A DNA stretch of 64,000 nucleotides from assembly GCF_055900595.2 (NCBI RefSeq), contig NZ_CM148325.1; one strand, written 5' to 3'. Positions 1-64,000 of this stretch are shown here, one piece after another. Each line of letters opens with the position of its first letter. Positions within the stretch are counted from its first letter, which is position 1. The notes beneath the pieces were generated by a model that searched no databases, had not been told where the DNA came from, and was given only the letters and a program-made list of their open reading frames with translations. Both the position numbers and the translations under genes were made by a program.

Positions 1-966
1 CAGCGCGGCGAGGAGCAGGTTGGTGTAGTAGTAAATTTTGACGGTATCGAAACGTCGCGTTAACGGGCTGACAATCACCGAGCCGATAATGGAGGCGAAG
101 GTGACCATAGTGAAGAACAGCGACGTGTAGCCCGTACTGCCTTGTAAGACGTAGGTAATGAAGTACATATACCCACCGCCGCGAATATTAAAGACGTTAA
201 TCAGCAGGAAAGACATGACCAGCATCAGCAGCAGTTGGTCGTTGTTTCGCAGCCCGGCAAGATGTTCGCGCAGGGTAAATTTCCCCATTGTGGAGAGTGG
301 CACCCGTTCACGAACCCAGAAGAAACAGCACAGGAACATCACCACAGCGATGGCGCACAGCACGCCGACGCCCAGTTGATAGCCGCGCGCGGCATTACCC
401 TGACCGAAGAGATCTACCATCCACGGCAAGCCAACCGAAACCAGAAATCCTGCCACGCCGCAGAGAACGAATCGCCAGGACTGGCAGGAGATCACTTCAT
501 TGTGGCGGGTGGTCATGGTGTTGATCAGCGCGCAGTACGGCACGTTGATGGCGGTATAACCGACTGAAAGGAGCAGGTAAGTGCCGAACGCCCAGGCGAT
601 TTTTACTCCCATGCTGGCATCTGGCACGGTGAACGTCAGGATGCCGATAATGCCGATGGGAATGGCAATCCACAACTGCCACGGACGAAAGCGCCCCCAG
701 CGACTTTGCGTCCGGTCGGCAATGACGCCCATCACCGGGTCGGAGATGGCATCAAACACGCGCAGTGCAATAAACATCGTGCCGACCAGCGCCGGAGTTA
801 AGCCAAAAACGTCGGTGTAGAAAAAGGTGAGAAAGTTCATGATCAGGCAAGTTATTACGGTGCCGCCTGCGTCACCCAGGCCGTAGCCTATTTTTTCCCG
901 TACAGATAACGCATCGTCAATTTTACCTTTAGCGATATCAGCGGTAGTAATCGGTGTAGAGGTCAT
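1..966 (-). CDS. GPH-family (glycoside-pentoside-hexuronide) sugar:cation symporter, N-terminal ~322 aa; gene continues beyond window start
   Basis: Reverse-strand translation from ATG at 966 (GAGGA Shine-Dalgarno upstream) gives [15 protein letters not shown]...[13 protein letters not shown]... and the GPH signature ...[25 protein letters not shown]...; hydrophobic throughout. No stop within window. Family call from motif knowledge. Confidence 0.6.
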
Positions 967-1191
967 AGATATTCCTCGTGAATAGGGAGCAATTTTTAGT
1001 TTTATTGAAATGACATGATTAATTCTGCCGTGAACGGGAATATCAACAAGGCGAGAAAAGAGTAAAAAAAGGTGACGATTCCGACCTGAATTTAAAAGTG
1101 TGAATTGGATCAGGTGAAATTAATGTTTTTGATTAATAATCAAAAGGTAATGTGTTTAATCATTAATGAATAAGCGGGAAATTACATATCA

Positions 1192-2007
1192 ATGCTCGAA
1201 TTATCCATGACGTTACCGATTAAAGTGCAAAATGGTGGATTATTTATTTCCCGTGGCGTAGGGAGGCATCCGGCAAGGCGGCTGGAGTCATGGGAAATTA
1301 TCTTTGTCGAAAAAGGTCGATTAGCGATTCAGGAAGAAGAGCGGATATTTCTGGTCGATGCGGGAGAGAGTTTATTACTCTGGCCGAACCGACAGCATGT
1401 TGGGGTAGAGGATTTTCCCGCCGATCTCAAATTTTACTGGCTGCATTTTGAGGTTAAAGCGCCGGATAGCGACCCGCGCTGGCTCACTCATCTTAGCGTG
1501 CCGCAACAAACGAAGGTTGCCGATCCGCAGGCGCTGGTGGCCCTGTTTCGCCAGTTCTTAAGCGAACAGGAAAAGCATCAACGCACTCCGGCGCTGGAGT
1601 TTATTGTGCTGCTGATTTTGCAGCAACTCACCCGTGACGCGCGTCTTGATGAACAGGCCGATGCCGCAGGTACCACGCTTGCCTGGAAAGCGCAGAAACT
1701 GATCCGCACGCAATATCATCGCCCGCTTTCCACGGCGCTTTTAGCCCGCGAGCTGTACTGCAATGCCGATTATCTTGGGCGCGTCTATCGGCGGGTGTTT
1801 CATCTGACGCTTACAGAAGCAATCCACCGCCAGCGGGTGCGCGAAGCCGAAAAGCTGTTAATTAGCGACGCGCGCTCGCTCACGGAAGTGGCGGCGTTGT
1901 GCGGGTTTAATGACGTTGGCTATTTCCGACAGATTTTTCGCAAACACACCGGATTAACGCCAGCTGCGTGGAAGCGACGTTACAGCAAGGAACATATCAA
2001 TTCGTAG
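1192..2007 (+). CDS. AraC/XylS-family transcriptional regulator, divergent from the symporter
   Basis: 271-aa ORF; C-terminal part has the AraC-type helix-turn-helix pattern (...ARELYCNADYLGRVYRRVFHLTLTEAIHRQRVREAEKLL...GFNDVGYFRQIFRKHTGLTPAAWKRR). Start codon uncertain (1192 or 1207). Confidence 0.6.
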   Translation: MLELSMTLPIKVQNGGLFISRGVGRHPARRLESWEIIFVEKGRLAIQEEERIFLVDAGESLLLWPNRQHVGVEDFPADLKFYWLHFEVKAPDSDPRWLTHLSVPQQTKVADPQALVALFRQFLSEQEKHQRTPALEFIVLLILQQLTRDARLDEQADAAGTTLAWKAQKLIRTQYHRPLSTALLARELYCNADYLGRVYRRVFHLTLTEAIHRQRVREAEKLLISDARSLTEVAALCGFNDVGYFRQIFRKHTGLTPAAWKRRYSKEHINS

Positions 2008-2010
2008 TGT

Positions 2011-2028
2011 CGGGGCAATGAAGCCCCG
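2011..2028. terminator. GC-rich hairpin between convergent AraC-regulator gene and sgbE (likely bidirectional terminator)
   Basis: CGGGGC-AATGAA-GCCCCG perfect inverted repeat directly between two convergent stop codons. Confidence 0.5.
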
Positions 2029-2038
2029 GCGTGAGAGA

Positions 2039-2734
2039 TTACTGCCCGTAATAGGCATTGGCCCCATGCTTACGCAGGTAGTGCTTATCCAGCAGTTCGT
2101 TTTGCATGGCAGGGAGCTGTGGTGCAAGCTGGCGCGAGAACAGGCCCATATAGGCGCACTCTTCCAGCACTACGGCATTATGCACGGCATCGGCGGCGTT
2201 TTTTCCCCAGGCGAACGGGCCGTGAGAATGCACCAGTACCGCCGGGATTTGTGCCGGGTTCAACCCACGCTCTTCGAAGGTTTTAATGATCACTTCGCCG
2301 GTCTGGTATTCATACTCGCCGTTGATCTCCTCTACGGTCATCTGTCGCGTGCAGGGGATGGCACCATAGAAATAATCGGCGTGCGTGGTGCCCCAGGCGG
2401 GGAGATCCAGCCCGGCCTGTGACCAGATGGTGGCGTGGCGCGAGTGGGTATGCACAATACCGCCAATTTCTGCATAGCGACGATAAAGCGCCAGATGCGT
2501 TGGCGTATCGGACGAGGGCTTTTTGCTACCTTCCACCACCTTGCCGCTGGCTATCTCAACCACCACCATATCGTCGGCGGTCATCACGTCGTACTCGACG
2601 CCGGAAGGTTTGATTACCATCCATTGCCGCGTCTCGTCTACCGCACTGACATTGCCCCAGGTAAACGTCACCAGATGGTGAGCGGGAAGCGCCAGATTTG
2701 CCGCCAGTACGTCGGCTTTCAGTTGTTCTAACAT
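2039..2734 (-). CDS. sgbE: L-ribulose-5-phosphate 4-epimerase (class II aldolase fold)
   Basis: 231-aa [36 protein letters not shown]...; recognised as SgbE; last gene of the yiaK-S operon. Confidence 0.9.
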
Positions 2735-3588
2735 ATAAATCCGGCCTCCTGCATACGCGCTTCAATCCAGCGCCGCGCCTGAATAATCTCCAGCACCGGC
2801 TCTTTGGCTTTTTCGGTCCACATCTCAATCAGAAATGATCCGCGATAGTTCAGTTCATGCAGCGTTTTGAAGATACCAACGAAATCGACGCAGCCTTCGC
2901 CAAACGGCACGTCGCGGAACTGTCCGGGGCTATGATCGGTCACTGGCTGGGTATCTTTCAGGTGGATGGCGGCGATACGGTCAATGCCCAGTTTCAGTTC
3001 GGCGGGAACATCATTGCCCCACGCGCTAAGGTTGCCGACGTCCGGGTAAACAGTGAACCACGGCGAAGCGAGTATCTCGTCCCATTTTTTCCATTTGCTG
3101 ATGGAGTTCATAAACGCGGTATCCATAATCTCCACCGCCAGCATCACCTGCGCGGCGGCTGCCTGTTCAACCGCCCACGCCAGCCCTTCGGCAAAACGTT
3201 GCTGCGTGCCTTCGTCATGGGCTTCGTAATAGACGTCGTAGCCCGCCAGTTGAATGGTGCGAATACCGAGATCGCGCGCCAGACGAATTGCTTTACTCAT
3301 GATCTCCCGTGCTCGCTGGCGTGCCGCGTCGTCACGGCTACCAAAGGGAAAACGACGATGTGCGGACAGGCACATCGACGGGATCCCAACACCCGTTTCG
3401 ATCATCGCGGCAACCAGCGAAGTCCTTTGTGCGGCGCTCCAGTCAAGGCGCGACAGACGCTCGTCGGTTTCATCCACCGACATTTCGACAAAATCAAAAC
3501 CGCAGCTTTTTGCCAGCACCAGCCGCTCCGGCCAGGAGAGATCTTTCGCCAGCGCTTTTTCATAAATCCCTAACGGATGATTACGCAC
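2728..3588 (-). CDS. sgbU: L-xylulose-5-phosphate 3-epimerase
   Basis: ORF track gives 2728..3621; the GTG at 3588 preceded by GGGGAGG gives the expected 286-aa product starting (M)[25 protein letters not shown]-barrel sugar-phosphate isomerase pattern. Confidence 0.85.
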
Positions 3589-4243
3589 GCGCGCCTCCCC
3601 AGATAGCGTCGATTTGCGCATGGAAGTCGGCAGCTACCTGTGCCGGATTTGCTGCGCCTGCCAGTGCTCGTCCGGCAATAAATGCCTTCACGCGGATATC
3701 TTTAAACAGCGGCAGGTCAGCAGGCGTAATCCCGCCGGTAATGGAAAGCTCAAGGCCGATATCGGAAAGCGCCTTCATGCGTGCCAGATCGGCTTCGCCC
3801 CACTGTTGCCCGCTGGCCTGCGCGTCACGACCACGATGATAAATCGCCTGCCGCACGCCAATACGATGCCAGTCGCGGGCGTCGTCCAGCGTCCAGTTAC
3901 CAAAAAGCTCTATCTGGATTTCACCACCGCAGCGTTGCGCCATAGCGTGGCCTTTTTCCACCGTCGCGAGCGGTGCGGCGCAGATGATGGTCATCCAGTT
4001 AGCGCCTGCGCCAAACGCCTGTTGCGCGAGCGTTTCACCAGCATCGGCGACCTTCCAGTCAGCAACGATGATTTTGTCCGGGCACTGTTCGCGCAAGGCT
4101 TTCACCGCGCCAAGCCCTTCGTTTAAACAGAGAATAGTGCCTGCTTCGACGATATCGACGCTGTCTTTTAACAGCGCAACGTCGCGCTGTGCGGCTTCAA
4201 GTGATGAGTGGTCGAGGGCCAGTTGCAGAAGTGGTCTGCTCAT
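3581..4243 (-). CDS. sgbH: 3-keto-L-gulonate-6-phosphate decarboxylase
   Basis: 220-aa [39 protein letters not shown]...; overlaps sgbU start by 8 bp. Confidence 0.9.
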
Positions 4244-5736
4244 AATGTGTTCTCCTTAACGCGGGCATGAAAGCCCTGTAGTGCGGCAATGAGGTGCTGA
4301 TAGCGTTGGTATTTTTGTTGGTAAAGCTGATGGGCGGTCATATCCGGTAACAGGGTACGCACCGGGTGCTGTTGATCGCGCTGGGCTTCGCTGAAATCGC
4401 GATAAACTCCGGTGCCGACGCGGGCGGCAAGCGCCGCGCCAAAACAGCCCGTTTCTTGCACCTGCGGCAGTTCGATACGCAGTCCGCTAACGTCCGCCAG
4501 CATTTGCATCCAGACATCGGAGTGCGCCGGGCCGCCAGTGACGCGCAGGGTGTGCACATCAGTAAAACGTTCGCGCATCCGGTTGAGGTGGGTCATATGG
4601 CTGAACACCACGCCTTCATAAATGGCCTGCAACAGGTGTGCGCGGGTGTGAATGGCCTGCATCCCGTAGAAACCGCTGGTCATCTCGAGTCCGGCGTTGC
4701 TGCCGTACAGGAACGGCAGGAAAAAGAGATCGCCACCGGCTTTCGGTAAGCTGGCAACAGCCTGGTTGATCTCTGCAAACGAGATTTCTCCCCACTGCGC
4801 GGTAAACCATTCGAGATTGCCGGAAGAGGTAGGGCTGGCTTCGTGAACGATAAATTCACCGTCGTTAACGTAGCGGCCATAGACATACGGATGCGCTTCA
4901 CCGCCACCTAAACCGCTGGTTATGCCGCTGGTCACCGCCCAGGTCCCCATCACCGCATTGAGGGTAAATTCGTCTTCGATTCCGGCGCAGAGTGCGGTAG
5001 AAACCACATCAAACAGGCCGCCGACAACGGGCGTACCCGCTTTCAGACCGGTCAGTGCGGCTGTCTGAGCGGTGATTTCCCCGCAGATTTCGGCAGATCC
5101 AACAACAGGCGGCAGGGCGTGATTGATTTCACTGATCCCCAGCCAGTCGGTGAGGCACGGGTCATATTCCCCGCGACTCATGTTGTAGAGATTGGATTCG
5201 GAAATATTGCTCTCTTCGCAGCCTTTGACACCGGTTAAACACCAGCGCAGGTAGTCGTGCGTCATCATCACGCAGCCAATTTGCGCGTAGCGTTCTGGTT
5301 CGTGCTCTTTCAGCCAGCGTAACAGCGACACCGGATGCCCGGTCCACAAGGTTTGTCGGGTCAGCGGGTAGAGTTTTTCCGGGATGCCATCTTCCTGCCA
5401 GCGACGAACGATTTCCATCGCCCGGCGGTCCGAGGACAAAATAGCATTCCCGAGCGGCTTGTCGTTTTTATCCAGCAAAAACAAGCCCTTTCCCTGTGCG
5501 GAGATACCGATACCGACAATTTGTTCCCCGCTAACACCAGAATGAGTAAGCAGGGCGCGAATGACAGCCATGCAGCATTGCCACAGTTCTGCCATATCGC
5601 GCTCTGCCCAGCCTGGCTGCGGGCTTAATGCGCACAGCGGCAGGCGCTGCACGCCTGCCTCCCGTCCTTCGCGGTCATACAGCCCGGCTTTCAGCCAGCT
5701 ACCGCCACAATCTAACCCCAGCCAGTATTGCGTCAT
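4240..5736 (-). CDS. lyxK: L-xylulose / 3-keto-L-gulonate kinase (FGGY family)
   Basis: 498-aa ORF MTQYWLGLDCGGSWLKAGLYD...; FGGY sugar-kinase N-terminus; 4-bp overlap with sgbH. Confidence 0.9.
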   Translation of the reverse strand: MTQYWLGLDCGGSWLKAGLYDREGREAGVQRLPLCALSPQPGWAERDMAELWQCCMAVIRALLTHSGVSGEQIVGIGISAQGKGLFLLDKNDKPLGNAILSSDRRAMEIVRRWQEDGIPEKLYPLTRQTLWTGHPVSLLRWLKEHEPERYAQIGCVMMTHDYLRWCLTGVKGCEESNISESNLYNMSRGEYDPCLTDWLGISEINHALPPVVGSAEICGEITAQTAALTGLKAGTPVVGGLFDVVSTALCAGIEDEFTLNAVMGTWAVTSGITSGLGGGEAHPYVYGRYVNDGEFIVHEASPTSSGNLEWFTAQWGEISFAEINQAVASLPKAGGDLFFLPFLYGSNAGLEMTSGFYGMQAIHTRAHLLQAIYEGVVFSHMTHLNRMRERFTDVHTLRVTGGPAHSDVWMQMLADVSGLRIELPQVQETGCFGAALAARVGTGVYRDFSEAQRDQQHPVRTLLPDMTAHQLYQQKYQRYQHLIAALQGFHARVKENTL

Positions 5737-5739
5737 GGT

Positions 5740-6726
5740 TTATTGCACCTCATCCACGGCTTTCAGCAGCTCAGCGCCCTGCGGAACATCTTTAACAAAC
5801 ATGTCGCGGACCTGAGTACCCAGTGCGTCGCTAAAGGCTTTGCGGTCGAGATCGGTGATGACTTCCACGCCAGCGTCTTTCATGCCGTCGATGATTTTTT
5901 GCTGATTTTCGGCGACCAATTTGCGCTGGTAATTACCCGCTTCTTGCGCAGATGAAATTAGCGCTTGCTGGAACTCCGGGCTTAAGCCATCAAATTTCGC
6001 TTTGTTGATCACTACCAGAAGCGGGGAATAGGCATGGTGAGTCAGAGATAGGTACTTCTGCACTTCATAAAATTTTGCCGACCAGACGACGTTGATGGGA
6101 TGTTCCTGAGCGTCGATAGTGCGTGTTTCCAGTCCGGTATAGACTTCGGCAAACGGCATCGGGATAGGGTTAGCGCCAAATACTTTAAATGCGGCGATAT
6201 TCATCGGGCTGTTGTTGGTGCGGATTTTCAGCCCTTTCAGGTCGCCAGGCGTTTTAACCGGTTGGCGTGAGTTGGTGACATCGCGCCAGCCGTTTTCCCA
6301 GTAGGCCAGTACTTTCAGTCCCTTACCTTCAAGGGAGGCCTTAAGTTCATCGCCGACTTTGCCGTCGAGTGTTTTATGCGCGTGGGCGGTATCGCGGAAC
6401 AGGAAAGGAACATCAAGCAGGTTCATCACAGGTGATAATCCGGCAAAGTTATTCGAGCCAGACATCTCCATATCAATAGTGCCGCCACGCACGCCACTGA
6501 TCATCGCTTGTGCGTTACCGAGAGTACTGTCCGGGAACAGTTTTAATTTCAGCTCGCCTTTGGTTCTCTCCTGCAATAAATCATTAAATTTTTTCGCCGC
6601 AATATGTTGAGAGTCGGTTTGCGATGTTTCATAACCGAAACGTAATGATTGTGTCGCCAGTGAAGATGTACTGAATGCAGCCAGGCCAGCAATGAATAAT
6701 GCGTAGGTTACAGAACGTAATTTCAT
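5740..6726 (-). CDS. yiaO: TRAP transporter periplasmic solute-binding protein (2,3-diketo-L-gulonate)
   Basis: 328-aa ORF with signal peptide MKLRSVTYALFIAGLAAFSTSSLA; DctP-family features. Confidence 0.9.
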   Translation of the reverse strand: MKLRSVTYALFIAGLAAFSTSSLATQSLRFGYETSQTDSQHIAAKKFNDLLQERTKGELKLKLFPDSTLGNAQAMISGVRGGTIDMEMSGSNNFAGLSPVMNLLDVPFLFRDTAHAHKTLDGKVGDELKASLEGKGLKVLAYWENGWRDVTNSRQPVKTPGDLKGLKIRTNNSPMNIAAFKVFGANPIPMPFAEVYTGLETRTIDAQEHPINVVWSAKFYEVQKYLSLTHHAYSPLLVVINKAKFDGLSPEFQQALISSAQEAGNYQRKLVAENQQKIIDGMKDAGVEVITDLDRKAFSDALGTQVRDMFVKDVPQGAELLKAVDEVQ

Positions 6727-6738
6727 AATATTTTCCTT

Positions 6739-8016
6739 TTAATTAATCCATTTCAACGGGAGGATGATGAGATCGGGAATAAAAACAAATAAGGCTAATA
6801 AGGAATATAAAACCAGGACGTAAGGGAAAACGCCTCTGACTGCATCATCGAATTTGAGTTTAGCCACCCCTGAAATAACGTTAAGCACATTACCGATAGG
6901 CGGTGTAATTAAGCCGATTGAGCAGTTGATGATAAACATGACACCGAAATAAATCGGATCGATTCCTGCCTCTTTAACTAAAGGCATTAATACCGGGGTA
7001 AGAATTAACACCGTCGGCGTTAAATCCATGACCATGCCGACAATCAGGATAGCCACCATAATGACGATAAACAGCAGACGCGGTGAATCGACCAACGGTT
7101 GCAGTAAATCAGAAACCATCATCGGCAATTCAGCAATGGTAATCAGCCAGGCAGAAACTTGTGCCGAGGCCACCAGAAACATCACCACTGAGGTCGTTTT
7201 CGCTGCGCCAATAAGTACATGCCAAAGTGTGGCGAAGGTCATTTCACGGTAAATAACTGTGGCGACAAACAACGCATAGAAAGCAGCAACGGCCCCGGCT
7301 TCGGTAGGGGTAAACAGACCGGAGCGAAAGCCGCCAATAATAATGACCGGAAGAAATAGCGCCCAGATACCGGAAACAAAAGAGTGCCAGATTTCTCGTT
7401 TCGTTGCTTTTTGCTGACGGGGTAAATTAAGACGACTGGCCTGCCACCACCATGTGAGCATCAGCGTTGCGCCCATCATAATGCCTGGGGCAATGCCCGC
7501 CATAAACAACTTACTGATGGATAATCCGCTGGAAACACCGAAGATAATAAACGGAATGGAAGGGGGAATAATTGGCGCGATAATCCCGCCAGAGGCAATC
7601 AGCCCCGCAGCACGGTTGACCGGGTAGTTAGCGCTGCGCATCATCGGCACCAGTAGCGCGGCAACGGCGGCGGTATCCGCAACAGCAGAACCGGAAAGGC
7701 TCGCCATAATCATAGCCGCCAGCACGCCGACGTAGCCCAACCCGCCTGGTTTATGCCCCACCAGTTTCATCGGCAGGTCAACAATGCGTTTTGATAAGCC
7801 GCCCGCATTCATGATTTCACCCGCCAGTACAAAGAACGGAATCGCCAGCAGGGAGAAGCTGTCAGCACCGTTTACCAGCGTTTGCGCCATGATCTGGACA
7901 TCAAACATATCCAGCCAGAACATAAGCGCCGCCCCGCACAACAGTAGCGACCAGGCAATAGGCAAACCGATAGCAATGCCACCCAACAGGCAGCCCAGAA
8001 AAATCAGCACAGCCAT
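6739..8016 (-). CDS. yiaN: TRAP transporter large permease subunit
   Basis: 425-aa highly hydrophobic ORF; DctM-like; operon position. Confidence 0.9.
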   Translation of the reverse strand: MAVLIFLGCLLGGIAIGLPIAWSLLLCGAALMFWLDMFDVQIMAQTLVNGADSFSLLAIPFFVLAGEIMNAGGLSKRIVDLPMKLVGHKPGGLGYVGVLAAMIMASLSGSAVADTAAVAALLVPMMRSANYPVNRAAGLIASGGIIAPIIPPSIPFIIFGVSSGLSISKLFMAGIAPGIMMGATLMLTWWWQASRLNLPRQQKATKREIWHSFVSGIWALFLPVIIIGGFRSGLFTPTEAGAVAAFYALFVATVIYREMTFATLWHVLIGAAKTTSVVMFLVASAQVSAWLITIAELPMMVSDLLQPLVDSPRLLFIVIMVAILIVGMVMDLTPTVLILTPVLMPLVKEAGIDPIYFGVMFIINCSIGLITPPIGNVLNVISGVAKLKFDDAVRGVFPYVLVLYSLLALFVFIPDLIILPLKWIN

Positions 8017-8018
8017 GA

Positions 8019-8492
8019 TTAAGCTCCTTGCGGTGGCGGCGTTAGAGAATTGCTACGCGTGATGAGTTGATATAAAAGGCGCAGCTCAAAGAATGCGATA
8101 ACGAGGCTGGTGGGTAGACAAGCGGCATACATCAGGCCGATGGGCAAGCCGAGGATCGGTGAATAATCGCTCCAGTCCTGAATTGTTTTTAGCGTTGCGC
8201 CCCAGGCCAGTGCGCCACAAATAAATAATATTAAGGAGTGGGTAACCAGAGCGACTCGTCGCTGCCACGCGGGGGAGAGTTTCTCCACCAGAAAGGTAAC
8301 CTGAACGTGGGCGTTATCCATAAAAGCCACAATCGCGCCAATAAAGGTTAACCAGACAAATAAATAACGCGACAATTCATCTACAGATAAAATACTTGTC
8401 TGAAAACCATATCTTAAAATAATGTTTATAAACACAATACAGGAAAGTACGGCGAGATTAATCGCCAGTATTGCTTCAAGTATTTTTTTCAT
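8019..8492 (-). CDS. yiaM: TRAP transporter small permease subunit
   Basis: 157-aa hydrophobic ORF; DctQ-like; immediately upstream of yiaN. Confidence 0.9.
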
Positions 8493-8609
8493 AGCTATTC
8501 CTTGAGGCTATGTTTGTCATAATTCAAGTTGCATGTGCAGCAACCTGAATTATTAATATAGTTAGAGCAATAACATTACCCAGGCGTTCTGGCGTAGACG
8601 ATTATTCGA

Positions 8610-9080
<471 letters not shown>

Positions 9081-9088
9081 TTATCTCC

Positions 9089-10087
9089 TTATAACGCCTG
9101 GATTTTTGCCCATACGCTGTCATCAACGGTAATACCGTTACGGCGGTTTTCTGCCAGCAGGGTGGTAAATTCGTGGCCGGGTAAGCGGATGGCCTGGTTT
9201 TCGTCAGCGCGTTCAGCGGTAGTAACGTAATCCATGATGCGTTGCAGCTTGGCATCGCGGGTGGGGCCGTCGATCAATTTATCCACTTCGATGGCGATAA
9301 AGATTTGCGAAACACCGTATTCGTCGCTGTTATCCTGGGTGACTTCAGCAACTGACGCGCCGTCAGAAAGAAGAGTAGCGATCATATCCAATACGATCGA
9401 CATACCGGAACCTTTCCAATAGCCCATCGGCAAAATTCGACGATTTTTCTCGATAACGCCAGGTTCTTTGGTCAAATTGCCCTCATCATCAAAGCCACCA
9501 TCGACCGGGAGCTGACGGCCCGCCAGGCGGTTAACTTCTAACATGCCATAAGAGAACATCGACATCGACATATCGACCATGGTGATTGGGGTAGAAGGAA
9601 TGGCGACGATCAGCGGGTTGGTGCCGATGCGACACTCTTTTGCGCCCCACGGCGGCATTACGGCGATGGAGTTGGTCCAGCAAATGCCAATATAGCCTTT
9701 TTCCGCCGCCTGCCAGCCGTAGCTGCCGCCGCGCATCCAGTGGTTGGCATTACGTAGAGCCACCAGACCAATACCGTGATCGGCAGCCAGTTCGATGGCG
9801 CGATCCATCATCTTTTTCGCTGTCAGGTTACCGATCGAACGCTGGGCGTCCCACTGTTCAATTGCGCCGAGGCTGGTTATACGTTTGGGTTGGGCATCAG
9901 GAATGATATCGCCGTTTTCCAGTTGTTGAATGAAACGAGGGAAACGGTTGACGCCGTGAGAATAAACGCCGGATTCGGTGGTGCGGGCGAACATTTCGGC
10001 ACAGGCATCAGCCGTTTCGCTGTCAACGCCGCGTGAAATTAAGACTCGATTAAAGGCTGCTTTTAACTGCTCAAATGTCACTTTCAT
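9089..10087 (-). CDS. yiaK: 2,3-diketo-L-gulonate reductase
   Basis: 332-aa [52 protein letters not shown]...; first gene of operon. Confidence 0.9.
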
Positions 10088-10287
10088 CCCTGGCTTCCTT
10101 GTTTTTTTGATCGCTTTTTTGGCTTAAAATTTCAATATGCGAAATCTGATTTCAAATATATCGATCGCTTTTTAACAAAGCAATCTGATTGATGAATTTC
10201 AAAAAACTTAAAAATCAAGTGGTTATAAATTATCTGTCGAGATCGTGAACTACGACACACTTTGCGCTACCATCAGGACGCGACAAA
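10088..10287. promoter_or_regulatory. Divergent yiaK / yiaJ promoter-operator region
   Basis: AT-rich 200-bp gap between divergent start codons; YiaJ repressor and CRP control is established for K-12; individual sites not resolved here. Confidence 0.4.
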
Positions 10288-11136
10288 ATGGGGAAAGAAG
10301 TGATGGGAAAAAAAGAGAACGAGATGGCGCAGGAAAAAGAGCGTCCAGCCGGAAGCCAGAGTCTGTTTCGCGGGTTGATGCTGATTGAGATTTTGAGCAA
10401 CTATCCAAACGGTTGTCCGTTGGCGCATCTTTCGGAGCTGGCTGGTTTAAATAAGAGTACCGTCCATCGCTTATTGCAGGGATTACAATCCTGCGGCTAT
10501 GTGACCACCGCGCCCGCCGCAGGGAGTTACCGCCTGACTACCAAATTTATTGCCGTCGGGCAGAAGGCGCTGTCTTCGCTGAATATCATTCATATCGCCG
10601 CTCCGCATCTTGAGGCACTGAACATCGCCACTGGTGAAACCATTAACTTCTCCAGCCGCGAAGACGATCACGCTATTTTGATTTATAAGCTGGAACCCAC
10701 GACCGGGATGCTGCGAACCCGAGCTTATATAGGCCAGCATATGCCGCTCTACTGTTCCGCAATGGGCAAGATCTACATGGCGTTTGGTCACCCGGACTAC
10801 GTGAAGTCATACTGGGAAAGCCATCAGCATGAGATCCAGCCGTTAACCCGCAATACCATTACCGAGCTGCCCGCGATGTTCGACGAACTGGCGCACATTC
10901 GTGAAAGCGGAGCGGCGATGGACAGAGAAGAAAACGAACTCGGCGTCTCCTGTATTGCTGTTCCGGTGTTTGATATTCATGGGCGGGTGCCGTACGCCGT
11001 GTCGATTTCTCTTTCGACATCACGTCTGAAACAGGTGGGGGAGAAAAATCTCCTGAAACCACTGCGTGAAACCGCGCAGGCTATTTCTAATGAACTGGGA
11101 TTTACTGTCAGGGACGACCAGGGCGCGATCACATAA
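10288..11136 (+). CDS. yiaJ: IclR-family transcriptional repressor of the yiaK-S operon
   Basis: 282-aa ORF with IclR-type HTH (...LSELAGLNKSTVHRLLQGLQSCGYV...). Confidence 0.9.
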   Translation: MGKEVMGKKENEMAQEKERPAGSQSLFRGLMLIEILSNYPNGCPLAHLSELAGLNKSTVHRLLQGLQSCGYVTTAPAAGSYRLTTKFIAVGQKALSSLNIIHIAAPHLEALNIATGETINFSSREDDHAILIYKLEPTTGMLRTRAYIGQHMPLYCSAMGKIYMAFGHPDYVKSYWESHQHEIQPLTRNTITELPAMFDELAHIRESGAAMDREENELGVSCIAVPVFDIHGRVPYAVSISLSTSRLKQVGEKNLLKPLRETAQAISNELGFTVRDDQGAIT

Positions 11137-11237
11137 CGCTCTGGACAAGTGCCAAAACTTTAACATTTCCTTCGTTGGATCAAAGCAGTAGAGACGCGCT
11201 CTCTGGCACTCTGCTGTTTTAGTGCAAAGGAGTGATC

Positions 11238-11711
11238 ATGAACCGGTTTATTATTGCGGATGCGACGAAATGTATCGGTTGCCGTACCTGTGAAGTGGCT
11301 TGCGCAGTGTCGCATCAGGAGAATCAGGATTGCGCTGCGTTGTCACCCGGTGAGTTTATTTCGCGTATTCGTGTCATTAAAGATCATACTTACACCACGG
11401 CAGTAGCCTGTCATCAGTGTGAAGATGCACCGTGCGCAAATGTGTGCCCTGTTGACGCGATAAGTCGCGAACATGGGCATATTTTCGTTGAACAATCACG
11501 TTGTATTGGCTGTAAAAGCTGTATGCTGGCTTGCCCGTTTGGTGCGATGGAGGTCGTTTCTTCACGCACAAAGGCGAGGGCGATTAAGTGCGATCTGTGC
11601 TGGCATCGGGCGACGGGACCGGCTTGTGTTGAAGCTTGCCCAACACAAGCGTTGCAATGCATGGATGTCGAGAAAGTGCAGCGGCATCGGCTACGGCAGC
11701 AGTCTGTTTGA
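11238..11711 (+). CDS. ysaA: 4Fe-4S ferredoxin-type protein
   Basis: CxxCxxC...C clusters (CIGCRTCEVAC, CHQCEDAPCANVCP, CIGCKSCMLACP, CDLCW); ORF track starts 6 nt upstream at 11232; 11238 gives 157 aa. Confidence 0.85.
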   Translation: MNRFIIADATKCIGCRTCEVACAVSHQENQDCAALSPGEFISRIRVIKDHTYTTAVACHQCEDAPCANVCPVDAISREHGHIFVEQSRCIGCKSCMLACPFGAMEVVSSRTKARAIKCDLCWHRATGPACVEACPTQALQCMDVEKVQRHRLRQQSV

Positions 11712-11759
11712 AACGTTTTTCCGGCGTTTTTTAACGCAGGAATAGTGCGCTTTGTTTAT

Positions 11760-11858
11760 GCCGGATGCGGCTTAAACGCCTTATCCGGCCTACAAATTAT
11801 TCCAAATTCAATATATTGCAGAAATGATGTAGGCCTGATAAGCGTAGCGCATCAGGCA
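11760..11858. repeat. REP (BIME-like) palindromic elements between convergent ysaA and avtA
   Basis: GCCGGATGCGGCTTAAACGCCTTATCCGGCCTAC and GTAGGCCTGATAAGCGTAGCGCATCAGGC: the classic E. coli REP consensus. Confidence 0.8.
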
Positions 11859-11862
11859 ATTT

Positions 11863-13116
11863 TTAATGACTTTCAGCCCAGGCGCGTTCAATCTCTTCCG
11901 CCAGAATCTTCACCCCCGCTTCAATTTTATCCGGCTCCGGCACGTAGTTCATACGCATACATTGATGTGTATGTGGCCACGGTTTATCCAGCTCTGGGAA
12001 GAAGTTGTGCCCCGGCACCATCAGCACGCCCCGTGCTTTCAGGCGCTGGTAGAGCTGCTCGGTCGTAATTGGCAAATCCTTAAACCATAGCCAGAGGAAA
12101 ATGGCTCCTTCCGGTTTATGAATCAGGCAGCGATCTTCCGGTAAATAGCGGCGAATGATAGCGATAGTTTCCTGAACACGTTGGTAGTAAAACGGTTTGA
12201 TGACTGTTTCAGACAGGCGCAGCAGATCGTTACGCTTAATCATTTCACACATCATCGCTGGACCAATACCGCCAGGTGCCAGGCTGATAATGCCGTTCAT
12301 ATTGGTGATGGCGGTGATGATTTTTTCATTGGCGATGATAATGCCGCAGCGGGAGCCTGGTAGACCCAGCTTGGAAAGACTCATGCACAGTACGATATTC
12401 GGATTCCACAGCGGGCGCGCTTCGCTGAAGATGATACCCGGGAATGGGACGCCATAAGCGTTATCAATCACCAGCGGAATGCCGTGTTGATTCGCCAGCG
12501 CGTCAAGCTTCAGCAACTCTTCGTCAGTAATCACATTGCCTGTTGGATTCGTCGGCCGGGAGACGCAAATCATCCCGGTTTCTTCGCCAATATGCAGATG
12601 CTCAAAATCGACGTGGTATTTAAACTGGCCTTCCGGCAGCAGTTCAATATTCGGACGCGCAGAGACAAACAGATCTTCTTCCAGTCCGGCGTCAGCGTAG
12701 CCAATGTATTCCGGTGCCAGCGGAAACAGCACTTTTTTGATCCGACCATCTGCACGGCGTCCGGCGAACAGATTAAATAAGTAGAAAAACGCGCTCTGGC
12801 TGCCGTTTGTTAGTGCAATATTCTGTGGTTCGATATCCCAACCCAACTTCTCGCGTAGCATTCCGGCAAGCAGTGTGAGTAGCTCCGTTTTCCCCTGTGG
12901 ACCGTCGTAATTGCACAGTGCATCAGTCGCTTTGCCACTTTCCAGCATGTCGGTCAGTAGCGTCTGGAAGTAGTCCTGCATTTCCGGGATCTGCGCTGGA
13001 TTACCGCCGCCGAGCATAATCGCGCCAGGCGTGCGTAAACCGTCGTTCAGATCTTCCATCAGCAGCGTAATGCCGGAGTGGCGGGTAAATTTGTCACCAA
13101 AAAGGGAGAATGTCAT
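11863..13116 (-). CDS. avtA: valine-pyruvate aminotransferase (transaminase C)
   Basis: Start at internal ATG (MTFSLFGDKFTRHSGITLLMEDLNDG...) gives 417 aa; the 452-aa ORF in the track is an upstream extension. Confidence 0.9.
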   Translation of the reverse strand: MTFSLFGDKFTRHSGITLLMEDLNDGLRTPGAIMLGGGNPAQIPEMQDYFQTLLTDMLESGKATDALCNYDGPQGKTELLTLLAGMLREKLGWDIEPQNIALTNGSQSAFFYLFNLFAGRRADGRIKKVLFPLAPEYIGYADAGLEEDLFVSARPNIELLPEGQFKYHVDFEHLHIGEETGMICVSRPTNPTGNVITDEELLKLDALANQHGIPLVIDNAYGVPFPGIIFSEARPLWNPNIVLCMSLSKLGLPGSRCGIIIANEKIITAITNMNGIISLAPGGIGPAMMCEMIKRNDLLRLSETVIKPFYYQRVQETIAIIRRYLPEDRCLIHKPEGAIFLWLWFKDLPITTEQLYQRLKARGVLMVPGHNFFPELDKPWPHTHQCMRMNYVPEPDKIEAGVKILAEEIERAWAESH

Positions 13117-13293
13117 AGCGGGATATCTGTCGAACTCTGTAGCAAGGAAGGTAACAATAACGCTACATTTGCTGGGGTGCAAATCGCTCTGTTGAAGTGG
13201 GAGCGGTGCTTTATCCTGCAACGCTGATTAGGGCTGACATTTTATCCTGGTTGGCGGCTTCCCGAGGTACTGACGAACGGGAAGCCGGAAACG

Positions 13294-15324
13294 TTACTGT
13301 TGCCCCGCCCAGACGACCAGCACTTTATCGTCGTCATGCTCACGAACAAAGCCGTAGCCCTGCTTCAGCGAAAGTGTCGTTTGTTTGCCCGCGCCAATTG
13401 CGGGATGGCGGGCGCGGAACTGGCTGATTTTCTGCCAGTGCGCGACGCTGGCGGCAGATTTACCGCTAACATCCTGCCAGTTCATATCCGAACGCGTGCC
13501 TTGCAGTGGATCCGAACCGGTGGGGCCGAACGGACGCGAGGATTCATCACCATAAAAGATTTGTACTGCGCCTGGCGCTAATAACAATAACTCTGCTGCT
13601 TTGTCGCCCCCTTCACGGAACAGGCGGGTATCATGCGACGAGAGGTAGCTCAACACGTTGAAATCCTGCAATTTCTCTGCCATTTGCTGCCAGGTCGTAT
13701 CCATCTGCGCCAGACAATCGACCGCTTTCGCCGCCTGCTCCTGATAATCGAAATTGATCATCGCATCGAAGCCGTGGTGATAGTAGTCACTTTGCATCAC
13801 GCCGTGGCCCCAGGCTTCACCGATCATCCAGAAAGGTTTGTCATCTAATGCTTTGTCGGGATTCGCTTTTTTCCATTCGACAAGCGCGGCGCTGGCTTCG
13901 GTTTTCAGTTGCTGCCAGGCGGGCAACTCAACATGCTTGGCGGTATCGACCCGAAAACCATCAATTCCGTAGTCACGGACCCACTGGCTTAACCAATGGG
14001 TTAAGTAATCTCGAGGGGTAAAGCCGTCAATGGCTTTAGCGTGGGTATCCGTTTTGTTGTTATAGAACACTGGCAGGCCAGAAGCGGTCGTTGATTCGGT
14101 TTTGATATCCGGTAAAAAGGCCAGCGACATGGTGAGATCGTCAAATCCAGGATTGTCGTAGTCGCCGATATCCGTTCTGATCCAGTTTTTTCCCCACCAT
14201 TTATCCCAGCCTGTTTTGTCGCTGAAATTAATGTAATCGTTAAAGCTATGCCAGGTTTGCCCGGCGGCGGGCTTCCAGTCGCTCCAACGGTCACCTAACG
14301 TTTTTTTCACTTCGTCACCAGAAAGATATAACGCGCCAAACTGATACTCCTGCATATCCGCCAGTGTGGCATAGCCGGTGTGGTTCATCACGACATCAAA
14401 GAGAATACGAATACCGCGCTGATGCGCGCTATCAACCAGCGTCCGTAGATCGGCTTCGCTGCCCATATTGGCATCAAGATTCGTCCAGTCCTGTGTGTAA
14501 TAACCGTGGTAGGCATAATGCGGGAAATCGCCTTTTGTACCGCCGCCGACCCAGCCGTGAATTTGCTCAAATGGGGCACTTATCCATAAAGCATTGACGC
14601 CCAGCTGCTGGAGGTAATCCAGTTTGTTGGTCAGGCCGCGTAAATCGCCGCCGTGAAAAGTGCCAATTTCTGCCATATCGTCTTTATGACGTCCGTAACT
14701 CTGGTCATTACTGGGATCGCCGTTTTCGAAACGATCTGTCAGCACAAAGTAAACCGTAGCGTTATGCCAGTCGAAAGGGGCGGATGTGTCAGTTTCTGCC
14801 CGTTCCAGCAGGAGTAAACCGTTGCTGGTGGCAGCGGGTTGTAACGTTATTTGACCGTTCTTCACTATCGCAATTTGCTGGCTGTAATAATCCCGGACTG
14901 CGGCTCCCTCCGGAAAAGTGGCGCTGACATCCAGTGTGAGCGGTAATCCATCCCATTTCGGGCATTCACGGACCAGGCTTGCTACCGGTTCGACGGCGTT
15001 CTGGATGGAAATCATCAATGTTGGTGTACCGGAGCGGGTGTCTAGTTGCAGCGTATATTCGCCGTCCCTGAACAATCGCCATTGAGGTGGCGTGTTGCTA
15101 CAAGGTTGCAGGGAAAGCATCTGATTGAGTTTTATCGCATCCGCAGGCTGCCAGCACTGTTGGTCAAAATTTAGCGTTAGTGGACGCGTACCTTTGGGCA
15201 ACTGCGCGTGGCTGACAAATGTTCCCGTTCCCTGTTCGCTAAAGGCAGGGAACCCCGGAGAAGTCCAGCTGGCGGCAACGGCGAAGCCAGGAAGGAGTGT
15301 CAGAAAACAGGCGGCGAGTTTCAT
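13294..15324 (-). CDS. malS: periplasmic alpha-amylase
   Basis: 676-aa ORF with signal peptide MKLAACFLTLLPGFAVAA; GH13 motifs (GFRVDTAKH, FDVVMNH). Confidence 0.9.
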   Translation of the reverse strand: MKLAACFLTLLPGFAVAASWTSPGFPAFSEQGTGTFVSHAQLPKGTRPLTLNFDQQCWQPADAIKLNQMLSLQPCSNTPPQWRLFRDGEYTLQLDTRSGTPTLMISIQNAVEPVASLVRECPKWDGLPLTLDVSATFPEGAAVRDYYSQQIAIVKNGQITLQPAATSNGLLLLERAETDTSAPFDWHNATVYFVLTDRFENGDPSNDQSYGRHKDDMAEIGTFHGGDLRGLTNKLDYLQQLGVNALWISAPFEQIHGWVGGGTKGDFPHYAYHGYYTQDWTNLDANMGSEADLRTLVDSAHQRGIRILFDVVMNHTGYATLADMQEYQFGALYLSGDEVKKTLGDRWSDWKPAAGQTWHSFNDYINFSDKTGWDKWWGKNWIRTDIGDYDNPGFDDLTMSLAFLPDIKTESTTASGLPVFYNNKTDTHAKAIDGFTPRDYLTHWLSQWVRDYGIDGFRVDTAKHVELPAWQQLKTEASAALVEWKKANPDKALDDKPFWMIGEAWGHGVMQSDYYHHGFDAMINFDYQEQAAKAVDCLAQMDTTWQQMAEKLQDFNVLSYLSSHDTRLFREGGDKAAELLLLAPGAVQIFYGDESSRPFGPTGSDPLQGTRSDMNWQDVSGKSAASVAHWQKISQFRARHPAIGAGKQTTLSLKQGYGFVREHDDDKVLVVWAGQQ

Positions 15325-15643
15325 GGCGGATGAGTCCTTATTGCTGCGATTTCAGACAGTTTGCCAGCGATAAGCCAGACAAAACTCATCCCTGAGCGGT
15401 AAGTCCACAGGATGAGAAGCAAGGGTGAGCGATCGCGCGCAAAAAACGGCTGAATTTTGCGATAAACCCCACATTTTCTGCGATTTAGCGCCAATCTGAA
15501 TCGTTAACTCGTGACATAGTTTCAGATTTGGACTATTCCTTGGGGTGCTCTTGACAGCTATTTTTGATATGATTTGAGATTCAACTCTCAAATTTGTGAA
15601 AAATATAAGGTGTTGGAATGATTAAATCCGACCAGGAGACCTG

Positions 15644-16468
15644 ATGATTTTGACTCCCATACGACGATATGGGGCGATGATTCTTATGTTACTCACTCTG
15701 GTGTTTTCGAGTGAGGTGTTAGCGAAGACGCACACAACAACAGCGAGTCAAAAGTCCCACTTAATTAAAGCTAGTAATAAACAGGTAAGCAGTAAACAAG
15801 AGTATTCTCGCAATAGTGCAAAGAGTAGTTCACTTCCTGATTTGCGAAAATACCCTTCCGGAACACCAAGGAAAAAAGCGTTTCTCCGGACCGTAATGCC
15901 TTACATTACCAGCCAAAATGCGGCCATTACTGCGGAACGTAACTGGCTCATTTCAAAACAGTATCAGGGCCAATGGTCACCTGCTGAGCGTGCGCGTCTG
16001 AAAGACATCGCCAAACGCTACAAGGTGAAGTGGTCTGGTAATACGCGAAAAATCCCGTGGAATACCTTGCTTGAACGCGTAGACATTATCCCTACCAGTA
16101 TGGTAGCGACGATGGCTGCAGCAGAAAGCGGTTGGGGAACGTCGAAGCTGGCGCGCAACAACAACAATCTGTTCGGCATGAAATGCATGAAAGGACGTTG
16201 TACTAATGCGCCGGGTAAAGTGAAGGGGTACTCACAGTTTAGTTCTGTCAAAGAATCGGTGAGCGCCTATGTCACTAACCTGAATACTCACCCTGCTTAC
16301 TCTTCGTTCCGTAAATCGCGTGCACAACTGCGTAAAGCGGATCAGGAAGTGACTGCCACAGCGATGATTCACAAGCTGAAGGGCTACTCGACCAAAGGGA
16401 AGAGTTATAACAACTACCTGTTCGCAATGTACCAGGATAACCAACGGTTAATCGCGGCGCATATGTAA
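15644..16468 (+). CDS. bax: Bax-family protein (glucosaminidase-like domain)
   Basis: 274-aa ORF MILTPIRRYGAMILMLLTLVFSSEVLA... Confidence 0.85.
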   Translation: MILTPIRRYGAMILMLLTLVFSSEVLAKTHTTTASQKSHLIKASNKQVSSKQEYSRNSAKSSSLPDLRKYPSGTPRKKAFLRTVMPYITSQNAAITAERNWLISKQYQGQWSPAERARLKDIAKRYKVKWSGNTRKIPWNTLLERVDIIPTSMVATMAAAESGWGTSKLARNNNNLFGMKCMKGRCTNAPGKVKGYSQFSSVKESVSAYVTNLNTHPAYSSFRKSRAQLRKADQEVTATAMIHKLKGYSTKGKSYNNYLFAMYQDNQRLIAAHM

Positions 16469-16481
16469 TTGCATTTCCTCG

Positions 16482-16553
16482 AGCCTTATCCGACTTGTCA
16501 GTCGGATAAGGCTTTTGCTCGCATCAGGTGGTTGTGCTGAGTTACCTGATGCG
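16482..16553. terminator. Two stem-loops between convergent bax and xylR
   Basis: AGCCTTATCCGAC-TTGTCA-GTCGGATAAGGCT (13-bp perfect stem followed by TTTTG) and CGCATCAGGT...ACCTGATGCG. Confidence 0.6.
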
Positions 16554-16575
16554 ACGCCGACAATTCTCATCATCG

Positions 16576-17754
16576 CTACAACATGACCTCGCTATTTACA
16601 TCGCGATACTCTTTTGGCGTCGTGTCATATGCTTTTTTAAAAACAGAGTAGAAATATTGCAGCGATGGATAACCGCACATTTGCGATATCTCATTGATCG
16701 ACAAGGTGGTTGAAATCAGCAGACTGCGCGCTTTCTCCAACTTCTCGGCATGAATCATGGCATGGATGGTTTCACCCACCTCTTCTTTAAAACGCTTCTC
16801 AAGATTGGAGCGCGAGATCCCGACCGCATCGAGTACCTGATCCACTTTAATCCCTTTACAGGCGTGATTACGAATGTAATGCATGGCCTGAATAACGGCG
16901 GGATCGGTCAGCGAGCGGTAATCTGTTGAGCGCCGTTCAATGACGCGAACTGGTGGGACCAAAATCCGCTGTAGCGGCATTTCTTCTTTATCTAATAATC
17001 GATGCAACAGTTTTGCCGCCTGATAGCCCATTTGCCGTGCGCCCTGAGCGACCGAAGAAAGGGCGACACGCGACAGATAGCGGGTCAGTTCTTCGTTATC
17101 GATGCCAATCACGCATAATTTTTCCGGTACGGGAATATGTAGATGTTCACATACTTGCAGAATATGCCGCGCCCGGGCGTCAGTAACGGCAATAATCCCG
17201 GTTTGCGGTGGCAGCGTTTGTAGCCAGTCTGCCAGCCGATTTTGCGCGTGTTGCCAGTTCTCTGGCGCGGTTTCTAACCCCTGATAAACCACTCCGCGAT
17301 ACTTTTCTTCGGCGACAAGCTGACGAAATGCATATTCGCGTTCAGTGGCCCAACGTTTGCCGCTTGATTCCGGAAGACCATAAAAAGCAAAGCGGTTAAC
17401 GCCTTTCTCTTTTAAATGCAAAAATGCGCTTTCAACCAGCGCATAGTTATCGGTGGCAATGTAATGAACGGGTGGGTAACTTTCGGCAAGGTGATACGAG
17501 CCACCAACCCCAACAATGGGGACGTCGACATCAGCTAGCGCTTGCTCGATTTGTTTGTCGTCGAAGTCGGCAATGACGCCATCTCCTAACCAGTCCTTGA
17601 TTTTATCAATGCGGGCGCGGAAATCTTCTTCAATGAAAATATCCCATTCCGATTGTGACGCCTGTAAATATTCCCCTACGCCTTCTACTACCTGACGGTC
17701 ATAGGCTTTATTAGCATTGAATAGTAATGTGATGCGGTGACGTTTAGTAAACAT
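16576..17754 (-). CDS. xylR: xylose operon transcriptional activator (AraC family with periplasmic-binding-like sensor domain)
   Basis: 392-aa ORF MFTKRHRITLLFNANKAYDRQVVEGVGEYLQ...; C-terminal AraC HTH. Confidence 0.95.
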   Translation of the reverse strand: MFTKRHRITLLFNANKAYDRQVVEGVGEYLQASQSEWDIFIEEDFRARIDKIKDWLGDGVIADFDDKQIEQALADVDVPIVGVGGSYHLAESYPPVHYIATDNYALVESAFLHLKEKGVNRFAFYGLPESSGKRWATEREYAFRQLVAEEKYRGVVYQGLETAPENWQHAQNRLADWLQTLPPQTGIIAVTDARARHILQVCEHLHIPVPEKLCVIGIDNEELTRYLSRVALSSVAQGARQMGYQAAKLLHRLLDKEEMPLQRILVPPVRVIERRSTDYRSLTDPAVIQAMHYIRNHACKGIKVDQVLDAVGISRSNLEKRFKEEVGETIHAMIHAEKLEKARSLLISTTLSINEISQMCGYPSLQYFYSVFKKAYDTTPKEYRDVNSEVML

Positions 17755-17831
17755 GGTTCTTTTCCTGCTGAATCATGCAAAAACTCAAAACCGGTAATAC
17801 GTTACCGGCTTTGAGAAAATTTTTATCAAAA

Positions 17832-19013
17832 TCAAGAACGGCGTTTGGTTGCGGAGTCCATCCATACTGCCAGCAACAGAATCGCACCTTTAACGATATA
17901 CTGCCAGAAGGTCGGTACATCCATCATACTCATGCCGTTATCCAGTGAAGCCATGATGAATGCCCCCATTACCGCTCCGGCCACGCTCCCGACGCCGCCT
18001 GCCAGACTGGTGCCGCCAATCACACATGCGGCAATTGCGTCCAGTTCGGCGATATTTCCCGCAGAAGGTGAACCAGCGCCAAGTCGAGAACTGAGGATTA
18101 ATCCGGCGATGGCTACCATTAATCCGTTAATAGCGAACACGGCAAGTTTGGTGCGTTCAACGTTAATCCCGGAGAGCCGTGCTGCTTCCAGATTGCCGCC
18201 GATGGCATAAATGCGTCTTCCAAATGCCGTCCGCGTTGCCATAAACATTCCGCCGAGTAACAGCAACGTCAGCAGCAGAACAGGAGTGGGAACGCCACGG
18301 TAATCGTTCAACAGCCAGATTGCGCCTAAGACGATAATCGCCGTTAATGCCTGGCGACCGACAACTGTGGTAGAGGCCGGAGACTGCAAACCCAAAGCCT
18401 GACGGCGCATTCTTCCGCGCCATTGCCAGCCAACAAAAGCCATTAAGCCAAGCGCGCCAATGATGAAGCCGGTGCTGGCGGGTAGATAGCTTTGCCCGAT
18501 TTGTGACATCGCGGCGCTGGTGGGGGAAACCGTCGTGCCGTTGGTGATGCCAATGAGTATGCCGCGAAATGCCAACATGCCCGCGAGGGTGACAATAAAT
18601 GAAGGGACTTTGCGGTACGCGACCCACCATCCGTTCCAGGCACCGAGAAGCAGTCCCAGAACCAACGTCACAATGATGGTAAGTGGCAAAGGCCAGCCTA
18701 GCCAGACGTCACAAATCGCCGCGACGCCACCTAATAGCCCCATCATTGAGCCGACGGAAAGGTCGATTTCAGCAGAAATTATGACGAACACCATTCCTAC
18801 CGCGAGGATGCCGGTAATCGCGGTCTGGCGTAACAGGTTGGAGACGTTACGGGCGCTTAAGTAGGCACCATCGGTGGTCCAGGTAAAGAACAGCATGATT
18901 GCGATGATAGCTGCAATCATCACGAAGACCTGCAAATTCAGTGACTTCAGCCCGGAAAAGCCACCGGATGTCGGTACGGCCAATTTCACTTCAGACGGAT
19001 TGCTTTTCGACAT
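17832..19013 (-). CDS. xylH: D-xylose ABC transporter permease
   Basis: 393-aa hydrophobic [27 protein letters not shown]... Confidence 0.95.
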
Positions 19014-20532
19014 GATGTTCGCTCCTCAATGCGGCTTCCATCACCTGCTCCTGAGTCAGGTTATGATTTATCAGGTTGGCTTTTAGTTTCCCTTCATGCA
19101 TCACCAGTACACGATCGCTAAGGCCGAGCACTTCAGGTAATTCGGAAGAGATGACAATAACGGCAATACCCTGCTGGACGAGTTGGTTAATTAATTTGTA
19201 GATCTCGTATTTCGCGCCAATATCGATACCCCTGGTAGGTTCATCAAGAATGAGAATGCGCGGGTTGAGTAACAGACAGCGAGCGAGGATCGCTTTTTGC
19301 TGATTGCCGCCGCTCAAACGTCCAATAGCAAGGTCGGGGGACGACGTTTTAACTTTGAGTTGCTGGATTGATTCCAGAATACATTTTTGCTCTGCCGCGT
19401 CATCAAGCTGGCTAATACCGCCGGTAAATTTATTGAGTGCGGCGAGGGTAATATTTTTACCAACCGCCATTACCGGAACGATGCCGTCGCGCTTTCTGTC
19501 TTCGGGTACCATCGCAATCCCCTGGGCGATGGCTTGCTGACAGTTACGAATATCTACCTGTTTGCCATCAATATAAATTTTTCCTTCCCATTGTCCGGGC
19601 CACACGCCAAACAGGCACTGAATGGTCTCGGTACGTCCGGCACCAACGAGTCCGGCAATACCCAGTATTTCGCCACGTTTCAGGGAAAACGAGACATCAT
19701 TAACTCGTTTAATATGACGATTAACCGGATGCCATGCCGTCAGATGTTCAATACGTAATATTTCATCTCCGGTGGTATGTGGTTCATTAGGGTAAAGCGC
19801 GGTTAACTCTCGCCCGACCATCATGGTGATAATATCGTCTTCACTCATTCCGGCAGCATCACGCGTACCAATGTGCTGACCGTCGCGAATAACGCAAATC
19901 GTATCGGAAATCGCTTTGACTTCGTTGAGTTTGTGCGAAATATAAATACAGGCGATACCGTGCTGTTGTAGATCGCGAATAATATCCAGTAAAACCGACG
20001 TTTCCTGCTCAGTTAATGAGGCTGTCGGTTCATCGAGAATTAACAAGCGCACCTGTTTATTAAGTGCCTTAGCAATTTCAACCAGTTGTTGTTGCCCTAG
20101 CCCTAAATCGCCAACGCGGGTATCTGGTGAAATGGATAAACTGACCTGTGCGAGCAGCTTCTGACAGCGTAGCGTCATCAGATCATAGTCCATAATACCA
20201 TTGTGGGTTATTTCGTTACCCAGGAAAATATTTTCCAGTACGGTCAATTCTTTCACCAGCGCCAATTCCTGGTGAATGATGGCGATACCTTTGCGTTCGG
20301 TATCGCGGATGTGACTCGCCTGAATCTCTTCTCCCGCAAAAATAATTTCGCCTTCGTAGGAGCCATGGGGATAAATACCACACAGCACTTTCATCAGCGT
20401 TGATTTACCAGACCCATTTTCCCCACAGAGTGAGACGATTTCGCCAGCATTCAACCGCAAGCTGACGTTATCAATCGCCTTCACACTGCCGAAGGTTTTG
20501 GTAATGTTCTTCATTTCAAGTAGATAAGGCAT
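18991..20532 (-). CDS. xylG: D-xylose ABC transporter ATP-binding protein (tandem ABC domains)
   Basis: Start at [15 protein letters not shown] gives 513 aa; two Walker A motifs ([18 protein letters not shown]); track ORF extends 12 codons upstream; 23-bp overlap with xylH. Confidence 0.95.
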
Positions 20533-20609
20533 AACGACTCCACCTAAGCCAATTAATTCACGCGGCATGGAGAGAAATCACGCCCCCGCTCCTCGCCGGG
20601 GCGTAACGC

Positions 20610-21602
20610 TTACAGCTCGCTCTCTTTGTGGAATCCGTCTTTAACTACCGTATCTTTGATGTTGTTTTTATTCACATCGATCGGTGTCAGCAGGCGGGAG
20701 GGAACATCTTTCAGACCATTATTCAGTGTGGTATCTGCTTTTGGTTCCTGACCATTGCCCAACTCAACGGCAATTTCTGCGGCAGTATTTGCCAACAATG
20801 TAATAGGTTTATACACCGTCATAGTTTGCGTACCGGCAGCAATACGTTTAATACCTGCGAGATCCGCATCCTGGCCGGATATTGCTACTTTCCCTGATAA
20901 ACCTTGCGCACTTAATGCCTGAATTGCCCCACCTGCGGTGGCATCGTTTGAGGCAACTACAGCATCAATTTTGTTATTATTGGCGGTTAGCGCGTTTTCC
21001 ATAATTTTCAATGCGTTTTCCGGTAACCAGCCATCAACCCATTGGTCACCAACGACTTTAATTTTTCCGGAATCAACGTAAGGTTTTAACACTTTCATTT
21101 GTCCGGCGCGGAACAGCTTGGCGTTGTTATCTACCGGCGAGCCGCCCATCAGGAAGTAATTACCTTGCGGAACAATATCGACCAGGGCTTTTGCCTGCAG
21201 TTCACCGACTTTTTCGTTATCGAAAGAAATATAAAAATCGATATCCGCATCGTTAATCATACGGTCGTAAGCTAATACTTTAATACCTTCTTGTTTGGCT
21301 TCTTTTACAACGTTACTTAATACCTGACCGTTATACGGAATAATGACAAGAACATCGACACCCCGGTTAATCATGTTTTCAATCTGCGACATTTGTGTTT
21401 CTTCATTGCCATTTGCAGACTGTACAAATACTTTCGCGCCGAGAGATTCTGCCTTTTTCACAAAGATATCTCGATCTTTTTGCCAGCGTTCAAGACGGAG
21501 ATCATCAATCGCCATACCTATTTTGACTTCTTTGGCGTGCGCCGCAACGTTGGTAAGCAGAAGTGAGGTGCAAAGGGTGAGTAGAATGTTCTTTATTTTC
21601 AT
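20610..21602 (-). CDS. xylF: D-xylose ABC transporter periplasmic binding protein
   Basis: Start at MKIKNILLTLCTSLLLTNVAAHA gives 330 aa; track ORF has a 26-codon upstream extension. Confidence 0.95.
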   Translation of the reverse strand: MKIKNILLTLCTSLLLTNVAAHAKEVKIGMAIDDLRLERWQKDRDIFVKKAESLGAKVFVQSANGNEETQMSQIENMINRGVDVLVIIPYNGQVLSNVVKEAKQEGIKVLAYDRMINDADIDFYISFDNEKVGELQAKALVDIVPQGNYFLMGGSPVDNNAKLFRAGQMKVLKPYVDSGKIKVVGDQWVDGWLPENALKIMENALTANNNKIDAVVASNDATAGGAIQALSAQGLSGKVAISGQDADLAGIKRIAAGTQTMTVYKPITLLANTAAEIAVELGNGQEPKADTTLNNGLKDVPSRLLTPIDVNKNNIKDTVVKDGFHKESEL

Positions 21603-21967
21603 GGTGTAGGGCCTTCTGTAGTTAGAGGACAGCTTTAATAAGTAACAATCACCGCGATAAACGTAACCAATTTTTAGCAACTAAACAGGGGAAAACAATT
21701 ACAGATTTTTATCTTTCGATTACGATTTTTGGTTTATTTCTTGATTTATGACAGAGATCTTACTTTTGTTGCGCAATTGTACTTATTGCATTTTTCTCTT
21801 CGAGGAATTACCCAGTTTCATCATTCCATTTTATTTTGCGAGCGAGCGCACACTTGTGAATTATCTCAATAGCAGTGTGAAATAACATAATTGAGCAACT
21901 GAAAGGGAGTGCCCAATATTACGACATCATCCATCACCCGCGGCATTACCTGATTATGGAGTTCAAT
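21603..21967. promoter_or_regulatory. Divergent xylAB / xylFGH promoter region (XylR- and CRP-dependent)
   Basis: 365-bp AT-rich gap between divergent xylF and xylA starts; TGTGA-type half sites present; individual operators not resolved by eye. Confidence 0.6.
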
Positions 21968-23290
21968 ATGCAAGCCTATTTTGACCAGCTCGATCGCGTT
22001 CGTTATGAAGGCTCAAAATCCTCTAACCCGTTAGCATTCCATCACTATAATCCCGACGAACTGGTGTTGGGCAAGCGTATGGAAGAGCACTTGCGTTTTG
22101 CCGCCTGCTACTGGCACACCTTCTGCTGGAACGGGGCGGACATGTTTGGTGTGGGGGCGTTTAATCGTCCGTGGCAGCAGCCTGGTGAGGCACTGGCGTT
22201 GGCGAAGCGTAAAGCAGATGTCGCATTTGAGTTTTTCCACAAGTTACATGTGCCATTTTATTGCTTCCACGATGTGGATGTTTCCCCTGAGGGCGCGTCG
22301 TTAAAAGAGTACATCAATAATTTTGCGCAAATGGTTGATGTCCTGGCAGGCAAGCAAGAAGAGAGCGGCGTGAAGCTGCTGTGGGGAACCGCTAACTGCT
22401 TTACAAACCCTCGCTACGGTGCGGGTGCGGCGACGAACCCAGATCCAGAAGTCTTTAGTTGGGCGGCAACTCAAGTTGTTACGGCGATGGAAGCAACCCA
22501 TAAATTGGGCGGTGAAAACTATGTCCTGTGGGGCGGTCGTGAAGGTTACGAAACGCTGTTAAATACCGACTTGCGTCAGGAGCGTGAACAACTGGGCCGC
22601 TTTATGCAAATGGTGGTTGAGCATAAACATAAAATCGGTTTCCAGGGTACGTTGCTTATCGAACCGAAACCGCAAGAACCGACTAAACATCAATATGATT
22701 ACGATGCCGCGACGGTGTATGGCTTCCTGAAACAGTTTGGTCTGGAAAAAGAGATTAAACTGAACATTGAAGCTAACCACGCGACGCTGGCAGGTCACTC
22801 TTTCCATCATGAAATAGCCACCGCCATTGCGCTTGGCCTGTTCGGTTCTGTCGACGCCAACCGTGGCGATGCACAACTGGGCTGGGACACCGACCAGTTC
22901 CCGAACAGTGTGGAAGAGAATGCGCTGGTGATGTATGAAATTCTCAAAGCAGGCGGTTTCACCACCGGCGGTCTGAACTTCGATGCCAAAGTCCGTCGTC
23001 AAAGTACTGATAAATATGATCTGTTTTACGGTCATATCGGCGCGATGGATACGATGGCGTTGGCGCTGAAAATTGCAGCACGCATGATTGAAGATGGCGA
23101 GCTGGATAAACGCATCGCGCAGCGTTATTCCGGCTGGAATAGCGAATTAGGCCAGCAAATCCTGAAAGGCCAAATGTCACTGGCAGATTTAGCCAAATAT
23201 GCTCTGGAACATGATTTGTCTCCGGTGCATCAGAGTGGTCGCCAGGAGCAACTGGAAAATCTGGTAAACCATTATCTGTTCGACAAATAA
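21968..23290 (+). CDS. xylA: xylose isomerase
   Basis: [31 protein letters not shown]...; 440 aa from ATG 21968 (GGAG upstream). Confidence 0.95.
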
Positions 23291-23361
23291 CGGCTAACTG
23301 TGCAGTCCGTTGGCCCGGTTATCGGTAGCGATACCGGGCATTTTTTTAAGGAACGATCGAT

Positions 23362-24816
23362 ATGTATATCGGGATAGATCTTGGCACCTCGGGCGTAAAA
23401 GTTATTTTGCTCAACGAGCAGGGTGAGGTGGTTGCTTCGCAAACGGAAAAGCTGACCGTTTCGCGCCCGCATCCACTCTGGTCGGAACAAGACCCGGAAC
23501 AGTGGTGGCAGGCAACTGATCGCGCAATGAAAGCTCTGGGCGATCAGCATTCTCTGCAGGACGTTAAAGCATTGGGTATTGCCGGCCAGATGCACGGTGC
23601 AACCTTACTGGATGCCCAGCAACGGGTATTACGCCCTGCCATTTTGTGGAACGACGGGCGCTGTGCGCAAGAGTGCACTTTGCTGGAAGCGCGAGTTCCG
23701 CAATCACGGGTGATTACCGGTAACCTGATGATGCCCGGATTTACTGCGCCTAAATTGCTATGGGTTCAGCGGCATGAGCCGGAGATATTCCGTCAAATCG
23801 ACAAAGTATTATTACCGAAAGATTACTTGCGTCTGCGTATGACGGGGGAGTTTGCCAGCGATATGTCTGACGCAGCTGGCACCATGTGGCTGGATGTCGC
23901 AAAGCGTGACTGGAGTGACGTCATGCTGCAGGCTTGCCACTTATCTCGTGACCAGATGCCCGCATTATACGAAGGCAGCGAAATTACTGGTGCTTTGCTA
24001 CCTGAAGTTGCGAAAGCATGGGGTATGGCGGCAGTGCCAGTTGTCGCAGGCGGTGGTGATAATGCAGCTGGTGCGGTTGGTGTAGGAATGGTTGATGCTA
24101 ATCAGGCAATGTTATCGCTGGGGACGTCGGGGGTCTATTTTGCTGTCAGCGAAGGGTTCTTAAGCAAGCCAGAAAGCGCCGTACACAGCTTTTGCCATGC
24201 GCTACCGCAGCGTTGGCATTTAATGTCTGTGATGCTGAGTGCAGCGTCGTGTCTGGATTGGGCCGCGAAATTAACGGGCCTGAACAATGTCCCAGCTTTA
24301 ATCGCGGCTGCTCAACAGGCTGATGAAAGTGCCGAGCCTGTCTGGTTTCTGCCTTATCTTTCCGGCGAGCGTACACCACACAATAATCCCCAGGCGAAGG
24401 GGGTTTTCTTTGGTTTGACTCATCAACATGGCCCCAATGAACTGGCGCGAGCAGTGCTGGAAGGCGTGGGTTATGCGCTGGCAGATGGCATGGATGTCGT
24501 GCATGCCTGCGGCATTAAACCGCAAAGTGTTACGTTGATTGGTGGCGGGGCGCGTAGTGAGTACTGGCGTCAGATGCTGGCGGATATCAGCGGTCAGCAA
24601 CTCGATTACCGCACGGGGGGGGATGTGGGGCCAGCACTGGGCGCAGCAAGGCTGGCGCAGATTGCGGCGAATCCAGAGAAATCGCTCATTGAGTTGTTGC
24701 CACAACTGCCGTTAGAACAGTCGCATTTACCAGATGCGCAGCGTTATGCCACTTATCAGCCACGACGTGAAACGTTCCGTCGCCTCTATCAGCAACTTCT
24801 GCCATTAATGGCGTAA
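23362..24816 (+). CDS. xylB: xylulokinase
   Basis: 484-aa FGGY kinase MYIGIDLGTSGVKVILLNEQGEVVA... Confidence 0.95.
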   Translation: MYIGIDLGTSGVKVILLNEQGEVVASQTEKLTVSRPHPLWSEQDPEQWWQATDRAMKALGDQHSLQDVKALGIAGQMHGATLLDAQQRVLRPAILWNDGRCAQECTLLEARVPQSRVITGNLMMPGFTAPKLLWVQRHEPEIFRQIDKVLLPKDYLRLRMTGEFASDMSDAAGTMWLDVAKRDWSDVMLQACHLSRDQMPALYEGSEITGALLPEVAKAWGMAAVPVVAGGGDNAAGAVGVGMVDANQAMLSLGTSGVYFAVSEGFLSKPESAVHSFCHALPQRWHLMSVMLSAASCLDWAAKLTGLNNVPALIAAAQQADESAEPVWFLPYLSGERTPHNNPQAKGVFFGLTHQHGPNELARAVLEGVGYALADGMDVVHACGIKPQSVTLIGGGARSEYWRQMLADISGQQLDYRTGGDVGPALGAARLAQIAANPEKSLIELLPQLPLEQSHLPDAQRYATYQPRRETFRRLYQQLLPLMA

Positions 24817-24820
24817 ACGT

Positions 24821-24848
24821 TATCCCCTGCCTGACCGGGTGGGGGATA
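24821..24848 (+). terminator. xylAB operon terminator hairpin
   Basis: TATCCCCTGCCTGACCGGGTGGGGGATA inverted repeat 5 nt after xylB stop. Confidence 0.5.
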
Positions 24849-24983
24849 ATTCACATCTATATATATCAGTAATTAATTAATATTTAGTATGAATTTATTC
24901 TGAAATCATTTGTTAATGGCATTTTTCAGTTTTGTCTTTCGTTGGTTACTCGTAATGTATCGCTGGTAGATATGGAGATCGTT

Positions 24984-25325
24984 ATGAAAACCTCAAAGAC
25001 TGTGGCAAAACTATTATTTGTTGTCGGGGCGCTGGTTTATCTGCTTGGGCTATGGATCTCATGCCCATTGTTAAGTGGAAAAGGCTATTTTCTTGGCGTG
25101 TTAATGACGGCAACTTTTGGCAACTATGCATATCTTCGTGCTGAAAAACTCGGGCAACTGGATGATTTTTTTATCCATGTCTGCCAGTTGGTAGCGTTAA
25201 TCACAATCGGTCTCTTGTTTATCGGTGTTTTAAATGCACCTATCAATGCTTATGAAATGGTGATTTATCCCATCGCCTTTTTTGTTTGCTTGTTTGGTCA
25301 AATGCGTTTGTTTCGCTCGGCATGA
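24984..25325 (+). CDS. yiaB: inner-membrane protein YiaB
   Basis: 113-aa hydrophobic product MKTSKTVAKLLFVVGALVYLLGLW... from internal ATG of the 127-aa track ORF. Confidence 0.85.
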   Translation: MKTSKTVAKLLFVVGALVYLLGLWISCPLLSGKGYFLGVLMTATFGNYAYLRAEKLGQLDDFFIHVCQLVALITIGLLFIGVLNAPINAYEMVIYPIAFFVCLFGQMRLFRSA

Positions 25326-25370
25326 GCAACATAAAGCTCTTACACATTCAGGAATGAAAGGAATACTGTG

Positions 25371-25808
25371 ATGGACAACAAAATATCAACCTATTCTCCG
25401 GCATTTAGTATTGTGTCATGGATAGCTCTTGTTGGTGGTATCGTTACCTATCTATTAGGGCTATGGAATGCAGAGATGCAGTTAAATGAAAAAGGATATT
25501 ATTTTGCCGTGCTGGTGCTAGGACTGTTTTCTGCGGCATCTTATCAAAAGACCGTTCGGGACAAGTATGAAGGCATACCGACCACCTCCATTTATTATAT
25601 GACCTGCCTGACTGTCTTTATTATCTCTGTTGCGTTATTGATGGTAGGTCTGTGGAATGCGACGTTATTACTCAGCGAAAAAGGTTTTTATGGGCTGGCT
25701 TTCTTCTTAAGCTTGTTTGGTGCAGTAGCGGTGCAGAAGAATATTCGTGATGCCGGAATAAACCCACCAAAAGAAACACAGGTTACCCAGGAAGAATACA
25801 GCGAATAA
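25371..25808 (+). CDS. yiaA: inner-membrane protein YiaA (paralogue of YiaB)
   Basis: 145 aa [23 protein letters not shown]...; internal duplication of the YiaB-like domain. Confidence 0.85.
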
Positions 25809-25849
25809 TTCACGTAAGCCCGGTCAGTCCAAGGTGACCGGGCTTTTAT

Positions 25850-26845
25850 TTAACTCACTAGTCTGTTTCTGTCGATTCGTTGTACCAGCACAGAAAGTAA
25901 CAAACTCGCTGCCAACGTCGCGCAAAAGATCCAAATAATATCGAGTATTGGCCAGTTTTTAAGCTCAATCCCCCGGGTACGCAGTGCATGGATAATCAAG
26001 GCGTGGAATCCGTATATACCCAACGAATGGCGGGAGATTAAGCCAAGTCCGCGAATGGTACGCGTATCCAGCGTGTTTTTAACCAGAGTCAATAGCGTGA
26101 TTGCGCAGATAAAAACCATCGGCCCACAGTAAAGATACCAGGTATCGGCAAAATTTCCGCGCCACTGCAATTCATATAATGTCCCGCGAGAGATAATAAA
26201 AACCCCCGTCGCAAACAGTGCGGCGCACACCCACGACAGTGCTTTATGCTGTGTGTCCATCATCCCTATAGCGCGGCCCAACATGCCATACAGGATGTAG
26301 TAAAAAGTATCGCCATTGATATATAAGTTAATTGGCAGCCATTCAAAACCGTCAATTTTCTGCGGCACTGTGTTTGGGTTAGCGATAATACCAATCACCA
26401 CCATTAGTACCAGCAACATTTTTCCGCCGACGTTCTTCACCTGAATCAGCGGTGAAACCAGATAAATCACCGCAATCGCGAAGAAAAACCATAAGTGGTA
26501 AAACACTGGCTTTTGCAGCAGGTTTTTCAGCGCTAACTCCACATTGATGGAGGTAAACAGCGCAATGTAGAGCAGTGCGATTGCGCTATAAAAAAGCAGA
26601 CATAAGCCGATACGTAAGAAATGGCGCGGCTGGGCGCTGCGTTCGCCAAAAAAGAGATAGCCGGAAATCATGAAAAATAGCGGAACGCTGACACGAGAGG
26701 CAGAATTCAGAACATTGGCGATATCCCAGGTGACGGGGCTAACACTATGAGCATTGGTCACATACCAGGTAGTGGTGTGAATCATCACCACCATTAAACA
26801 CGCTATCCCTCGCAGGTTATCAATCCAGTAAATTTTGGGCTGCAT
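25850..26845 (-). CDS. wecH: O-acetyltransferase (acyltransferase-3 family)
   Basis: 331-aa polytopic membrane [32 protein letters not shown]... Confidence 0.9.
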
Positions 26846-27019
26846 CTGTGTCTCTGTATCTGGTTAAAAAAAGTCTGACCGATAAATCATTCGGTTGGCG
26901 CACTGGAATAATCTGAGTTTTATCACTACAGCTTATAGAGGCTTGAGGAAATTCGTAAGATATCAGCCACTATACCGATATAAATAATAAGACTCACCTG
27001 CAAACCAGACGGTAATTTA

Positions 27020-27319
27020 ATGATGATGAACTCTTTCTTTCTGGCAATGGCGCTTGTAGTGTTAGTGGGATGCTCGACACCGCCACCCGTGCAGAAAGCA
27101 CAACGGGTAAAGGTTGATCCTCTGCGTTCGTTGAATATGGAAGCGTTATGCAAGGATCAGGCGGCAAAACGTTATAACACCGGTGAGCAAAAAATCGACG
27201 TCACCGCCTTCGAACAGTTCCAGGGAAGCTACGAAATGCGCGGTTATACCTTCCGGAAAGAGCAGTTTGTCTGTTCTTTTGACGCGGATGGCCATTTTTT
27301 GCATCTTTCCATGCGTTAA
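27020..27319 (+). CDS. ysaB: small lipoprotein YsaB
   Basis: 99 aa with lipobox (MMMNSFFLAMALVVLVGCSTPPP). Confidence 0.85.
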   Translation: MMMNSFFLAMALVVLVGCSTPPPVQKAQRVKVDPLRSLNMEALCKDQAAKRYNTGEQKIDVTAFEQFQGSYEMRGYTFRKEQFVCSFDADGHFLHLSMR

Positions 27320-27413
27320 GCCCTGCTTTTTCCCGTTTCGTACTGTATATCTTCCATCCAGCGGGTATACTGATCCCTTCCTTTAAATCCACACGTATCC
27401 AGCACGAAATAAT

Positions 27414-28325
27414 ATGCAAAAGTTTGATACCAGGACCTTCCAGGGCTTGATCCTGACCTTACAGGATTACTGGGCTCGCCAGGGCTGCACCATTGTTCAA
27501 CCATTGGACATGGAAGTCGGCGCGGGAACCTCTCACCCAATGACCTGTCTGCGCGCGCTGGGGCCAGAACCGATGGCGGCTGCTTATGTTCAGCCTTCTC
27601 GTCGCCCGACCGATGGTCGCTACGGCGAGAACCCCAACCGTTTACAGCACTACTATCAGTTCCAGGTGGTCATTAAGCCATCGCCGGACAATATTCAGGA
27701 GCTGTACCTTGGTTCTCTGAAAGAGCTGGGCATGGATCCGACTATCCACGATATCCGTTTCGTGGAAGATAACTGGGAAAACCCGACTTTGGGTGCCTGG
27801 GGACTGGGCTGGGAAGTGTGGCTGAACGGCATGGAAGTGACGCAGTTCACTTACTTCCAGCAGGTTGGTGGTCTGGAGTGTAAACCGGTTACCGGCGAGA
27901 TCACCTACGGTCTGGAACGTCTGGCCATGTACATTCAGGGCGTAGACAGCGTTTACGACCTGGTCTGGAGCGACGGTCCGCTGGGTAAAACCACCTACGG
28001 CGACGTGTTCCATCAGAACGAAGTGGAGCAGTCCACTTACAACTTCGAATACGCGGATGTGGACTTCCTGTTCACCTGCTTCGAGCAATACGAGAAAGAA
28101 GCGCAGCAGCTGCTGGCGCTGGAAAATCCGCTGCCGTTGCCAGCCTACGAGCGTATTCTGAAAGCCGCCCACAGCTTCAACCTGCTGGATGCGCGTAAAG
28201 CCATCTCCGTCACTGAGCGTCAGCGCTATATTCTGCGCATTCGCACCCTGACCAAAGCAGTGGCAGAAGCATACTACGCTTCCCGTGAAGCCCTCGGCTT
28301 CCCGATGTGCAACAAAGATAAGTAA
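27414..28325 (+). CDS. glyQ: glycine--tRNA ligase alpha subunit
   Basis: 303-aa [47 protein letters not shown]... Confidence 0.97.
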
Positions 28326-28334
28326 GAGGCGGCT

Positions 28335-30404
28335 ATGTCTGAGAAAACTTTTCTGGTGGAAATCGGCACTGAAGAGCTGCCACCAAAAGCACTGCGCAGC
28401 CTGGCTGAGTCCTTTGCTGCGAACTTTACTGCGGAGCTGGATAACGCTGGCCTCGCACATGGCACCGTTCAATGGTTTGCTGCTCCGCGTCGTCTGGCGC
28501 TGAAAGTAGCTAACCTGGCGGAAGCGCAACCGGATCGTGAAATCGAAAAACGCGGCCCGGCGATTGCCCAGGCGTTCGACGCTGAAGGCAAACCGAGCAA
28601 AGCGGCAGAAGGCTGGGCGCGTGGTTGCGGTATTACCGTTGACCAGGCTGAGCGTCTGACTACCGATAAAGGCGAATGGCTGCTGTATCGCGCCCACGTG
28701 AAGGGCGAAAGCACTGAAGCACTGTTGCCGAATATGGTTGCGACTTCGCTGGCGAAACTGCCGATCCCGAAACTGATGCGTTGGGGTGCAAGCGACGTGC
28801 ACTTCGTGCGTCCGGTGCACACCGTGACCCTGCTGCTGGGCGACAAAGTTATTCCGGCTACCATTCTGGGCATTCAGTCCGATCGCGTGATTCGCGGCCA
28901 CCGCTTTATGGGCGAGCCGGAATTCACTATCGACAATGCTGATCAGTATCCGGAAATTTTGCGTGAGCGCGGGAAAGTCATCGCCGATTACGAAGAACGT
29001 AAGGCGAAGATTAAAGCCGATGCCGAAGAAGCGGCGCGTAAGATTGGCGGTAACGCTGACTTAAGCGAAAGCCTGTTGGAAGAAGTCGCTTCGCTGGTGG
29101 AATGGCCGGTTGTGCTTACCGCAAAATTCGAAGAGAAATTCCTCGCGGTGCCGTCTGAAGCGCTGGTTTACACCATGAAAGGTGACCAGAAATACTTCCC
29201 GGTGTATGCGAACGACGGCAAACTGCTGCCGAACTTTATCTTCGTTGCCAATATCGAATCGAAAGATCCGCAGCAAATTATCTCTGGTAACGAGAAAGTC
29301 GTTCGTCCACGTCTGGCGGATGCCGAGTTCTTCTTCAATACCGACCGTAAAAAACGTCTGGAAGATAATCTGCCGCGCCTGCAAACCGTGCTGTTCCAGC
29401 AACAACTGGGTACGCTGCGCGACAAAACTGACCGCATTCAGGCGCTGGCTGGCTGGATTGCTGAACAGATTGGCGCTGACGTGAATCATGCCACCCGTGC
29501 GGGCCTGCTGTCTAAGTGTGACCTGATGACTAACATGGTCTTCGAGTTCACCGACACTCAGGGCGTTATGGGGATGCACTACGCGCGTCACGATGGCGAA
29601 GCGGAAGATGTTGCCGTGGCGCTGAACGAGCAGTATCAGCCGCGCTTTGCCGGTGATGACCTGCCGTCTAACCCAGTGGCTTGTGCGCTGGCGATTGCTG
29701 ACAAGATGGATACTCTGGCGGGTATCTTCGGTATCGGCCAGCATCCGAAAGGCGACAAAGATCCGTTTGCGCTGCGTCGTGCCGCACTTGGCGTGCTGCG
29801 TATTATCGTTGAGAAGAACCTCAATCTTGACCTGCAAACCCTGACCGAAGAAGCAGTGCGTCTGTATGGCGATAAGCTGACTAATGCCAACGTGGTTGAT
29901 GATGTTATCGACTTTATGCTCGGTCGCTTCCGCGCCTGGTATCAGGACGAAGGTTACACCGTTGACACCATCCAGGCGGTACTGGCGCGTCGTCCGACTC
30001 GTCCGGCTGATTTCGATGCCCGAATGAAAGCGGTATCGCACTTCCGTACCCTGGATGCAGCTGCAGCACTGGCGGCGGCGAACAAGCGTGTATCTAACAT
30101 TCTGGCGAAATCTGACGAAGTGCTGAGCGACCGCGTGAATGCCTCTACTCTGAAAGAGCCGGAAGAAATTAAACTGGCGATGCAGGTTGTGGTGCTACGT
30201 GACAAGCTAGAGCCGTACTTTGCTGAAGGTCGTTACCAGGATGCGCTGGTCGAACTGGCTGAGCTGCGTGAACCGGTTGATGCCTTCTTCGATAAAGTGA
30301 TGGTCATGGTTGATGACAAAGAATTGCGAATCAACCGTCTTACCATGCTGGAGAAACTGCGCGAATTATTCCTGCGAGTTGCGGATATTTCGCTGTTGCA
30401 GTAA
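28335..30404 (+). CDS. glyS: glycine--tRNA ligase beta subunit
   Basis: 689-aa [39 protein letters not shown]...; 9 nt after glyQ stop. Confidence 0.97.
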
Positions 30405-30421
30405 TAACGTCGTTATTAAAA

Positions 30422-30448
30422 AGCCTGCCATCTGGCAGGCTTTTTTAT
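30422..30448 (+). terminator. glyQS rho-independent terminator
   Basis: GCCTGCCATCTGGCAGGC followed by TTTTTTAT, 18 nt after glyS stop. Confidence 0.8.
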
Positions 30449-30609
30449 CGCTAAATAATAGAGCAACCTTTAATAATCTTCTGCTGAATAAAGATTGTCT
30501 CATATATTAATTTTATGAGATTTTTTTAGGATTATATCAAGGAGAAGAAACGAACTTATTAAACTAGAATAGCTGCGGGTGCTTGAGACTGTTTGTCTCA
30601 GGTATTCAC

Positions 30610-30690
30610 CGAAAGGCAGACAGAGAAAAGCCCCACCTGACTATAAATCAAAGTGAGGCTACCCTATGCCTGAACACCATAAGGTTAGCC
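30610..30690 (-). ncRNA. sokA: putative Sok-type antisense RNA of the hokA locus (approximate position)
   Basis: Inference from hok/sok locus architecture (antisense RNA overlapping the mok translation start region); no promoter or terminator individually verified. Confidence 0.3.
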
Positions 30691-30878
30691 TCTTACTCGT
30701 TGGAAATCAACACAGGAGGCTGGGAATGCCGCAGAAATATAGATTACTTTCTTTAATAGTGATTTGTTGCACGCTTTTATTTTTCACCTGGATGATAAGA
30801 GATTCACTGTGTGAATTGCATATTAAACAGGGGAGTTATGAGCTGGCGGCATTTTTAGCCTGCAATTTGAAAGAGTAA
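30666..30878 (+). CDS. mokA: Mok-type reading frame overlapping and in-frame with hokA (translational coupling ORF)
   Basis: 70-codon ORF starting MPEHHKVSLLLVGNQHRRLG then continuing into Hok; architecture matches known chromosomal hok/mok loci. Confidence 0.5.
   Translation: MPEHHKVSLLLVGNQHRRLGMPQKYRLLSLIVICCTLLFFTWMIRDSLCELHIKQGSYELAAFLACNLKE
30726..30878 (+). CDS. hokA: Hok-family type I toxin (50 aa membrane peptide)
   Basis: MPQKYRLLSLIVICCTLLFFTWMIRDSLCELHIKQGSYELAAFLACNLKE; AGGAGG 6 nt upstream of ATG; terminator hairpin GGCGGGAAGTTATTCCCGCC follows. Confidence 0.85.
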   Translation: MPQKYRLLSLIVICCTLLFFTWMIRDSLCELHIKQGSYELAAFLACNLKE

Positions 30879-31065
30879 GAGTCTTCGGCGGGAAGTTATT
30901 CCCGCCTTTCTTACGGCGTTGCGCATTCTCATTGCACCCAAATTTATTTTTCACAAAAATAATAATAGATTTTATTACGCGATCGATTATTTATTTCCTG
31001 AAAAACAAATAAAAAAATCCCCGCCAAATGGCAGGGATCTTAGATTCTGTGCTTTTAAGCAGAGA

Positions 31066-31278
31066 TTACAGGCTGGTTACGTTACCAGCTGCCGGGCCTT
31101 TAGCGCCGCTTTCGATGGTGAAGGACACTTTCTGACCTTCGTCCAGAGATTTGTAACCATCGTTCTGGATAGCAGAGAAGTGTACGAACACGTCTTTAGA
31201 GCCATCGTCAGGAGTGATGAAGCCGAAGCCTTTGTCAGCGTTGAACCATTTTACGATACCAGTCATTTTACCGGACAT
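31066..31278 (-). CDS. cspA: major cold-shock protein CspA
   Basis: [70 protein letters not shown] (70 aa, RNP1/RNP2 motifs). Confidence 0.98.
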
Positions 31279-31500
31279 AGTGTATTACCTTTAATAATTA
31301 AGTGTGCCTTTCGGCGATATGGCGTGCTTTACAGATTTTGAAGCGTTAAAGGAATGTGCACTACGAGGGGTATCAACGATAACTCTTGAAGGGACTTGCC
31401 TTACTACACTGCTTTAATGGTCTGTACGTCAAACCGTTGATGTGCATTAAGCCACGCATTGGCGGGTGATGCAACAATTATTTTTCATATTTATGATTAA
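31279..31500 (-). promoter_or_regulatory. cspA long 5' UTR (cold-box leader, about 160 nt) and promoter with AT-rich upstream element
   Basis: Reverse complement of 31279..31438 reads as the known cspA leader ...ACGGTTTGACGTACAGACCATTAAAGCAGTGTAGTAAGGCAAGTCCCTTCAAGAG...; TTGCAT / CTTAAT-like promoter hexamers upstream. Confidence 0.7.
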
Positions 31501-31558
31501 TCGGTTGGAAAACGGTCCTGTCATCAGGACCGTAAACAGCAATAAAGTGGATAAAAGT

Positions 31559-31849
31559 CTATTCCATCAACTGCTTACTTAATGCCGGGTTGGCTTGAAT
31601 CAAACGCATCAATTTTAGTTCGGCACTTGAAGGCTTCACGCGTCTGGATTCCCATTCCTTTACCATGGCGACTGATACGCCCAAAACCCGGGCGAAATCA
31701 TCGATTTTTAACCCTGTCCCTTTTCGTAACTGCTCAATTTCGGTACAGGACGTTGTTCTGTGCGTCAGGGTAATTTTCTGCGTTTCATCTTTAAAAACAA
31801 TCTGTTCCAGGCTGCTCAACAGCTCATGCATGGGATCTTTATATTCCAT
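31559..31849 (-). CDS. yiaG: HTH (XRE-like) DNA-binding protein YiaG
   Basis: 96-aa ORF MEYKDPMHELLSSLEQIVFKDETQK...LRKGTGLKIDDFARVLGVSVAMVKEWESRRVKP. Confidence 0.85.
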   Translation of the reverse strand: MEYKDPMHELLSSLEQIVFKDETQKITLTHRTTSCTEIEQLRKGTGLKIDDFARVLGVSVAMVKEWESRRVKPSSAELKLMRLIQANPALSKQLME

Positions 31850-32282
31850 TGAAAACTCCTCAAATCACACTGCGGGATCGTGAATTGCATCGAAGCTCAT
31901 TAAGAATAGTCGGGAAAAACAGACACAGCGGGGTGTAGTCAGGGCATGCTCTGGCTATGATTCGATTCAGCCAGTCATTTAGCGTGACTTATAGCCACCT
32001 AACGATCTGATAAATGCCGATATATCTCTTACCACTCCCGGTTTGTAAAGATTTCGAAAATCTAACGTTCTGAGAAGGCGTAAATCTCTGGCTACAAAAA
32101 AAGCAACGGCACTATCATTTTTTAACAATGAAACAACAAATTAACCTTGTTTCGTTTTCTCCATGATTTTACCAGGAAGATTACGTAGAAAGGGTATCCT
32201 GCAAGCCTGTCCTGGACTATCCTTGTCACGTCAGACACGCGTGTGTCGTTGTGCGCTTTTTTTGGGTGAAAGGAGTAAGAAA

Positions 32283-32993
32283 ATGGCGACAGGAAAGTCC
32301 TGCTCTCGCTGGTTTGCGCCTCTTGCGGCGTTATTAATGGTAGTTAGCCTGAGTGGGTGTTTTGATAAAGAAGGCGATCAGCGTAAAGCGTTTATCGACT
32401 TCCTGCAGAATACAGTGATGCGTAGCGGTGAACGTCTACCAACCCTGACTGCCGATCAGAAAAAACAGTTTGGTCCTTTTGTCTCTGATTACGCGATTCT
32501 GTATGGTTATTCTCAGCAGGTGAATCAGGCGATGGATTCCGGTCTGCGCCCGGTTGTAGACAGCGTTAACGCAATTCGCGTACCGCAGGATTACGTTACG
32601 CAAAGCGGCCCATTGCGTGAAATGAACGGTTCTCTGGGTGTGCTGGCGCAACAGCTGCAAAATGCGAAGTTGCAGGCCGATGCTGCGCACTCTGCGCTAA
32701 AACAGAGCGATGACCTGAAACCGGTCTTTGATCAGGCATTCACCAAAGTGGTAACGACGCCAGCTGATGCTTTGCAACCGTTGATTCCGGCGGCACAAAC
32801 TTTCACGCAACAACTGGTGATGGTTGGAGACTACATTGCTCAGCAAGGTACTCAGGTGAGTTTTGTAGCAAATGGCATCCAGTTCCCGACTTCGCAGCAG
32901 GCAAGTGAATATAACAAACTGATTGCGCCATTACCGGCACAGCATCAGGCGTTTAATCAGGCCTGGACTACAGCAGTCACTGCAACCCAATAA
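32283..32993 (+). CDS. yiaF: DUF3053-family lipoprotein YiaF
   Basis: Start at MATGKSCSRWFAPLAALLMVVSLSGC (lipobox) gives 236 aa; track ORF extended 40 codons upstream. Confidence 0.85.
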   Translation: MATGKSCSRWFAPLAALLMVVSLSGCFDKEGDQRKAFIDFLQNTVMRSGERLPTLTADQKKQFGPFVSDYAILYGYSQQVNQAMDSGLRPVVDSVNAIRVPQDYVTQSGPLREMNGSLGVLAQQLQNAKLQADAAHSALKQSDDLKPVFDQAFTKVVTTPADALQPLIPAAQTFTQQLVMVGDYIAQQGTQVSFVANGIQFPTSQQASEYNKLIAPLPAQHQAFNQAWTTAVTATQ

Positions 32994-33041
32994 AGAGTAA
33001 AAGCCCGAGCGATTATCGGGCTTTACTTCCCGCAGTCGCGG

Positions 33042-34016
33042 TTAGTCCGCGACGTGCGGATTCACACAGTTCTTCTCAACTTTTCCCTGTAACGCATTAA
33101 TCAAATTATCCACGGCGCAGGCGGCCATGCCATAACGCGTCTCATGGGTGGCAGAACCAATATGCGGTACGGCGACGACGTTGGCCATTGAGAGCAACGG
33201 AGAATCTACGGCCAGTGGCTCTTGTTCGAATACATCCAGCCCGGCAGCGTGAATTTCCCCTTTCTGCAATGCTGCAATCAGTGCATTTTCGTCAACCACT
33301 GGACCACGTCCGGCATTAATGAAAATGGCGGAGGATTTCATTTTGGCGAATTGTTCTGCGCCAAACAGATGATGCGTTTCATCAGTTAACGGCAGGATCA
33401 GGCAAACGAAATCTGACTCTTGTAACAGTGTATCCAAATCGCAGTAGCGGGCGTTGAAGCGTTCTTCTGCTTCTTTATGGTGGCGGCGCGCGTTATAGAG
33501 GATGGGCATATTGAAGCCAAAGTGCGCACGTTGTGCCAGCGCCATGCCGATCCGTCCCATCCCGACAATGCCCAGTGTTTTATGGTGAACGTCAGTGCCG
33601 TACCAGTCCGGGCCTATGCTCGCGGTCCATTCGCCTGCTTTTACCCGTTCTGCTACCTCCACAACCCGACGAGCGGTAGACAACACCAGCGCCATCAGCG
33701 TATCGGCGACGGTTTCCGTTAATACGGTTGGCGTGTGCATCAGCAGGATTTTTCGAGCATTAAGGGCATCGACATCAAAATTGTCATAGCCTACGGAGAT
33801 CGTTGAAGTGGCCCGCAGTTTTGGCATTTTTTCCAGTAATGCGGCGTCAACGTTTTCATTTGAACCCAGCAAGCCTTCGGCGTCGGCAAAAATTGCTGCA
33901 TTTTGTTCGACGGTTTGTGGGCTGAGGTTTGCCACCTGATGAACGGTGAAATGCTCTTGCAGGCGTTGCAGTAAATCATCAGGTAAGGCTTTGTAGAGGA
34001 TAACGGACGGCTTCAT
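33042..34016 (-). CDS. ghrB: glyoxylate/hydroxypyruvate reductase B (D-2-hydroxyacid dehydrogenase)
   Basis: [28 protein letters not shown]...; NAD-binding GxGxxG (GIVGMGRIG); 324 aa. Confidence 0.9.
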
Positions 34017-34119
34017 TCTTCTCTCCATTCACTGATAAGGCGATCACCTTAGCCTGAAATATGATGAAGGAAAACTGAAGAATGCCAGGTGATTTTTGCA
34101 TCACCTGGCATGAAAGGGA

Positions 34120-34779
34120 TTACAGCGGGCTTAAGGTAATTTCTACACGGCGGTTTTGCGCCTTACCTTCTGCGGTGCTGTTGCTGGCGATTGGGTTAGC
34201 CGGGCCAAGGCCCTGAGTACGGATGCGGCTGGCGTCCACGCCCTGGGTGATCAACGCGCTGGCAACGGAATCCGCACGCTGCTGGGAGAGACGCATGTTC
34301 AGGTCGTGACCACCCGTGCTGTCGGTATAACCAATCACGTTAACCGCCGTTTTCGGATACTCTTTCAGCACCATTGCCACGCCGGTTAGGGTGTTAGCGC
34401 CTGCCGGTTTCAGGGTCGCGCTGCTGCTGTCGAAGGTTACATTGTTCGGCATATTGAGGATAATGTTATCCCCGCTGCGGGTTACGCTAACACCAGTGCC
34501 GCGCATTTTGTCACGTAGCTTCGCTTCCTGCACATCCATGTAATAACCAACGCCGCCGCCCAGAGCTGCACCCGCTGCTGCGCCAATCAGCGCGCCTTTA
34601 CCGCGATCTTTCTTCGAAGAAGAGAGCGCACCAATACCCGCGCCAACGAGAGAGCCCAGACCTGCGCCGATAGCAGATTTACCTGCTTCGCGTTCGCCAG
34701 TGTAAGGGTTAGTTGTGCAGCCAGATACCGCCAGAGCGCCACTCACTACGGCGGCAATAAGATAAACACGTTTCTTCAT
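34120..34779 (-). CDS. yiaD: OmpA-domain outer-membrane lipoprotein
   Basis: 219 aa; lipobox (LAVSGCTT), glycine-rich region, C-terminal OmpA-like peptidoglycan-binding motif. Confidence 0.9.
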   Translation of the reverse strand: MKKRVYLIAAVVSGALAVSGCTTNPYTGEREAGKSAIGAGLGSLVGAGIGALSSSKKDRGKGALIGAAAGAALGGGVGYYMDVQEAKLRDKMRGTGVSVTRSGDNIILNMPNNVTFDSSSATLKPAGANTLTGVAMVLKEYPKTAVNVIGYTDSTGGHDLNMRLSQQRADSVASALITQGVDASRIRTQGLGPANPIASNSTAEGKAQNRRVEITLSPL

Positions 34780-34931
34780 TGTTAATCCTTAATAACCTTT
34801 TTATTCTTTGCCACGGGTTCCGTGGCGGGAGATTATGCCGCGTGAACATGAAGATTATTCCTGGGAATACTCGGAAATTTGTAAGTAATATTTAACTGCT
34901 CAATACATCTAATCTTTCAGGAGCCTTCGGT

Positions 34932-37265
34932 TTGGCCAACTCATCCTCACGTTATTCTGTTCTTACTGCCGCTCACTGGGGGCCCATGCTGGTTGAAACC
35001 GACGGCGAAACCGTGTTTAGCTCGCGTGGCGCGTTAGTCACAGAAATGAAAAACTCCTTGCAGAGTGCGGTTCGCGACCAGGTTCACAGCAAAACACGGG
35101 TACGATTTCCAATGGTGCGCAAGGGCTTTCTCGCGTCACCGGAAAACCCGCAAGGCATTCGTGGGCAGGATGAATTTGTTCGCGTGAGTTGGGATGAGGC
35201 GCTGGATCTCATCCATCATCAACATAAACGCATTCGTGAGGCTTATGGTCCGGCATCGATTTTTGCTGGTTCCTACGGCTGGCGTTCAAACGGCGTGCTG
35301 CATAAGGCCTCGACATTATTACAACGCTATATGGCGCTGGCAGGCGGTTATACCGGGCATCTGGGGGATTATTCGACCGGTGCAGCACAGGCGATCATGC
35401 CGTATGTCGTGGGGGGCAGCGAAGTTTATCAACAGCAAACCAGTTGGCCGCTGGTGCTGGAACATAGCGATGTCGTGGTGTTGTGGAGCGCTAACCCTCT
35501 CAATACGCTGAAAATTGCGTGGAATGCATCCGATGAGCAGGGGCTTTCTTACTTTTCCGCACTGCGTGACAGCGGGAAAAAGCTGATCTGCATTGATCCA
35601 ATGCGATCGGAAACCGTCGATTTCTTTGGCGATAAAATGGAGTGGGTGGCACCGCACATGGGCACCGATGTTGCGCTGATGCTGGGGATCGCCCATACGC
35701 TGGTGGAAAATGGCTGGCACGACGAAGCGTTTCTGGCGCGTTGCACCACAGGTTATGACGTCTTCGCCTCTTATTTGCTGGGCGAGAGTGACGGAATAGC
35801 GAAAAATGCCGAATGGGCGGCAGAAATTTGTGGGATTAACGCAGAAAAAATCCGCGAACTGGCGGCTATTTTTCATCAAAATACCACCATGCTGATGGCT
35901 GGCTGGGGAATGCAGCGCCAGCAGTTTGGTGAGCAAAAACACTGGATGATCGTCACCCTGGCAGCAATGTTAGGGCAAATCGGCACGCCTGGCGGGGGCT
36001 TTGGTCTTTCTTACCATTTTGCCAATGGTGGTAACCCTACGCGCCGCGCTGCGGTGCTTTCATCTATGCAGGGCAGCTTGCCAGGTGGCACCGATGCGGT
36101 AGATAAAATCCCCGTAGCCCGTATTGTTGAAGCTCTGGAAAACCCTGGCGGTGCATACCAACACAATGGCATGAACCGTCACTTCCCGGATATTCGTTTT
36201 ATCTGGTGGGCGGGCGGCGCCAACTTTACTCATCATCAGGATACCAATCGCCTGATTCGTGCCTGGCAAAAACCGGAGCTGGTGGTGATCTCCGAATGCT
36301 TCTGGACGGCAGCGGCGAAACACGCCGATATCGTCCTCCCTGCAACCACCTCGTTTGAGCGTAATGACCTCACCATGACCGGCGATTACAGTAATCAGCA
36401 TCTGGTGCCGATGAAGCAAGTGGTGCCTCCACGTTATGAAGCGCGTAATGATTTTGATGTCTTTGCCGAGTTGAGTGAACGTTGGGAGAAGGGCGGCTAT
36501 GCGCGGTTTACGGAAGGAAAAAGTGAGCTGCAATGGCTGGAAACGTTTTATAACGTTGCACGGCAGCGCGGGGCAAGCCAGCAGGTTGAATTGCCGCCAT
36601 TTGCTGAGTTCTGGGAAGCCAACCAGTTAATTGAGATGCCGGAAAACCCGGACAGCGAGCGGTTTATTCGCTTCGCCGATTTTCGCCGCGATCCGCAGGC
36701 GCATCCATTAAAAACCGCCAGCGGCAAGATTGAAATCTTCTCGCAGCGTATTGCCGATTACGCTTATCCGGATTGCCCTGGGCATCCAATGTGGCTGGAG
36801 CCGGACGAATGGCAGGGCAATGCCGAACCGGAACAGTTGCAGGTACTTTCTGCTCATCCGGCACATCGTCTGCACAGCCAGCTGAATTACAGTTCTCTGC
36901 GCGAATTGTACGCGGTGGCAAATCGTGAGCCTGTCACCATTCATCCTGACGATGCCCAGGCGCGCGGCATACAAGATGGCGATATTGTTCGGTTGTGGAA
37001 CGCACGCGGGCAAATTCTTGCCGGAGCGGTCATTAGCGAGGGAATTAAACCTGGCGTGATTTGCATTCATGAAGGGGCATGGCCGGATCTGGATTTAACC
37101 GCTGACGGTATTTGTAAAAACGGCGCGGTGAACGTTCTGACCAAAGATCTCCCCAGCTCGCGGCTGGGGAATGGCTGTGCGGGTAATACGGCGCTGGCAT
37201 GGCTGGAAAAATACAACGGTCCGGAACTGACACTTACAGCGTTTGAACCACCGGCCAGCTCATAA
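34932..37265 (+). CDS. bisC: biotin sulfoxide reductase (molybdopterin oxidoreductase)
   Basis: 777-aa ORF beginning with TTG at 34932 ([25 protein letters not shown]...); DMSO-reductase-family motifs. Confidence 0.9.
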
Positions 37266-37674
37266 TCCAGGTGGGTAGTTGGGTTTCATCCTGCCATGCG
37301 CAGTCGACAATGTGAAAACCCTGCGCATGGTAAAAATCTATCGCCGGTTGATTTTTTTGATAAACCTCCAGCATCAGATGGGGATGGCGCTGCTGCACAT
37401 ACTGCATTAGCGCCTTACCAATACCGCGTCTGACGGCCTTCGGTGCGACAAACATTGCAGCCAGAAATCGGCCTTCCATAATGCTGACAAAACCGAGAAG
37501 CTTACCGTCTTCTTCCCAGACCCAGTTTTGCGCGTTGGCAAGATAGGCATCCCGCACCAGCGGAATGCAATCACGCCAGTAATTCGCTTTTATAAAGGGA
37601 TGCCCCCAGGTTGTACTTTCCAGCCACAATTCGAGGATCGCGGGGAGTTCTGAACGTTGCGCTTCCCGAATCAT
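37234..37674 (-). CDS. yiaC: GNAT-family N-acetyltransferase
   Basis: 146-aa ORF; 3' end overlaps bisC 3' end by 32 bp (convergent); start overlaps tag stop (ATGA). Confidence 0.85.
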
Positions 37675-38234
37675 GGTTTATTTCCCGGATAGCAACAGCA
37701 GCCAACCACATGATCATTCACCAGCCCACATGCCTGCATAAAGGAGTAACAGATTGTGGTACCAACAAACTTAAAACCACGCTTTTTCAGGGCTTTAGAT
37801 AGAGCGTCGGAGGCGGGCGTAGATGTAGGGATTTCGCTCAACGTTGTGGCTTGTGTCACCTGTGGTTGATGATTGACAAACGACCAAACAAAGTCGGCAA
37901 ACGGTTCGCCGTTCTGTTCCATTTGCAGGTACGCTCGCGCATTACCAATAATTGCCTGAATTTTCCCGCGATGGCGGATAATCCCGGCGTCCTGTACCAG
38001 TCTTTCGACGTCCTCTTCCTGCATTGCAGCCACCTTCACCGGATCGAACTGATGAAAGCAGGCGCGATAGTTTTCGCGTTTTTTGAGGACGGTGATCCAC
38101 GATAACCCTGCTTGTTGCCCTTCAAGGCAGATCATTTCGAACAGTTTTTTACTGTCAGTTTCAGGCACGCCCCACTCATTATCATGGTAGGCAATATAAA
38201 GCGGGTCCTGACTCACCCAGCCGCAACGTTCCAT
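37671..38234 (-). CDS. tag: DNA-3-methyladenine glycosylase I
   Basis: Start at MERCGWVSQDPLYIAYHDNEWGVPETD gives 187 aa; track ORF carries a 79-codon upstream extension. Confidence 0.9.
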   Translation of the reverse strand: MERCGWVSQDPLYIAYHDNEWGVPETDSKKLFEMICLEGQQAGLSWITVLKKRENYRACFHQFDPVKVAAMQEEDVERLVQDAGIIRHRGKIQAIIGNARAYLQMEQNGEPFADFVWSFVNHQPQVTQATTLSEIPTSTPASDALSKALKKRGFKFVGTTICYSFMQACGLVNDHVVGCCCYPGNKP

Positions 38235-38391
38235 ACTTTCCCTCGCTATGTACCCGATCGTAAAAATTTCAGCCGCTTTTCTTGACGCATCGGTGAAAAA
38301 GTCAATATTTAATACAGGGCTACTATGCCCGATATCCTTCATACAATGACAATAATATTGCCGAATTCGGCTCTTCTCTGGAGTCGTGTTA

Positions 38392-39090
38392 ATGATCATA
38401 AAAAAAAGCGGTGGTCGCTGGCAGTTAAGCCTGCTGGCGAGCGTGGTAATCAGTGCCTTTTTTCTCAACACAGCTTACGCCTGGCAACAAGAATATATCG
38501 TTGATACGCAACCCGGACATTCCACAGAGCGCTACACCTGGGATAGCGATCATCAACCTGATTACAACGATATTCTGTCGCAACGTATTCAAAGTAGCCA
38601 AAGGGCGCTGGGACTGGAAGTCAATCTGGCGGAAGAAACCCCTGTGGATGTGACCAGCAGTATGAGTATGGGCTGGAATTTTCCTTTATATGAACAGGTT
38701 ACAACCGGCCCGGTCGCGGCATTACATTACGATGGTACAACCACCTCGATGTATAACGAGTTTGGCGACAGTACTACTACACTGACTGATCCGTTATGGC
38801 ATGCCAGCGTGAGTACCTTAGGCTGGCGTGTTGACTCCCGGCTTGGCGATCTCCGACCCTGGGCGCAAATCAGCTATAACCAGCAATTTGGCGAGAATAT
38901 CTGGAAGGCGCAATCAGGCTTAAGCCGGATGACGGCGACAAACCAGAACGGCAACTGGCTGGATGTCACGGTAGGTGCTGATATGTTGCTCAATCAAAAT
39001 ATTGCCGCCTACGCTGCGTTATCTCAGGCAGAAAATACCACGAACAATAATGACTATCTGTATACGATGGGGGTTAGTGCCAGATTTTAA
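38392..39090 (+). CDS. yhjY: YhjY, predicted outer-membrane beta-barrel (autotransporter-domain-like) protein
   Basis: 232 aa with signal peptide MIIKKSGGRWQLSLLASVVISAFFLNTAYA; C-terminal aromatic residue (…RF). Confidence 0.8.
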   Translation: MIIKKSGGRWQLSLLASVVISAFFLNTAYAWQQEYIVDTQPGHSTERYTWDSDHQPDYNDILSQRIQSSQRALGLEVNLAEETPVDVTSSMSMGWNFPLYEQVTTGPVAALHYDGTTTSMYNEFGDSTTTLTDPLWHASVSTLGWRVDSRLGDLRPWAQISYNQQFGENIWKAQSGLSRMTATNQNGNWLDVTVGADMLLNQNIAAYAALSQAENTTNNNDYLYTMGVSARF

Positions 39091-39204
39091 CGTAACAGTC
39101 ACAATTAAAACCATTGAATAACAACAGTTGTGGCGATAGTGGGTGCTAACTTACCAAATAATAAATTTGGTGAATAATTGTCACGTCATTCATTCCTGAA
39201 CTAA

Positions 39205-39235
39205 GGCATTTCATTCCGTTCTGATGGCATTTCAT
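39205..39235 (+). promoter_or_regulatory. Direct repeat GGCATTTCAT-N11-GGCATTTCAT upstream of yhjX (YpdB/LytTR-type response-regulator site)
   Basis: Two identical 10-mers at 39205..39214 and 39226..39235, about 85 bp upstream of the yhjX ATG; matches the motif reported for YpdB control of yhjX (from memory). Confidence 0.6.
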
Positions 39236-39318
39236 GCCGTTTTTCCCCAGGCATAAAGTGCACTTCGTTATGGTTGTCAGCAGAGATTTTTCCTTTTTAT
39301 TACTGCAGGAATACTGCC

Positions 39319-40527
39319 ATGACACCTTCAAATTATCAGCGTACTCGCTGGCTGACACTCATCGGTACTATCATTACCCAGTTTGCCCTGGGGTCGGTTT
39401 ATACCTGGAGTCTGTTTAACGGCGCGCTTTCTGCCAAGCTGGGGGCTCCGGTAAGCCAGGTTGCTTTCTCTTTCGGCTTGTTAAGTCTGGGGCTGGCAAT
39501 TTCGTCTTCTGTTGCGGGCAAATTGCAAGAACGTTTTGGTGTTAAACGCGTCACTATGGCTTCCGGCATTTTGCTGGGATTAGGTTTCTTCCTGACAGCA
39601 CATTCCAACAACCTGATGATGCTGTGGTTAAGCGCCGGTGTGTTGGTTGGTCTGGCGGATGGTGCGGGCTACCTGCTGACGCTCTCAAACTGCGTGAAGT
39701 GGTTCCCGGAGCGTAAGGGACTCATCTCTGCTTTCGCTATTGGTTCTTATGGACTTGGTAGTCTGGGTTTCAAATTTATCGATACGCAACTGTTGGAAAC
39801 GGTCGGTCTGGAAAAAACCTTTGTTATTTGGGGCGCGATTGTACTGGTGATGATTATCTTTGGCGCAACGTTAATGAAAGATGCGCCGAAACAGGAAGTG
39901 AAAACCAGCAATGGTGTGGTGGAGAAGGATTACACGCTGGCAGAGTCGATGCGTAAACCGCAGTACTGGATGTTAGCAGTTATGTTCCTGACTGCCTGCA
40001 TGAGTGGCCTGTATGTGATTGGCGTGGCGAAAGATATCGCTCAAAGTCTGGCGCATCTTGATGCAATTTCCGCAGCCAATGCTGTGACGGTTATTTCCAT
40101 CGCCAACCTTTCTGGTCGTCTGGTGCTGGGCATTCTGTCTGACAAAATCGCCCGTATCCGTGTTATCACCATTGGTCAGGTCATTTCGCTGGTGGGCATG
40201 GCGGCCCTGCTGTTTGCCCCATTGAATGCAGTGACGTTCTTTGCAGCGATTGCCTGCGTGGCATTTAACTTCGGCGGCACTATCACGGTGTTCCCGTCAC
40301 TGGTCAGTGAGTTCTTCGGCCTAAATAATCTGGCAAAAAACTACGGTGTGATTTACCTCGGTTTCGGTATCGGCAGCATTTGTGGTTCGATTATCGCTTC
40401 ACTGTTTGGCGGATTCTATGTGACTTTCTACGTGATTTTCGCCCTGCTGATTCTGTCACTGGCGCTTTCTACGACGATTCGCCAGCCAGAGCAGAAAATG
40501 TTGCGTGAGGCGCATGGCTCCCTTTAA
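39319..40527 (+). CDS. yhjX: MFS transporter (oxalate/formate antiporter family), pyruvate-inducible
   Basis: Start at MTPSNYQRTRWLTLIGTIITQFALGSVYTWS gives 402 aa; 12 predicted TM segments. Confidence 0.9.
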   Translation: MTPSNYQRTRWLTLIGTIITQFALGSVYTWSLFNGALSAKLGAPVSQVAFSFGLLSLGLAISSSVAGKLQERFGVKRVTMASGILLGLGFFLTAHSNNLMMLWLSAGVLVGLADGAGYLLTLSNCVKWFPERKGLISAFAIGSYGLGSLGFKFIDTQLLETVGLEKTFVIWGAIVLVMIIFGATLMKDAPKQEVKTSNGVVEKDYTLAESMRKPQYWMLAVMFLTACMSGLYVIGVAKDIAQSLAHLDAISAANAVTVISIANLSGRLVLGILSDKIARIRVITIGQVISLVGMAALLFAPLNAVTFFAAIACVAFNFGGTITVFPSLVSEFFGLNNLAKNYGVIYLGFGIGSICGSIIASLFGGFYVTFYVIFALLILSLALSTTIRQPEQKMLREAHGSL

Positions 40528-40610
40528 TGACCTGCCGCGAGCTACTGGGCTTTAGCCTTAGTGTGAATCAAACGCTTCAACGCAATGTATAAACAATGAC
40601 GCGTAAAATT

Positions 40611-40635
40611 TGGGCCAGTGAACTGGCCCTTTTTA
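40611..40635 (+). terminator. yhjX terminator
   Basis: GGGCCAGTGAACTGGCCC followed by TTTTTAC. Confidence 0.7.
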
Positions 40636-40850
40636 CTGCTTTTTGTAACGCTAAAGTCTCTTTTCAAACTTGCATTTTTGTAAATTTGTGCTTCATGCAC
40701 ACTCTTTCCCCACACTTTTTCCCTTTGCTGTGGTCTACTTATTCGCGCGTGTAGATTTTACTTATCTGACTACCTCCGCACTTTTCCCCTGCCGGGCCTG
40801 AAAAGCCACAAAGCAGGGTGTTATCACCTGTTTGTCCAGGGTTTGTTTGC

Positions 40851-42542
40851 ATGAGATACATCAAATCGATTACACAGCAGAAGCTGAGCTTTTTGCTTGC
40901 AATCTATATTGGCCTTTTTATGAATGGCGCGGTTTTTTACCGCCGCTTCGGCAGCTATGCGCACGATTTTACCGTCTGGAAAGGCATTTCTGCTGTTGTT
41001 GAACTGGCCGCCACCGTACTGGTGACCTTCTTTTTACTACGTCTTCTTTCGCTATTTGGCCGCCGCAGCTGGCGAATTCTGGCATCGCTGGTGGTGCTCT
41101 TTTCCGCAGGTGCCAGCTATTACATGACCTTCCTTAATGTGGTCATTGGTTATGGCATCATCGCTTCCGTCATGACCACCGATATCGACCTGTCAAAAGA
41201 AGTTGTTGGTCTGAACTTTATTCTCTGGTTAATCGCCGTTAGCGCATTGCCTCTTATCCTTATCTGGAATAACCGCTGTCACTACACCTTGCTCCGACAA
41301 CTGCGAACCCCAGGGCAGCGTATTCGCAGCCTGGCGGTCGTCGTACTGGCAGGTATTATGGTTTGGGCACCGATTCGTTTGCTGGATATCCAGCAGAAGA
41401 AAGTGGAGAGGGCGACAGGTGTTGATTTGCCGAGTTATGGTGGCGTTGTCGCGAACTCTTATCTGCCATCAAACTGGCTTTCGGCGTTAGGTCTTTATGC
41501 CTGGGCGCGGGTCGATGAATCTTCCGATAACAATTCTCTCCTTAACCCTGCGAAGAAGTTTACGTACCAGGCTCCACAAAACGTTGATGATACATATGTC
41601 GTTTTCATTATTGGTGAAACCACGCGCTGGGATCATATGGGCATTTTCGGCTATGAACGCAATACCACACCGAAACTGGCTCAGGAGAAAAATCTGGCGG
41701 CGTTTCGTGGCTATTCTTGTGACACGGCGACCAAACTTTCTCTGCGTTGCATGTTTGTGCGTCAGGGTGGAGCAGAAGATAATCCGCAGCGCACATTAAA
41801 AGAACAGAACATTTTCGCGGTATTGAAGCAGTTAGGATTCAGTTCTGATCTCTACGCTATGCAAAGCGAAATGTGGTTCTACAGCAACACGATGGCAGAC
41901 AACATTGCTTATCGTGAGCAGATTGGTGCGGAGCCACGTAACCGTGGCAAGCCGGTAGATGATATGTTGCTGGTAGACGAAATGCGGCAATCGCTGGGGC
42001 GCAACCCGGATGGCAAGCATCTGATCATTTTGCATACCAAAGGTTCGCACTTTAACTACACCCAGCGTTACCCGCGCAGCTTTGCGCAGTGGAAGCCGGA
42101 ATGTATTGGTGTTGATAGCGGCTGTACTAAAGCGCAGATGATCAACTCCTATGACAACTCGGTGACCTATGTGGATCACTTTATCTCCAGCGTGATTGAT
42201 CAGGTTCGCGATAAGAAAGCGATTGTGTTCTACGCAGCTGACCACGGTGAGTCAATTAATGAACGCGAGCACCTGCACGGCACGCCGCGTGAACTGGCAC
42301 CGCCGGAGCAGTTCCGTGTGCCGATGATGGTCTGGATGTCAGATAAATATCTGGAAAATCCGGTCAATGCGCAGGCATTTGCGCAGCTGAAAAAAGAAGC
42401 CGACATGAAAGTGCCACGCCGTCACGTAGAGCTGTACGACACCATCATGGGTTGTCTTGGCTATACTTCACCGGATGGTGGAATTAACGAAAACAACAAC
42501 TGGTGCCACATCCCGCAGGCAAAAGAGGCAGCGGCTAACTAA
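40851..42542 (+). CDS. eptB: Kdo2-lipid A phosphoethanolamine transferase
   Basis: Start at [30 protein letters not shown] gives 563 aa; sulfatase-domain C-terminus. Confidence 0.9.
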
Positions 42543-42633
42543 GAAGCCTGCTGACTTTCTCGCCGATCAAAAGGCATTTTGCTATTAAGGGATTGACGAG
42601 GGCGTATCTGCGCAGTAAGATGCGCCCCGCATT

Positions 42634-42710
<77 letters not shown>

Positions 42711-42719
42711 ATTTAGAAA

Positions 42720-42745
42720 AACCAGCCTACGGGCTGGTTTTTTGC
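42720..42745 (+). terminator. proK terminator
   Basis: CCAGCCTACGGGCTGG followed by TTTTTTGC, 10 nt after the tRNA 3' end. Confidence 0.8.
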
Positions 42746-42759
42746 TTTCTGCGACCTGA

Positions 42760-42885
42760 AGAGGATAAGAACCTCCGGGGGCAGAGAGGTTCGACTCGAG
42801 CAAAGCGAGAGAACGTTGCGTCAGCAACGGCCCGCAGGGCGAGCCACGCAGTGGCGAGTAATCCTCTGGCACCGACCAAATCTGA
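42760..42885. other. Degenerate tRNA-like segment ending in a near-copy of the proK 3' end
   Basis: AATCCTCTGGCACCGACCAA (42860..42880) versus proK 3' end AATCCTCTATCACCGACCAA; upstream GAGGTTCGACTC resembles a T-arm. Confidence 0.4.
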
Positions 42886-42889
42886 ACGT

Positions 42890-42970
42890 AGGCCTGATAA
42901 GACGCGTCAGCGCCGCATCAGGCAACGGCACCGCACTTATTGTCGGATGCGGCGTGAACGCCTTATCTGA
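42890..42970. repeat. REP/BIME palindromic elements
   Basis: GCCTGATAAGACGCGTCAGCGCCGCATCAGGC and GTCGGATGCGGCGTGAACGCCTTATCTGACC. Confidence 0.8.
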
Positions 42971-43339
42971 CCGACACACCACATATTTCCCTGCCAAATT
43001 TGCGCCCCACATCTCACTATCCATTAACGGATTTGTGACAGAATCCATTGTCTTTTTTTATATTTGCTTAAATCTTTTTTTGCGTTACTTATGGCTGGCG
43101 CTGGCATTTTCCGCTGTGCGTTTTAGCGTTCATGGTATTAATCGCTCAGATATCCATCTTTTCCTCAGATTTTTTTCATTAAATGCATAAAACTTAATCA
43201 CCAAATGTTGCTAAATATTAAGCTGATTGTTCTGGTTATGTTGGCGTAGCACAAATTTCTCTGCTGCAAATAGCTGTTTGAAGTTTTTTTAATCTTTGTT
43301 TGTGGATTCTCACCGTTGGTGTAAATCCCGGTTGGCTGT

Positions 43340-43541
43340 ATTGACGTTTTCACATTCTGTTGACAGATTGTAGGTCACGAGGGGCATTTTATGGAGGATC
43401 CGCACTGTTACACTGATGTTAATTAGTACGGCATCCCCACCTCATAACGTTGACCCGACCGGGTAAAAAACAAAAAAGGTCAGGCAGCGACAACCCACTG
43501 CAAAGGGTTAAAACAACAAACATCACAATTGGAGCAGAATA
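43340..43541 (+). promoter_or_regulatory. dppA promoter and long 5' leader
   Basis: TTGACA-like hexamers at about 43341 and 43360; long untranslated leader before the dppA ATG; known sRNA (GcvB) target in E. coli; exact start site not determined. Confidence 0.4.
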
Positions 43542-45149
43542 ATGCGTATTTCCTTGAAAAAGTCAGGGATGCTGAAGCTTGGTCTCAGCCTGGTGGCTAT
43601 GACCGTCGCAGCAAGTGTTCAGGCTAAAACTCTGGTTTATTGCTCAGAAGGCTCTCCGGAAGGGTTTAACCCGCAGCTGTTTACCTCCGGCACCACCTAT
43701 GACGCCTCTTCCGTACCGCTTTATAACCGCCTGGTTGAATTTAAAATCGGCACCACTGAAGTGATTCCGGGCCTCGCTGAAAAGTGGGAAGTCAGCGAAG
43801 ACGGTAAAACCTATACCTTCCATCTGCGTAAAGGTGTGAAGTGGCATAACAACAAAGAATTCAAACCGACGCGCGAACTGAATGCCGATGACGTGGTGTT
43901 CTCGTTCGATCGTCAGAAAAACGCACAAAACCCGTACCATAAAGTTTCTGGCGGCAGCTACGAATACTTCGAAGGTATGGGCTTGCCGGAGCTGATCAGC
44001 GAAGTGAAAAAGGTGGACGACAACACCGTTCAGTTTGTGCTGACTCGCCCGGAAGCGCCGTTCCTTGCTGACCTTGCAATGGACTTCGCCTCTATTCTGT
44101 CAAAAGAATATGCTGACGCGATGATGAAAGCCGGTACGCCGGAAAAACTGGACCTCAACCCAATCGGCACCGGCCCGTTCCAGTTACAGCAGTATCAAAA
44201 AGATTCCCGTATCCGCTACAAAGCGTTTGATGGCTACTGGGGCACCAAACCACAGATCGATACGCTGGTCTTCTCTATTACCCCTGACGCTTCCGTGCGT
44301 TACGCTAAATTGCAGAAAAATGAATGCCAGGTGATGCCGTACCCGAACCCGGCAGATATCGCCCGCATGAAGCAGGATAAATCCATCAACCTGATGGAAA
44401 TGCCGGGGCTGAACGTCGGCTATCTCTCGTATAACGTGCAGAAAAAACCACTGGATGACGTGAAAGTTCGCCAGGCTCTGACCTACGCAGTGAACAAAGA
44501 CGCCATCATCAAAGCAGTTTATCAGGGCGCGGGCGTAGCAGCGAAAAACCTGATCCCACCAACCATGTGGGGCTATAACGACGACGTTCAGGACTACACC
44601 TACGATCCTGAAAAAGCGAAAGCCTTGCTGAAAGAAGCGGGCCTGGAAAAAGGCTTCTCCATCGACCTGTGGGCGATGCCGGTACAGCGTCCGTATAACC
44701 CGAACGCTCGCCGCATGGCGGAGATGATCCAGGCTGACTGGGCGAAAGTGGGCGTACAGGCCAAAATCGTTACGTATGAATGGGGTGAGTACCTCAAGCG
44801 TGCGAAAGATGGCGAGCACCAGACGGTAATGATGGGCTGGACTGGCGATAACGGGGATCCGGATAACTTCTTCGCTACCCTGTTCAGCTGCGCTGCCTCT
44901 GAACAAGGCTCCAACTACTCAAAATGGTGCTACAAACCGTTTGAAGATCTGATTCAACCGGCGCGTGCTACCGACGACCACAACAAGCGTGTTGAACTGT
45001 ACAAACAAGCACAGGTCGTGATGCACGATCAGGCTCCGGCACTGATCATCGCTCACTCCACCGTGTTTGAACCGGTACGCAAAGAAGTTAAAGGCTATGT
45101 GGTTGATCCATTAGGCAAACATCACTTCGAAAACGTCTCTATCGAATAA
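43542..45149 (+). CDS. dppA: dipeptide ABC transporter periplasmic binding protein
   Basis: 535-aa ORF MRISLKKSGMLKLGLSLVAMTVAASVQAKTLVYCSEGSPEGFNPQLF... Confidence 0.97.
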   Translation: MRISLKKSGMLKLGLSLVAMTVAASVQAKTLVYCSEGSPEGFNPQLFTSGTTYDASSVPLYNRLVEFKIGTTEVIPGLAEKWEVSEDGKTYTFHLRKGVKWHNNKEFKPTRELNADDVVFSFDRQKNAQNPYHKVSGGSYEYFEGMGLPELISEVKKVDDNTVQFVLTRPEAPFLADLAMDFASILSKEYADAMMKAGTPEKLDLNPIGTGPFQLQQYQKDSRIRYKAFDGYWGTKPQIDTLVFSITPDASVRYAKLQKNECQVMPYPNPADIARMKQDKSINLMEMPGLNVGYLSYNVQKKPLDDVKVRQALTYAVNKDAIIKAVYQGAGVAAKNLIPPTMWGYNDDVQDYTYDPEKAKALLKEAGLEKGFSIDLWAMPVQRPYNPNARRMAEMIQADWAKVGVQAKIVTYEWGEYLKRAKDGEHQTVMMGWTGDNGDPDNFFATLFSCAASEQGSNYSKWCYKPFEDLIQPARATDDHNKRVELYKQAQVVMHDQAPALIIAHSTVFEPVRKEVKGYVVDPLGKHHFENVSIE

Positions 45150-45186
45150 TTAAAAGCCATACAAGGTTGATGGCAAACGCAAAACT

Positions 45187-45285
45187 GCCGGATGCGCTCC
45201 GCTTATCAGGCCTACGAGAGTTCTGCAATGTATTGAGTTTGCACGATTTTGTAGGCCGGATAAGGCGTTCACGCCGTATCCGGCA
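45187..45285. repeat. REP/BIME elements between dppA and dppB
   Basis: GCCGGATGCGCTCCGCTTATCAGGCCTAC ... GTAGGCCGGATAAGGCGTTCACGCCGTATCCGGCA. Confidence 0.8.
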
Positions 45286-45456
45286 TGACCAAAGCGTACT
45301 TTGTCAACAATCTGCATACCCGGTGGTGCTGTGCCTTTAAGTGCAGCGCCATCCGGCAGCAATACTTAATTCCCTGTCCTATAAGGGCGGGAATTGATTT
45401 GTGAGCAATACAGACTCGCAGTTCCAGGCTGCGGGTCACTACAGAGAATCCGGGTT

Positions 45457-46476
45457 ATGTTGCAGTTTATTCTCCGACGTTTGGGGCTCGTCATCCCCAC
45501 GTTTATCGGTATTACCCTTCTCACATTTGCCTTTGTCCACATGATCCCTGGCGATCCGGTGATGATCATGGCGGGTGAACGTGGGATCTCCCCAGAGCGT
45601 CACGCGCAATTGCTGGCAGAACTCGGCTTGGATAAACCGATGTGGCAGCAGTATCTCCATTACATTTGGGGCGTAATGCACGGTGATTTAGGCATTTCGA
45701 TGAAAAGCCGAATTCCGGTATGGGAAGAGTTCGTGCCGCGCTTCCAGGCCACGCTGGAACTTGGCGTCTGCGCAATGATTTTTGCGACCGCGGTCGGCAT
45801 TCCGGTTGGTGTGCTGGCTGCGGTTAAACGCGGTTCTATTTTCGATCATACAGCCGTTGGCCTGGCGCTGACCGGCTACTCGATGCCGATCTTCTGGTGG
45901 GGCATGATGCTGATCATGCTGGTTTCGGTGCACTGGAACCTGACGCCTGTCTCCGGTCGCGTGAGCGACATGGTATTCCTCGATGATTCCAATCCGTTAA
46001 CCGGTTTTATGCTGATCGACACCGCCATCTGGGGTGAAGACGGTAACTTTATCGATGCCGTCGCCCATATGATCCTGCCCGCCATTGTGCTGGGTACTAT
46101 CCCGCTGGCGGTCATTGTACGTATGACGCGCTCCTCGATGCTGGAAGTGCTGGGCGAGGATTACATCCGCACCGCGCGTGCCAAAGGGCTGACCCGCCTT
46201 AGGGTGATTATCGTCCATGCGCTGCGTAATGCCATGCTGCCGGTGGTGACCGTTATCGGCCTGCAGGTGGGAACATTGCTGGCAGGCGCGATTCTGACCG
46301 AAACCATCTTCTCGTGGCCAGGTCTGGGGCGCTGGTTGATTGACGCGCTGCAACGCCGCGATTATCCGGTAGTGCAGGGAGGTGTATTACTGGTGGCGAC
46401 GATGATTATCCTCGTCAACCTGCTGGTCGATCTGCTGTACGGCGTGGTGAACCCGCGTATTCGTCATAAGAAGTAA
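45457..46476 (+). CDS. dppB: dipeptide ABC transporter permease
   Basis: Start at MLQFILRRLGLVIPTFIGITLLTFAFVH gives 339 aa. Confidence 0.95.
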   Translation: MLQFILRRLGLVIPTFIGITLLTFAFVHMIPGDPVMIMAGERGISPERHAQLLAELGLDKPMWQQYLHYIWGVMHGDLGISMKSRIPVWEEFVPRFQATLELGVCAMIFATAVGIPVGVLAAVKRGSIFDHTAVGLALTGYSMPIFWWGMMLIMLVSVHWNLTPVSGRVSDMVFLDDSNPLTGFMLIDTAIWGEDGNFIDAVAHMILPAIVLGTIPLAVIVRMTRSSMLEVLGEDYIRTARAKGLTRLRVIIVHALRNAMLPVVTVIGLQVGTLLAGAILTETIFSWPGLGRWLIDALQRRDYPVVQGGVLLVATMIILVNLLVDLLYGVVNPRIRHKK

Positions 46477-46485
46477 GGGGGCATC

Positions 46486-47388
46486 ATGTCACAGGTTACT
46501 GAAAATAAAGTGATTAGCGCACCGGTGCCGATGACCCCGTTACAGGAGTTCTGGCACTATTTTAAACGCAACAAAGGCGCGGTCGTCGGGCTGGTTTACG
46601 TCGTCATCGTGTTGTTTATCGCGATCTTTGCCAACTGGATTGCGCCGTATAACCCGGCGGAACAGTTCCGCGATGCACTGCTCGCCCCGCCAGCCTGGCA
46701 GGAAGGCGGCAGCATGGCGCACTTGCTTGGCACCGATGACGTAGGCCGTGATGTGCTGTCGCGGCTGATGTACGGCGCGCGCTTGTCGCTGCTGGTTGGT
46801 TGTCTGGTGGTGGTGTTGTCGCTGATTATGGGCGTTATTCTCGGCCTGATCGCCGGTTACTTTGGCGGTCTGGTTGATAACATCATCATGCGCGTGGTCG
46901 ATATCATGCTGGCGCTGCCAAGTCTGCTGCTGGCGCTTGTGTTGGTGGCTATCTTCGGCCCGTCGATTGGTAACGCCGCGCTGGCACTGACCTTTGTTGC
47001 GCTGCCGCACTATGTGCGCTTAACCCGCGCCGCCGTGCTGGTGGAGGTGAATCGAGATTACGTCACCGCGTCTCGCGTGGCGGGGGCCGGGGCGATGCGC
47101 CAGATGTTTATTAACATCTTCCCGAACTGCCTTGCGCCGCTGATTGTTCAGGCGTCGCTCGGTTTCTCTAACGCCATTCTCGATATGGCTGCTCTTGGTT
47201 TCCTCGGTATGGGGGCGCAGCCGCCAACACCGGAGTGGGGCACCATGCTCTCCGACGTATTGCAGTTCGCGCAAAGCGCCTGGTGGGTCGTAACCTTCCC
47301 CGGTCTGGCGATCCTGCTGACGGTGCTGGCATTTAACCTGATGGGTGACGGTCTGCGTGACGCGCTCGATCCCAAACTGAAGCAGTAA
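46486..47388 (+). CDS. dppC: dipeptide ABC transporter permease
   Basis: 300-aa [39 protein letters not shown]... Confidence 0.95.
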
Positions 47389-47398
47389 GAGGTTCGAG

Positions 47399-48382
47399 AT
47401 GGCGTTATTAAATGTAGATAAATTATCGGTGCATTTCGGCGACGAAAGCGCACCGTTCCGCGCCGTAGACCGCATCAGCTACAGCGTGAAACAAGGCGAA
47501 GTGGTCGGAATTGTGGGTGAGTCTGGCTCCGGTAAGTCGGTCAGTTCACTGGCGATTATGGGGCTGATTGATTATCCGGGCCGCGTGATGGCAGAAAAGC
47601 TGGAGTTTAACGGCCAGGATTTGCAGCGTATCTCAGAAAAAGAGCGCCGCAACCTGGTGGGCGCCGAAGTGGCGATGATCTTCCAGGACCCGATGACCAG
47701 CCTCAACCCGTGTTACACCGTAGGTTTCCAGATTATGGAAGCAATTAAGGTACATCAGGGCGGTAATAAGAGCACTCGCCGTCAGCGGGCGATTGATCTG
47801 CTGAATCAGGTCGGTATTCCCGATCCGGCATCGCGTCTGGATGTTTACCCGCATCAGCTTTCTGGCGGCATGAGCCAGCGTGTGATGATCGCCATGGCGA
47901 TTGCCTGTCGGCCAAAACTGCTGATTGCTGATGAGCCGACCACCGCGCTGGACGTGACCATTCAGGCACAAATCATCGAACTGCTGCTGGAGCTGCAGCA
48001 GAAAGAGAACATGGCGCTGGTGTTGATTACCCATGACCTGGCGCTGGTGGCGGAAGCGGCGCATAAAATCATCGTCATGTATGCAGGCCAGGTGGTGGAA
48101 ACGGGCGATGCCCACGCCATCTTCCATGCACCGCGTCATCCGTATACTCAGGCATTGCTGCGCGCGCTGCCGGAATTTGCCCAGGACAAAGAACGTCTGG
48201 CGTCATTGCCTGGCGTCGTTCCTGGCAAATACGACCGTCCGAATGGCTGCCTGCTTAACCCGCGTTGTCCCTATGCCACTGACAGATGCCGCGCTGAAGA
48301 ACCGGCGTTGAATATGCTCGCTGACGGGCGTCAGTCCAAATGCCACTACCCACTTGATGATGCCGGGAGGCCCACACTATGA
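47399..48382 (+). CDS. dppD: dipeptide ABC transporter ATP-binding protein
   Basis: 327 aa; Walker A GESGSGKS, signature LSGGMSQR; C-terminal cysteine cluster. Confidence 0.95.
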
Positions 48383-49383
48383 GTACGCAAGAGGCCACCC
48401 TGCAACAACCGCTGTTGCAGGCTATCGACCTGAAAAAACATTATCCGGTGAAGAAAGGCATGTTCGCGCCGGAACGTCTGGTTAAAGCGCTGGACGGAGT
48501 TTCGTTCAACCTTGAACGTGGCAAAACGCTGGCGGTAGTGGGTGAATCTGGCTGCGGTAAATCGACCCTCGGTCGGCTGCTGACGATGATCGAAACACCT
48601 ACCGGCGGCGAACTGTATTACCAGGGGCAGGATCTGCTCAAGCACGATCCGCAGGCGCAGAAGTTGCGTCGGCAGAAAATCCAGATCGTCTTCCAGAATC
48701 CCTATGGCTCGCTGAATCCGCGTAAAAAAGTTGGGCAAATTCTTGAAGAGCCGCTGCTGATCAACACCAGTTTAAGCAAAGAACAGCGTCGGGAAAAAGC
48801 GTTGTCGATGATGGCGAAAGTCGGCCTGAAAACCGAGCATTACGATCGCTATCCGCACATGTTCTCCGGCGGTCAGCGTCAGCGTATCGCCATTGCCCGT
48901 GGTCTGATGCTCGACCCGGATGTGGTGATTGCCGATGAACCGGTTTCCGCGCTGGACGTCTCGGTACGTGCGCAGGTGCTGAATCTGATGATGGATTTGC
49001 AGCAGGAACTGGGGCTGTCTTATGTCTTTATCTCGCACGACCTGTCGGTGGTGGAACACATTGCTGATGAAGTGATGGTGATGTACCTGGGCCGCTGCGT
49101 GGAGAAAGGTACGAAAGACCAAATCTTCAATAATCCGCGTCATCCGTACACCCAGGCGCTGCTTTCAGCAACACCGCGTCTGAATCCGGACGATCGTCGC
49201 GAGCGCATTAAGCTCACCGGTGAACTGCCAAGCCCGCTGAATCCACCGCCGGGTTGCGCCTTCAACGCCCGCTGTCGTCGGCGCTTCGGCCCCTGCACTC
49301 AGTTACAGCCGCAGCTAAAAGACTACGGCGGTCAACTGGTAGCTTGTTTTGCTGTTGATCAGGATGAAAATCCGCAGCGGTAA
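48379..49383 (+). CDS. dppF: dipeptide ABC transporter ATP-binding protein
   Basis: 334 aa; Walker [10 protein letters not shown], signature FSGGQRQR; ATGA overlap with dppD. Confidence 0.95.
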
Positions 49384-49412
49384 CTCACAAAACCGGGGCC
49401 ATGCGCTCCGGT

Positions 49413-50684
49413 TTACTCAATCAGCTTCAACAGTGGCGACAAGCATAACAAAATGCCGTACAGCAGAATCATCCAGGCTTTAAACCCGCGAAGTTTTTCC
49501 AGTTGTGAGACTTTATAGATCAGGAAAAATGGAATGAGGCACGACACAATGCCATATAACGGGCTTCCCAACTGAAAGAACACCAGCACCGATACACGAA
49601 ACGAAACCCAAATCGTCAACGTAATGACGATAAAAGCGCAGATCGCCAGAGTCAGCATGCGTGAGTTAATTTTCTTGGTATCAATAATTCGGCTTAACAG
49701 ATTGAGAATAATGCCTTTAATGGCCTCGTGGAAACCGAGATAAATGCCAAAGAATGCGGTCAGTACGGCAAAGATATTCAGCACCGTAGAGGTGATATGA
49801 ATGATATGCCCAGGGATCACCTGCGCGGCCAGTGCCAGTGCCGAGATATTTTGTTCAAAGGCAGAAACGGCTTCTTCGTGGCTAATTGAGAAGGTAAACG
49901 AAAAGGCAAAAAACAGGATCACCGCGATGAGCGTGACATAACTAATTCGGTGGGTACGCAGCGCGAGCCGGGTTGCCAGTACTTTATCCGCTTCCCGTTT
50001 ACGATAGGCAATATTCATTGGGTTAAGTACCTGAATAAATACCGCAGAAAAGAAGCAAAAGGGAATGGTAAGCAGGACATCGCGGAAAAAGACGGAGGCT
50101 TGCGGGAAGGCGGTTATATTGGCGAAATTCCAGTGCGGGATCATCGCAAAACCGAACACGACGATAATCCCTACTTTGACCACCACCATTGGCCCGGAAA
50201 TCTTAAACAGTAATCGTTCACCACCAGACGCAATTGCCACCAGTACGGCGAAAATGGCGACTTTATAAAGTAGAGATTGTGAAAGATCGGCATCGGTTAA
50301 ACCGAAGGTTTTCAGGTACGAGGCGCTGTCGAAAACCACGGAGAGAGAGTAGATAAAAATCCCGTGGATAATCATCAAAAAGTAGATAACCCCGAGGAAA
50401 ATTCCCCAGTTCTTCCCCAGGTAATGACTGATAATATCGGTGTAGTCATTACAGGAATCGCTTTCAGAAAGGGTTTTTAAATAAATGTCCTGCACTACCC
50501 AGGTGGCAGGATAAGCAATGATCGCTGCGGTAATAAATACCCAAATTCCCTTCAAGCCAATTTGTACTGGCATCAGCACGGTTCCGGCACCAATCGCCAT
50601 GCCTATGCATAATAAAACCCAGCCGAAGTCGTAGCGTGTAAACGGCATTTTCTGATCGTGTTTCGGTAGTGTGTTGTGCTGCAT
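49413..50684 (-). CDS. yhjV: amino-acid (HAAAP/serine-threonine type) transporter family protein
   Basis: Start at [28 protein letters not shown] gives 423 aa; polytopic. Confidence 0.85.
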
Positions 50685-51039
50685 AAAGTCCTGTCCAGAA
50701 AGAAGTCGGCCTCGCAAAAATGAATAAACCCAGTTTCTCTTGCGCAACAGGTGGAGAAGTCGAATACGCAGTATGTAAAAAATGAGGCAATAGATTCACT
50801 GGGGAGGTCGCGAGGAGGCGCAATTCTACAAAATTGCGCATTTCACTACCAGTCTGGAGTCAGCCCGGATATGAACTGCAACTATTGCAAATAAAGAAAT
50901 TAAGCTGGAAGGTATCACGCAATGAGGAAGGTTGCCGGGTGCTGACGGTAAAAAGCAATCGTAAAATCAGCGGCAAGCCGGAAAGGTTCCGGTGAGGCGC
51001 AATGTTGCGGGGGCTTAATCCCTGGTGGCATTGGTTGCT

Positions 51040-51112
51040 GGAGAGAGAAAACCCCCGCACGTTGCAGATATTCACCTGACAACATCACGGGGGCTAATCT
51101 TGAACCTAGACC
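51040..51112 (-). ncRNA. rdlD: putative Rdl antisense RNA, copy 1 (approximate ends)
   Basis: Minus-strand GC stem (CCCCCG...CGGGGG) followed by UUUUCUCUCU, opposite the ldr leader; inferred from LDR locus organisation. Confidence 0.35.
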
Positions 51113-51159
51113 ACTCAAGAATAGCCGCGAAACGTTGTCATTACAACACAGGCGGCTAT

Positions 51160-51267
51160 ATGACGCTCGCAGAACTGGGCATGGCCTTCTGGCATGATTT
51201 AGCGGCTCCGGTCATCGCTGGCATTCTTGCCAGCATGATCGTGAACTGGCTGAATAAGCGGAAGTAA
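51160..51267 (+). CDS. ldrD: Ldr-family type I toxin, copy 1 (35 aa)
   Basis: MTLAELGMAFWHDLAAPVIAGILASMIVNWLNKRK; closest to K-12 LdrD as recalled. Confidence 0.85.
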   Translation: MTLAELGMAFWHDLAAPVIAGILASMIVNWLNKRK

Positions 51268-51522
51268 CGTGTCAGACGGGCGTCAGGCTGCCGTAATGGC
51301 AATTTGCGCCCGGACCAGGCCGCAGGGATAAAACTCTGCGGCCTTTTTCGTAAGAAAAATGCAACGGTTGCAAGCGGATAATATTCTGCGGAATGCGCAG
51401 CACAGAGTGAAGAAGTGACGGATTCCGGAACAGAAAAACAGTCGTAGAATCAGCGGCAAGCCGGAAGGGTTCCGGTGAGGCGCAATGTTGCGGGGGCTTT
51501 ATCCCTGGTGGCATTGGGTGCT

Positions 51523-51595
51523 GGAGAGAGAAAACCCCCGCACGTTGCAGGTATGCACCTGACAACACCACGGGGGCCATTCTTGCATCCAAACA
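51523..51595 (-). ncRNA. putative Rdl antisense RNA, copy 2 (approximate)
   Basis: Same element one repeat unit downstream. Confidence 0.35.
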
Positions 51596-51642
51596 ATACA
51601 AGAATAGCCGCGAAACGTTGTCATTACAACACAGGCGGCTAT

Positions 51643-51750
51643 ATGACGCTCGCAGAACTGGGCATGGCCTTCTGGCATGATTTAGCGGCTCCGGTCATTG
51701 CTGGCATTCTTGCCAGTCTGATCGTGAACTGGCTGAATAAGCGGAAGTAA
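51643..51750 (+). CDS. Ldr-family type I toxin, copy 2
   Basis: MTLAELGMAFWHDLAAPVIAGILASLIVNWLNKRK (M26L relative to copy 1). Confidence 0.85.
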   Translation: MTLAELGMAFWHDLAAPVIAGILASLIVNWLNKRK

Positions 51751-52006
51751 CGTGTCAGACGGGCGTCAGGCTGCCGTAATGGCAATTTGCGCCCGGACCA
51801 GGCTGCAGGGATAAAACTCTGCGGCCTTTTTCGTAAGAAAAATGCAACGGTTGCAAGCGGATAATATTCTGCGGAATGCGCAGCACAGAGTGAAGAAGTG
51901 ATGGATTTCGACGAGCAAAAATGGCCGTAGAATCAGCGGCAAGCCGGAAGGGTTCCGGTGAGGCGCAATGTTGCGGGGGGCTTTATCCCTGGTGGCATTG
52001 GTTGCT

Positions 52007-52079
52007 GGAGAGAGAAAACCCCCGCACGTTGCAGGTATGCACCTGGCAACACCACGGGGGCCATTCTTGCATCTAGACC
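52007..52079 (-). ncRNA. putative Rdl antisense RNA, copy 3 (approximate)
   Basis: Same element. Confidence 0.35.
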
Positions 52080-52126
52080 ATTCAAGAATAGCCGTGAAAC
52101 GTTGTCATTACAACAGAGGCGGCTAT

Positions 52127-52234
52127 ATGACGCTCGCAGAACTGGGCATGGCCTTCTGGCATGATTTAGCGGCTCCGGTCATCGCTGGCATTCTTGCCAG
52201 TCTGATCGTGAACTGGCTGAACAAGCGGAAGTAA
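52127..52234 (+). CDS. Ldr-family type I toxin, copy 3
   Basis: Identical peptide to copy 2. Confidence 0.85.
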   Translation: MTLAELGMAFWHDLAAPVIAGILASLIVNWLNKRK

Positions 52235-52489
52235 CGTGTCAGACGGGCGTCAGGCTGCCGTAATGGCAATTTGCGCCCGGATCAGGCCGCAGGGATAAAA
52301 CTCTGCGGCCTTTTTCGTAAGAAAAATGCAACGGTTGCAAGCGGATAATATTCTGCGGAATGCGCAGCACAGAGTGAAGAAGTGACGGATTCCGGAACAG
52401 AAAAACAGTCGTAGAATCAGCGGCAAGCCGGAAGGGTTCCGGTGAGGCGCAATGTTGCGGGGGCTTTATCCCTGGTGGCATTGGTTGCT

Positions 52490-52562
52490 GGAGAGAGAAA
52501 ACCCCCGCATATTGCAGGTATGCACCTGACAACATCACGGGGGCCATTCTTGAACCTACACA
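52490..52562 (-). ncRNA. putative Rdl antisense RNA, copy 4 (approximate)
   Basis: Same element. Confidence 0.35.
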
Positions 52563-52609
52563 ACTCAAGAGTAGCCGCGAAACGTTGTCATTACAACACT
52601 GGCGGCTAT

Positions 52610-52717
52610 ATGACGCTCGCAGAGCTGGGCATGGCCTTCTGGCACGATTTAGCGGCTCCGGTCATTGCTGGCATTCTTGCCAGTCTGATCGTGAACTGGC
52701 TGAACAAGCGGAAGTAA
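52610..52717 (+). CDS. Ldr-family type I toxin, copy 4
   Basis: Identical peptide to copy 2. Confidence 0.85.
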   Translation: MTLAELGMAFWHDLAAPVIAGILASLIVNWLNKRK

Positions 52718-52972
52718 CGTGTCGGACGAGCGTCAGGCTGCCGTAATGGCAATTTGCGCCCGGACCAGGCCGCAGGGATAAAACTCTGCGGCCTTTTTCG
52801 TAAGAAAAATGCAACGGTTGCAAGCGGATAATATTCTGCGGAATGCGCAGCACAGAGTGAAGAAGTGACGGATTCCGGAACAGAAAAACAGTCGTAGAAT
52901 CAGCGGCAAGCCGGAAGGGTTCCGGTGAGGCGCAATGTTGCGGGGGCTTAATCCCTGGTGGCATTGGTTGCT

Positions 52973-53045
52973 GGAGAGAGAAAACCCCCGCACGTTGCAG
53001 GTATGCACCTGACAACATCACGGGGGCTAATCTTGAACCCAAACA
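52973..53045 (-). ncRNA. putative Rdl antisense RNA, copy 5 (approximate)
   Basis: Same element. Confidence 0.35.
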
Positions 53046-53092
53046 ACTCAAGAATAGCCGCGAAACGTTGTCACTACAACAGAGGCGGCTAT

Positions 53093-53200
53093 ATGACGCT
53101 CGCAGAACTGGGCATGTCCTTCTGGCATGATTTAGCGGCTCCGGTCATTGCTGGCATTCTTGCCAGTCTGATCGTGAACTCGCTGAATAAGCGGAAGTAA
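53093..53200 (+). CDS. Ldr-family type I toxin, copy 5 (variant A9S, W30S)
   Basis: MTLAELGMSFWHDLAAPVIAGILASLIVNSLNKRK; loss of the C-terminal-region Trp may affect activity. Confidence 0.7.
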   Translation: MTLAELGMSFWHDLAAPVIAGILASLIVNSLNKRK

Positions 53201-53286
53201 CGTGTCATGCGGGCGTCAGGCTGCCGTAATGGCAATTTGCGCCCGGATCAGGCCGCAGGGGTGAAACTCTGCGGCCTTTTTCGTTC

Positions 53287-54966
53287 TTATTGCGGGTAAG
53301 GCACCCAGTCGCCGCCGTTCAGGCGAACGTACGGTTTATCCTGGTATTGAATAACTACTGCATTTGAGTTCTCGGAGACCGGTGCTGTTTGTGGCAACCC
53401 ACTGGTGAGTTTTTTCCAGTCAACATTGTCTTCGGTGAAAATCTTACCATCAAGAACGCGAACCACCAGATCGGAGATAGCCAGGAAGCTGCTCGGTTGG
53501 TCGATGACAATCGGTGCCCCCTGATGTGGTGCCTTCATGCCGAAGAATTTCACCCCAACGGGGACGTCTGTGATAGACGGGCTAGGGATATCACGTAGGC
53601 CAGATACCTGCATTCTGTCGCCCTTCAGCGCGCCACCGTGTTCCGGCACCACTACCACCATCACTTTACGACCCGATTTCTCCAGTTCAGTAAAGAAGGC
53701 GTCCAGCTCATCAAAGAATTTCTGCGCTCGCGCTTTGTAATCCGCTGTTTTGCTGACGCCCGGATAATGGTTGCCGTCATGCAGTGGAAGCGTGTTATAG
53801 AACGTGGCACTACGGCTGTTTTTATCTTTTTCGGTAACGTCCAGCCAGCGGTTAAGCACGGCGGTATCGTCATAAACCGGCGAACCATCAAAGCCCAGCA
53901 AAATAACCGGCAGATTTGTTTGATCCATCAATTCGGTCTGCATGCCGCCATTTTCGCGAACTTCTTTCAAAAAACCGCCGAACTGGCCGTTATGTCCCAT
54001 CATCAGGTGCTGGGTAAAGCCCAGTTTCGACAGGTTATCAAACAGATAGCAGTCGTTATTTGCCGGTTGATACAGATTAGTGTGCGAAGTCTGCCCGCAG
54101 CTGGCGCGCAGTAAACGGATCGCCGCCGGGCCACTGTAGGAGGTGGCGGAGTTAAAGTTCTTGAACTCAATATCGAAATGCGACCACAGCGGATGCGACA
54201 TCAACCCGGCGGCTTCAATATCCGACCAGGAAAGCGAACAGATATTAATCACCAGTAGTTCAAATGGCTGAGCATCAGCGGGCAGCGAAGACGGGAAGGT
54301 CGATTTACGTTTCGCCTCCGCGTTATAGAAATTATTCAGCCAGGCGTTAAGGTTCGCCGTTGTGGGCGGTGCAGTTTGTGCGGGCATATCACCCACTACC
54401 GGTGCGCCACCCGTCGCCGCAACGGTTGCCGCTGCGTTACCACCCGTCGTTGTTACAGTGGTCGTCGGTTGACCGGCAGGCCACAAGGAGAAACTTGGTC
54501 CCGCCAGGGTAAGTACGTTCAGCCATAGCAGAATGGCAACCACAAAAACGGTAATGCGAATCCATTGTGACAGGAATAACCAGGCCACTAATAAAACAAA
54601 AATGGCCCCAATCATCTGCCAGTTAATAAAGCGTGTGACAAGGTCGATTAAATAATCGGTACTGAACCCCGCCACCTGCGAACCCTGGCTCATTATGCTT
54701 TCCGGGCCAGGCAACCAGGTGTCATGCCAGAACAAAGCAAAGCCGATCGGCAGGGCAATCCAGTGGCGTAAGCGATGCAGGCTGTAGCGCGGAATGGGCA
54801 TCAGCAGAAACGCGGCAAACACCAGATTGAGGAGCGGATGGAAGTTAAGATATCCCGCCCACAACAGGCCGAACTTAACCAGAAAATAGAAGTTCCAGCC
54901 GGAAAGGCCGCGCCAGTATTGCCAGAGGGAAGAAGGCATGGCGGTATTTTGCGTAAATTGAGTCAT
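53287..54966 (-). CDS. bcsG: cellulose biosynthesis protein BcsG (phosphoethanolamine transferase for cellulose modification)
   Basis: 559-aa [45 protein letters not shown]... Confidence 0.9.
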
Positions 54967-55154
54967 TTTTTGGTTGCCCTGGCTTTTTCCGTGCGGCGTA
55001 ACGTCCCGGCCGGTTTAACATAACGAGGTTTAGCAAAGAACAAACGTAAGGTGTCGCGAATGCGTCGCAAAGAGTGCCGCGCCAGATAGCCCAGCGGGAA
55101 AAATATCAGTGCGCAAACGACAATAATTTCAATGATATCGCTGATGGTCATCAT
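54963..55154 (-). CDS. bcsF: cellulose biosynthesis protein BcsF (small membrane protein)
   Basis: 63 aa [63 protein letters not shown]; ATGA overlaps with bcsE and bcsG. Confidence 0.85.
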
Positions 55155-56722
55155 GATGAGCGCTCCACAGCATCATCTAACAGTCGCATTGGTTCTGGTA
55201 TTCTTCGCCAGTGGCGACCATCGTGCTCGGCATTGATGACCGGTTTAGAACTTTGCGTTAAAGGCAGCGGCATGCCCCATTGTTCTGGGGCAAGCAGGCG
55301 CATCTGCACCAGCTCGGCACTGATTTGATCATCTTCAAACCAGACCATACGGTTTGAGAAAATGTCGCCAGTCGGCAATGGGAAAATATGATTCAACGCG
55401 GTATCCAGATCGTTAATCCGACAGAATGAGAGAAACAGCACCAGCCGATTACCGCCAATGGTCATGATATCGCCGGTACGGTTAGGGCGACACAGCGTCA
55501 GGGCTTGCTCAACGCGGATACCCGGTACCGGACGTAGGGCAACCAGAACGCCTTTACCATGTGCAGGCAAGAGAGGGTTATTCATCATGTTGTTAACGGC
55601 ATTACAGAACACATCCCACTTCTGGAAACCACGTAGTTTGAGCGGCTGGGTCATTGACAGCAAGGTAGTGATATCTTCCGGCACATAGCGACTAAACTTC
55701 TGCCCTTGCACGCTTTCTATCATCGTCAGACAGCGGGAGAGTGGCGCATTCCACGGGATAACCATATTTGCACCGCAGGCCAATAACAAACGTTCATCGG
55801 TGGCGCGCAGGCTTGCGGTATTTTCCCGTACGAGGATTTTCATCGCACTACCGCGCTGGCGACGCAGAGTATGAATGCTGCGGGCCAGTGGCTCGATTTG
55901 CGCATTTTGCTGTAAAGAAAAGACCACCGTCGCCGCCTGAGCGGTACGGGCTTCATTGAACAGAACTTCGTTATTGTTGAACAGTTGCCAGTGTTCCGAT
56001 AGCGGCGGCGCACCTTCCAGTACAGCAACATTACTCAGAATGCGTTTTTCGTCGCTGCGTGGTTGGATCTCCGCCTCTTCGCTTTGAACTAATGTCCAGA
56101 TACCTTTTTGTTGCTGAACGCTAAGCTGCTGACGGGCGCTGACCCCTTTTTCGTTGCACCAGAAGGCAATATCCAGCAAATGTTGGTCGCCCTGAAAACG
56201 CAAACTGGCAAGACCAAAAAGTGAACGGTATTCCTCAAGCAACAATGAAAATTGTTTATCGTTATTATTTCCGGGATTAATTACCAAAAGCGAACAATGG
56301 TTTAACCTGCTCCATTTATTCATTTTATCCAACCATGAGCGAAGCCGCTCGGCAGGAATGTTTTGCCATGCGTTATTTGCGCAAACAAGAATAAAAAGGT
56401 AATTATTGGGATCAATAGAACACTGCAAATCACGGGCCAAATAGTATAGACCTTTTTCATGATTTAGCATTGAAAATAATTTTATTTTTTCCGGCCCTTG
56501 AGAATCATCTAATTGAAAGATTTTCGCCGGATCGCTGTCCATGCTAATGACCGCGACGTGTGCGGTTTCAGCCTGGGATGCAATTGTTTGATTCGCCAGA
56601 CTGATAGCATCTTCATGGCGATCGACGTTAAACCACCAGACGCCGCCTGCTGGCATATGTCGCAGCTCATCCCATAATGATGAGATACCGATAGAGAATA
56701 CAGGGTCCACAATGTCCCTCAT
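55151..56722 (-). CDS. bcsE: cellulose biosynthesis protein BcsE (c-di-GMP-binding GIL domain)
   Basis: 523-aa [48 protein letters not shown]... Confidence 0.9.
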
Positions 56723-56993
56723 GTCACCATTTTGTCTGATTATCAGTTTACTAGCGAAAGCTAAGAAATAAACCTACCATTGAAATTAAAACTTATCAGA
56801 TTTAGCATGTGAATCAATTTAGCAGGTCACAAGACGTGTGATTTTAGTCTTTTCGTTTTTAACTTTTTTTGTTGCGTAACGGAAAGTCAAAAAGTGAGCA
56901 AATTCCCGTCTCGCCGTAAACAATAAACCGGCGAAATGCTCACGGTTAGAATTGTCTCATGAACGGTACGGTTATTTCATAGGGATCAAGCAA
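56723..56993. promoter_or_regulatory. Divergent bcsEFG / bcsRQABZC promoter region
   Basis: 271-bp AT-rich gap between divergent start codons. Confidence 0.5.
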
Positions 56994-57182
56994 ATGAATA
57001 ACAATGAACCAGATACTCTGCCTGATCCCGCGATAGGCTATATCTTCCAGAATGATATTTTGGCGTTAAAGCAGGCATTTTCACTGCCTGATATTGATTA
57101 TGCCGATATTTCCCAACGCGAACAGTTGGCCGCGGCATTAAAACGCTGGCCGTTGCTGGCAGAGTTTGCGCAACAAAAGTAG
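56994..57182 (+). CDS. bcsR: cellulose biosynthesis regulator BcsR (YhjR)
   Basis: MNNNEPDTLPDPAIGYIFQNDILALKQAFSLPDIDYADISQREQLAAALKRWPLLAEFAQQK (62 aa) from internal ATG of the 76-aa track ORF. Confidence 0.85.
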   Translation: MNNNEPDTLPDPAIGYIFQNDILALKQAFSLPDIDYADISQREQLAAALKRWPLLAEFAQQK

Positions 57183-57193
57183 GGGATTGGTGA

Positions 57194-57945
57194 ATGGCCG
57201 TACTGGGATTGCAGGGGGTGCGGGGAGGCGTGGGAACAACAACCATCACTGCCGCATTAGCCTGGTCATTACAAATGTTGGGAGAAGATGTCCTGGTGGT
57301 CGATGCCTGCCCGGACAACTTGTTGCGCCTGTCATTTAACGTTGATTTTACCCACCGTCAGGGCTGGGCCAGAGCCATGCTGGACGGTCAGGACTGGCGT
57401 GACGCCGGGTTGCGCTATACCTCGCAACTCGATTTGCTGCCTTTTGGTCAGTTATCCATTGAAGAACAAGAAAATCCACAGCACTGGCAAACCCGGCTGA
57501 GCGATATTTGCTCCGGCTTACAGCAACTAAAAGCCAGCGGGCGTTACCAGTGGATTTTAATCGACTTACCGCGTGATGCCTCGCAGATAACCCACCAGCT
57601 GCTGAGTTTGTGCGATCACTCGCTGGCAATCGTCAATGTGGATGCCAACTGCCATATCCGGCTGCATCAGCAGGCGCTGCCGGATGGCGCGCATATTTTG
57701 ATTAATGACTTCCGTATCGGCAGTCAGTTCAGGACGATATTTACCAGCTTTGGTTGCAAAGCCAGCGCCGATTACTGCCAATGCTCATTCATCGTGATGA
57801 AGCGATGGCTCAATGCCTGGCGGCTAAGCAACCAGTCGGTGAATACCGCAGTGATGCGCTGGCGGCTGAAGAGATACTGACGCTGGCTAACTGGTGCCTG
57901 TTGAACTATTCCGGGCTGAAAACGCCAGTCGGGAGTGCATCATGA
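57194..57945 (+). pseudogene. bcsQ: bcsQ (ParA/MinD-like ATPase) disrupted by a 1-bp deletion frameshift
   Basis: ORF 57194..57880 reads BcsQ for 179 aa through ...HILINDFRIGSQ then goes out of frame; the BcsQ C-terminus (VQDDIYQLWLQSQRRLLPMLIHRD...LKTPVGSAS) continues in the +2 frame to 57945; 179 + 71 = 250 aa, the intact length. Junction at about 57727/57728 (CAGTCAG|TTCAGG, one G short of CAGGTTCAGG). Confidence 0.8.
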
Positions 57946-60560
57946 GTATCCTGACCCGGTGGTTGCTTATCCCGCCGGTCAACGCGCGGCTTATCGGGCG
58001 TTATCGCGATTATCGTCGTCACGGCGCGTCGGCTTTCAGCGCGACGCTCGGCTGTTTTTGGTTGATCCTGGCCTGGATTTTTATTCCGCTGGAGCACCCG
58101 CGCTGGCAGCGTATTCGCGCAGAACATAAAAACCTGTATCCGCATATCAACGCCTCGCGTCCGCGTCCGCTGGACCCGGTCCGTTATCTCATTCAAACCT
58201 GCTGGTTACTGATCGGTACATCGCGCAAAGAAACGCCGAAACCGCGCAGGCGGACATTTTCAGGTCTGCAGAATATTCGTGGACGTTACCATCAATGGAT
58301 GAACGAGCTGCCTGAGCGCGTTAGCCATAAAACACAGCATCTCGATGAGAAAAAAGAACTCGGCCATTTGAGCGCCGGGGCGCGGCGGTTGATCCTCGGT
58401 ATCATCGTCACCTTCTCGCTGATTCTGGCGTTAATCTGCGTTACCCAGCCGTTTAACCCGCTGGCGCAGTTTATCTTCCTGATGCTGCTGTGGGGTGTAG
58501 CGCTGATCGTACGGCGGATGCCGGGGCGCTTCTCGGCGCTAATGTTGATTGTGCTGTCGCTGACCGTTTCTTGCCGTTATATCTGGTGGCGCTACACCTC
58601 TACGCTGAACTGGGACGATCCGGTCAGTCTGGTGTGCGGGCTTATACTGCTGTTCGCTGAAACGTACGCGTGGATTGTGCTGGTGCTCGGCTACTTCCAG
58701 GTGGTATGGCCGCTGAATCGTCAGCCGGTGCCATTGCCGAAAGATATGTCGCTGTGGCCGTCGGTGGATATCTTTGTCCCGACTTACAATGAAGATCTCA
58801 ACGTGGTGAAAAATACGATTTACGCCTCGCTGGGTATCGACTGGCCGAAAGACAAGCTGAACATCTGGATCCTCGATGACGGCGGCAGGGAAGAGTTTCG
58901 CCAGTTTGCACAAAACGTGGGGGTGAAATATATCGCCCGTACCACTCATGAACATGCGAAAGCAGGCAACATCAACAATGCGCTGAAATATGCCAAAGGC
59001 GAGTTCGTGTCGATTTTCGACTGCGACCACGTGCCGACGCGCTCATTCCTGCAAATGACCATGGGCTGGTTCCTGAAAGAAAAACAACTGGCGATGATGC
59101 AGACGCCGCATCACTTCTTCTCACCGGACCCGTTTGAACGTAACCTGGGGCGTTTTCGTAAAACGCCGAACGAAGGCACGCTGTTTTATGGTCTGGTGCA
59201 GGATGGCAACGATATGTGGGACGCCACCTTCTTCTGCGGTTCATGTGCGGTGATTCGCCGTAAGCCGCTGGATGAGATTGGCGGCATTGCTGTCGAAACG
59301 GTAACCGAAGATGCGCATACTTCTCTGCGTTTGCACCGTCGTGGCTACACCTCTGCATATATGCGTATTCCGCAGGCGGCGGGGCTGGCGACCGAAAGTC
59401 TGTCGGCGCATATCGGCCAACGTATTCGCTGGGCACGTGGGATGGTGCAAATCTTCCGTCTTGATAACCCGCTCACCGGAAAAGGACTGAAGTTCGCGCA
59501 ACGGCTCTGCTACGTCAACGCCATGTTCCATTTCTTGTCGGGCATTCCACGGCTGATCTTCCTGACTGCGCCGCTGGCTTTCCTGCTACTTCATGCCTAC
59601 ATCATCTACGCGCCAGCGTTGATGATCGCTCTGTTTGTGCTGCCGCATATGATTCACGCCAGCCTGACCAACTCGAAGATTCAGGGCAAATATCGCCACT
59701 CCTTCTGGAGTGAAATCTACGAAACGGTACTGGCGTGGTATATCGCGCCACCGACGTTGGTAGCGCTGATTAACCCACATAAAGGCAAATTTAACGTCAC
59801 CGCCAAAGGTGGACTGGTGGAAGAAGAGTACGTCGACTGGGTGATCTCACGGCCCTACATTTTCCTGGTATTGCTCAACCTGGTCGGTATTGCGGTCGGT
59901 ATCTGGCGTTACTTCTACGGCCCGCCAACCGAGATGCTCACTGTCATCGTCAGTATGGTGTGGGTGTTCTACAACCTGATTATTCTCGGTGGTGCGGTAG
60001 CGGTATCGGTAGAAAGCAAACAGGTTCGCCGATCGCACCGCGTGGAGATGACGATGCCCGCGGCAATTGCCCGCGAAGATGGTCACCTCTTCTCGTGTAC
60101 CGTTCAGGATTTCTCCGACGGTGGTTTGGGGATCAAGATCAACGGTCAGGCACAGATTCTGGAAGGGCAGAAAGTGAATCTGTTGCTTAAACGCGGTCAG
60201 CAAGAATACGTCTTCCCGGCCCAGGTGGCGCGCGTGATGGGTAATGAAGTTGGGCTGAAATTAATGCCGCTCACCACCCAGCAACATATCGATTTTGTGC
60301 AGTGTACGTTTGCCCGTGCGGATACATGGGCGCTCTGGCAGGACAGTTACCCGGAAGATAAGCCGCTGGAAAGTCTGCTGGATATTCTGAAGCTCGGCTT
60401 CCGTGGCTACCGCCATCTGGCGGAGTTTGCGCCTTCTTCGGTGAAGGGCATTTTCCGTGTGCTGACTTCTCTGGTTTCCTGGGTTGTATCGTTTATTCCG
60501 CGCCGCCCGGCGCGGAGCGAAACGGCACAACCATCGGATCAGGCTTTGGCTCAACAATGA
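57942..60560 (+). CDS. bcsA: cellulose synthase catalytic subunit (GT2 with PilZ domain)
   Basis: Start at MSILTRWLLIPPVNARLIGRY gives 872 aa; GT2 motifs (DDGGREE, DCDH, QRIRWARG/QxxRW) and C-terminal PilZ. Confidence 0.97.
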   Translation: MSILTRWLLIPPVNARLIGRYRDYRRHGASAFSATLGCFWLILAWIFIPLEHPRWQRIRAEHKNLYPHINASRPRPLDPVRYLIQTCWLLIGTSRKETPKPRRRTFSGLQNIRGRYHQWMNELPERVSHKTQHLDEKKELGHLSAGARRLILGIIVTFSLILALICVTQPFNPLAQFIFLMLLWGVALIVRRMPGRFSALMLIVLSLTVSCRYIWWRYTSTLNWDDPVSLVCGLILLFAETYAWIVLVLGYFQVVWPLNRQPVPLPKDMSLWPSVDIFVPTYNEDLNVVKNTIYASLGIDWPKDKLNIWILDDGGREEFRQFAQNVGVKYIARTTHEHAKAGNINNALKYAKGEFVSIFDCDHVPTRSFLQMTMGWFLKEKQLAMMQTPHHFFSPDPFERNLGRFRKTPNEGTLFYGLVQDGNDMWDATFFCGSCAVIRRKPLDEIGGIAVETVTEDAHTSLRLHRRGYTSAYMRIPQAAGLATESLSAHIGQRIRWARGMVQIFRLDNPLTGKGLKFAQRLCYVNAMFHFLSGIPRLIFLTAPLAFLLLHAYIIYAPALMIALFVLPHMIHASLTNSKIQGKYRHSFWSEIYETVLAWYIAPPTLVALINPHKGKFNVTAKGGLVEEEYVDWVISRPYIFLVLLNLVGIAVGIWRYFYGPPTEMLTVIVSMVWVFYNLIILGGAVAVSVESKQVRRSHRVEMTMPAAIAREDGHLFSCTVQDFSDGGLGIKINGQAQILEGQKVNLLLKRGQQEYVFPAQVARVMGNEVGLKLMPLTTQQHIDFVQCTFARADTWALWQDSYPEDKPLESLLDILKLGFRGYRHLAEFAPSSVKGIFRVLTSLVSWVVSFIPRRPARSETAQPSDQALAQQ

Positions 60561-60570
60561 TGATAACGCG

Positions 60571-62910
60571 ATGAAAAGAAAACTATTCTGGATTTGTGCA
60601 GTGGCTATGGGGATGAGTGCGTTCCCCTCTTTCATGACGCAGGCGACGCCAGCAACGCAACCACTGATCAATGCTGAGCCAGCTGTAGCCGCCCAGACGG
60701 AACAAAATCCGCAGGTGGGGCAAGTGATGCCGGGCGTGCAGGGCGCTGATGCCCCCATCGTGGCGCAGAACGGTCCTTCGCGTGATGTGAAGCTGACCTT
60801 TGCGCAAATTGCGCCACCGCCGGGCAGCATGGTGCTACGTGGCATTAACCCGAACGGCAGCATTGAGTTTGGTATGCGCAGCGATGAAGTGGTGACGAAG
60901 GCGATGCTCAACCTCGAATACACGCCATCGCCATCGTTACTGCCTGTCCAGTCGCAGTTAAAGGTTTATCTCAATGATGAACTGATGGGCGTGCTGCCAG
61001 TGACCAAAGAACAGTTGGGTAAAAAAACGCTGGCACAAATGCCAATTAACCCACTGTTTATTACCGACTTCAACCGTGTGCGGCTGGAGTTTGTCGGTCA
61101 TTATCAGGACGTGTGCGAAAACCCGGCCAGCACCACGCTTTGGCTGGATGTTGGGCGGAGCAGTGGACTGGATCTGACCTATCAGACCCTGAATGTGAAG
61201 AATGATCTGTCACACTTCCCGGTACCATTCTTTGACCCGCGTGATAACCGCACCAACACCTTGCCGATGGTCTTTGCGGGTGCGCCGGATGTTGGGCTGC
61301 AACAAGCATCTGCCATTGTCGCCTCGTGGTTTGGTTCGCGTTCTGGCTGGCGTGGGCAGAACTTCCCGGTGCTCTATAACCAACTGCCGGATCGCAATGC
61401 CATCGTTTTTGCCACTAATGACAAACGCCCGGACTTCCTGCGCGATCATCCGGCGGTAAAAGCCCCGGTGATTGAGATGATCAACCATCCACAGAATCCT
61501 TACGTCAAACTGCTGGTGGTCTTTGGTCGTGACGACAAAGACCTGTTGCAGGCAGCGAAAGGTATCGCTCAGGGTAACATGCTGTTCCGTGGTGAAAGCG
61601 TGGTAGTGAATGAAGTGAAACCGCTGCTACCGCGTAAGCCGTACGATGCGCCGAACTGGGTGCGTACCGATCGTCCGGTCACCTTTGGTGAACTGAAAAC
61701 CTATGAAGAACAGTTACAATCCAGCGGTCTTGAGCCAGCAGCGATTAACGTTTCGCTAAACCTGCCGCCGGATCTCTACCTGATGCGCAGTACCGGCATT
61801 GATATGGATATCAACTATCGCTACACCATGCCGCCGGTGAAAGACAGTTCGCGGATGGATATCAGCCTGAATAACCAGTTCCTGCAATCCTTCAACCTGA
61901 GCAGTAAACAGGAGGCGAACCGCCTGCTGCTGCGTATTCCGGTATTACAAGGTCTGCTGGATGGCAAAACGGATGTCTCTATTCCGGCGCTGAAACTGGG
62001 CGCGACCAACCAGCTGCGCTTCGACTTTGAGTATATGAACCCGATGCCGGGCGGTTCGGTGGATAACTGCATTACCTTCCAGCCGGTGCAGAATCATGTG
62101 GTGATTGGTGACGACTCCACCATCGACTTCTCGAAGTATTACCACTTCATCCCGATGCCGGATCTACGCGCCTTTGCTAACGCGGGCTTCCCGTTCAGCC
62201 GGATGGCGGATCTGTCACAAACCATCACCGTGATGCCGAAAGCGCCTAACGAAGCACAGATGGAAACCTTGCTGAATACCGTTGGCTTTATCGGTGCGCA
62301 GACGGGCTTCCCGGCGATTAACCTGACGGTGACCGATGATGGCAGCACCATTCAGGGCAAAGATGCCGACATCATGATCATCGGTGGTATCCCGGACAAA
62401 CTGAAAGACGACAAGCAGATCGACCTGTTGGTGCAGGCGACCGAAAGCTGGGTGAAAACGCCGATGCGCCAGACCCCGTTCCCCGGCATTGTGCCGGACG
62501 AGAGCGATCGCGCGGCAGAAACTCAATCAACGCTGACCTCTTCCGGTGCGATGGCAGCGGTGATTGGCTTCCAGTCGCCGTATAACGACCAGCGTAGCGT
62601 GATTGCGCTGCTGGCAGATAGCCCACGCGGTTATGAAATGCTTAACGATGCGGTGAACGATAGCGGCAAACGCGCCACCATGTTCGGCTCGGTCGCGGTG
62701 ATCCGCGAGTCCGGTATCAATAGCCTGCGTGTTGGCGACGTCTATTACGTTGGCCATCTGCCGTGGTTCGAACGCTTATGGTATGCGCTGGCAAACCATC
62801 CGATTCTGCTGGCGGTGCTGGCGGCAATCAGCGTCGTGCTGCTGGCCTGGGTACTGTGGCGTTTGCTGCGTATTATCAGCCGTCGTCGTCTTAACCCGGA
62901 TAACGAGTAA
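60571..62910 (+). CDS. bcsB: cellulose synthase periplasmic subunit (c-di-GMP-regulated co-polymerase)
   Basis: Start at MKRKLFWICAVAMGMSAFPSFMTQA gives 779 aa; C-terminal TM anchor. Confidence 0.95.
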   Translation: MKRKLFWICAVAMGMSAFPSFMTQATPATQPLINAEPAVAAQTEQNPQVGQVMPGVQGADAPIVAQNGPSRDVKLTFAQIAPPPGSMVLRGINPNGSIEFGMRSDEVVTKAMLNLEYTPSPSLLPVQSQLKVYLNDELMGVLPVTKEQLGKKTLAQMPINPLFITDFNRVRLEFVGHYQDVCENPASTTLWLDVGRSSGLDLTYQTLNVKNDLSHFPVPFFDPRDNRTNTLPMVFAGAPDVGLQQASAIVASWFGSRSGWRGQNFPVLYNQLPDRNAIVFATNDKRPDFLRDHPAVKAPVIEMINHPQNPYVKLLVVFGRDDKDLLQAAKGIAQGNMLFRGESVVVNEVKPLLPRKPYDAPNWVRTDRPVTFGELKTYEEQLQSSGLEPAAINVSLNLPPDLYLMRSTGIDMDINYRYTMPPVKDSSRMDISLNNQFLQSFNLSSKQEANRLLLRIPVLQGLLDGKTDVSIPALKLGATNQLRFDFEYMNPMPGGSVDNCITFQPVQNHVVIGDDSTIDFSKYYHFIPMPDLRAFANAGFPFSRMADLSQTITVMPKAPNEAQMETLLNTVGFIGAQTGFPAINLTVTDDGSTIQGKDADIMIIGGIPDKLKDDKQIDLLVQATESWVKTPMRQTPFPGIVPDESDRAAETQSTLTSSGAMAAVIGFQSPYNDQRSVIALLADSPRGYEMLNDAVNDSGKRATMFGSVAVIRESGINSLRVGDVYYVGHLPWFERLWYALANHPILLAVLAAISVVLLAWVLWRLLRIISRRRLNPDNE

Positions 62911-62916
62911 TTGAAG

Positions 62917-64000
62917 ATGAATGTGTTGCGTAGTGGACTCGTGACGATACTGCTGCTGGCTGCCTTTAGTGTTCAGGCAGCCTGCAACTGGCCTGCCTGG
63001 GAGCAGTTCAAAAAGGATTACATCAGTCAGGAAGGGCGCGTCATCGACCCCAGCGACGCGCGCAAAATCACCACCTCCGAAGGGCAAAGTTACGGCATGT
63101 TCTTTGCCCTGGCGGCTAACGACCGTGCAGCTTTCGATAATATTCTCGACTGGACGCAGAACAATCTCGCTCAGGGTTCTTTAAAAGAACATTTGCCCGC
63201 CTGGCTGTGGGGCAAGAAAGAGAACAGTAAGTGGGAAGTGCTGGACAGCAATTCGGCCTCTGATGGTGATGTCTGGATGGCCTGGTCGTTGCTGGAGGCG
63301 GGGCGTTTGTGGAAAGAGCAGCGTTATACCGACATCGGCAGCGCGTTGTTAAAACGTATTGCGCGGGAGGAAGTGGTGACGGTGCCTGGGCTGGGTTCCA
63401 TGTTGTTGCCGGGCAAAGTGGGATTTGCTGAGGATAACAGCTGGCGTTTTAACCCCAGCTACCTGCCGCCGACGCTGGCGCAGTATTTCACCCGCTTTGG
63501 CGCGCCGTGGACTACGCTGCGCGAAACCAATCAACGTTTATTGCTGGAAACCGCCCCGAAAGGCTTTTCGCCAGACTGGGTGCGCTATGAGAAAGACAAA
63601 GGCTGGCAGCTAAAAGCCGAAAAAACATTGATCAGCAGCTACGACGCTATCCGTGTTTACATGTGGGTAGGCATGATGCCTGACAGCGATCCGCAAAAAG
63701 CGCGGATGCTCAACCGGTTTAAACCGATGGCGACATTCACCGAGAAAAACGGCTATCCGCCGGAAAAAGTCGATGTGGCTACGGGGAAAGCGCAGGGTAA
63801 AGGACCGGTCGGTTTTTCTGCCGCCATGTTGCCCTTTTTACAAAACCGCGATGCACAGGCCGTTCAGCGCCAGCGCGTGGCCGATAACTTTCCCGGCAGC
63901 GATGCCTATTACAACTATGTGCTGACCCTGTTTGGACAAGGCTGGGATCAACACCGTTTCCGCTTCTCGACAAAAGGTGAGTTATTACCTGACTGGGGCC
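62917..64000 (+). CDS. bcsZ: endo-1,4-beta-glucanase (GH8 cellulase); 3' end beyond window
   Basis: Translation from ATG 62917 gives [69 protein letters not shown]...; no stop within window. Confidence 0.9.

Follow-up and report, generated by a model that had tools for sequence, protein, structure and literature searches.

The excludon concept is said to go back to Toledo-Arana and Lasa, and Rho-dependent termination of untranslated antisense read-through was reportedly described by Peters et al. in 2012. Convergent overlaps of coding sequences have been counted in E. coli, with totals of 58 (PMC2174442) or 75 (PMC4161906). Among convergent overlaps of at least 5 nt, phase 123:132 is the commonest, at 49% (PMC2174442). 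The bisC/yiaC pair analysed here has the same phase and likewise consists of two real coding sequences that share their 3' ends. The stop-codon-mutation model fits its origin, and its conservation across species is typical of overlapping pairs. Qualitatively it is no different from other prokaryotic convergent pairs, but its 32 bp exceed the modal overlap of 4 bp.

Convergent excludons were listed with ExcludonFinder (NAR, 2025), and yiaC-bisC belongs to the resulting MG1655 'excludome'. Overlapping transcripts and dsRNA processed by RNase III are common to the pair and the class. Mutually exclusive expression, the outcome by which the class is defined, is only putative for yiaC-bisC. In addition, the overlap in excludons is UTR-based, whereas that of bisC and yiaC joins coding sequence to coding sequence and is present whatever the transcript boundaries. 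Bidirectional intrinsic terminators (SEnd-seq; RNAP-collision model, bioRxiv 10.1101/2022.10.23.513370) usually occur between convergent genes without a spacer, an arrangement shared by bisC and yiaC. The pair differs from them in having neither a hairpin flanked by an A-tract and a U-tract nor discrete mapped 3' ends. The RNA made beyond yiaC is untranslated and antisense to bisC, like the read-through found to be terminated by Rho (Adams et al., 2021). The bisC entry is classed there as 'antisense', as are many others (PMC7815308), and nothing specific sets it apart. Judged by the comparisons described below, bisC and yiaC are two real protein-coding genes, and their tail-to-tail overlap is genuine, ancient and ordinary.

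Sequences and comparisons

The window, i.e. the whole stretch of DNA analysed, comprises 64,000 nucleotides of E. coli DNA from contig NZ_CM148325.1 (NCBI RefSeq assembly GCF_055900595.2). The comparison set contained 15 genomes from 10 genera, all Enterobacteriaceae. Sequences were fetched from Salmonella, Citrobacter amalonaticus, Raoultella/Klebsiella-type, Enterobacter ludwigii, Kosakonia, Lelliottia, Phytobacter and Pseudescherichia, and from five further Escherichia lineages. A scan of genome contigs with YiaC yielded Escherichia-level loci only, and for the other genera the genomic context was obtained via YiaC protein homologues and their encoding contigs. Substitutions were compared in 11 lineages, and the variability of the flanks was determined on an ungapped stretch (one lineage, L010, has a one-codon indel).

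Coordinates and annotation of the overlap

The following features were taken from the list of open reading frames, the sequence and RefSeq.

34932..37265, plus strand: bisC coding sequence, biotin sulfoxide reductase of 777 aa, TTG start, TAA stop at 37263-37265 (ORF list; identical coordinates in RefSeq)
37234..37674, minus strand: yiaC coding sequence, GNAT lysine N-acetyltransferase of 146 aa, TAA stop as the reverse complement of 37234-37236 (ORF list; RefSeq)
37671..38234, minus strand: tag coding sequence, 3-methyladenine DNA glycosylase I, first gene of the tag-yiaC operon (RefSeq; sequence; Christensen et al., 2018, PMC6199490)
37234..37265, both strands: convergent overlap of the coding sequences, which takes in 2 nt of BisC codon 768, codons 769-777 and the bisC stop, and on the other strand 2 nt of YiaC codon 137, codons 138-146 and the yiaC stop

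The 3' ends of bisC and yiaC are unambiguous in the annotation because they are defined by stop codons. Both stop codons lie inside the coding sequence of the partner, on opposite strands, as in a convergent overlapping pair. Codon positions 1, 2 and 3 of bisC face positions 1, 3 and 2 of yiaC. A convergent 3' overlap of 32 bp had been claimed in an earlier note on this DNA, and the claim was borne out by the ORF list, the stop codons and the RefSeq annotation of two strains. In strain 2013C-4282, which is 100% identical to the window over the probe used, bisC and yiaC have identical coordinates in RefSeq. K-12 MG1655 has the same 32-bp overlap, with yiaC at 3713652..3714092 (+) and bisC at 3714061..3716394 (-); the identity of the window to K-12 was ~97%. 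The 'yiaC-tag operon' of the earlier note needs a small correction in gene order: tag lies upstream and is followed by yiaC, and the tag stop and the yiaC start overlap by 4 nt (ATGA, 37671..37674).

In this phase, bisC has only 0.028 antisense stops per codon and yiaC only 0.034. At least 9 antisense codons stay open with a probability of ~0.75, and some 10 open codons in a row are what chance alone would give. Within the first 50 kb of the window, two of the 8 convergent pairs of coding sequences overlap, namely hokA with a 23-aa ORF (24 bp) and bisC with yiaC (32 bp), and 4 more are separated by gaps of 29-48 bp. The existence of the bisC/yiaC overlap is certain, and its length is not unusual.

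Protein C-termini

The C-terminal 200 aa of BisC align to the DMSO/TMAO reductase structures 1eu1, 1dms and 7l5i (E ~1e-60), and the alignments stop 2-4 residues short of the C-termini of these proteins. In the comparison with Rhodobacter DMSO reductases, the BisC tail was aligned to residue 778 of 780 in 1eu1. The C-terminal pattern of BisC, …VEKYxGxxVTxTxFxxP, is common to DMSO/TMAO reductases, and bisC orthologues bear Molybdopterin Pfam domains. Because the tail aligns near the ends of the DMSO/TMAO reductases, the bisC stop lies at the place typical of the family. The BisC tail is, to judge from these alignments, ancestral. A C-terminal extension of BisC as the origin of the overlap was ruled out, since the tail matches solved DMSO reductases right up to their ends.

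For YiaC, 199 homologues were found, which are 146-148 aa long across Enterobacteriaceae and have GNAT Pfam domains. Lysine acetyltransferase activity of YiaC has been shown experimentally (PMC6199490) and is the product name in NC_000913.3. In the AlphaFold2 (AF2) model, YiaC adopts a confident GNAT fold (pLDDT 94.9), which closes with the last beta-strand at residues 133-140 (LPTWIMSW); residues 141-146 form a coil with a mean pLDDT of 60. Among 25 homologues, P134, T135, W136, M138 and W140 were invariant, and position 137 was Ile in 22/25 and Leu in 3/25. No invariant residue was found past W140, where the tail varies. The YiaC tail, and not the end of BisC, looks like the added part of the overlap.

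Conservation and substitution pattern

In 15/15 genomes, representing 10 genera, bisC was located convergently downstream of yiaC and overlapped with it. The overlap measured 32 bp with a 146-aa YiaC and 38 bp with a 148-aa YiaC. Its two ends coincide with the following codons.

37261..37266, minus strand: YiaC codons Ile137-Met138, ATT ATG (ATC ATG in some genera), the complement of which holds the bisC stop TAA/TGA
37233..37238, plus strand: BisC codons Leu768-Thr769, CTT ACA, the complement of which holds the yiaC stop TAA, or TGA with CTC

In all 15 genomes, the bisC stop (TAA or TGA) was found in the complement of yiaC AT(T/C) ATG. In the AF2 model, both Ile137 and Met138 fall within the last beta-strand (133-140). 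At the other end, bisC CT(T/C) ACN holds the yiaC stop in its complement. Where Leu768 is encoded by CTG, yiaC is read 6 nt further, as far as the CTT AC that comes before it in the LTLT motif, and YiaC gains two residues, giving the 148-aa/38-bp variant.

Variable sites made up 9/32 (28%) of the overlap, versus 47% of the neighbouring stretch that encodes BisC alone and 60% of the one that encodes YiaC alone. The overlap was the most conserved 32-nt window among 364 scanned. Of the yiaC third positions, 18% were variable inside the overlap versus 94% outside; for bisC the values were 55% inside and 98% outside. A dual-coding signature, i.e. purifying selection in both frames, was thus present at the overlap. 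In the first 23 nt (37234-37256), all variable sites were bisC third positions; they left BisC unchanged except for Glu/Asp at 772 and replaced residues in the disordered tail of YiaC. In the remaining part (37257-37265), the varying BisC residues 776-777 lie opposite the fixed YiaC residues I137, M138 and W140. Double constraint was confined to about 6 nt (around 37252-37257), where BisC P774-A775 face YiaC P141-W140.

Termination of the convergent transcripts

The earlier note had found no room for terminators in this arrangement. For an intergenic terminator this holds by construction, yet termination is not absent, as a Rho-dependent region has been mapped (PMC7815308). Since no space exists between bisC and yiaC, each transcript runs antisense into the other gene, and termination must fall inside the partner gene. 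The following sites were considered.

37149..37171, minus strand: candidate terminator-like hairpin with a weak U tail (z = -2.85), located within bisC codons DLPSSRLG, 63 nt beyond the yiaC stop
37292..37332, plus strand: palindromic hairpin beyond the bisC stop, formed within yiaC codons H116-A-Q / C125-A-W and followed by an A-run and not by a U-run
~36982, minus strand: region within bisC, on its antisense strand, where Rho terminates the read-through from tag-yiaC (coordinate transferred from MG1655 3,714,344 (+))

No conserved intrinsic terminator was detected inside the coding sequence of either partner by folding, a terminator scan, comparison of 15 orthologous sequences and covariation. 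The region contained 4 terminator-like sites vs 2.9 +/- 1.7 in shuffles, i.e. no excess. The minus-strand hairpin is kept in Escherichia, Enterobacter, Lelliottia and Phytobacter and degraded in Salmonella, Citrobacter, Pseudescherichia, a Raoultella-type genome and Kosakonia. The lists of Adams et al. contain no Term-seq 3' end at its MG1655 equivalent (PMC7815308). It is probably not a functional terminator.

The plus-strand hairpin (z = -3.8) has a folding energy of -20.2 kcal/mol in the window strain vs -10.9 in K-12, and is absent in four genera. Its covariation was 0.062 vs a shuffle mean of 0.067, and this value was matched by 312/500 shuffles. In Salmonella, an apparent compensatory exchange (A-U to U-A) is offset by broken pairs elsewhere in the structure. 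This hairpin was judged to be neither a terminator nor a conserved RNA structure. As regards a bidirectional terminator, the A-run is on the wrong side at 37292..37332, and the U tail at 37171..37149 is weak.

The curated Term-seq 3' ends of Adams et al. (2021) include none on either strand of MG1655 between 3,713,200 and 3,714,399, where the genes are weakly expressed (PMC7815308). For bisC read-through into yiaC/tag, neither a 3' end nor a Rho region is given in these lists (PMC7815308). Read-through from yiaC is represented by the Rho region at 3,714,344 (+), which is annotated as 'antisense bisC' and begins to act 252 nt beyond yiaC, counted from its stop to the peak (Supp. file 2 of Adams et al., 2021; PMC7815308). 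Its upstream/downstream coverage was 90/23 without bicyclomycin (BCM) and 60/112 with BCM, i.e. read-through rises with the inhibitor; the Rho score was 7.3 (p 5.5e-14) and the position is of low resolution (800-nt windows, one condition only; PMC7815308).

Antisense RNA at the overlap

The mutually antisense 3' ends proposed in the earlier note agree with two published data sets, the RNase III dsRNA (PMC7373196) and the ExcludonFinder listing (PMC12288877). The duplex was located as follows.

37246..37268, both strands: RNase III 21-bp dsRNA 'bisC yiaC', with strands 37248..37268 (+) and 37246..37266 (-) (PMC7373196, Table S3)

The 'bisC yiaC' duplex was obtained by p19 capture and has 2-nt overhangs; it was represented by 184 + 90 reads, corresponding to 2.16 + 1.06 RPM (Huang et al., 2020; PMC7373196). 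Its sequence gave an exact single match in the window, at the overlap. The pair yiaC-bisC is also among the 165 convergent excludons present in at least 50% of 58 MG1655 transcriptomes (PMC12288877). Transcript overlap in vivo and RNase III processing of the duplex were both found in the literature.

Alternative explanations

An artefact, either a sequencing error or a mis-called gene with yiaC or the tail of bisC untranslated, is hardly conceivable as the source of the overlap, and no point in its support was found. A 91-nt probe across the junction had a match of at least 95% identity in 5,420/5,426 complete E. coli genomes; this check excluded the sequencing error considered in the earlier note. 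The same junction was present in nine other genera, and the population and cross-genus data together ruled out both error and misannotation. Purifying selection on both reading frames through the overlap, the match of the BisC tail to solved DMSO reductase C-termini and the experimental characterisation of YiaC (PMC6199490) also speak against an artefact. A different proposal concerns intrinsic terminators embedded in the partner genes, at 37171..37149 (-) for tag-yiaC and at 37292..37332 (+) for bisC, which would give a defined transcript overlap of ~100-200 nt. It is in line with the folding of both hairpins in the window strain, which is better than in shuffles, and with the detection of the minus-strand hairpin by the terminator scan. 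Moreover, rho-independent terminators within the partner have been predicted for 20% of the genes that take part in convergent overlaps in E. coli (Lillo and Krakauer, PMC2174442). Such terminators are nevertheless very unlikely here: terminator-like sites were no commoner than in shuffles, and the plus-strand hairpin precedes an A-run, is weak in K-12, is missing from four genera and lacks covariation. On the minus strand, the U-tract is poor and five genera have lost the hairpin. The interval devoid of Term-seq 3' ends and the bicyclomycin-sensitive termination further downstream (PMC7815308) argue in the same direction. Embedded intrinsic terminators were rejected on the basis of folding, the 15 orthologous sequences and the covariation count on the plus-strand stem.

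BisC repairs oxidised biotin/methionine. A functional link with YiaC is conceivable, yiaC being up-regulated under oxidative stress (PMC6199490). The overlap might then be a selected convergent excludon, in which RNA polymerase collision and RNase III cleavage make the expression of bisC and tag-yiaC reciprocal. This would fit the overlapping transcripts in at least half of the 58 transcriptomes (PMC12288877), the RNase III-cut dsRNA at the overlap (PMC7373196) and the conservation of the arrangement in all 10 genera sampled. Selection for an excludon was nevertheless considered unlikely. Coding constraint on the two strands suffices to explain the conservation, and an ExcludonFinder listing is nearly automatic for two expressed overlapping coding sequences. 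The dsRNA is near the detection threshold (1-2 RPM), and dsRNA from 3' overlaps is on average 37.9-fold less dense than that from 5' overlaps (PMC7373196). Few reads cover the locus in the Rho data (~90 per 800 nt), so collisions should be rare. Reports of anticorrelated expression of bisC and tag-yiaC were not found in the literature. The putative transcriptional interference between bisC and tag-yiaC, suggested in the earlier note, is plausible. A family-wide excludon that couples BisC (oxidative-damage repair) reciprocally with tag-yiaC (alkylation repair and lysine acetylation) is distinctly unlikely. If it existed, induction of yiaC by oxidative stress would lower or reshape bisC mRNA via collision and RNase III, or the reverse would apply.

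Persistence of the overlap

The bisC/yiaC overlap is very probably a tolerated, frozen by-product of compaction, with antisense read-through cleared by Rho and RNase III. A tolerated by-product is the most likely interpretation, and a dedicated regulatory device is unlikely. The bisC stop would be pinned by the YiaC Ile137-Met138 codons, which belong to the last GNAT strand and are under purifying selection. The yiaC stop would likewise be pinned by the BisC Leu768-Thr769 codons of the family-conserved C-terminal strand. In both cases the cause was inferred from comparative sequence. With each stop pinned by conserved codons of the partner, the overlap would persist. Inside it, BisC LTAF(D/E)PPA faces the disordered YiaC tail 141-146, whose residues track synonymous bisC changes, and YiaC I137-M138-x-W140 faces the variable last two residues of BisC. 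As only the ~6 nt described above are constrained by both proteins, the overlap would be cheap and its length frozen. Published data show that Rho stops the read-through from tag-yiaC ~250 nt inside bisC, and that bisC and yiaC RNAs pair at their complementary 3' ends into dsRNA, which is cut by RNase III. Coding constraint accounts for the conservation of the overlap, yet its strictness across about ten genera might, less probably, also stem from selection for a regulatory interaction.

The overlap is already known; it is contained in the reference annotation, the pair has been catalogued, and sequences of its RNA products are available. The dsRNA product and the Rho-dependent region are already in published supplementary tables. 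The significance of the overlap hardly goes beyond bookkeeping. The case also calls for caution, in that a conserved overlap is not evidence of function. Stop pinning together with a tolerant disordered tail would explain the conservation across Enterobacteriaceae without regulation. Pinned stops and a disordered tail that absorbs the synonymous changes of the partner would make bisC/yiaC a concrete example of why overlaps freeze.

Antisense transcription within bisC

The start codon of bisC is annotated as TTG at window position 34932, and a TTG at the same relative position is likewise annotated in K-12. At least one more RNase III duplex is located inside the gene (MG1655, U00096.2 3713189..3713212, 261 and 170 reads), according to Table S3 of Huang et al. 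(PMC7373196), in which bisC appears four times; two of these entries underlie the present analysis. This duplex precedes the bisC stop codon by approximately 1.1 kb and indicates antisense transcription at a greater depth within bisC than the published Rho-dependent termination region near the end of yiaC.

Additional features of the window

A second convergent overlap of coding sequences was found in the window, formed by 24 bp (30854..30877) of hokA and a hypothetical ORF:

30725..30877, plus strand, hokA (annotation)
30854..30925, minus strand, hypothetical ORF of 23 aa (annotation)

The pair ysaE-hokA is contained in the ExcludonFinder list of convergent excludons (PMC12288877) and may be the same pair.

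RtT sRNA repeats are described in the RefSeq feature note as processed from the tyrT transcript; those of the window instead adjoin a tRNA-Pro gene, which they directly follow:

42634..42710, tRNA-Pro gene (RefSeq annotation)
42745..43032, two RtT sRNA repeats (RefSeq annotation)

Structure and conservation of the yiaC ends

Two features were assigned to yiaC and its junction with tag, the upstream gene of the operon:

37292..37332, palindrome of 10-12 bp in yiaC, codons H116-A-Q and C125-A-W
37671..37674, minus strand, co-directional overlap of the tag and yiaC coding sequences, 4 nt, ATGA

Strong forms of the palindrome occurred in the window strain and in Salmonella, Kosakonia and the Raoultella-type genome; K-12 had a weak form, and the remaining genera compared had none. 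Covariation was tested at this site across the orthologues and none was found; the palindrome is therefore probably a coincidence of codon choice.

In one complete E. coli genome, BE104 (NZ_CP040643.1), the match to the junction started only at window position 37226. The bisC side was absent, and yiaC and its stop codon were intact, suggesting a deletion or rearrangement with its endpoint 8 nt outside the yiaC stop.

Comparison of the window with loci L008-L015 at the tag/yiaC junction revealed that the length of the tag-yiaC overlap differs by genus, and the C-terminal tail of Tag was variable. E. coli and E. albertii shared a 4-nt overlap (ATGA), E. whittamii had one of 1 nt and Kosakonia one of 20 nt. 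Salmonella, Citrobacter, Enterobacter, Lelliottia, the Raoultella-type genome, Phytobacter and Pseudescherichia all had an overlap of 23 nt. Both ends of yiaC are therefore overlapped by neighbouring genes throughout the family.

Follow-up and report, generated by a model that had tools for sequence, protein, structure and literature searches.

The yhjX promoter carries the published YpdB (PyrR) operator and a possible third in-phase element

The 64,000-nt stretch of contig NZ_CM148325.1 analyzed here (the window) has the conserved gene order bisC-yiaC-tag-yhjY-yhjX-eptB, and the direct repeat under study lies between yhjY (38392-39090) and yhjX (39319-40527, + strand), the regulated gene. YhjX is an MFS transporter of the oxalate/formate antiporter family (annotation; MFS_1, TIGR00890, NF049980), intact at 402 aa and 98% identical to K-12 b3547. 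RefSeq names it 'L-lactate MFS transporter', by way of the NCBIfam SfMCT equivalog (344 bits vs. a cut-off of 320), while in the E. coli literature it figures as a putative transporter or exporter of pyruvate, with its substrate unproven. The mechanical list of open reading frames extended yhjX upstream to a TTG at 39274, for 417 aa. The annotated 402-aa start appears well placed on comparative grounds, being supported by a conserved Shine-Dalgarno sequence, AGGA (39307-39310, + strand, 8 nt before the ATG; GCAGGA in most orthologues), together with an ATG in all orthologues. That ATG occupies 39319-39321, and the boundary at 39320 given by the initial annotation needs correcting to 39319.

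The sequence across the yhjX operator region reads cgtcattcattcctgaactaaGGCATTTCATtccgttctgatGGCATTTCATgccgtttttcc. Scanning both strands of the window, we found exactly two copies of the 10-mer GGCATTTCAT, at 39205-39214 and 39226-39235 (both + strand), and no further copy on either strand of the 64 kb. The intervening spacer is 11 nt (tccgttctgat), just as the initial annotation had described (two identical 10-mers with N11), and its figure of about 85 bp between repeat and yhjX start is acceptable, since we measured 83 nt from the end of the second copy to the ATG. The resemblance extends past the 10-mers: the 18-mers starting at 39205 and 39226, GGCATTTCATTCCGTTCT and GGCATTTCATGCCGTTTT, have 16 of their 18 positions in common, the period being 21 bp. 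The expected number of GGCATTTCAT copies per window is 0.28, and two or more copies appeared in 3 of 100 shuffles; when every exact 10-mer direct repeat was counted, whatever its sequence, at offsets between 11 and 40, the window held six, against a mean of 1.25 in shuffles. Because exact short-offset 10-mer repeats are thus not rare, the repeat by itself is weak evidence and statistically unremarkable. It is set apart from chance by being identical to a published operator and by its conservation at fixed spacing in 80 other promoters.

The arrangement GGCATTTCAT-N11-GGCATTTCAT is the YpdB motif of the yhjX promoter, PyhjX (Behr et al. 2016, PMC4847170); motif, 11-bp spacing and promoter location all agree with that paper, bearing out the initial proposal that the repeat matches the YpdB motif for pyruvate-induced yhjX. 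The upstream copy is an exact match to site A, the published high-affinity nucleating site (39205-39217, + strand; 10-mer 39205-39214, with the conserved unit GGCATTTCATTCC running on to 39217), and the downstream copy an exact match to site B, the published lower-affinity site (39226-39243, + strand; 10-mer 39226-39235, unit GGCATTTCATGCC, then a conserved T-tract at 39240-39243). The K-12 yhjX promoter with its sites A and B shares with the window the gene, the motif, the 11-bp spacer and the tag-yhjY-yhjX-eptB synteny. Fried et al. 2013 is reportedly the primary paper on these sites in E. coli K-12, where the current annotation calls ypdA and ypdB pyrS and pyrR. Over a 140-bp region the window differs from K-12 by two SNPs, at 39183 and 39279, neither of them in the motifs, and no functional difference is expected; from 39184 to the ATG, base 39279 is the single difference.

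The oligonucleotide used in the published SPR work is the window sequence 39181-39239 save for base 39183 (A in the window, G in K-12). Activated YpdB bound site A first, with a KD of about 1 nM, and site B next, at about 21 nM; an oligonucleotide mutated in B was still bound (KD 23 nM), and mutation of A abolished binding of YpdB-D53E (PMC4847170). With 3 mM pyruvate, yhjX mRNA rose 678-fold (PMC7660256). We are accordingly highly confident that the repeat is the operator of PyhjX for YpdB (now PyrR), comprising sites A and B and serving pyruvate-responsive activation of yhjX, and we met nothing that contradicts this identification. The finding is correct but ordinary: the site is published, curated and already known, and its re-identification tells us that the usual control region for pyruvate-responsive yhjX expression is present in this strain, with little import beyond annotation.

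Comparison between species adds more. We scanned one genome per species and obtained 80 orthologous yhjX loci, which with the window make 81 promoters spread over about 25 genera (Escherichia, Citrobacter, Enterobacter, Lelliottia, Kluyvera, Buttiauxella, Kosakonia, Cedecea, Klebsiella oxytoca and others); sequence logos were alignment-free, anchored on TCATGCC. Two motif copies with an exact 11-nt spacer were present in all 81. The constrained unit is not quite the 10-mer, however. It spans positions 2-13, GCATTTCAT[T/G]CC, a 12- to 13-mer with information near 2 bits per position, whereas position 1 of the 10-mer is free (G in 54 and T in 27 promoters at site A; T in 44 and G in 29 at site B). 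The three bases 3′ of the 10-mer are near-invariant (TCC at A, GCC at B), as is the TTTT that follows B, and the TCATGCC of site B is conserved. The 'perfect' repeat of the initial annotation thus stands as a description of this promoter, where the copies are identical, but identity is not what is constrained. Behr et al. 2017 described the motif as conserved in a few species, with YpdAB absent from Salmonella; no Salmonella yhjX locus was among the 80 orthologous loci retrieved.

Variation within E. coli leads to the same point about position 1. Of 5426 E. coli genomes, 3599 match the 62-bp core at 39184-39245 at every base. The exact sequence type of strain G749, with T for G at the equivalent of 39205 and hence TGCATTTCAT at site A, was found in 1626 of the 5426 complete genomes (30%); the perfect repeat is therefore not species-wide, being a property of only about two thirds of E. 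coli.

The same comparison brought out a degenerate third repeat, GTCATTCATTCC (39185-39196, + strand), which we call site 0. Its offset from site A, on the upstream side, is exactly 21 bp, and it is near-invariant across the 81 promoters: its G, C, TTCAT and CC positions were each identical in 76-81 of 81 at the fixed -21 offset, while the flanking columns carried 0.2-0.5 bits. Sites 0 and A have TTCATTCC in common, in exact 21-bp register in 81/81 promoters, and measured against GGCATTTCATTCC site 0 resembles the motif minus one T; on a matrix built from A and B it scores 2.8 bits. Six loci lack yhjY and have tag upstream instead, and these retain site 0, which must therefore be part of the yhjX promoter rather than of the end of yhjY.

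By motif score, four sites in the window reached 12.9 bits or more on either strand: A, B, an isolated intragenic site described below, and an inverted motif-like element, TGCACTTTATGCC (39250-39262, - strand, 12.9 bits), situated downstream of site B and upstream of the likely -10. An inverted element of at least 8 bits occupied the same position in 29 of the 81 promoters. In Kosakonia, Phytobacter and Pseudescherichia the sequence there is GGCATGAAATGC, the exact reverse complement of GCATTTCATGCC; among the 81 promoters, the element was absent from the Enterobacter and Lelliottia group. To speculate, if the element were a YpdB site, its place in the promoter spacer would point to repression.

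A candidate -10 element stands at a constant distance from site B. Measured start to start, 42-43 nt separate site B from a TAnnnT hexamer in 80 of the 81 promoters (TATGGT at 39269-39274, + strand, in the window; TATCGT, TATTGT or TACTCT elsewhere), whereas the interval between hexamer and ATG can be anything from 25 to 45 nt. Since its spacing is fixed relative to the activator site and variable relative to the coding region, TATGGT is likely the -10, though a weak one. A scan for consensus promoters called nothing at TATGGT, and there is no -35-like hexamer there, which fits dependence on an activator. Counting from this -10 would put B, A and site 0 at about -49, -70 and -91 (centres), all facing the same side of the helix, and B would border on the -35 region. 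No transcription start site for yhjX was listed in the Cappable-seq supplements (K-12 coordinates, both genome versions) or in accessible literature.

Other promoter candidates were rejected. The sole match of the consensus scan, TTACCA-16-AATAAT at 39151-39178, lies upstream of the operator, lacks conservation from genus to genus and does not exceed chance level, so we rejected it as the regulated promoter. As for TAAAGT at 39254-39259 as a -10, the -10-like hexamers of this part shift or vanish in other genera, whereas the TAnnnT at 39269 stays in place. A perfect AT-rich palindrome, ACCAAAT-AATAA-ATTTGGT (39153-39171), overlaps the 39151-39178 match immediately before the operator; it is conserved within Escherichia and not in other genera.

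The regulatory genes ypdAB are located outside the window, and we judged their likely presence in its strain from E400634 (human stool, Kenya), to which 22 kb of the window (30001-52000) is 100% identical. E400634 has intact ypdA, ypdB and ypdC. Its YpdA is 100% identical to that of K-12, and its YpdB matches at 242 of 244 residues, with both differences in the linker and with the Response_reg (PF00072) and LytTR (PF04397; E = 2.3e-34) domains. More generally, ypdAB was found in 5414 of 5426 complete E. coli genomes (at least 80% coverage). With yhjX intact, the promoter near-identical to that of K-12 and ypdA and ypdB intact in E400634, we agree on sequence grounds with the initial annotation that the site is intact and that the pyruvate-responsive circuit is probably functional in this strain.

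The course of activation can be put together from published and comparative data. In the published work, extracellular pyruvate activates the kinase YpdA (BtsS in uropathogenic E. coli), activated YpdB fills A (39205-39217) before B (39226-39238), and yhjX transcription is induced. With their centres 21 bp apart, or two helical turns, site 0, A and B would be in phase and present themselves on one DNA face, at a fixed distance upstream of the weak, -35-less TATGGT. A YpdB protomer at B may abut the -35 region and recruit RNA polymerase, and site 0 would probably aid nucleation at A.

The published account includes the site 0 sequence in its SPR oligonucleotide, yet a third site goes unmentioned; the difference between A and B, unexpected for identical sites, was ascribed there to flanking nucleotides and curvature (PMC4847170). 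The conservation of site 0 may point to a third YpdB contact or helper site, and such a site could explain why binding is nucleated by A but not by the identical B. The published mutants fit a three-site arrangement, because in the B mutant 0 and A remain neighbours (and binding persists), whereas in the A mutant the two remaining elements, 0 and B, are separated by 42 bp (and binding is lost). The A-mutant data also mean that site 0 is not autonomous, since no binding occurred with 0 and B intact. We put forward, tentatively and as something short of an even bet, that the operator is tripartite rather than bipartite, with site 0 as the third YpdB contact that makes A nucleate, and that the inverted copy at 39250-39262 could be a shut-off site in pulsed expression. 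If this is true, the 'AB-BA' asymmetry of identical 10-mers would be reinterpreted.

The strongest competing account, possible to much the same degree, is that site 0 (39185-39196) is no YpdB site but serves a different, unrelated factor or is an element of DNA structure. Its missing motif T and its low score on the A/B matrix speak for this, as does the oligonucleotide with site 0 and B intact and A mutated, which bound no YpdB-D53E (PMC4847170). What argues otherwise is the sequence that site 0 and site A share, in exact register at 21 bp, throughout the 81 promoters; B, a perfect copy, likewise fails to bind alone (PMC4847170), and since B too is non-autonomous, such a failure is not diagnostic for site 0.

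A second alternative accepts the operator and assigns it primarily to the paralogue BtsR, or to another factor such as YpdC or CRP, in place of YpdB. The BtsR (YehT) operator of btsT/yjiY belongs to a paralogous pyruvate-sensing LytS/LytTR system and follows the same repeat-spacer-repeat logic as PyhjX. The BtsR recognition repeat is said to differ from that of YpdB (Kraxenberger 2012). The initial annotation had treated the YpdB and BtsR motifs as one; its 'YpdB/BtsR consensus' should not serve as a single motif. Cross-connection of the two pyruvate systems speaks for this alternative: in uropathogenic E. coli, the non-cognate BtsS was reported to act as input kinase on YpdB for the yhjX promoter, and yhjX induction there requires BtsS and YpdB (PMC9765748). 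That same study nevertheless keeps the DNA-binding role for YpdB, and the BtsR-controlled yjiY promoter was the negative control for YpdB binding in the SPR study (PMC4847170). For CRP, a CRP-like site overlapping site 0 was considered and rejected, as positions 39179-39184 are poorly conserved. We regard a primary role for any of these factors as very improbable and retain YpdB as the regulator.

Least credible, with next to no chance of being right, is a chance or neutral 21-bp tandem duplication without regulatory role, for which the six exact short-offset 10-mer repeats in the window and the duplication-like 16/18 extended identity might be cited, but which is refuted by the published binding and mutational data and by near-invariance at fixed spacing through 81 promoters of about 25 genera with adjoining columns unconstrained; duplication is possible as the origin of the repeats.

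The YpdB operator of PyhjX can also be set against LytTR operators in general. Those of AgrA (P2/P3), ComE, VirR (boxes) and PlnC/D consist of two direct repeats of 9-11 nt, 11-13 nt apart, before a promoter with a poor -35 (PMC4847170). PyhjX has this LytTR-type architecture, with 10-nt repeats, an 11-nt spacer and no consensus sigma-70 promoter downstream, and shares no common consensus sequence with the operators of the other LytTR regulators. It differs from them in that the comparative data indicate three in-phase elements, with an inverted copy in addition in some genera. These comparative refinements (the conserved unit, the third in-phase repeat, the -10 spacing and the natural variants) are small and testable in what is a well-studied LytTR model, and they could alter the reading of the published sequential-binding model.

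The isolated intragenic site mentioned above is a near-perfect unit, TGCATTTCATGCC (16175-16187, - strand, 23.0 bits), antisense inside a 274-aa open reading frame (15644-16468) that we take, from its length and map position, to be bax. No partner copy was found 21 bp from it. Exact matches to the 12-base core GCATTTCAT[T/G]CC should number about 0.015 per window, and we consider this copy probably a chance occurrence.

Two oddities came up among the loci examined. On one contig labelled 'Chryseobacterium sp. 18061' (CACSKA010000004.1) there is an enterobacterial tag-yhjY-yhjX-eptB locus that scarcely differs from the one in 'Citrobacter sp. 18056', and the assembly is probably mislabelled or contaminated. 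In strain DX6 (NZ_CP126345.1; extracted locus 3001-3830) an IS1 has inserted within site B, duplicating 9 bp of target (TGGCATTTC) and putting about 0.8 kb between site 0 plus A and an intact B with its promoter, and constituting a natural operator-disruption mutant.

Follow-up and report, generated by a model that had tools for sequence, protein, structure and literature searches.

The interval between yhjV (49413-50684, minus strand) and bcsG (53287-54966, minus strand), which lies in the 64,000-nucleotide stretch of contig NZ_CM148325.1 analyzed here as the window, consists of five ldr/rdl units of 483-484 bp each, arranged head-to-tail. Tandem Repeats Finder reported one array at 50951-53284 with a period of 483, 4.8 copies and 94% matches, and a repeat search placed successive unit starts 483, 484, 483 and 483 bp apart. 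To the left of unit 1 the homology extends at lower identity to about 50886; the sequence there corresponds to the inter-unit spacer in a diverged form, so that the promoter region is present in all five units. Taking the two together, the whole LDR-D-type array spans 50886..53284 on the plus strand. The initial annotation had placed it at 50930-53285, which captured the array but set its left edge too far to the right. Its description of five head-to-tail units of ~483 bp agrees with the repeat period, the five ORFs, the terminators and the five rdlD matches, and comparison with K-12 MG1655, where a single ldrD/rdlD lies between bcsG and yhjV, confirmed its statement that K-12 has one copy at this locus. 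Both the yhjV/bcsG flanks and the LdrD-group peptide identify the locus as LDR-D and not LDR-A/B/C. An identical sequence in RefSeq carries five genes named "type I toxin-antitoxin system toxin Ldr family protein", and five annotated Ldr genes lie at yhjV-bcsG in at least 38 records; rdl genes have no annotation in NZ_CP098223.1, the one five-unit record examined for them. The array is a real and ordinary row of known E. coli small-toxin/antisense-RNA modules, already annotated in dozens of finished genomes.

Unit 1 starts with a putative ldr promoter whose -10 element, TAAAAT (50962..50967, plus strand), occupies the position of TAGAAT in K-12 LDR-D, about 380 nt upstream of the end of the ldr-1 terminator. 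It is followed by the predicted antitoxin, antisense RNA rdl-1 (51046..51111, minus strand; RF01813, 85.5 bits, model positions 1-66/66), which contains a minus-strand terminator at 51068-51054, by the 35-aa toxin ORF ldr-1 (51160..51267, plus strand; MTLAELGMAFWHDLAAPVIAGILASMIVNWLNKRK, WP_001295224.1) and by an intrinsic terminator located by the terminator scan (51317..51349, plus strand). The same order recurs in unit 2, with a putative -10 TAGAAT at 51445..51450 (plus), rdl-2 at 51529..51594 (minus; RF01813, 81.7 bits), the L26 variant ldr-2 at 51643..51750 (plus; WP_000170738.1) and its terminator at 51800..51832 (plus, same scan). Unit 3 comprises a putative TAGAAT at 51928..51933 (plus), rdl-3 at 52013..52078 (minus; RF01813, 80.4 bits), ldr-3, again L26, at 52127..52234 (plus) and a scanned terminator at 52284..52316 (plus), and unit 4 a putative TAGAAT at 52412..52417 (plus), rdl-4 at 52496..52561 (minus; RF01813, 79.7 bits), the L26 variant ldr-4 at 52610..52717 (plus) and a scanned terminator at 52767..52799 (plus). 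In unit 5, a putative TAGAAT at 52895..52900 (plus) precedes rdl-5 at 52979..53044 (minus; RF01813, 90.4 bits, the best score of the five), the S9/L26/S30 variant ldr-5 at 53093..53200 (plus; MTLAELGMSFWHDLAAPVIAGILASLIVNSLNKRK, WP_103253593.1) and a terminator at 53250..53282 (plus) that ends 4 nt from the stop codon of bcsG, to which ldr-5 is convergent.

As first annotated, and in exact agreement with the translated ORFs, the peptides carry M26 in copy 1 and L26 in copies 2-4, with A9S and W30S added to L26 in copy 5. Even copy 5, the most divergent, matches Pfam PF13940 (Ldr_toxin) over residues 1-35/35 with E=3.8e-23 and aligns end-to-end with LdrD in PDB 5LBJ (35/35 residues, E=2.9e-16), and copies 1-4 are nearer to LdrD than copy 5 is; an NCBIfam scan of the Ldr peptides returned no family match. 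All five peptides retain P17-V-I-A-G21, the PXXXG motif (as defined in PMC7472228) in the transmembrane helix, and the C-terminal NKRK. The Trp between the helix and the charged C-terminus, Trp30, which is the signature of the Ldr/Fst superfamily (PMC2887945), is present in copies 1-4 and replaced by S30 in copy 5. Across 52 ldr ORFs, diversity (pi) is 0.014 at first and second codon positions vs 0.049 at third positions, and the variable codons comprise nine synonymous and seven nonsynonymous; by these measures the ORFs are under constraint.

The five minus-strand RNAs match Rfam RF01813 (rdlD) at full length (1-66/66) and score 79.7-90.4 bits, where the gathering score is 50. Relative to its own ldr ATG, each occupies the segment 49-114 nt upstream, overlapping the 5' UTR and clear of the ribosome-binding site and start codon, and all five are predicted to fold into the same hairpin (-29 to -32 kcal/mol). 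Among 23 distinct Rdl sequences, each variable stem pair is still paired on the minus strand through the wobble-compatible changes AU/GU, UG/UA and GC/GU; 88.2% of cells were paired in the minus-strand hairpin vs 73.9% in its plus-strand mirror image. By this count, the preservation of Rdl pairing is strand-specific, and compensatory changes on both sides of the stem were absent from these 23 sequences. The K-12 RdlD sequence is the same as that of one Rdl from another strain's array. Terminators were found five times on each strand of the array, 10 in total vs 3.6 +/- 2.3 in shuffles. A strict sigma-70 consensus scan of the array returned no promoter sites, but K-12 shares both the -10-like TAGAAT/TAAAAT and the conserved sequence preceding the Rdl +1, and we regard the former as putative ldr promoters because of this conservation. 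The ldrD mRNA is reportedly ~370 nt long (Kawano 2002).

We consider it very probable that the five ldr/rdl units at the chromosomal LDR-D locus are old paralogous type I toxin-antitoxin modules, inherited vertically as an array. The analysis itself shows how the units are built, to which families all the ORFs and antisense RNAs belong, that Rdl pairing is preserved strand-specifically, how old the units are, how they correspond by position between strains and how frequent they are in the population, while transcription, toxicity, repression and the coupling mechanism are carried over from K-12 and would apply here by analogy. In K-12, LdrD, which has an α-helical transmembrane domain, is toxic (PMC8309996); toxicity on overexpression and repression by the antisense RNA have been described for LdrD/RdlD (PMC4147584, PMC8309996), both ldrD and rdlD RNAs have been detected, and ldrD-rdlD double-stranded RNA is RNase III-dependent (PMC7373196). 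Each unit would accordingly resemble K-12 in being a self-contained module: a plus-strand promoter region would give an mRNA of about 380 nt, made up of a ~185-nt leader, the 35-codon ldr ORF encoding a small membrane toxin, and the intrinsic terminator, and a minus-strand promoter overlapping the ldr ribosome-binding region would give a 66-nt Rdl RNA. This RNA would combine a single-stranded 5' tail with a terminator hairpin and show full complementarity to the leader segment 49-114 nt ahead of the ldr start. On the pattern of K-12 ldrD/rdlD, Rdl would pair with the leader and block toxin translation. [quoted passage not shown] RNase III would cleave the Rdl-leader duplex, toxin synthesis would have to wait until the level of the unstable Rdl drops, and the copy number, between one and five, would shift by unequal homologous recombination between units. 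No separate out-of-frame "ldrX" ORF overlapping the ldr start is conserved; the ldr frame alone is open upstream. We also considered a 25-aa leader uORF (51002-51079) and rejected it as coding, because a frameshift disrupts it both in unit 3 and in other strains' 484-bp units.

How far the five modules act separately may depend on the Rdl 5' tail. The five Rdl sequences are all distinct, differing pairwise at 3-9 nt, of which 2-6 nt fall within nt 1-17. Across 52 units, whose 23 distinct Rdl sequences are composed of a few recurring tail motifs, pi reaches 0.197 in nt 1-17 compared with 0.032 over the remaining Rdl positions and 0.049 at third codon positions, so the tail is hypervariable, with about 4x third-codon-position diversity. 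This suggests unit-specific recognition by the antitoxins, a mildly new lead. Taken further, it could mean that each antitoxin is specific to its own ldr leader and that the array holds five independent, non-redundant switches, as in Sib/Ibs and Orz/Zor, where cognate-only repression has precedent (PMC2943612, PMC8167048). We hold this reading tentatively, as a possibility with somewhat less than an even chance: the remaining ~49 nt are nearly identical between Rdl RNAs, which could permit cross-pairing, and the tail may be just unconstrained or a mutation hot spot. It refines, and does not exclude, the array of old paralogous modules proposed above.

Three features call for caution in regarding every unit as active: the unit 1 leader ATG, the extra G in unit 3 and the missing signature Trp of unit 5. 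The unit 1 leader has lost an ATG that is conserved in 47/52 units, a rare change found in 2/52, and the unit 3 leader has one additional G in its G-tract (G6), which fuses the leader uORF to the ldr frame. With the absence from copy 5 of the Trp that marks the superfamily (PMC2887945), these changes could indicate that at least one unit, with units 5 (W30S/A9S), 1 and 3 as candidates, is silent or attenuated and has been kept since its deletion needs rare recombination. We judge such a partly dead array unlikely, if still worth weighing. ORFs, Rdl RNAs and terminators are intact throughout, 484-bp unit spacings are common in the arrays of other strains, and the prototype Fst-pAD1, which is toxic, has Val in place of the family Trp, so that the signature is non-essential there (PMC7472228).

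Nor did the suggestion that copy 5 may be decaying hold up. W30S occupies the bcsG-proximal position in 8/8 S30-bearing arrays examined, including that of SMS-3-5, with the same ORF DNA haplotype, and at least 1000 contigs carry it; the S30 ORF is otherwise unchanged from strain to strain, and in unit 5 the ORF and terminator are intact and the Rdl is the best-scoring of the five. A9S alone is lineage-specific, and the S9/L26/S30 peptide is still present on 455 contigs. W30S is evidently an old, widespread allele that is usual in the bcsG-proximal copy. The Trp-less S30 peptide forms the bcsG-proximal end of many arrays. A joint reading, in which diversifying selection on Rdl nt 1-17 insulates the five switches and the Trp-less S30 peptide has diverged in function (for example, attenuated or modulatory) and is not dying, seems to us improbable, though conceivable.

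The age of the units bears on how the array arose. Over 424 positions, sister units within the array differ at 13-38 positions and each differs from the same-position unit in other, unrelated strains at only 0-8, in agreement with the tree, which makes the units old paralogues with positional orthologues. Copy number at yhjV-bcsG ranges from 1 to 5 across E. coli, and arrays of 1, 2, 3, 4 and 5 units were each verified in other finished genomes. Because overlapping match pieces were joined and coverage class was no clean guide to copy number (3-unit arrays, for example, cover 100% of a 5-unit query, in two pieces), we relied on a rank-spaced sample of 60 records and on direct inspection of 15 loci; in the sample, 1, 2, 3, 4 and 5 units accounted for about 38, 10, 33, 15 and 2%. 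With a synthetic 6-unit query, the best 30 matches listed were all 4-unit arrays joined from 2-3 pieces and included no single-piece 6-unit match, which argues against close 6-unit relatives; divergent ones are still possible. The single-copy locus lacks the inter-unit spacer except as the diverged region upstream of unit 1. K-12 LDR-D is most like unit 1 in its left part and most like unit 5 in its 3' UTR, so that the K-12 single unit looks like the left part of unit 1 joined to the right part of a last unit.

These data largely refute a recent tandem amplification, in this lineage, from one K-12-like ldrD unit into unstable, redundant units of which copy 5 is starting to decay. In favor of such an origin are the single unit in K-12 and in about 38% of sampled genomes, the 94% likeness of the units and the absence of the conserved Trp from copy 5 (PMC2887945), but the combination of near-identical units and no orthologous counterparts that would mark it was not found. 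The distances to sisters and to positional counterparts, the spacer-less single-copy locus and the shared S30 haplotype leave it very unlikely, and with arrays of 2-5 units common among finished E. coli genomes, the word "amplification" in the initial annotation does not fit if it is meant to denote an expansion that is recent or out of the ordinary. That the repeat was expanded or collapsed in assembly, giving a wrong copy number, is extremely unlikely: the repeats exceed short-read length and collapse of an ldr array has been suspected in an older assembly (PMC7232551), but no two units are identical (minimum 13 differences outside the promoter segment), eight complete genomes, which come from at least three independent projects, share a 3601-bp region at 100% identity, and five Ldr genes recur in the records counted above. 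Assembly collapse, raised earlier as a hazard, is thus unlikely here.

With the vertically inherited array of paralogous modules as the preferred reading, the impact on the field is small, as descriptions of the ldr/rdl family, of its tendency to occur in tandem arrays and of its lineage-specific duplications go back to 2002-2010, and RefSeq already carries an annotation of this exact array. The single ldrD of K-12 would represent the reduced form of a locus at which E. coli strains have between one and five old paralogues, and work on ldrD function, for example on deletion phenotypes or persistence, would not transfer directly to multi-unit strains. The terminal variant without Trp and the hypervariability of the Rdl tails offer cheap handles on the residues needed for LdrD toxicity and on Rdl target recognition.

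Among known systems, K-12 LDR-D is closest, with the same locus, orientation and module architecture. Identity to LdrD falls from 34/35 residues in copy 1 to 31/35 in copy 5, and the units are 90.8-95.5% identical to LDR-D over 424 columns. In contrast to LDR-D, the array has five units and not one, three peptide variants, five Rdl variants, and spacers in which the ldr promoter region occurs in a second version. K-12 LDR-A/B/C (ldrABC/rdlABC) likewise has tandem ldr/rdl units within one intergenic region (PMC4147584, PMC2887945), but at another locus, chaA-kdsA (PMC7232551); its toxins are of the LdrB-group, which Fozo et al. regarded as a separate ancient duplicate of the LdrD-group (PMC2887945), and LdrA is 57% identical to LdrD (PMC8309996). 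RefSeq five-unit arrays are identical in Z0117EC0005 (NZ_CP098223.1), AST85 and six others, and 97-99% identical elsewhere, for example in SMS-3-5 (NC_010498.1); most of the other five-unit arrays have an S30 terminal copy without A9S, and the order of M26 and L26 copies varies by strain. The ibs/sib and zor/orz loci are also tandem small-toxin/antisense-RNA modules, in which near-identical antitoxins tell cognate from non-cognate mRNAs by short variable regions (PMC2943612, PMC8167048), although their toxins are unrelated to Ldr. The hok/sok system (with mok) resembles the ldr/rdl model in its long 5' UTR and in an antisense RNA directed at a leader frame and not at the toxin ribosome-binding site (PMC4147584, PMC8167048). 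It differs in its unrelated toxin family; moreover, in the array the sole frame crossing from the Rdl target to the ldr start is the ldr frame itself, with no overlapping out-of-frame ORF.

Five head-to-tail ldr/rdl units lie between the yhjV and bcsG ORFs, as the initial annotation had proposed, each with a 35-codon toxin ORF (ldr, + strand) and an antisense antitoxin RNA (Rdl, - strand); K-12 MG1655, as also stated there, has one ldrD/rdlD at this locus. Tandem Repeats Finder reported a single array (50951-53284; period 483, 4.8 copies, 94% matches). A repeat search placed the units at spacings of 483/484/483/483, and the ORFs, numbered from the yhjV side, occupy 51160-51267, 51643-51750, 52127-52234, 52610-52717 and 53093-53200. 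Each unit has a -10-like TAGAAT/TAAAAT conserved at the K-12 position, then a leader of about 185 nt, the ldr ORF and, about 380 nt downstream of the -10-like site, a terminator. Ten terminator-like sites were found, one behind each ORF and one at each rdl 3' end (shuffles, 3.6 +/- 2.3). The peptide differences described earlier were exact: copy 1 reads MTLAELGMAFWHDLAAPVIAGILASMIVNWLNKRK, copies 2-4 carry L26, and copy 5 carries S9, L26 and S30. The proposed extent, 50930-53285, held except at its left edge, where the approximately 65 nt upstream represent the inter-unit spacer in diverged form, which moves the array start to near 50886 and gives each of the five units a putative promoter region.

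In unit 3, the leader G-tract (51975-51980) is G6 rather than G5, yielding a 484-bp unit and joining a 25-aa leader uORF (ATG at 51968) to the ldr frame as an 88-aa ORF (51968-52234); 484-bp spacings are common in arrays of other strains. By our own reading, putative rdl promoter hexamers on the - strand change from TATTCT to TACTCT at 52543 (unit 4) and from TTGTAA to TTGTAG at 53063 (unit 5).

By the family tests, all ORFs and antisense RNAs of the array are Ldr or Rdl. The Rfam rdlD model RF01813 (gathering score, 50) matched five times on the - strand, over the whole model each time (79.7-90.4 bits), 49-114 nt upstream of the respective ldr start codon. Copy 5, the most divergent peptide, matched Pfam Ldr_toxin over its full length (E=3.8e-23) and aligned with the solved structure of LdrD (5LBJ) from end to end, while the PXXXG motif (PMC7472228) and a basic C-terminus are present in all five peptides. 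The ldr ORFs are also constrained: across 52 ORFs, nucleotide diversity was 0.049 at third codon positions vs 0.014 at the first two, with nine synonymous and seven nonsynonymous variable codons. No two of the five window Rdl RNAs are alike (3-9 nt apart pairwise), and they share a hairpin fold. Among 23 distinct Rdl sequences from 15 strains, all variable stem pairs are kept on the - strand through wobble-compatible changes, and 88.2% of cells are paired in this hairpin vs 73.9% in the + strand mirror hairpin, which loses the variable pairs; two-sided compensatory changes were not seen in the stem among these 23. This modest, strand-specific evidence suggests that structural constraint acts on the antisense transcript.

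The initial annotation further regarded the array as an assembly-collapse hazard, which is made unlikely by 100% identity over a 3601-bp region including the flanks in eight complete genomes, the work of at least three projects: Z0117EC0005 (dog, Korea), AST85 and six CM1285xx-CM1286xx human isolates. A recent amplification fares no better. We compared this locus across a further 15 complete genomes with 1-5 units each (57 units in all); sister units within the window array show 18-38 differences over 424 aligned positions, falling to 13-23 without the promoter segment, whereas each window unit is 0-8 differences from its same-position counterpart in another strain. By neighbour joining, units next to yhjV group in a single clade whatever the strain, and a second clade gathers most of the bcsG-proximal units with S30; the internal units are less clearly sorted, with some duplicates inside one array (e.g., EC42405 units 3 and 4). 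Such is the pattern of old, vertically inherited paralogues whose copy number would have been altered by unequal recombination, mainly of internal units. The single K-12 unit, unit-1-like from promoter to ribosome-binding region and unit-5-like in the 3' UTR, fits what is expected of a first-unit/last-unit recombinant. Ldr loci have been described as evolving by lineage-specific duplication with stable duplicates, and 2-10 Ldr/Fst genes per enterobacterial genome were tabulated by Fozo et al. (PMC2887945).

Five annotated Ldr genes occupy the locus in 38 of the 40 best-ranked records, SMS-3-5 among them. When 60 records were sampled in even steps through 5438 matching records, with classes checked by inspecting loci, 23 had one unit, six two, 20 three, nine four and one five; the remaining record matched at only 80.6% identity, the match covering two Ldr genes and neither flanking gene. 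By these counts, five units mark the upper end of a common copy-number polymorphism, at roughly 1-2%. The best 30 matches to a synthetic six-unit query held no six-unit array. In NZ_CP098223.1 (4562445-4564485, identical to the window), RefSeq PGAP annotates five Ldr CDS and no rdl ncRNA; the rdlD gene is annotated in K-12. The array is real, correctly identified and ordinary: its toxin-antitoxin family, kind of tandem array and locus are all known, and it is already publicly annotated.

Several avian pathogenic E. coli genomes carry IS200C-family transposase genes inside the yhjV-bcsG match. In strain EC581, a truncated bcsG abuts a partial bcsC, implying a probable bcs operon deletion beside the array. 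Plasmid-typed records of the E. coli genome collection hold 29-30 LDR-like places; LDR sequences were reportedly absent from known plasmids (Kawano, 2002). Elsewhere in the window, a sok antitoxin (RF01794, 124 bits; 30577-30728, +), marking a second type I toxin-antitoxin locus, of hok/sok type, adjoins the cspA thermoregulator (RF01766, 501 bits; 31011-31438, -). After a tRNA (42634-42707, +) come RtT RNA (RF00391, 42744-42878) and naRNA4 (RF02564, 42891-42972, -); the identical RefSeq genome has tRNA-Pro and RtT annotated at the equivalent of 42634-42972.

Copy 5 had been suspected of decay. Its ORF and terminator are intact, and its Rdl score is the best of the five. For W30S, the evidence goes against decay: contigs with the L26/S30 peptide (WP_000170736.1) number at least 1000, and the peptide is encoded by the bcsG-proximal copy of M160133, SMS-3-5, 2017-02-2CC, EC42405, R32_14_1F, AF3 and JNE25-001, in each case with an identical ORF DNA haplotype. 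A9S is specific to the window's lineage, the S9-bearing peptide occurring on 455 contigs. Since Trp30 is a signature of the Ldr/Fst superfamily (PMC2887945), an effect of W30S on peptide activity is possible; the toxic Fst-pAD1 prototype has Val at this position (PMC7472228), and no LdrD mutagenesis has been published according to PMC8309996.

In K-12, ldrD and rdlD RNAs are both made, and LdrD overexpression kills cells unless relieved by RdlD co-expression (PMC4147584, PMC8309996). RdlD does not cover the RBS; a proposed, unproven model has it block a leader frame, ldrX, translationally coupled to ldrD (PMC4147584, PMC8167048), and RNase III cleaves the ldrD-rdlD duplex (PMC7373196). By extension from K-12, the window units would produce ldr mRNA and Rdl from opposite strands; the 66-nt hairpin Rdl, complementary to the ldr leader, would pair there and block a leader frame coupled to ldr translation, and RNase III would cut the duplex. 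In the five units and K-12, no frame but that of ldr itself, which is open for 45-56 codons upstream, runs through the Rdl target to the ldr start. Of 52 units from 15 strains, 47 have a leader ATG (GGTATGCAC) in the ldr frame facing the Rdl apical loop, units 2-5 of the window among them (51548-51553, 52032-52037, 52515-52520, 52998-53003); we guess that this ATG could start the proposed ldrX frame. Unit 1 has lost it to two substitutions within the Rdl apical hairpin (ATATTC at 51065-51070, as in EC42405 unit 1), so that the window unit with a rare regulatory change, if any, would be unit 1.

The upside of the array is modest and would, if true, lie in S30 function or Rdl specificity. Variation clusters in the 5' tail of Rdl, which is single-stranded, at nt 1-17 (51095-51111, 51578-51594, 52062-52078, 52545-52561 and 53028-53044 in units 1-5), with a pi of 0.197 vs 0.049 at third codon positions, 0.032 for the remainder of Rdl and 0.018 for the leader upstream. 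Any two window Rdl RNAs differ at 2-6 of these positions, and the 23 distinct Rdl among 52 units are made of few recurring tail motifs. The tail may merely be unconstrained. Alternatively, Rdl tails may be cognate-specific, so that the five units would be insulated switches and not redundant copies, by analogy with ibs/sib and zor/orz, where short variable regions make near-identical antitoxins specific for their cognate toxins (PMC2943612, PMC8167048).

Follow-up and report, generated by a model that had tools for sequence, protein, structure and literature searches.

Cellulose secretion in Escherichia coli is 'absolutely dependent' on BcsR and BcsQ (PMC7840130). BcsQ is a SIMIBI (MinD-like) ATPase in which a seven-stranded sheet is held between helices. 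Three of its residues, N152, R156 and N171, have a part in ATP binding and in dimerisation, and in crystals of the protein every residue is ordered except roughly 10 at the C-terminus (PMC7840130). BcsR and BcsQ each act as a chaperone for the other, and the PilZ domain of BcsA is buttressed by BcsQ (PMC11470070).

Several natural alleles are known in which this pathway is lost. In E. coli K-12, the bcsQ null allele is a change of codon 6 from TTG to TAG, and the strain is cellulose-negative; reversion of that codon to TTG gives the cellulose-proficient strain AR3110 (PMC7397504, PMC4287979). The 2011 O104:H4 outbreak strain, which makes no cellulose, carries a frameshift in bcsE caused by a C inserted at codon 448 (PMC4287979). 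In 2024, Nhu et al. described 27 independent bcs loss-of-function mutations within ST95 (PMC10881479). Among these alleles, BcsQ Q178* was found in 24 ST95 strains and classed as loss of function. The same survey counted 74 of 76 common E. coli sequence types (STs) with mutations that disrupt bcs genes, together with every Shigella ST examined and 90 of the 100 Salmonella STs; in its supplementary table, bcsQ is truncated in almost every sampled strain of ST32, ST405 and ST11 (PMC10881479).

Here we report a further disrupted allele of bcsQ. The DNA analysed, hereafter called the window, is a stretch of 64,000 nucleotides from contig NZ_CM148325.1 (assembly GCF_055900595.2), in which bcsQ occupies 752 bases (57194..57945, + strand). 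We conclude that a deletion of one base (GG to G, codons 178/179) is genuine and clonally inherited, and that it has very probably made bcsQ a pseudogene in a lineage related to cryptic clade I.

The surroundings of the gene are those of a normal cellulose locus. The order bcsG-F-E, divergent from bcsR-Q-A-B-Z, agrees with that of annotated E. coli relatives, and bcsQ lies between bcsR, the first gene of the bcsRQABZC operon, and bcsA (Table 1). The divergent bcsEFG operon spans 53287..56722 on the - strand. For the genes at the right-hand edge we turned to a carrier assembly that shares 16.8 kb with the window without a single difference: there bcsZ (368 aa) and bcsC (1157 aa) are both intact. 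Within the window, the deletion in bcsQ is the only disabling lesion in the bcsRQABZ and bcsEFG genes.

Table 1. Features of the bcs locus, with positions counted from the first base of the window.
Feature	Position	Strand	Remarks
bcsG	53287-54966	-	559 aa, intact; length as in reference annotation
bcsF	54963-55154	-	63 aa, intact; length as in reference annotation
bcsE	55151-56722	-	523 aa, intact; length as in reference annotation
bcsR (yhjR)	56994..57182	+	62 aa, without internal stop; same position annotated bcsR in the nearest genomes
Frameshifted bcsQ ORF	57194..57880	+	ATG start, 228 codons, TGA at 57878-57880
1-bp deletion site	57727..57727	+	G of codon 178 (CAG, third base) or of codon 179 (GTT, first base)
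Out-of-frame bcsQ remnant	57727..57945	+	Native V179-S250, 72 codons plus TGA; N-terminal part no longer joined
Spacer, premature bcsQ stop to bcsA	57881..57941	+	61 nt, newly untranslated
bcsA, cellulose synthase catalytic subunit	57942..60560	+	872 aa, intact; annotated bcsA in the nearest genomes
bcsB	60571-62910	+	779 aa, intact
bcsZ	from 62917, open to window end at 64000	+	Window stops before bcsZ and the overlapping bcsC start are complete

Profile searches assign the gene to the BcsQ family (NF007460 / TIGR03371, Pfam PF06564; SIMIBI MinD-like ATPase). As intact references we used the alleles of strains Z0117EC0005 and E200086, which encode the 250-residue protein WP_032185391.1. All 752 window bases are identical to these alleles, and the sole difference among the 753 columns of the alignment is a gap at column 534. 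The intact sequence CAGGTT reads CAGTT in the window, a single G being left at 57727 where the intact alleles have GG. An earlier note on this DNA had ascribed the frameshift to a single-base deletion and had proposed alignment to intact bcsQ as a check; the one-G gap and the two frames mapped below bear it out. The intact sister allele matches crystallised E. coli BcsQ (PDB 6YBU, chain A) over residues 1-250 with 556.7 bits, and the window gene is this allele minus one G.

The deletion divides the coding information between two overlapping frames. The first begins at the normal ATG and encodes native residues 1-178, ending in GSQ at Q178, followed by 50 out-of-frame residues (179-228), FRTIFTSFGCKASADYCQCSFIVMKRWLNAWRLSNQSVNTAVMRWRLKRY, a tail rich in Cys, Trp and Arg. 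The second frame stays open between 57709 and its TGA (57943-57945); it overlaps the shifted frame by about 170 nt and contains an internal TTG at 57754. The native protein is accordingly split 178 + 72, and the 179 + 71 of the earlier note gave the correct sum of 250 with the boundary misplaced by one residue. The same note had the shifted frame ending at 57880, as it does; the 62 bp that it counted from there to the bcsA ATG are in fact 61 nt.

The NCBIfam model NF007460 aligns with the 228-aa ORF only over positions 1-180 of its 250, and the score of 379.9 bits falls short of the curated cut-off (399); with the remnant frame it aligns over positions 178-250. Against the same model the intact sister allele reaches 539 bits. 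Against the broad BcsQ model TIGR03371, the remnant C-terminal piece by itself scores 70 bits. Because the match is only partial and falls below the cut-off, so that the window ORF yields no full-length BcsQ profile match above it, what the window holds is a disrupted bcsQ gene and not a full-length member of the family.

How does this lesion compare with those already described? Like the K-12 allele, it affects one nucleotide of bcsQ, near the start of bcsRQABZC, but K-12 has a stop at codon 6 and the window a 1-bp deletion at codons 178/179. Codon 6 of the window gene is TTG (ATG GCC GTA CTG GGA TTG) and the K-12 TAG is absent. The window lesion is independent of the K-12 stop, a separate event; the earlier note, citing the intact codon 6, had offered this as one of its two readings. 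The two also differ in what they leave upstream of bcsA: in K-12 almost the whole of bcsQ goes untranslated, whereas in the window only 61 nt do.

With Q178* of ST95 extraintestinal strains (ExPEC) the lesion has its codon in common, and both truncations of BcsQ are inherited clonally. There the lesion is a nonsense codon and here a frameshift, and the ST95-type bcsQ allele is identical to the window background at only 727 of 753 bases. The O104:H4 outbreak strain shares with the window a one-base insertion or deletion in an accessory bcs gene with the synthase genes intact, although its mutation is an inserted C at codon 448 of bcsE and that of the window a base deleted from bcsQ. The window lineage is kin to cryptic clade I ST485, which lies outside the 76 STs of the survey cited above (PMC10881479). 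The window allele was not found in the searchable literature, where the supplementary data of PMC10881479 name the truncated gene for each ST and not its position. The alleles of that survey were defined by premature truncation of one of nine bcs genes, and bcsQ of the window is prematurely truncated in just this sense. It is one further event in the published, repeated loss of bcs function: real but ordinary.

That the mutation is real had been questioned at the outset, the earlier note having allowed for a sequencing error at the GG run. On such a reading, the true genome would have GG and an intact bcsQ of 250 codons. A single-base difference in a two-base run invites that suspicion, as does the absence of the deletion from RefSeq complete genomes: a 71-nt probe spanning the site found no match of at least 99% among 5262 complete E. 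coli genomes, and in all the best matches listed for it the alignment has a one-base gap. Even so, 94 contigs (NCBI, ENA and Logan) of a public protein collection carry precisely this 228-aa product, which is indexed there in 125 blocks; the intact allele WP_032185391.1 is recorded there on 584 contigs.

We inspected eight of the carrier assemblies, which come from different submitters. They comprise the NCBI/ENA assemblies GCA_964249055.1, GCA_965260545.1, GCA_052587505.1, GCA_902827765.1, GCA_029846055.1 and GCA_050170535.1 and two Logan assemblies of separate runs (DRR298295 and ERR10124996), the assemblies standing in for raw reads. The seven carriers that were compared base by base differ from one another by two SNPs, by the number of repeats in bcsC and by an extra G in bcsA; GCA_964249055.1 was compared over 6.7 kb only and is identical to the window there. 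The lesion is common to several distinct isolates of one lineage. A two-base run, moreover, is not a typical site of homopolymer error, and no other indel relative to the nearest relatives was found over approximately 63 kb of the window: in the comparison with E200086, 33.4 kb of the window contain 5 mismatches and the bcsQ gap, and another 29.6 kb contain 299 mismatches and not one gap. An artefact of sequencing or assembly is, on this evidence, exceedingly improbable. We take the deletion as genuine, and it is the derived state of bcsQ, since the 5262 RefSeq complete genomes lack the deleted form.

Two of the differences among carriers deserve description in their own right. The repeat in bcsC is the 6-nt sequence GGCGCA, about 1.6 kb past the right end of the window, and is present in one or two extra copies in some carriers; BcsC stays in frame, with lengths of 1157, 1159 and 1161 aa. 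The extra G in bcsA belongs to GCA_902827765.1, at a position equivalent to window 59381, and breaks the gene into ORFs of 507 and 372 aa. This insertion may have struck an operon that was dead before, a second hit of the kind to be expected once selection on the bcs locus is relaxed, or it may be an assembly error.

Which lineage carries the allele? The nearest complete genomes are E200086, 100117, 100248, E400634, E500002 and E600003. [quoted passage not shown] From 30649 onward the window and these genomes are 99.98% identical; to the left of that point identity is about 99.0-99.2%. Judged by this pattern of identity, the carrier is a clone related to, yet distinct from, the cryptic clade I ST485 genomes. 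None of the MLST genes falls within the window, and a literature search with the carrier assembly and run accessions found no paper. The change relative to the ST485 genomes is sharp (99.0% to 99.98% at about 30650) and looks like a recombination boundary. At the same place, between glyS and hokA, E200086 has an IS150 that the window lacks.

What would the deletion do to cellulose synthesis? The truncated product would keep residues 1-178, and with them Walker A and the residues that contact ATP (N152, R156 and N171). It would lose the last 72 residues, and residues 179-250 are conserved across the BcsQ family, as the score of the C-terminal piece against TIGR03371 attests. With this loss and the addition of the 50-residue aberrant tail, a working BcsR2Q2 complex would not be expected to form. 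A single-sequence AlphaFold2 model of intact BcsQ (mean pLDDT 44) was too poor for structural elements of residues 179-250 to be assigned. Since secretion needs both BcsR and BcsQ, and each stabilises the other, a strain without working BcsQ is predicted to make no pEtN-cellulose.

The other bcs genes are still intact in most carriers. A recent loss fits this, although intact genes would equally fit a locus that is still under some selection.

Could function be kept by recoding or as a split protein? The layout of the two frames provides an opening for such a reading. The native C-terminal frame is open from upstream of the deletion, overlaps the shifted frame and has a TTG that might serve for initiation. 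Either a -1 ribosomal frameshift or transcriptional slippage could in principle restore the full protein, or a C-terminal fragment with an initiation of its own could reassemble with the first 178 residues; the intact downstream bcs genes would be in keeping with both. We consider this very improbable. The ORF contains no slippery heptamer of the form X_XXY_YYZ, and no homopolymer of five or more bases lies near the site. Nor is the shifted arrangement conserved, the nearest relatives and the RefSeq complete-genome matches having the plain in-frame gene. A programmed -1 frameshift was rejected as a candidate for these reasons, namely the missing heptamer and the in-frame bcsQ of the relatives. 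As for a split protein, no SIMIBI ATPase is known to us that works in two pieces, which counts against it.

A milder version of the argument accepts that the deletion is real and holds that it only weakens the system: BcsQ(1-178) might have partial or altered activity, so that cellulose would be reduced or re-regulated and not abolished. The stub does retain Walker A and the three ATP-contacting residues (PMC7840130), the rest of the bcs locus is intact in most carriers, and two other natural lineages have stops very close by, Q178* lying 2 nt before the deletion and Q180* 4 nt after it. The 72 missing residues, however, are conserved in the family and ordered in the crystal structure, and the tail that replaces them is foreign to the protein. 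Q178* itself is treated in the literature as loss of function (PMC10881479), and in one carrier bcsA, too, appears to have been hit, as relaxed selection would allow. We regard partial activity as unlikely and favour complete loss of BcsQ function.

The neighbouring truncations raise a question of their own. The protein cluster that holds the frameshifted product was built around a 179-aa representative, which favours products of that length, and our tally covers 40 of its 94 members. In these 40, a 177-aa form of BcsQ, on 125 contigs, corresponds to Q178* (CAG to TAG) in the ST95-type allele, and a 179-aa form, on 25 contigs, corresponds to Q180* (CAG to TAG) in a third allele. Together with the G deletion of the window at codons 178/179, these make three independent point lesions within 7 nt, and they sit in three allele backgrounds that are 2.5-3.5% apart. 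In yet another lineage the end of an IS1 falls at about codon 173 of bcsQ and gives a 181-aa product ending in GDAANLLI. Codons 173-180 correspond to window positions 57712-57733. All four lesions would leave Walker A, N152, R156 and N171 in place.

Codons 178-180 could on these grounds be a preferred truncation point, either through selection for a BcsQ(1-178) stub with residual or dominant activity or through a mutationally fragile site, but we think this doubtful. The clustering may be the product of chance together with the sampling bias of the cluster. By a rough estimate, three lesions within three codons would have about an even chance of arising if at least some 20 independent bcsQ truncations exist in nature.

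Apart from its effect on BcsQ, the deletion might affect expression of the genes downstream. In the intact locus the bcsA ATG (57942) overlaps the bcsQ stop as ATGA. With the new stop at 57880 this stop/start overlap is lost, as the earlier note had said, and bcsA would lose translational coupling to bcsQ while keeping a Shine-Dalgarno-like sequence of its own, GGGAG at 57928-57932, which lies within the spacer six bases 5' of the ATG. A promoter and terminator scan of 56700-58200 found neither a promoter nor a terminator-like site between the new bcsQ stop and bcsA, and the counts for the scanned region were close to shuffled expectation. When the 61-nt spacer is folded together with the bcsA start, the predicted RNA structure does not exceed shuffled sequence in stability (z = -0.61); the best structure pairs the Shine-Dalgarno-like sequence, at this ordinary energy. 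As bcsA keeps that site and only 61 nt without a terminator-like site go untranslated, polarity on bcsA is probably mild at most. The main defect would be the loss of BcsQ itself.

If these predictions hold, one clone of E. coli related to clade I is unable to make pEtN-cellulose. Such a loss would change the biofilm morphotype of the clone, and by analogy with the work on ST95 (PMC10881479) the innate immune response of the host to it might change too. The allele adds one independent event to the repeated loss of cellulose in enterobacteria. For annotators, the implication is that the frameshift should be retained as a true pseudogene and bcsQ should not be 'corrected'.

Two minor features of the region may be recorded. 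Between yhjV and bcsG, at 50950-53284, lie five tandem type I toxin ldr units (35-aa Ldr toxin genes); the copies are about 483 bp apart and approximately 95% identical, and several short-read assemblies of the carrier clone break there. In bcsB, codon 337 (61579-61581) is ATG (Met) in the window and ATT (Ile) in E200086, and this missense change is the only substitution between the two across the bcsRQABZ genes.
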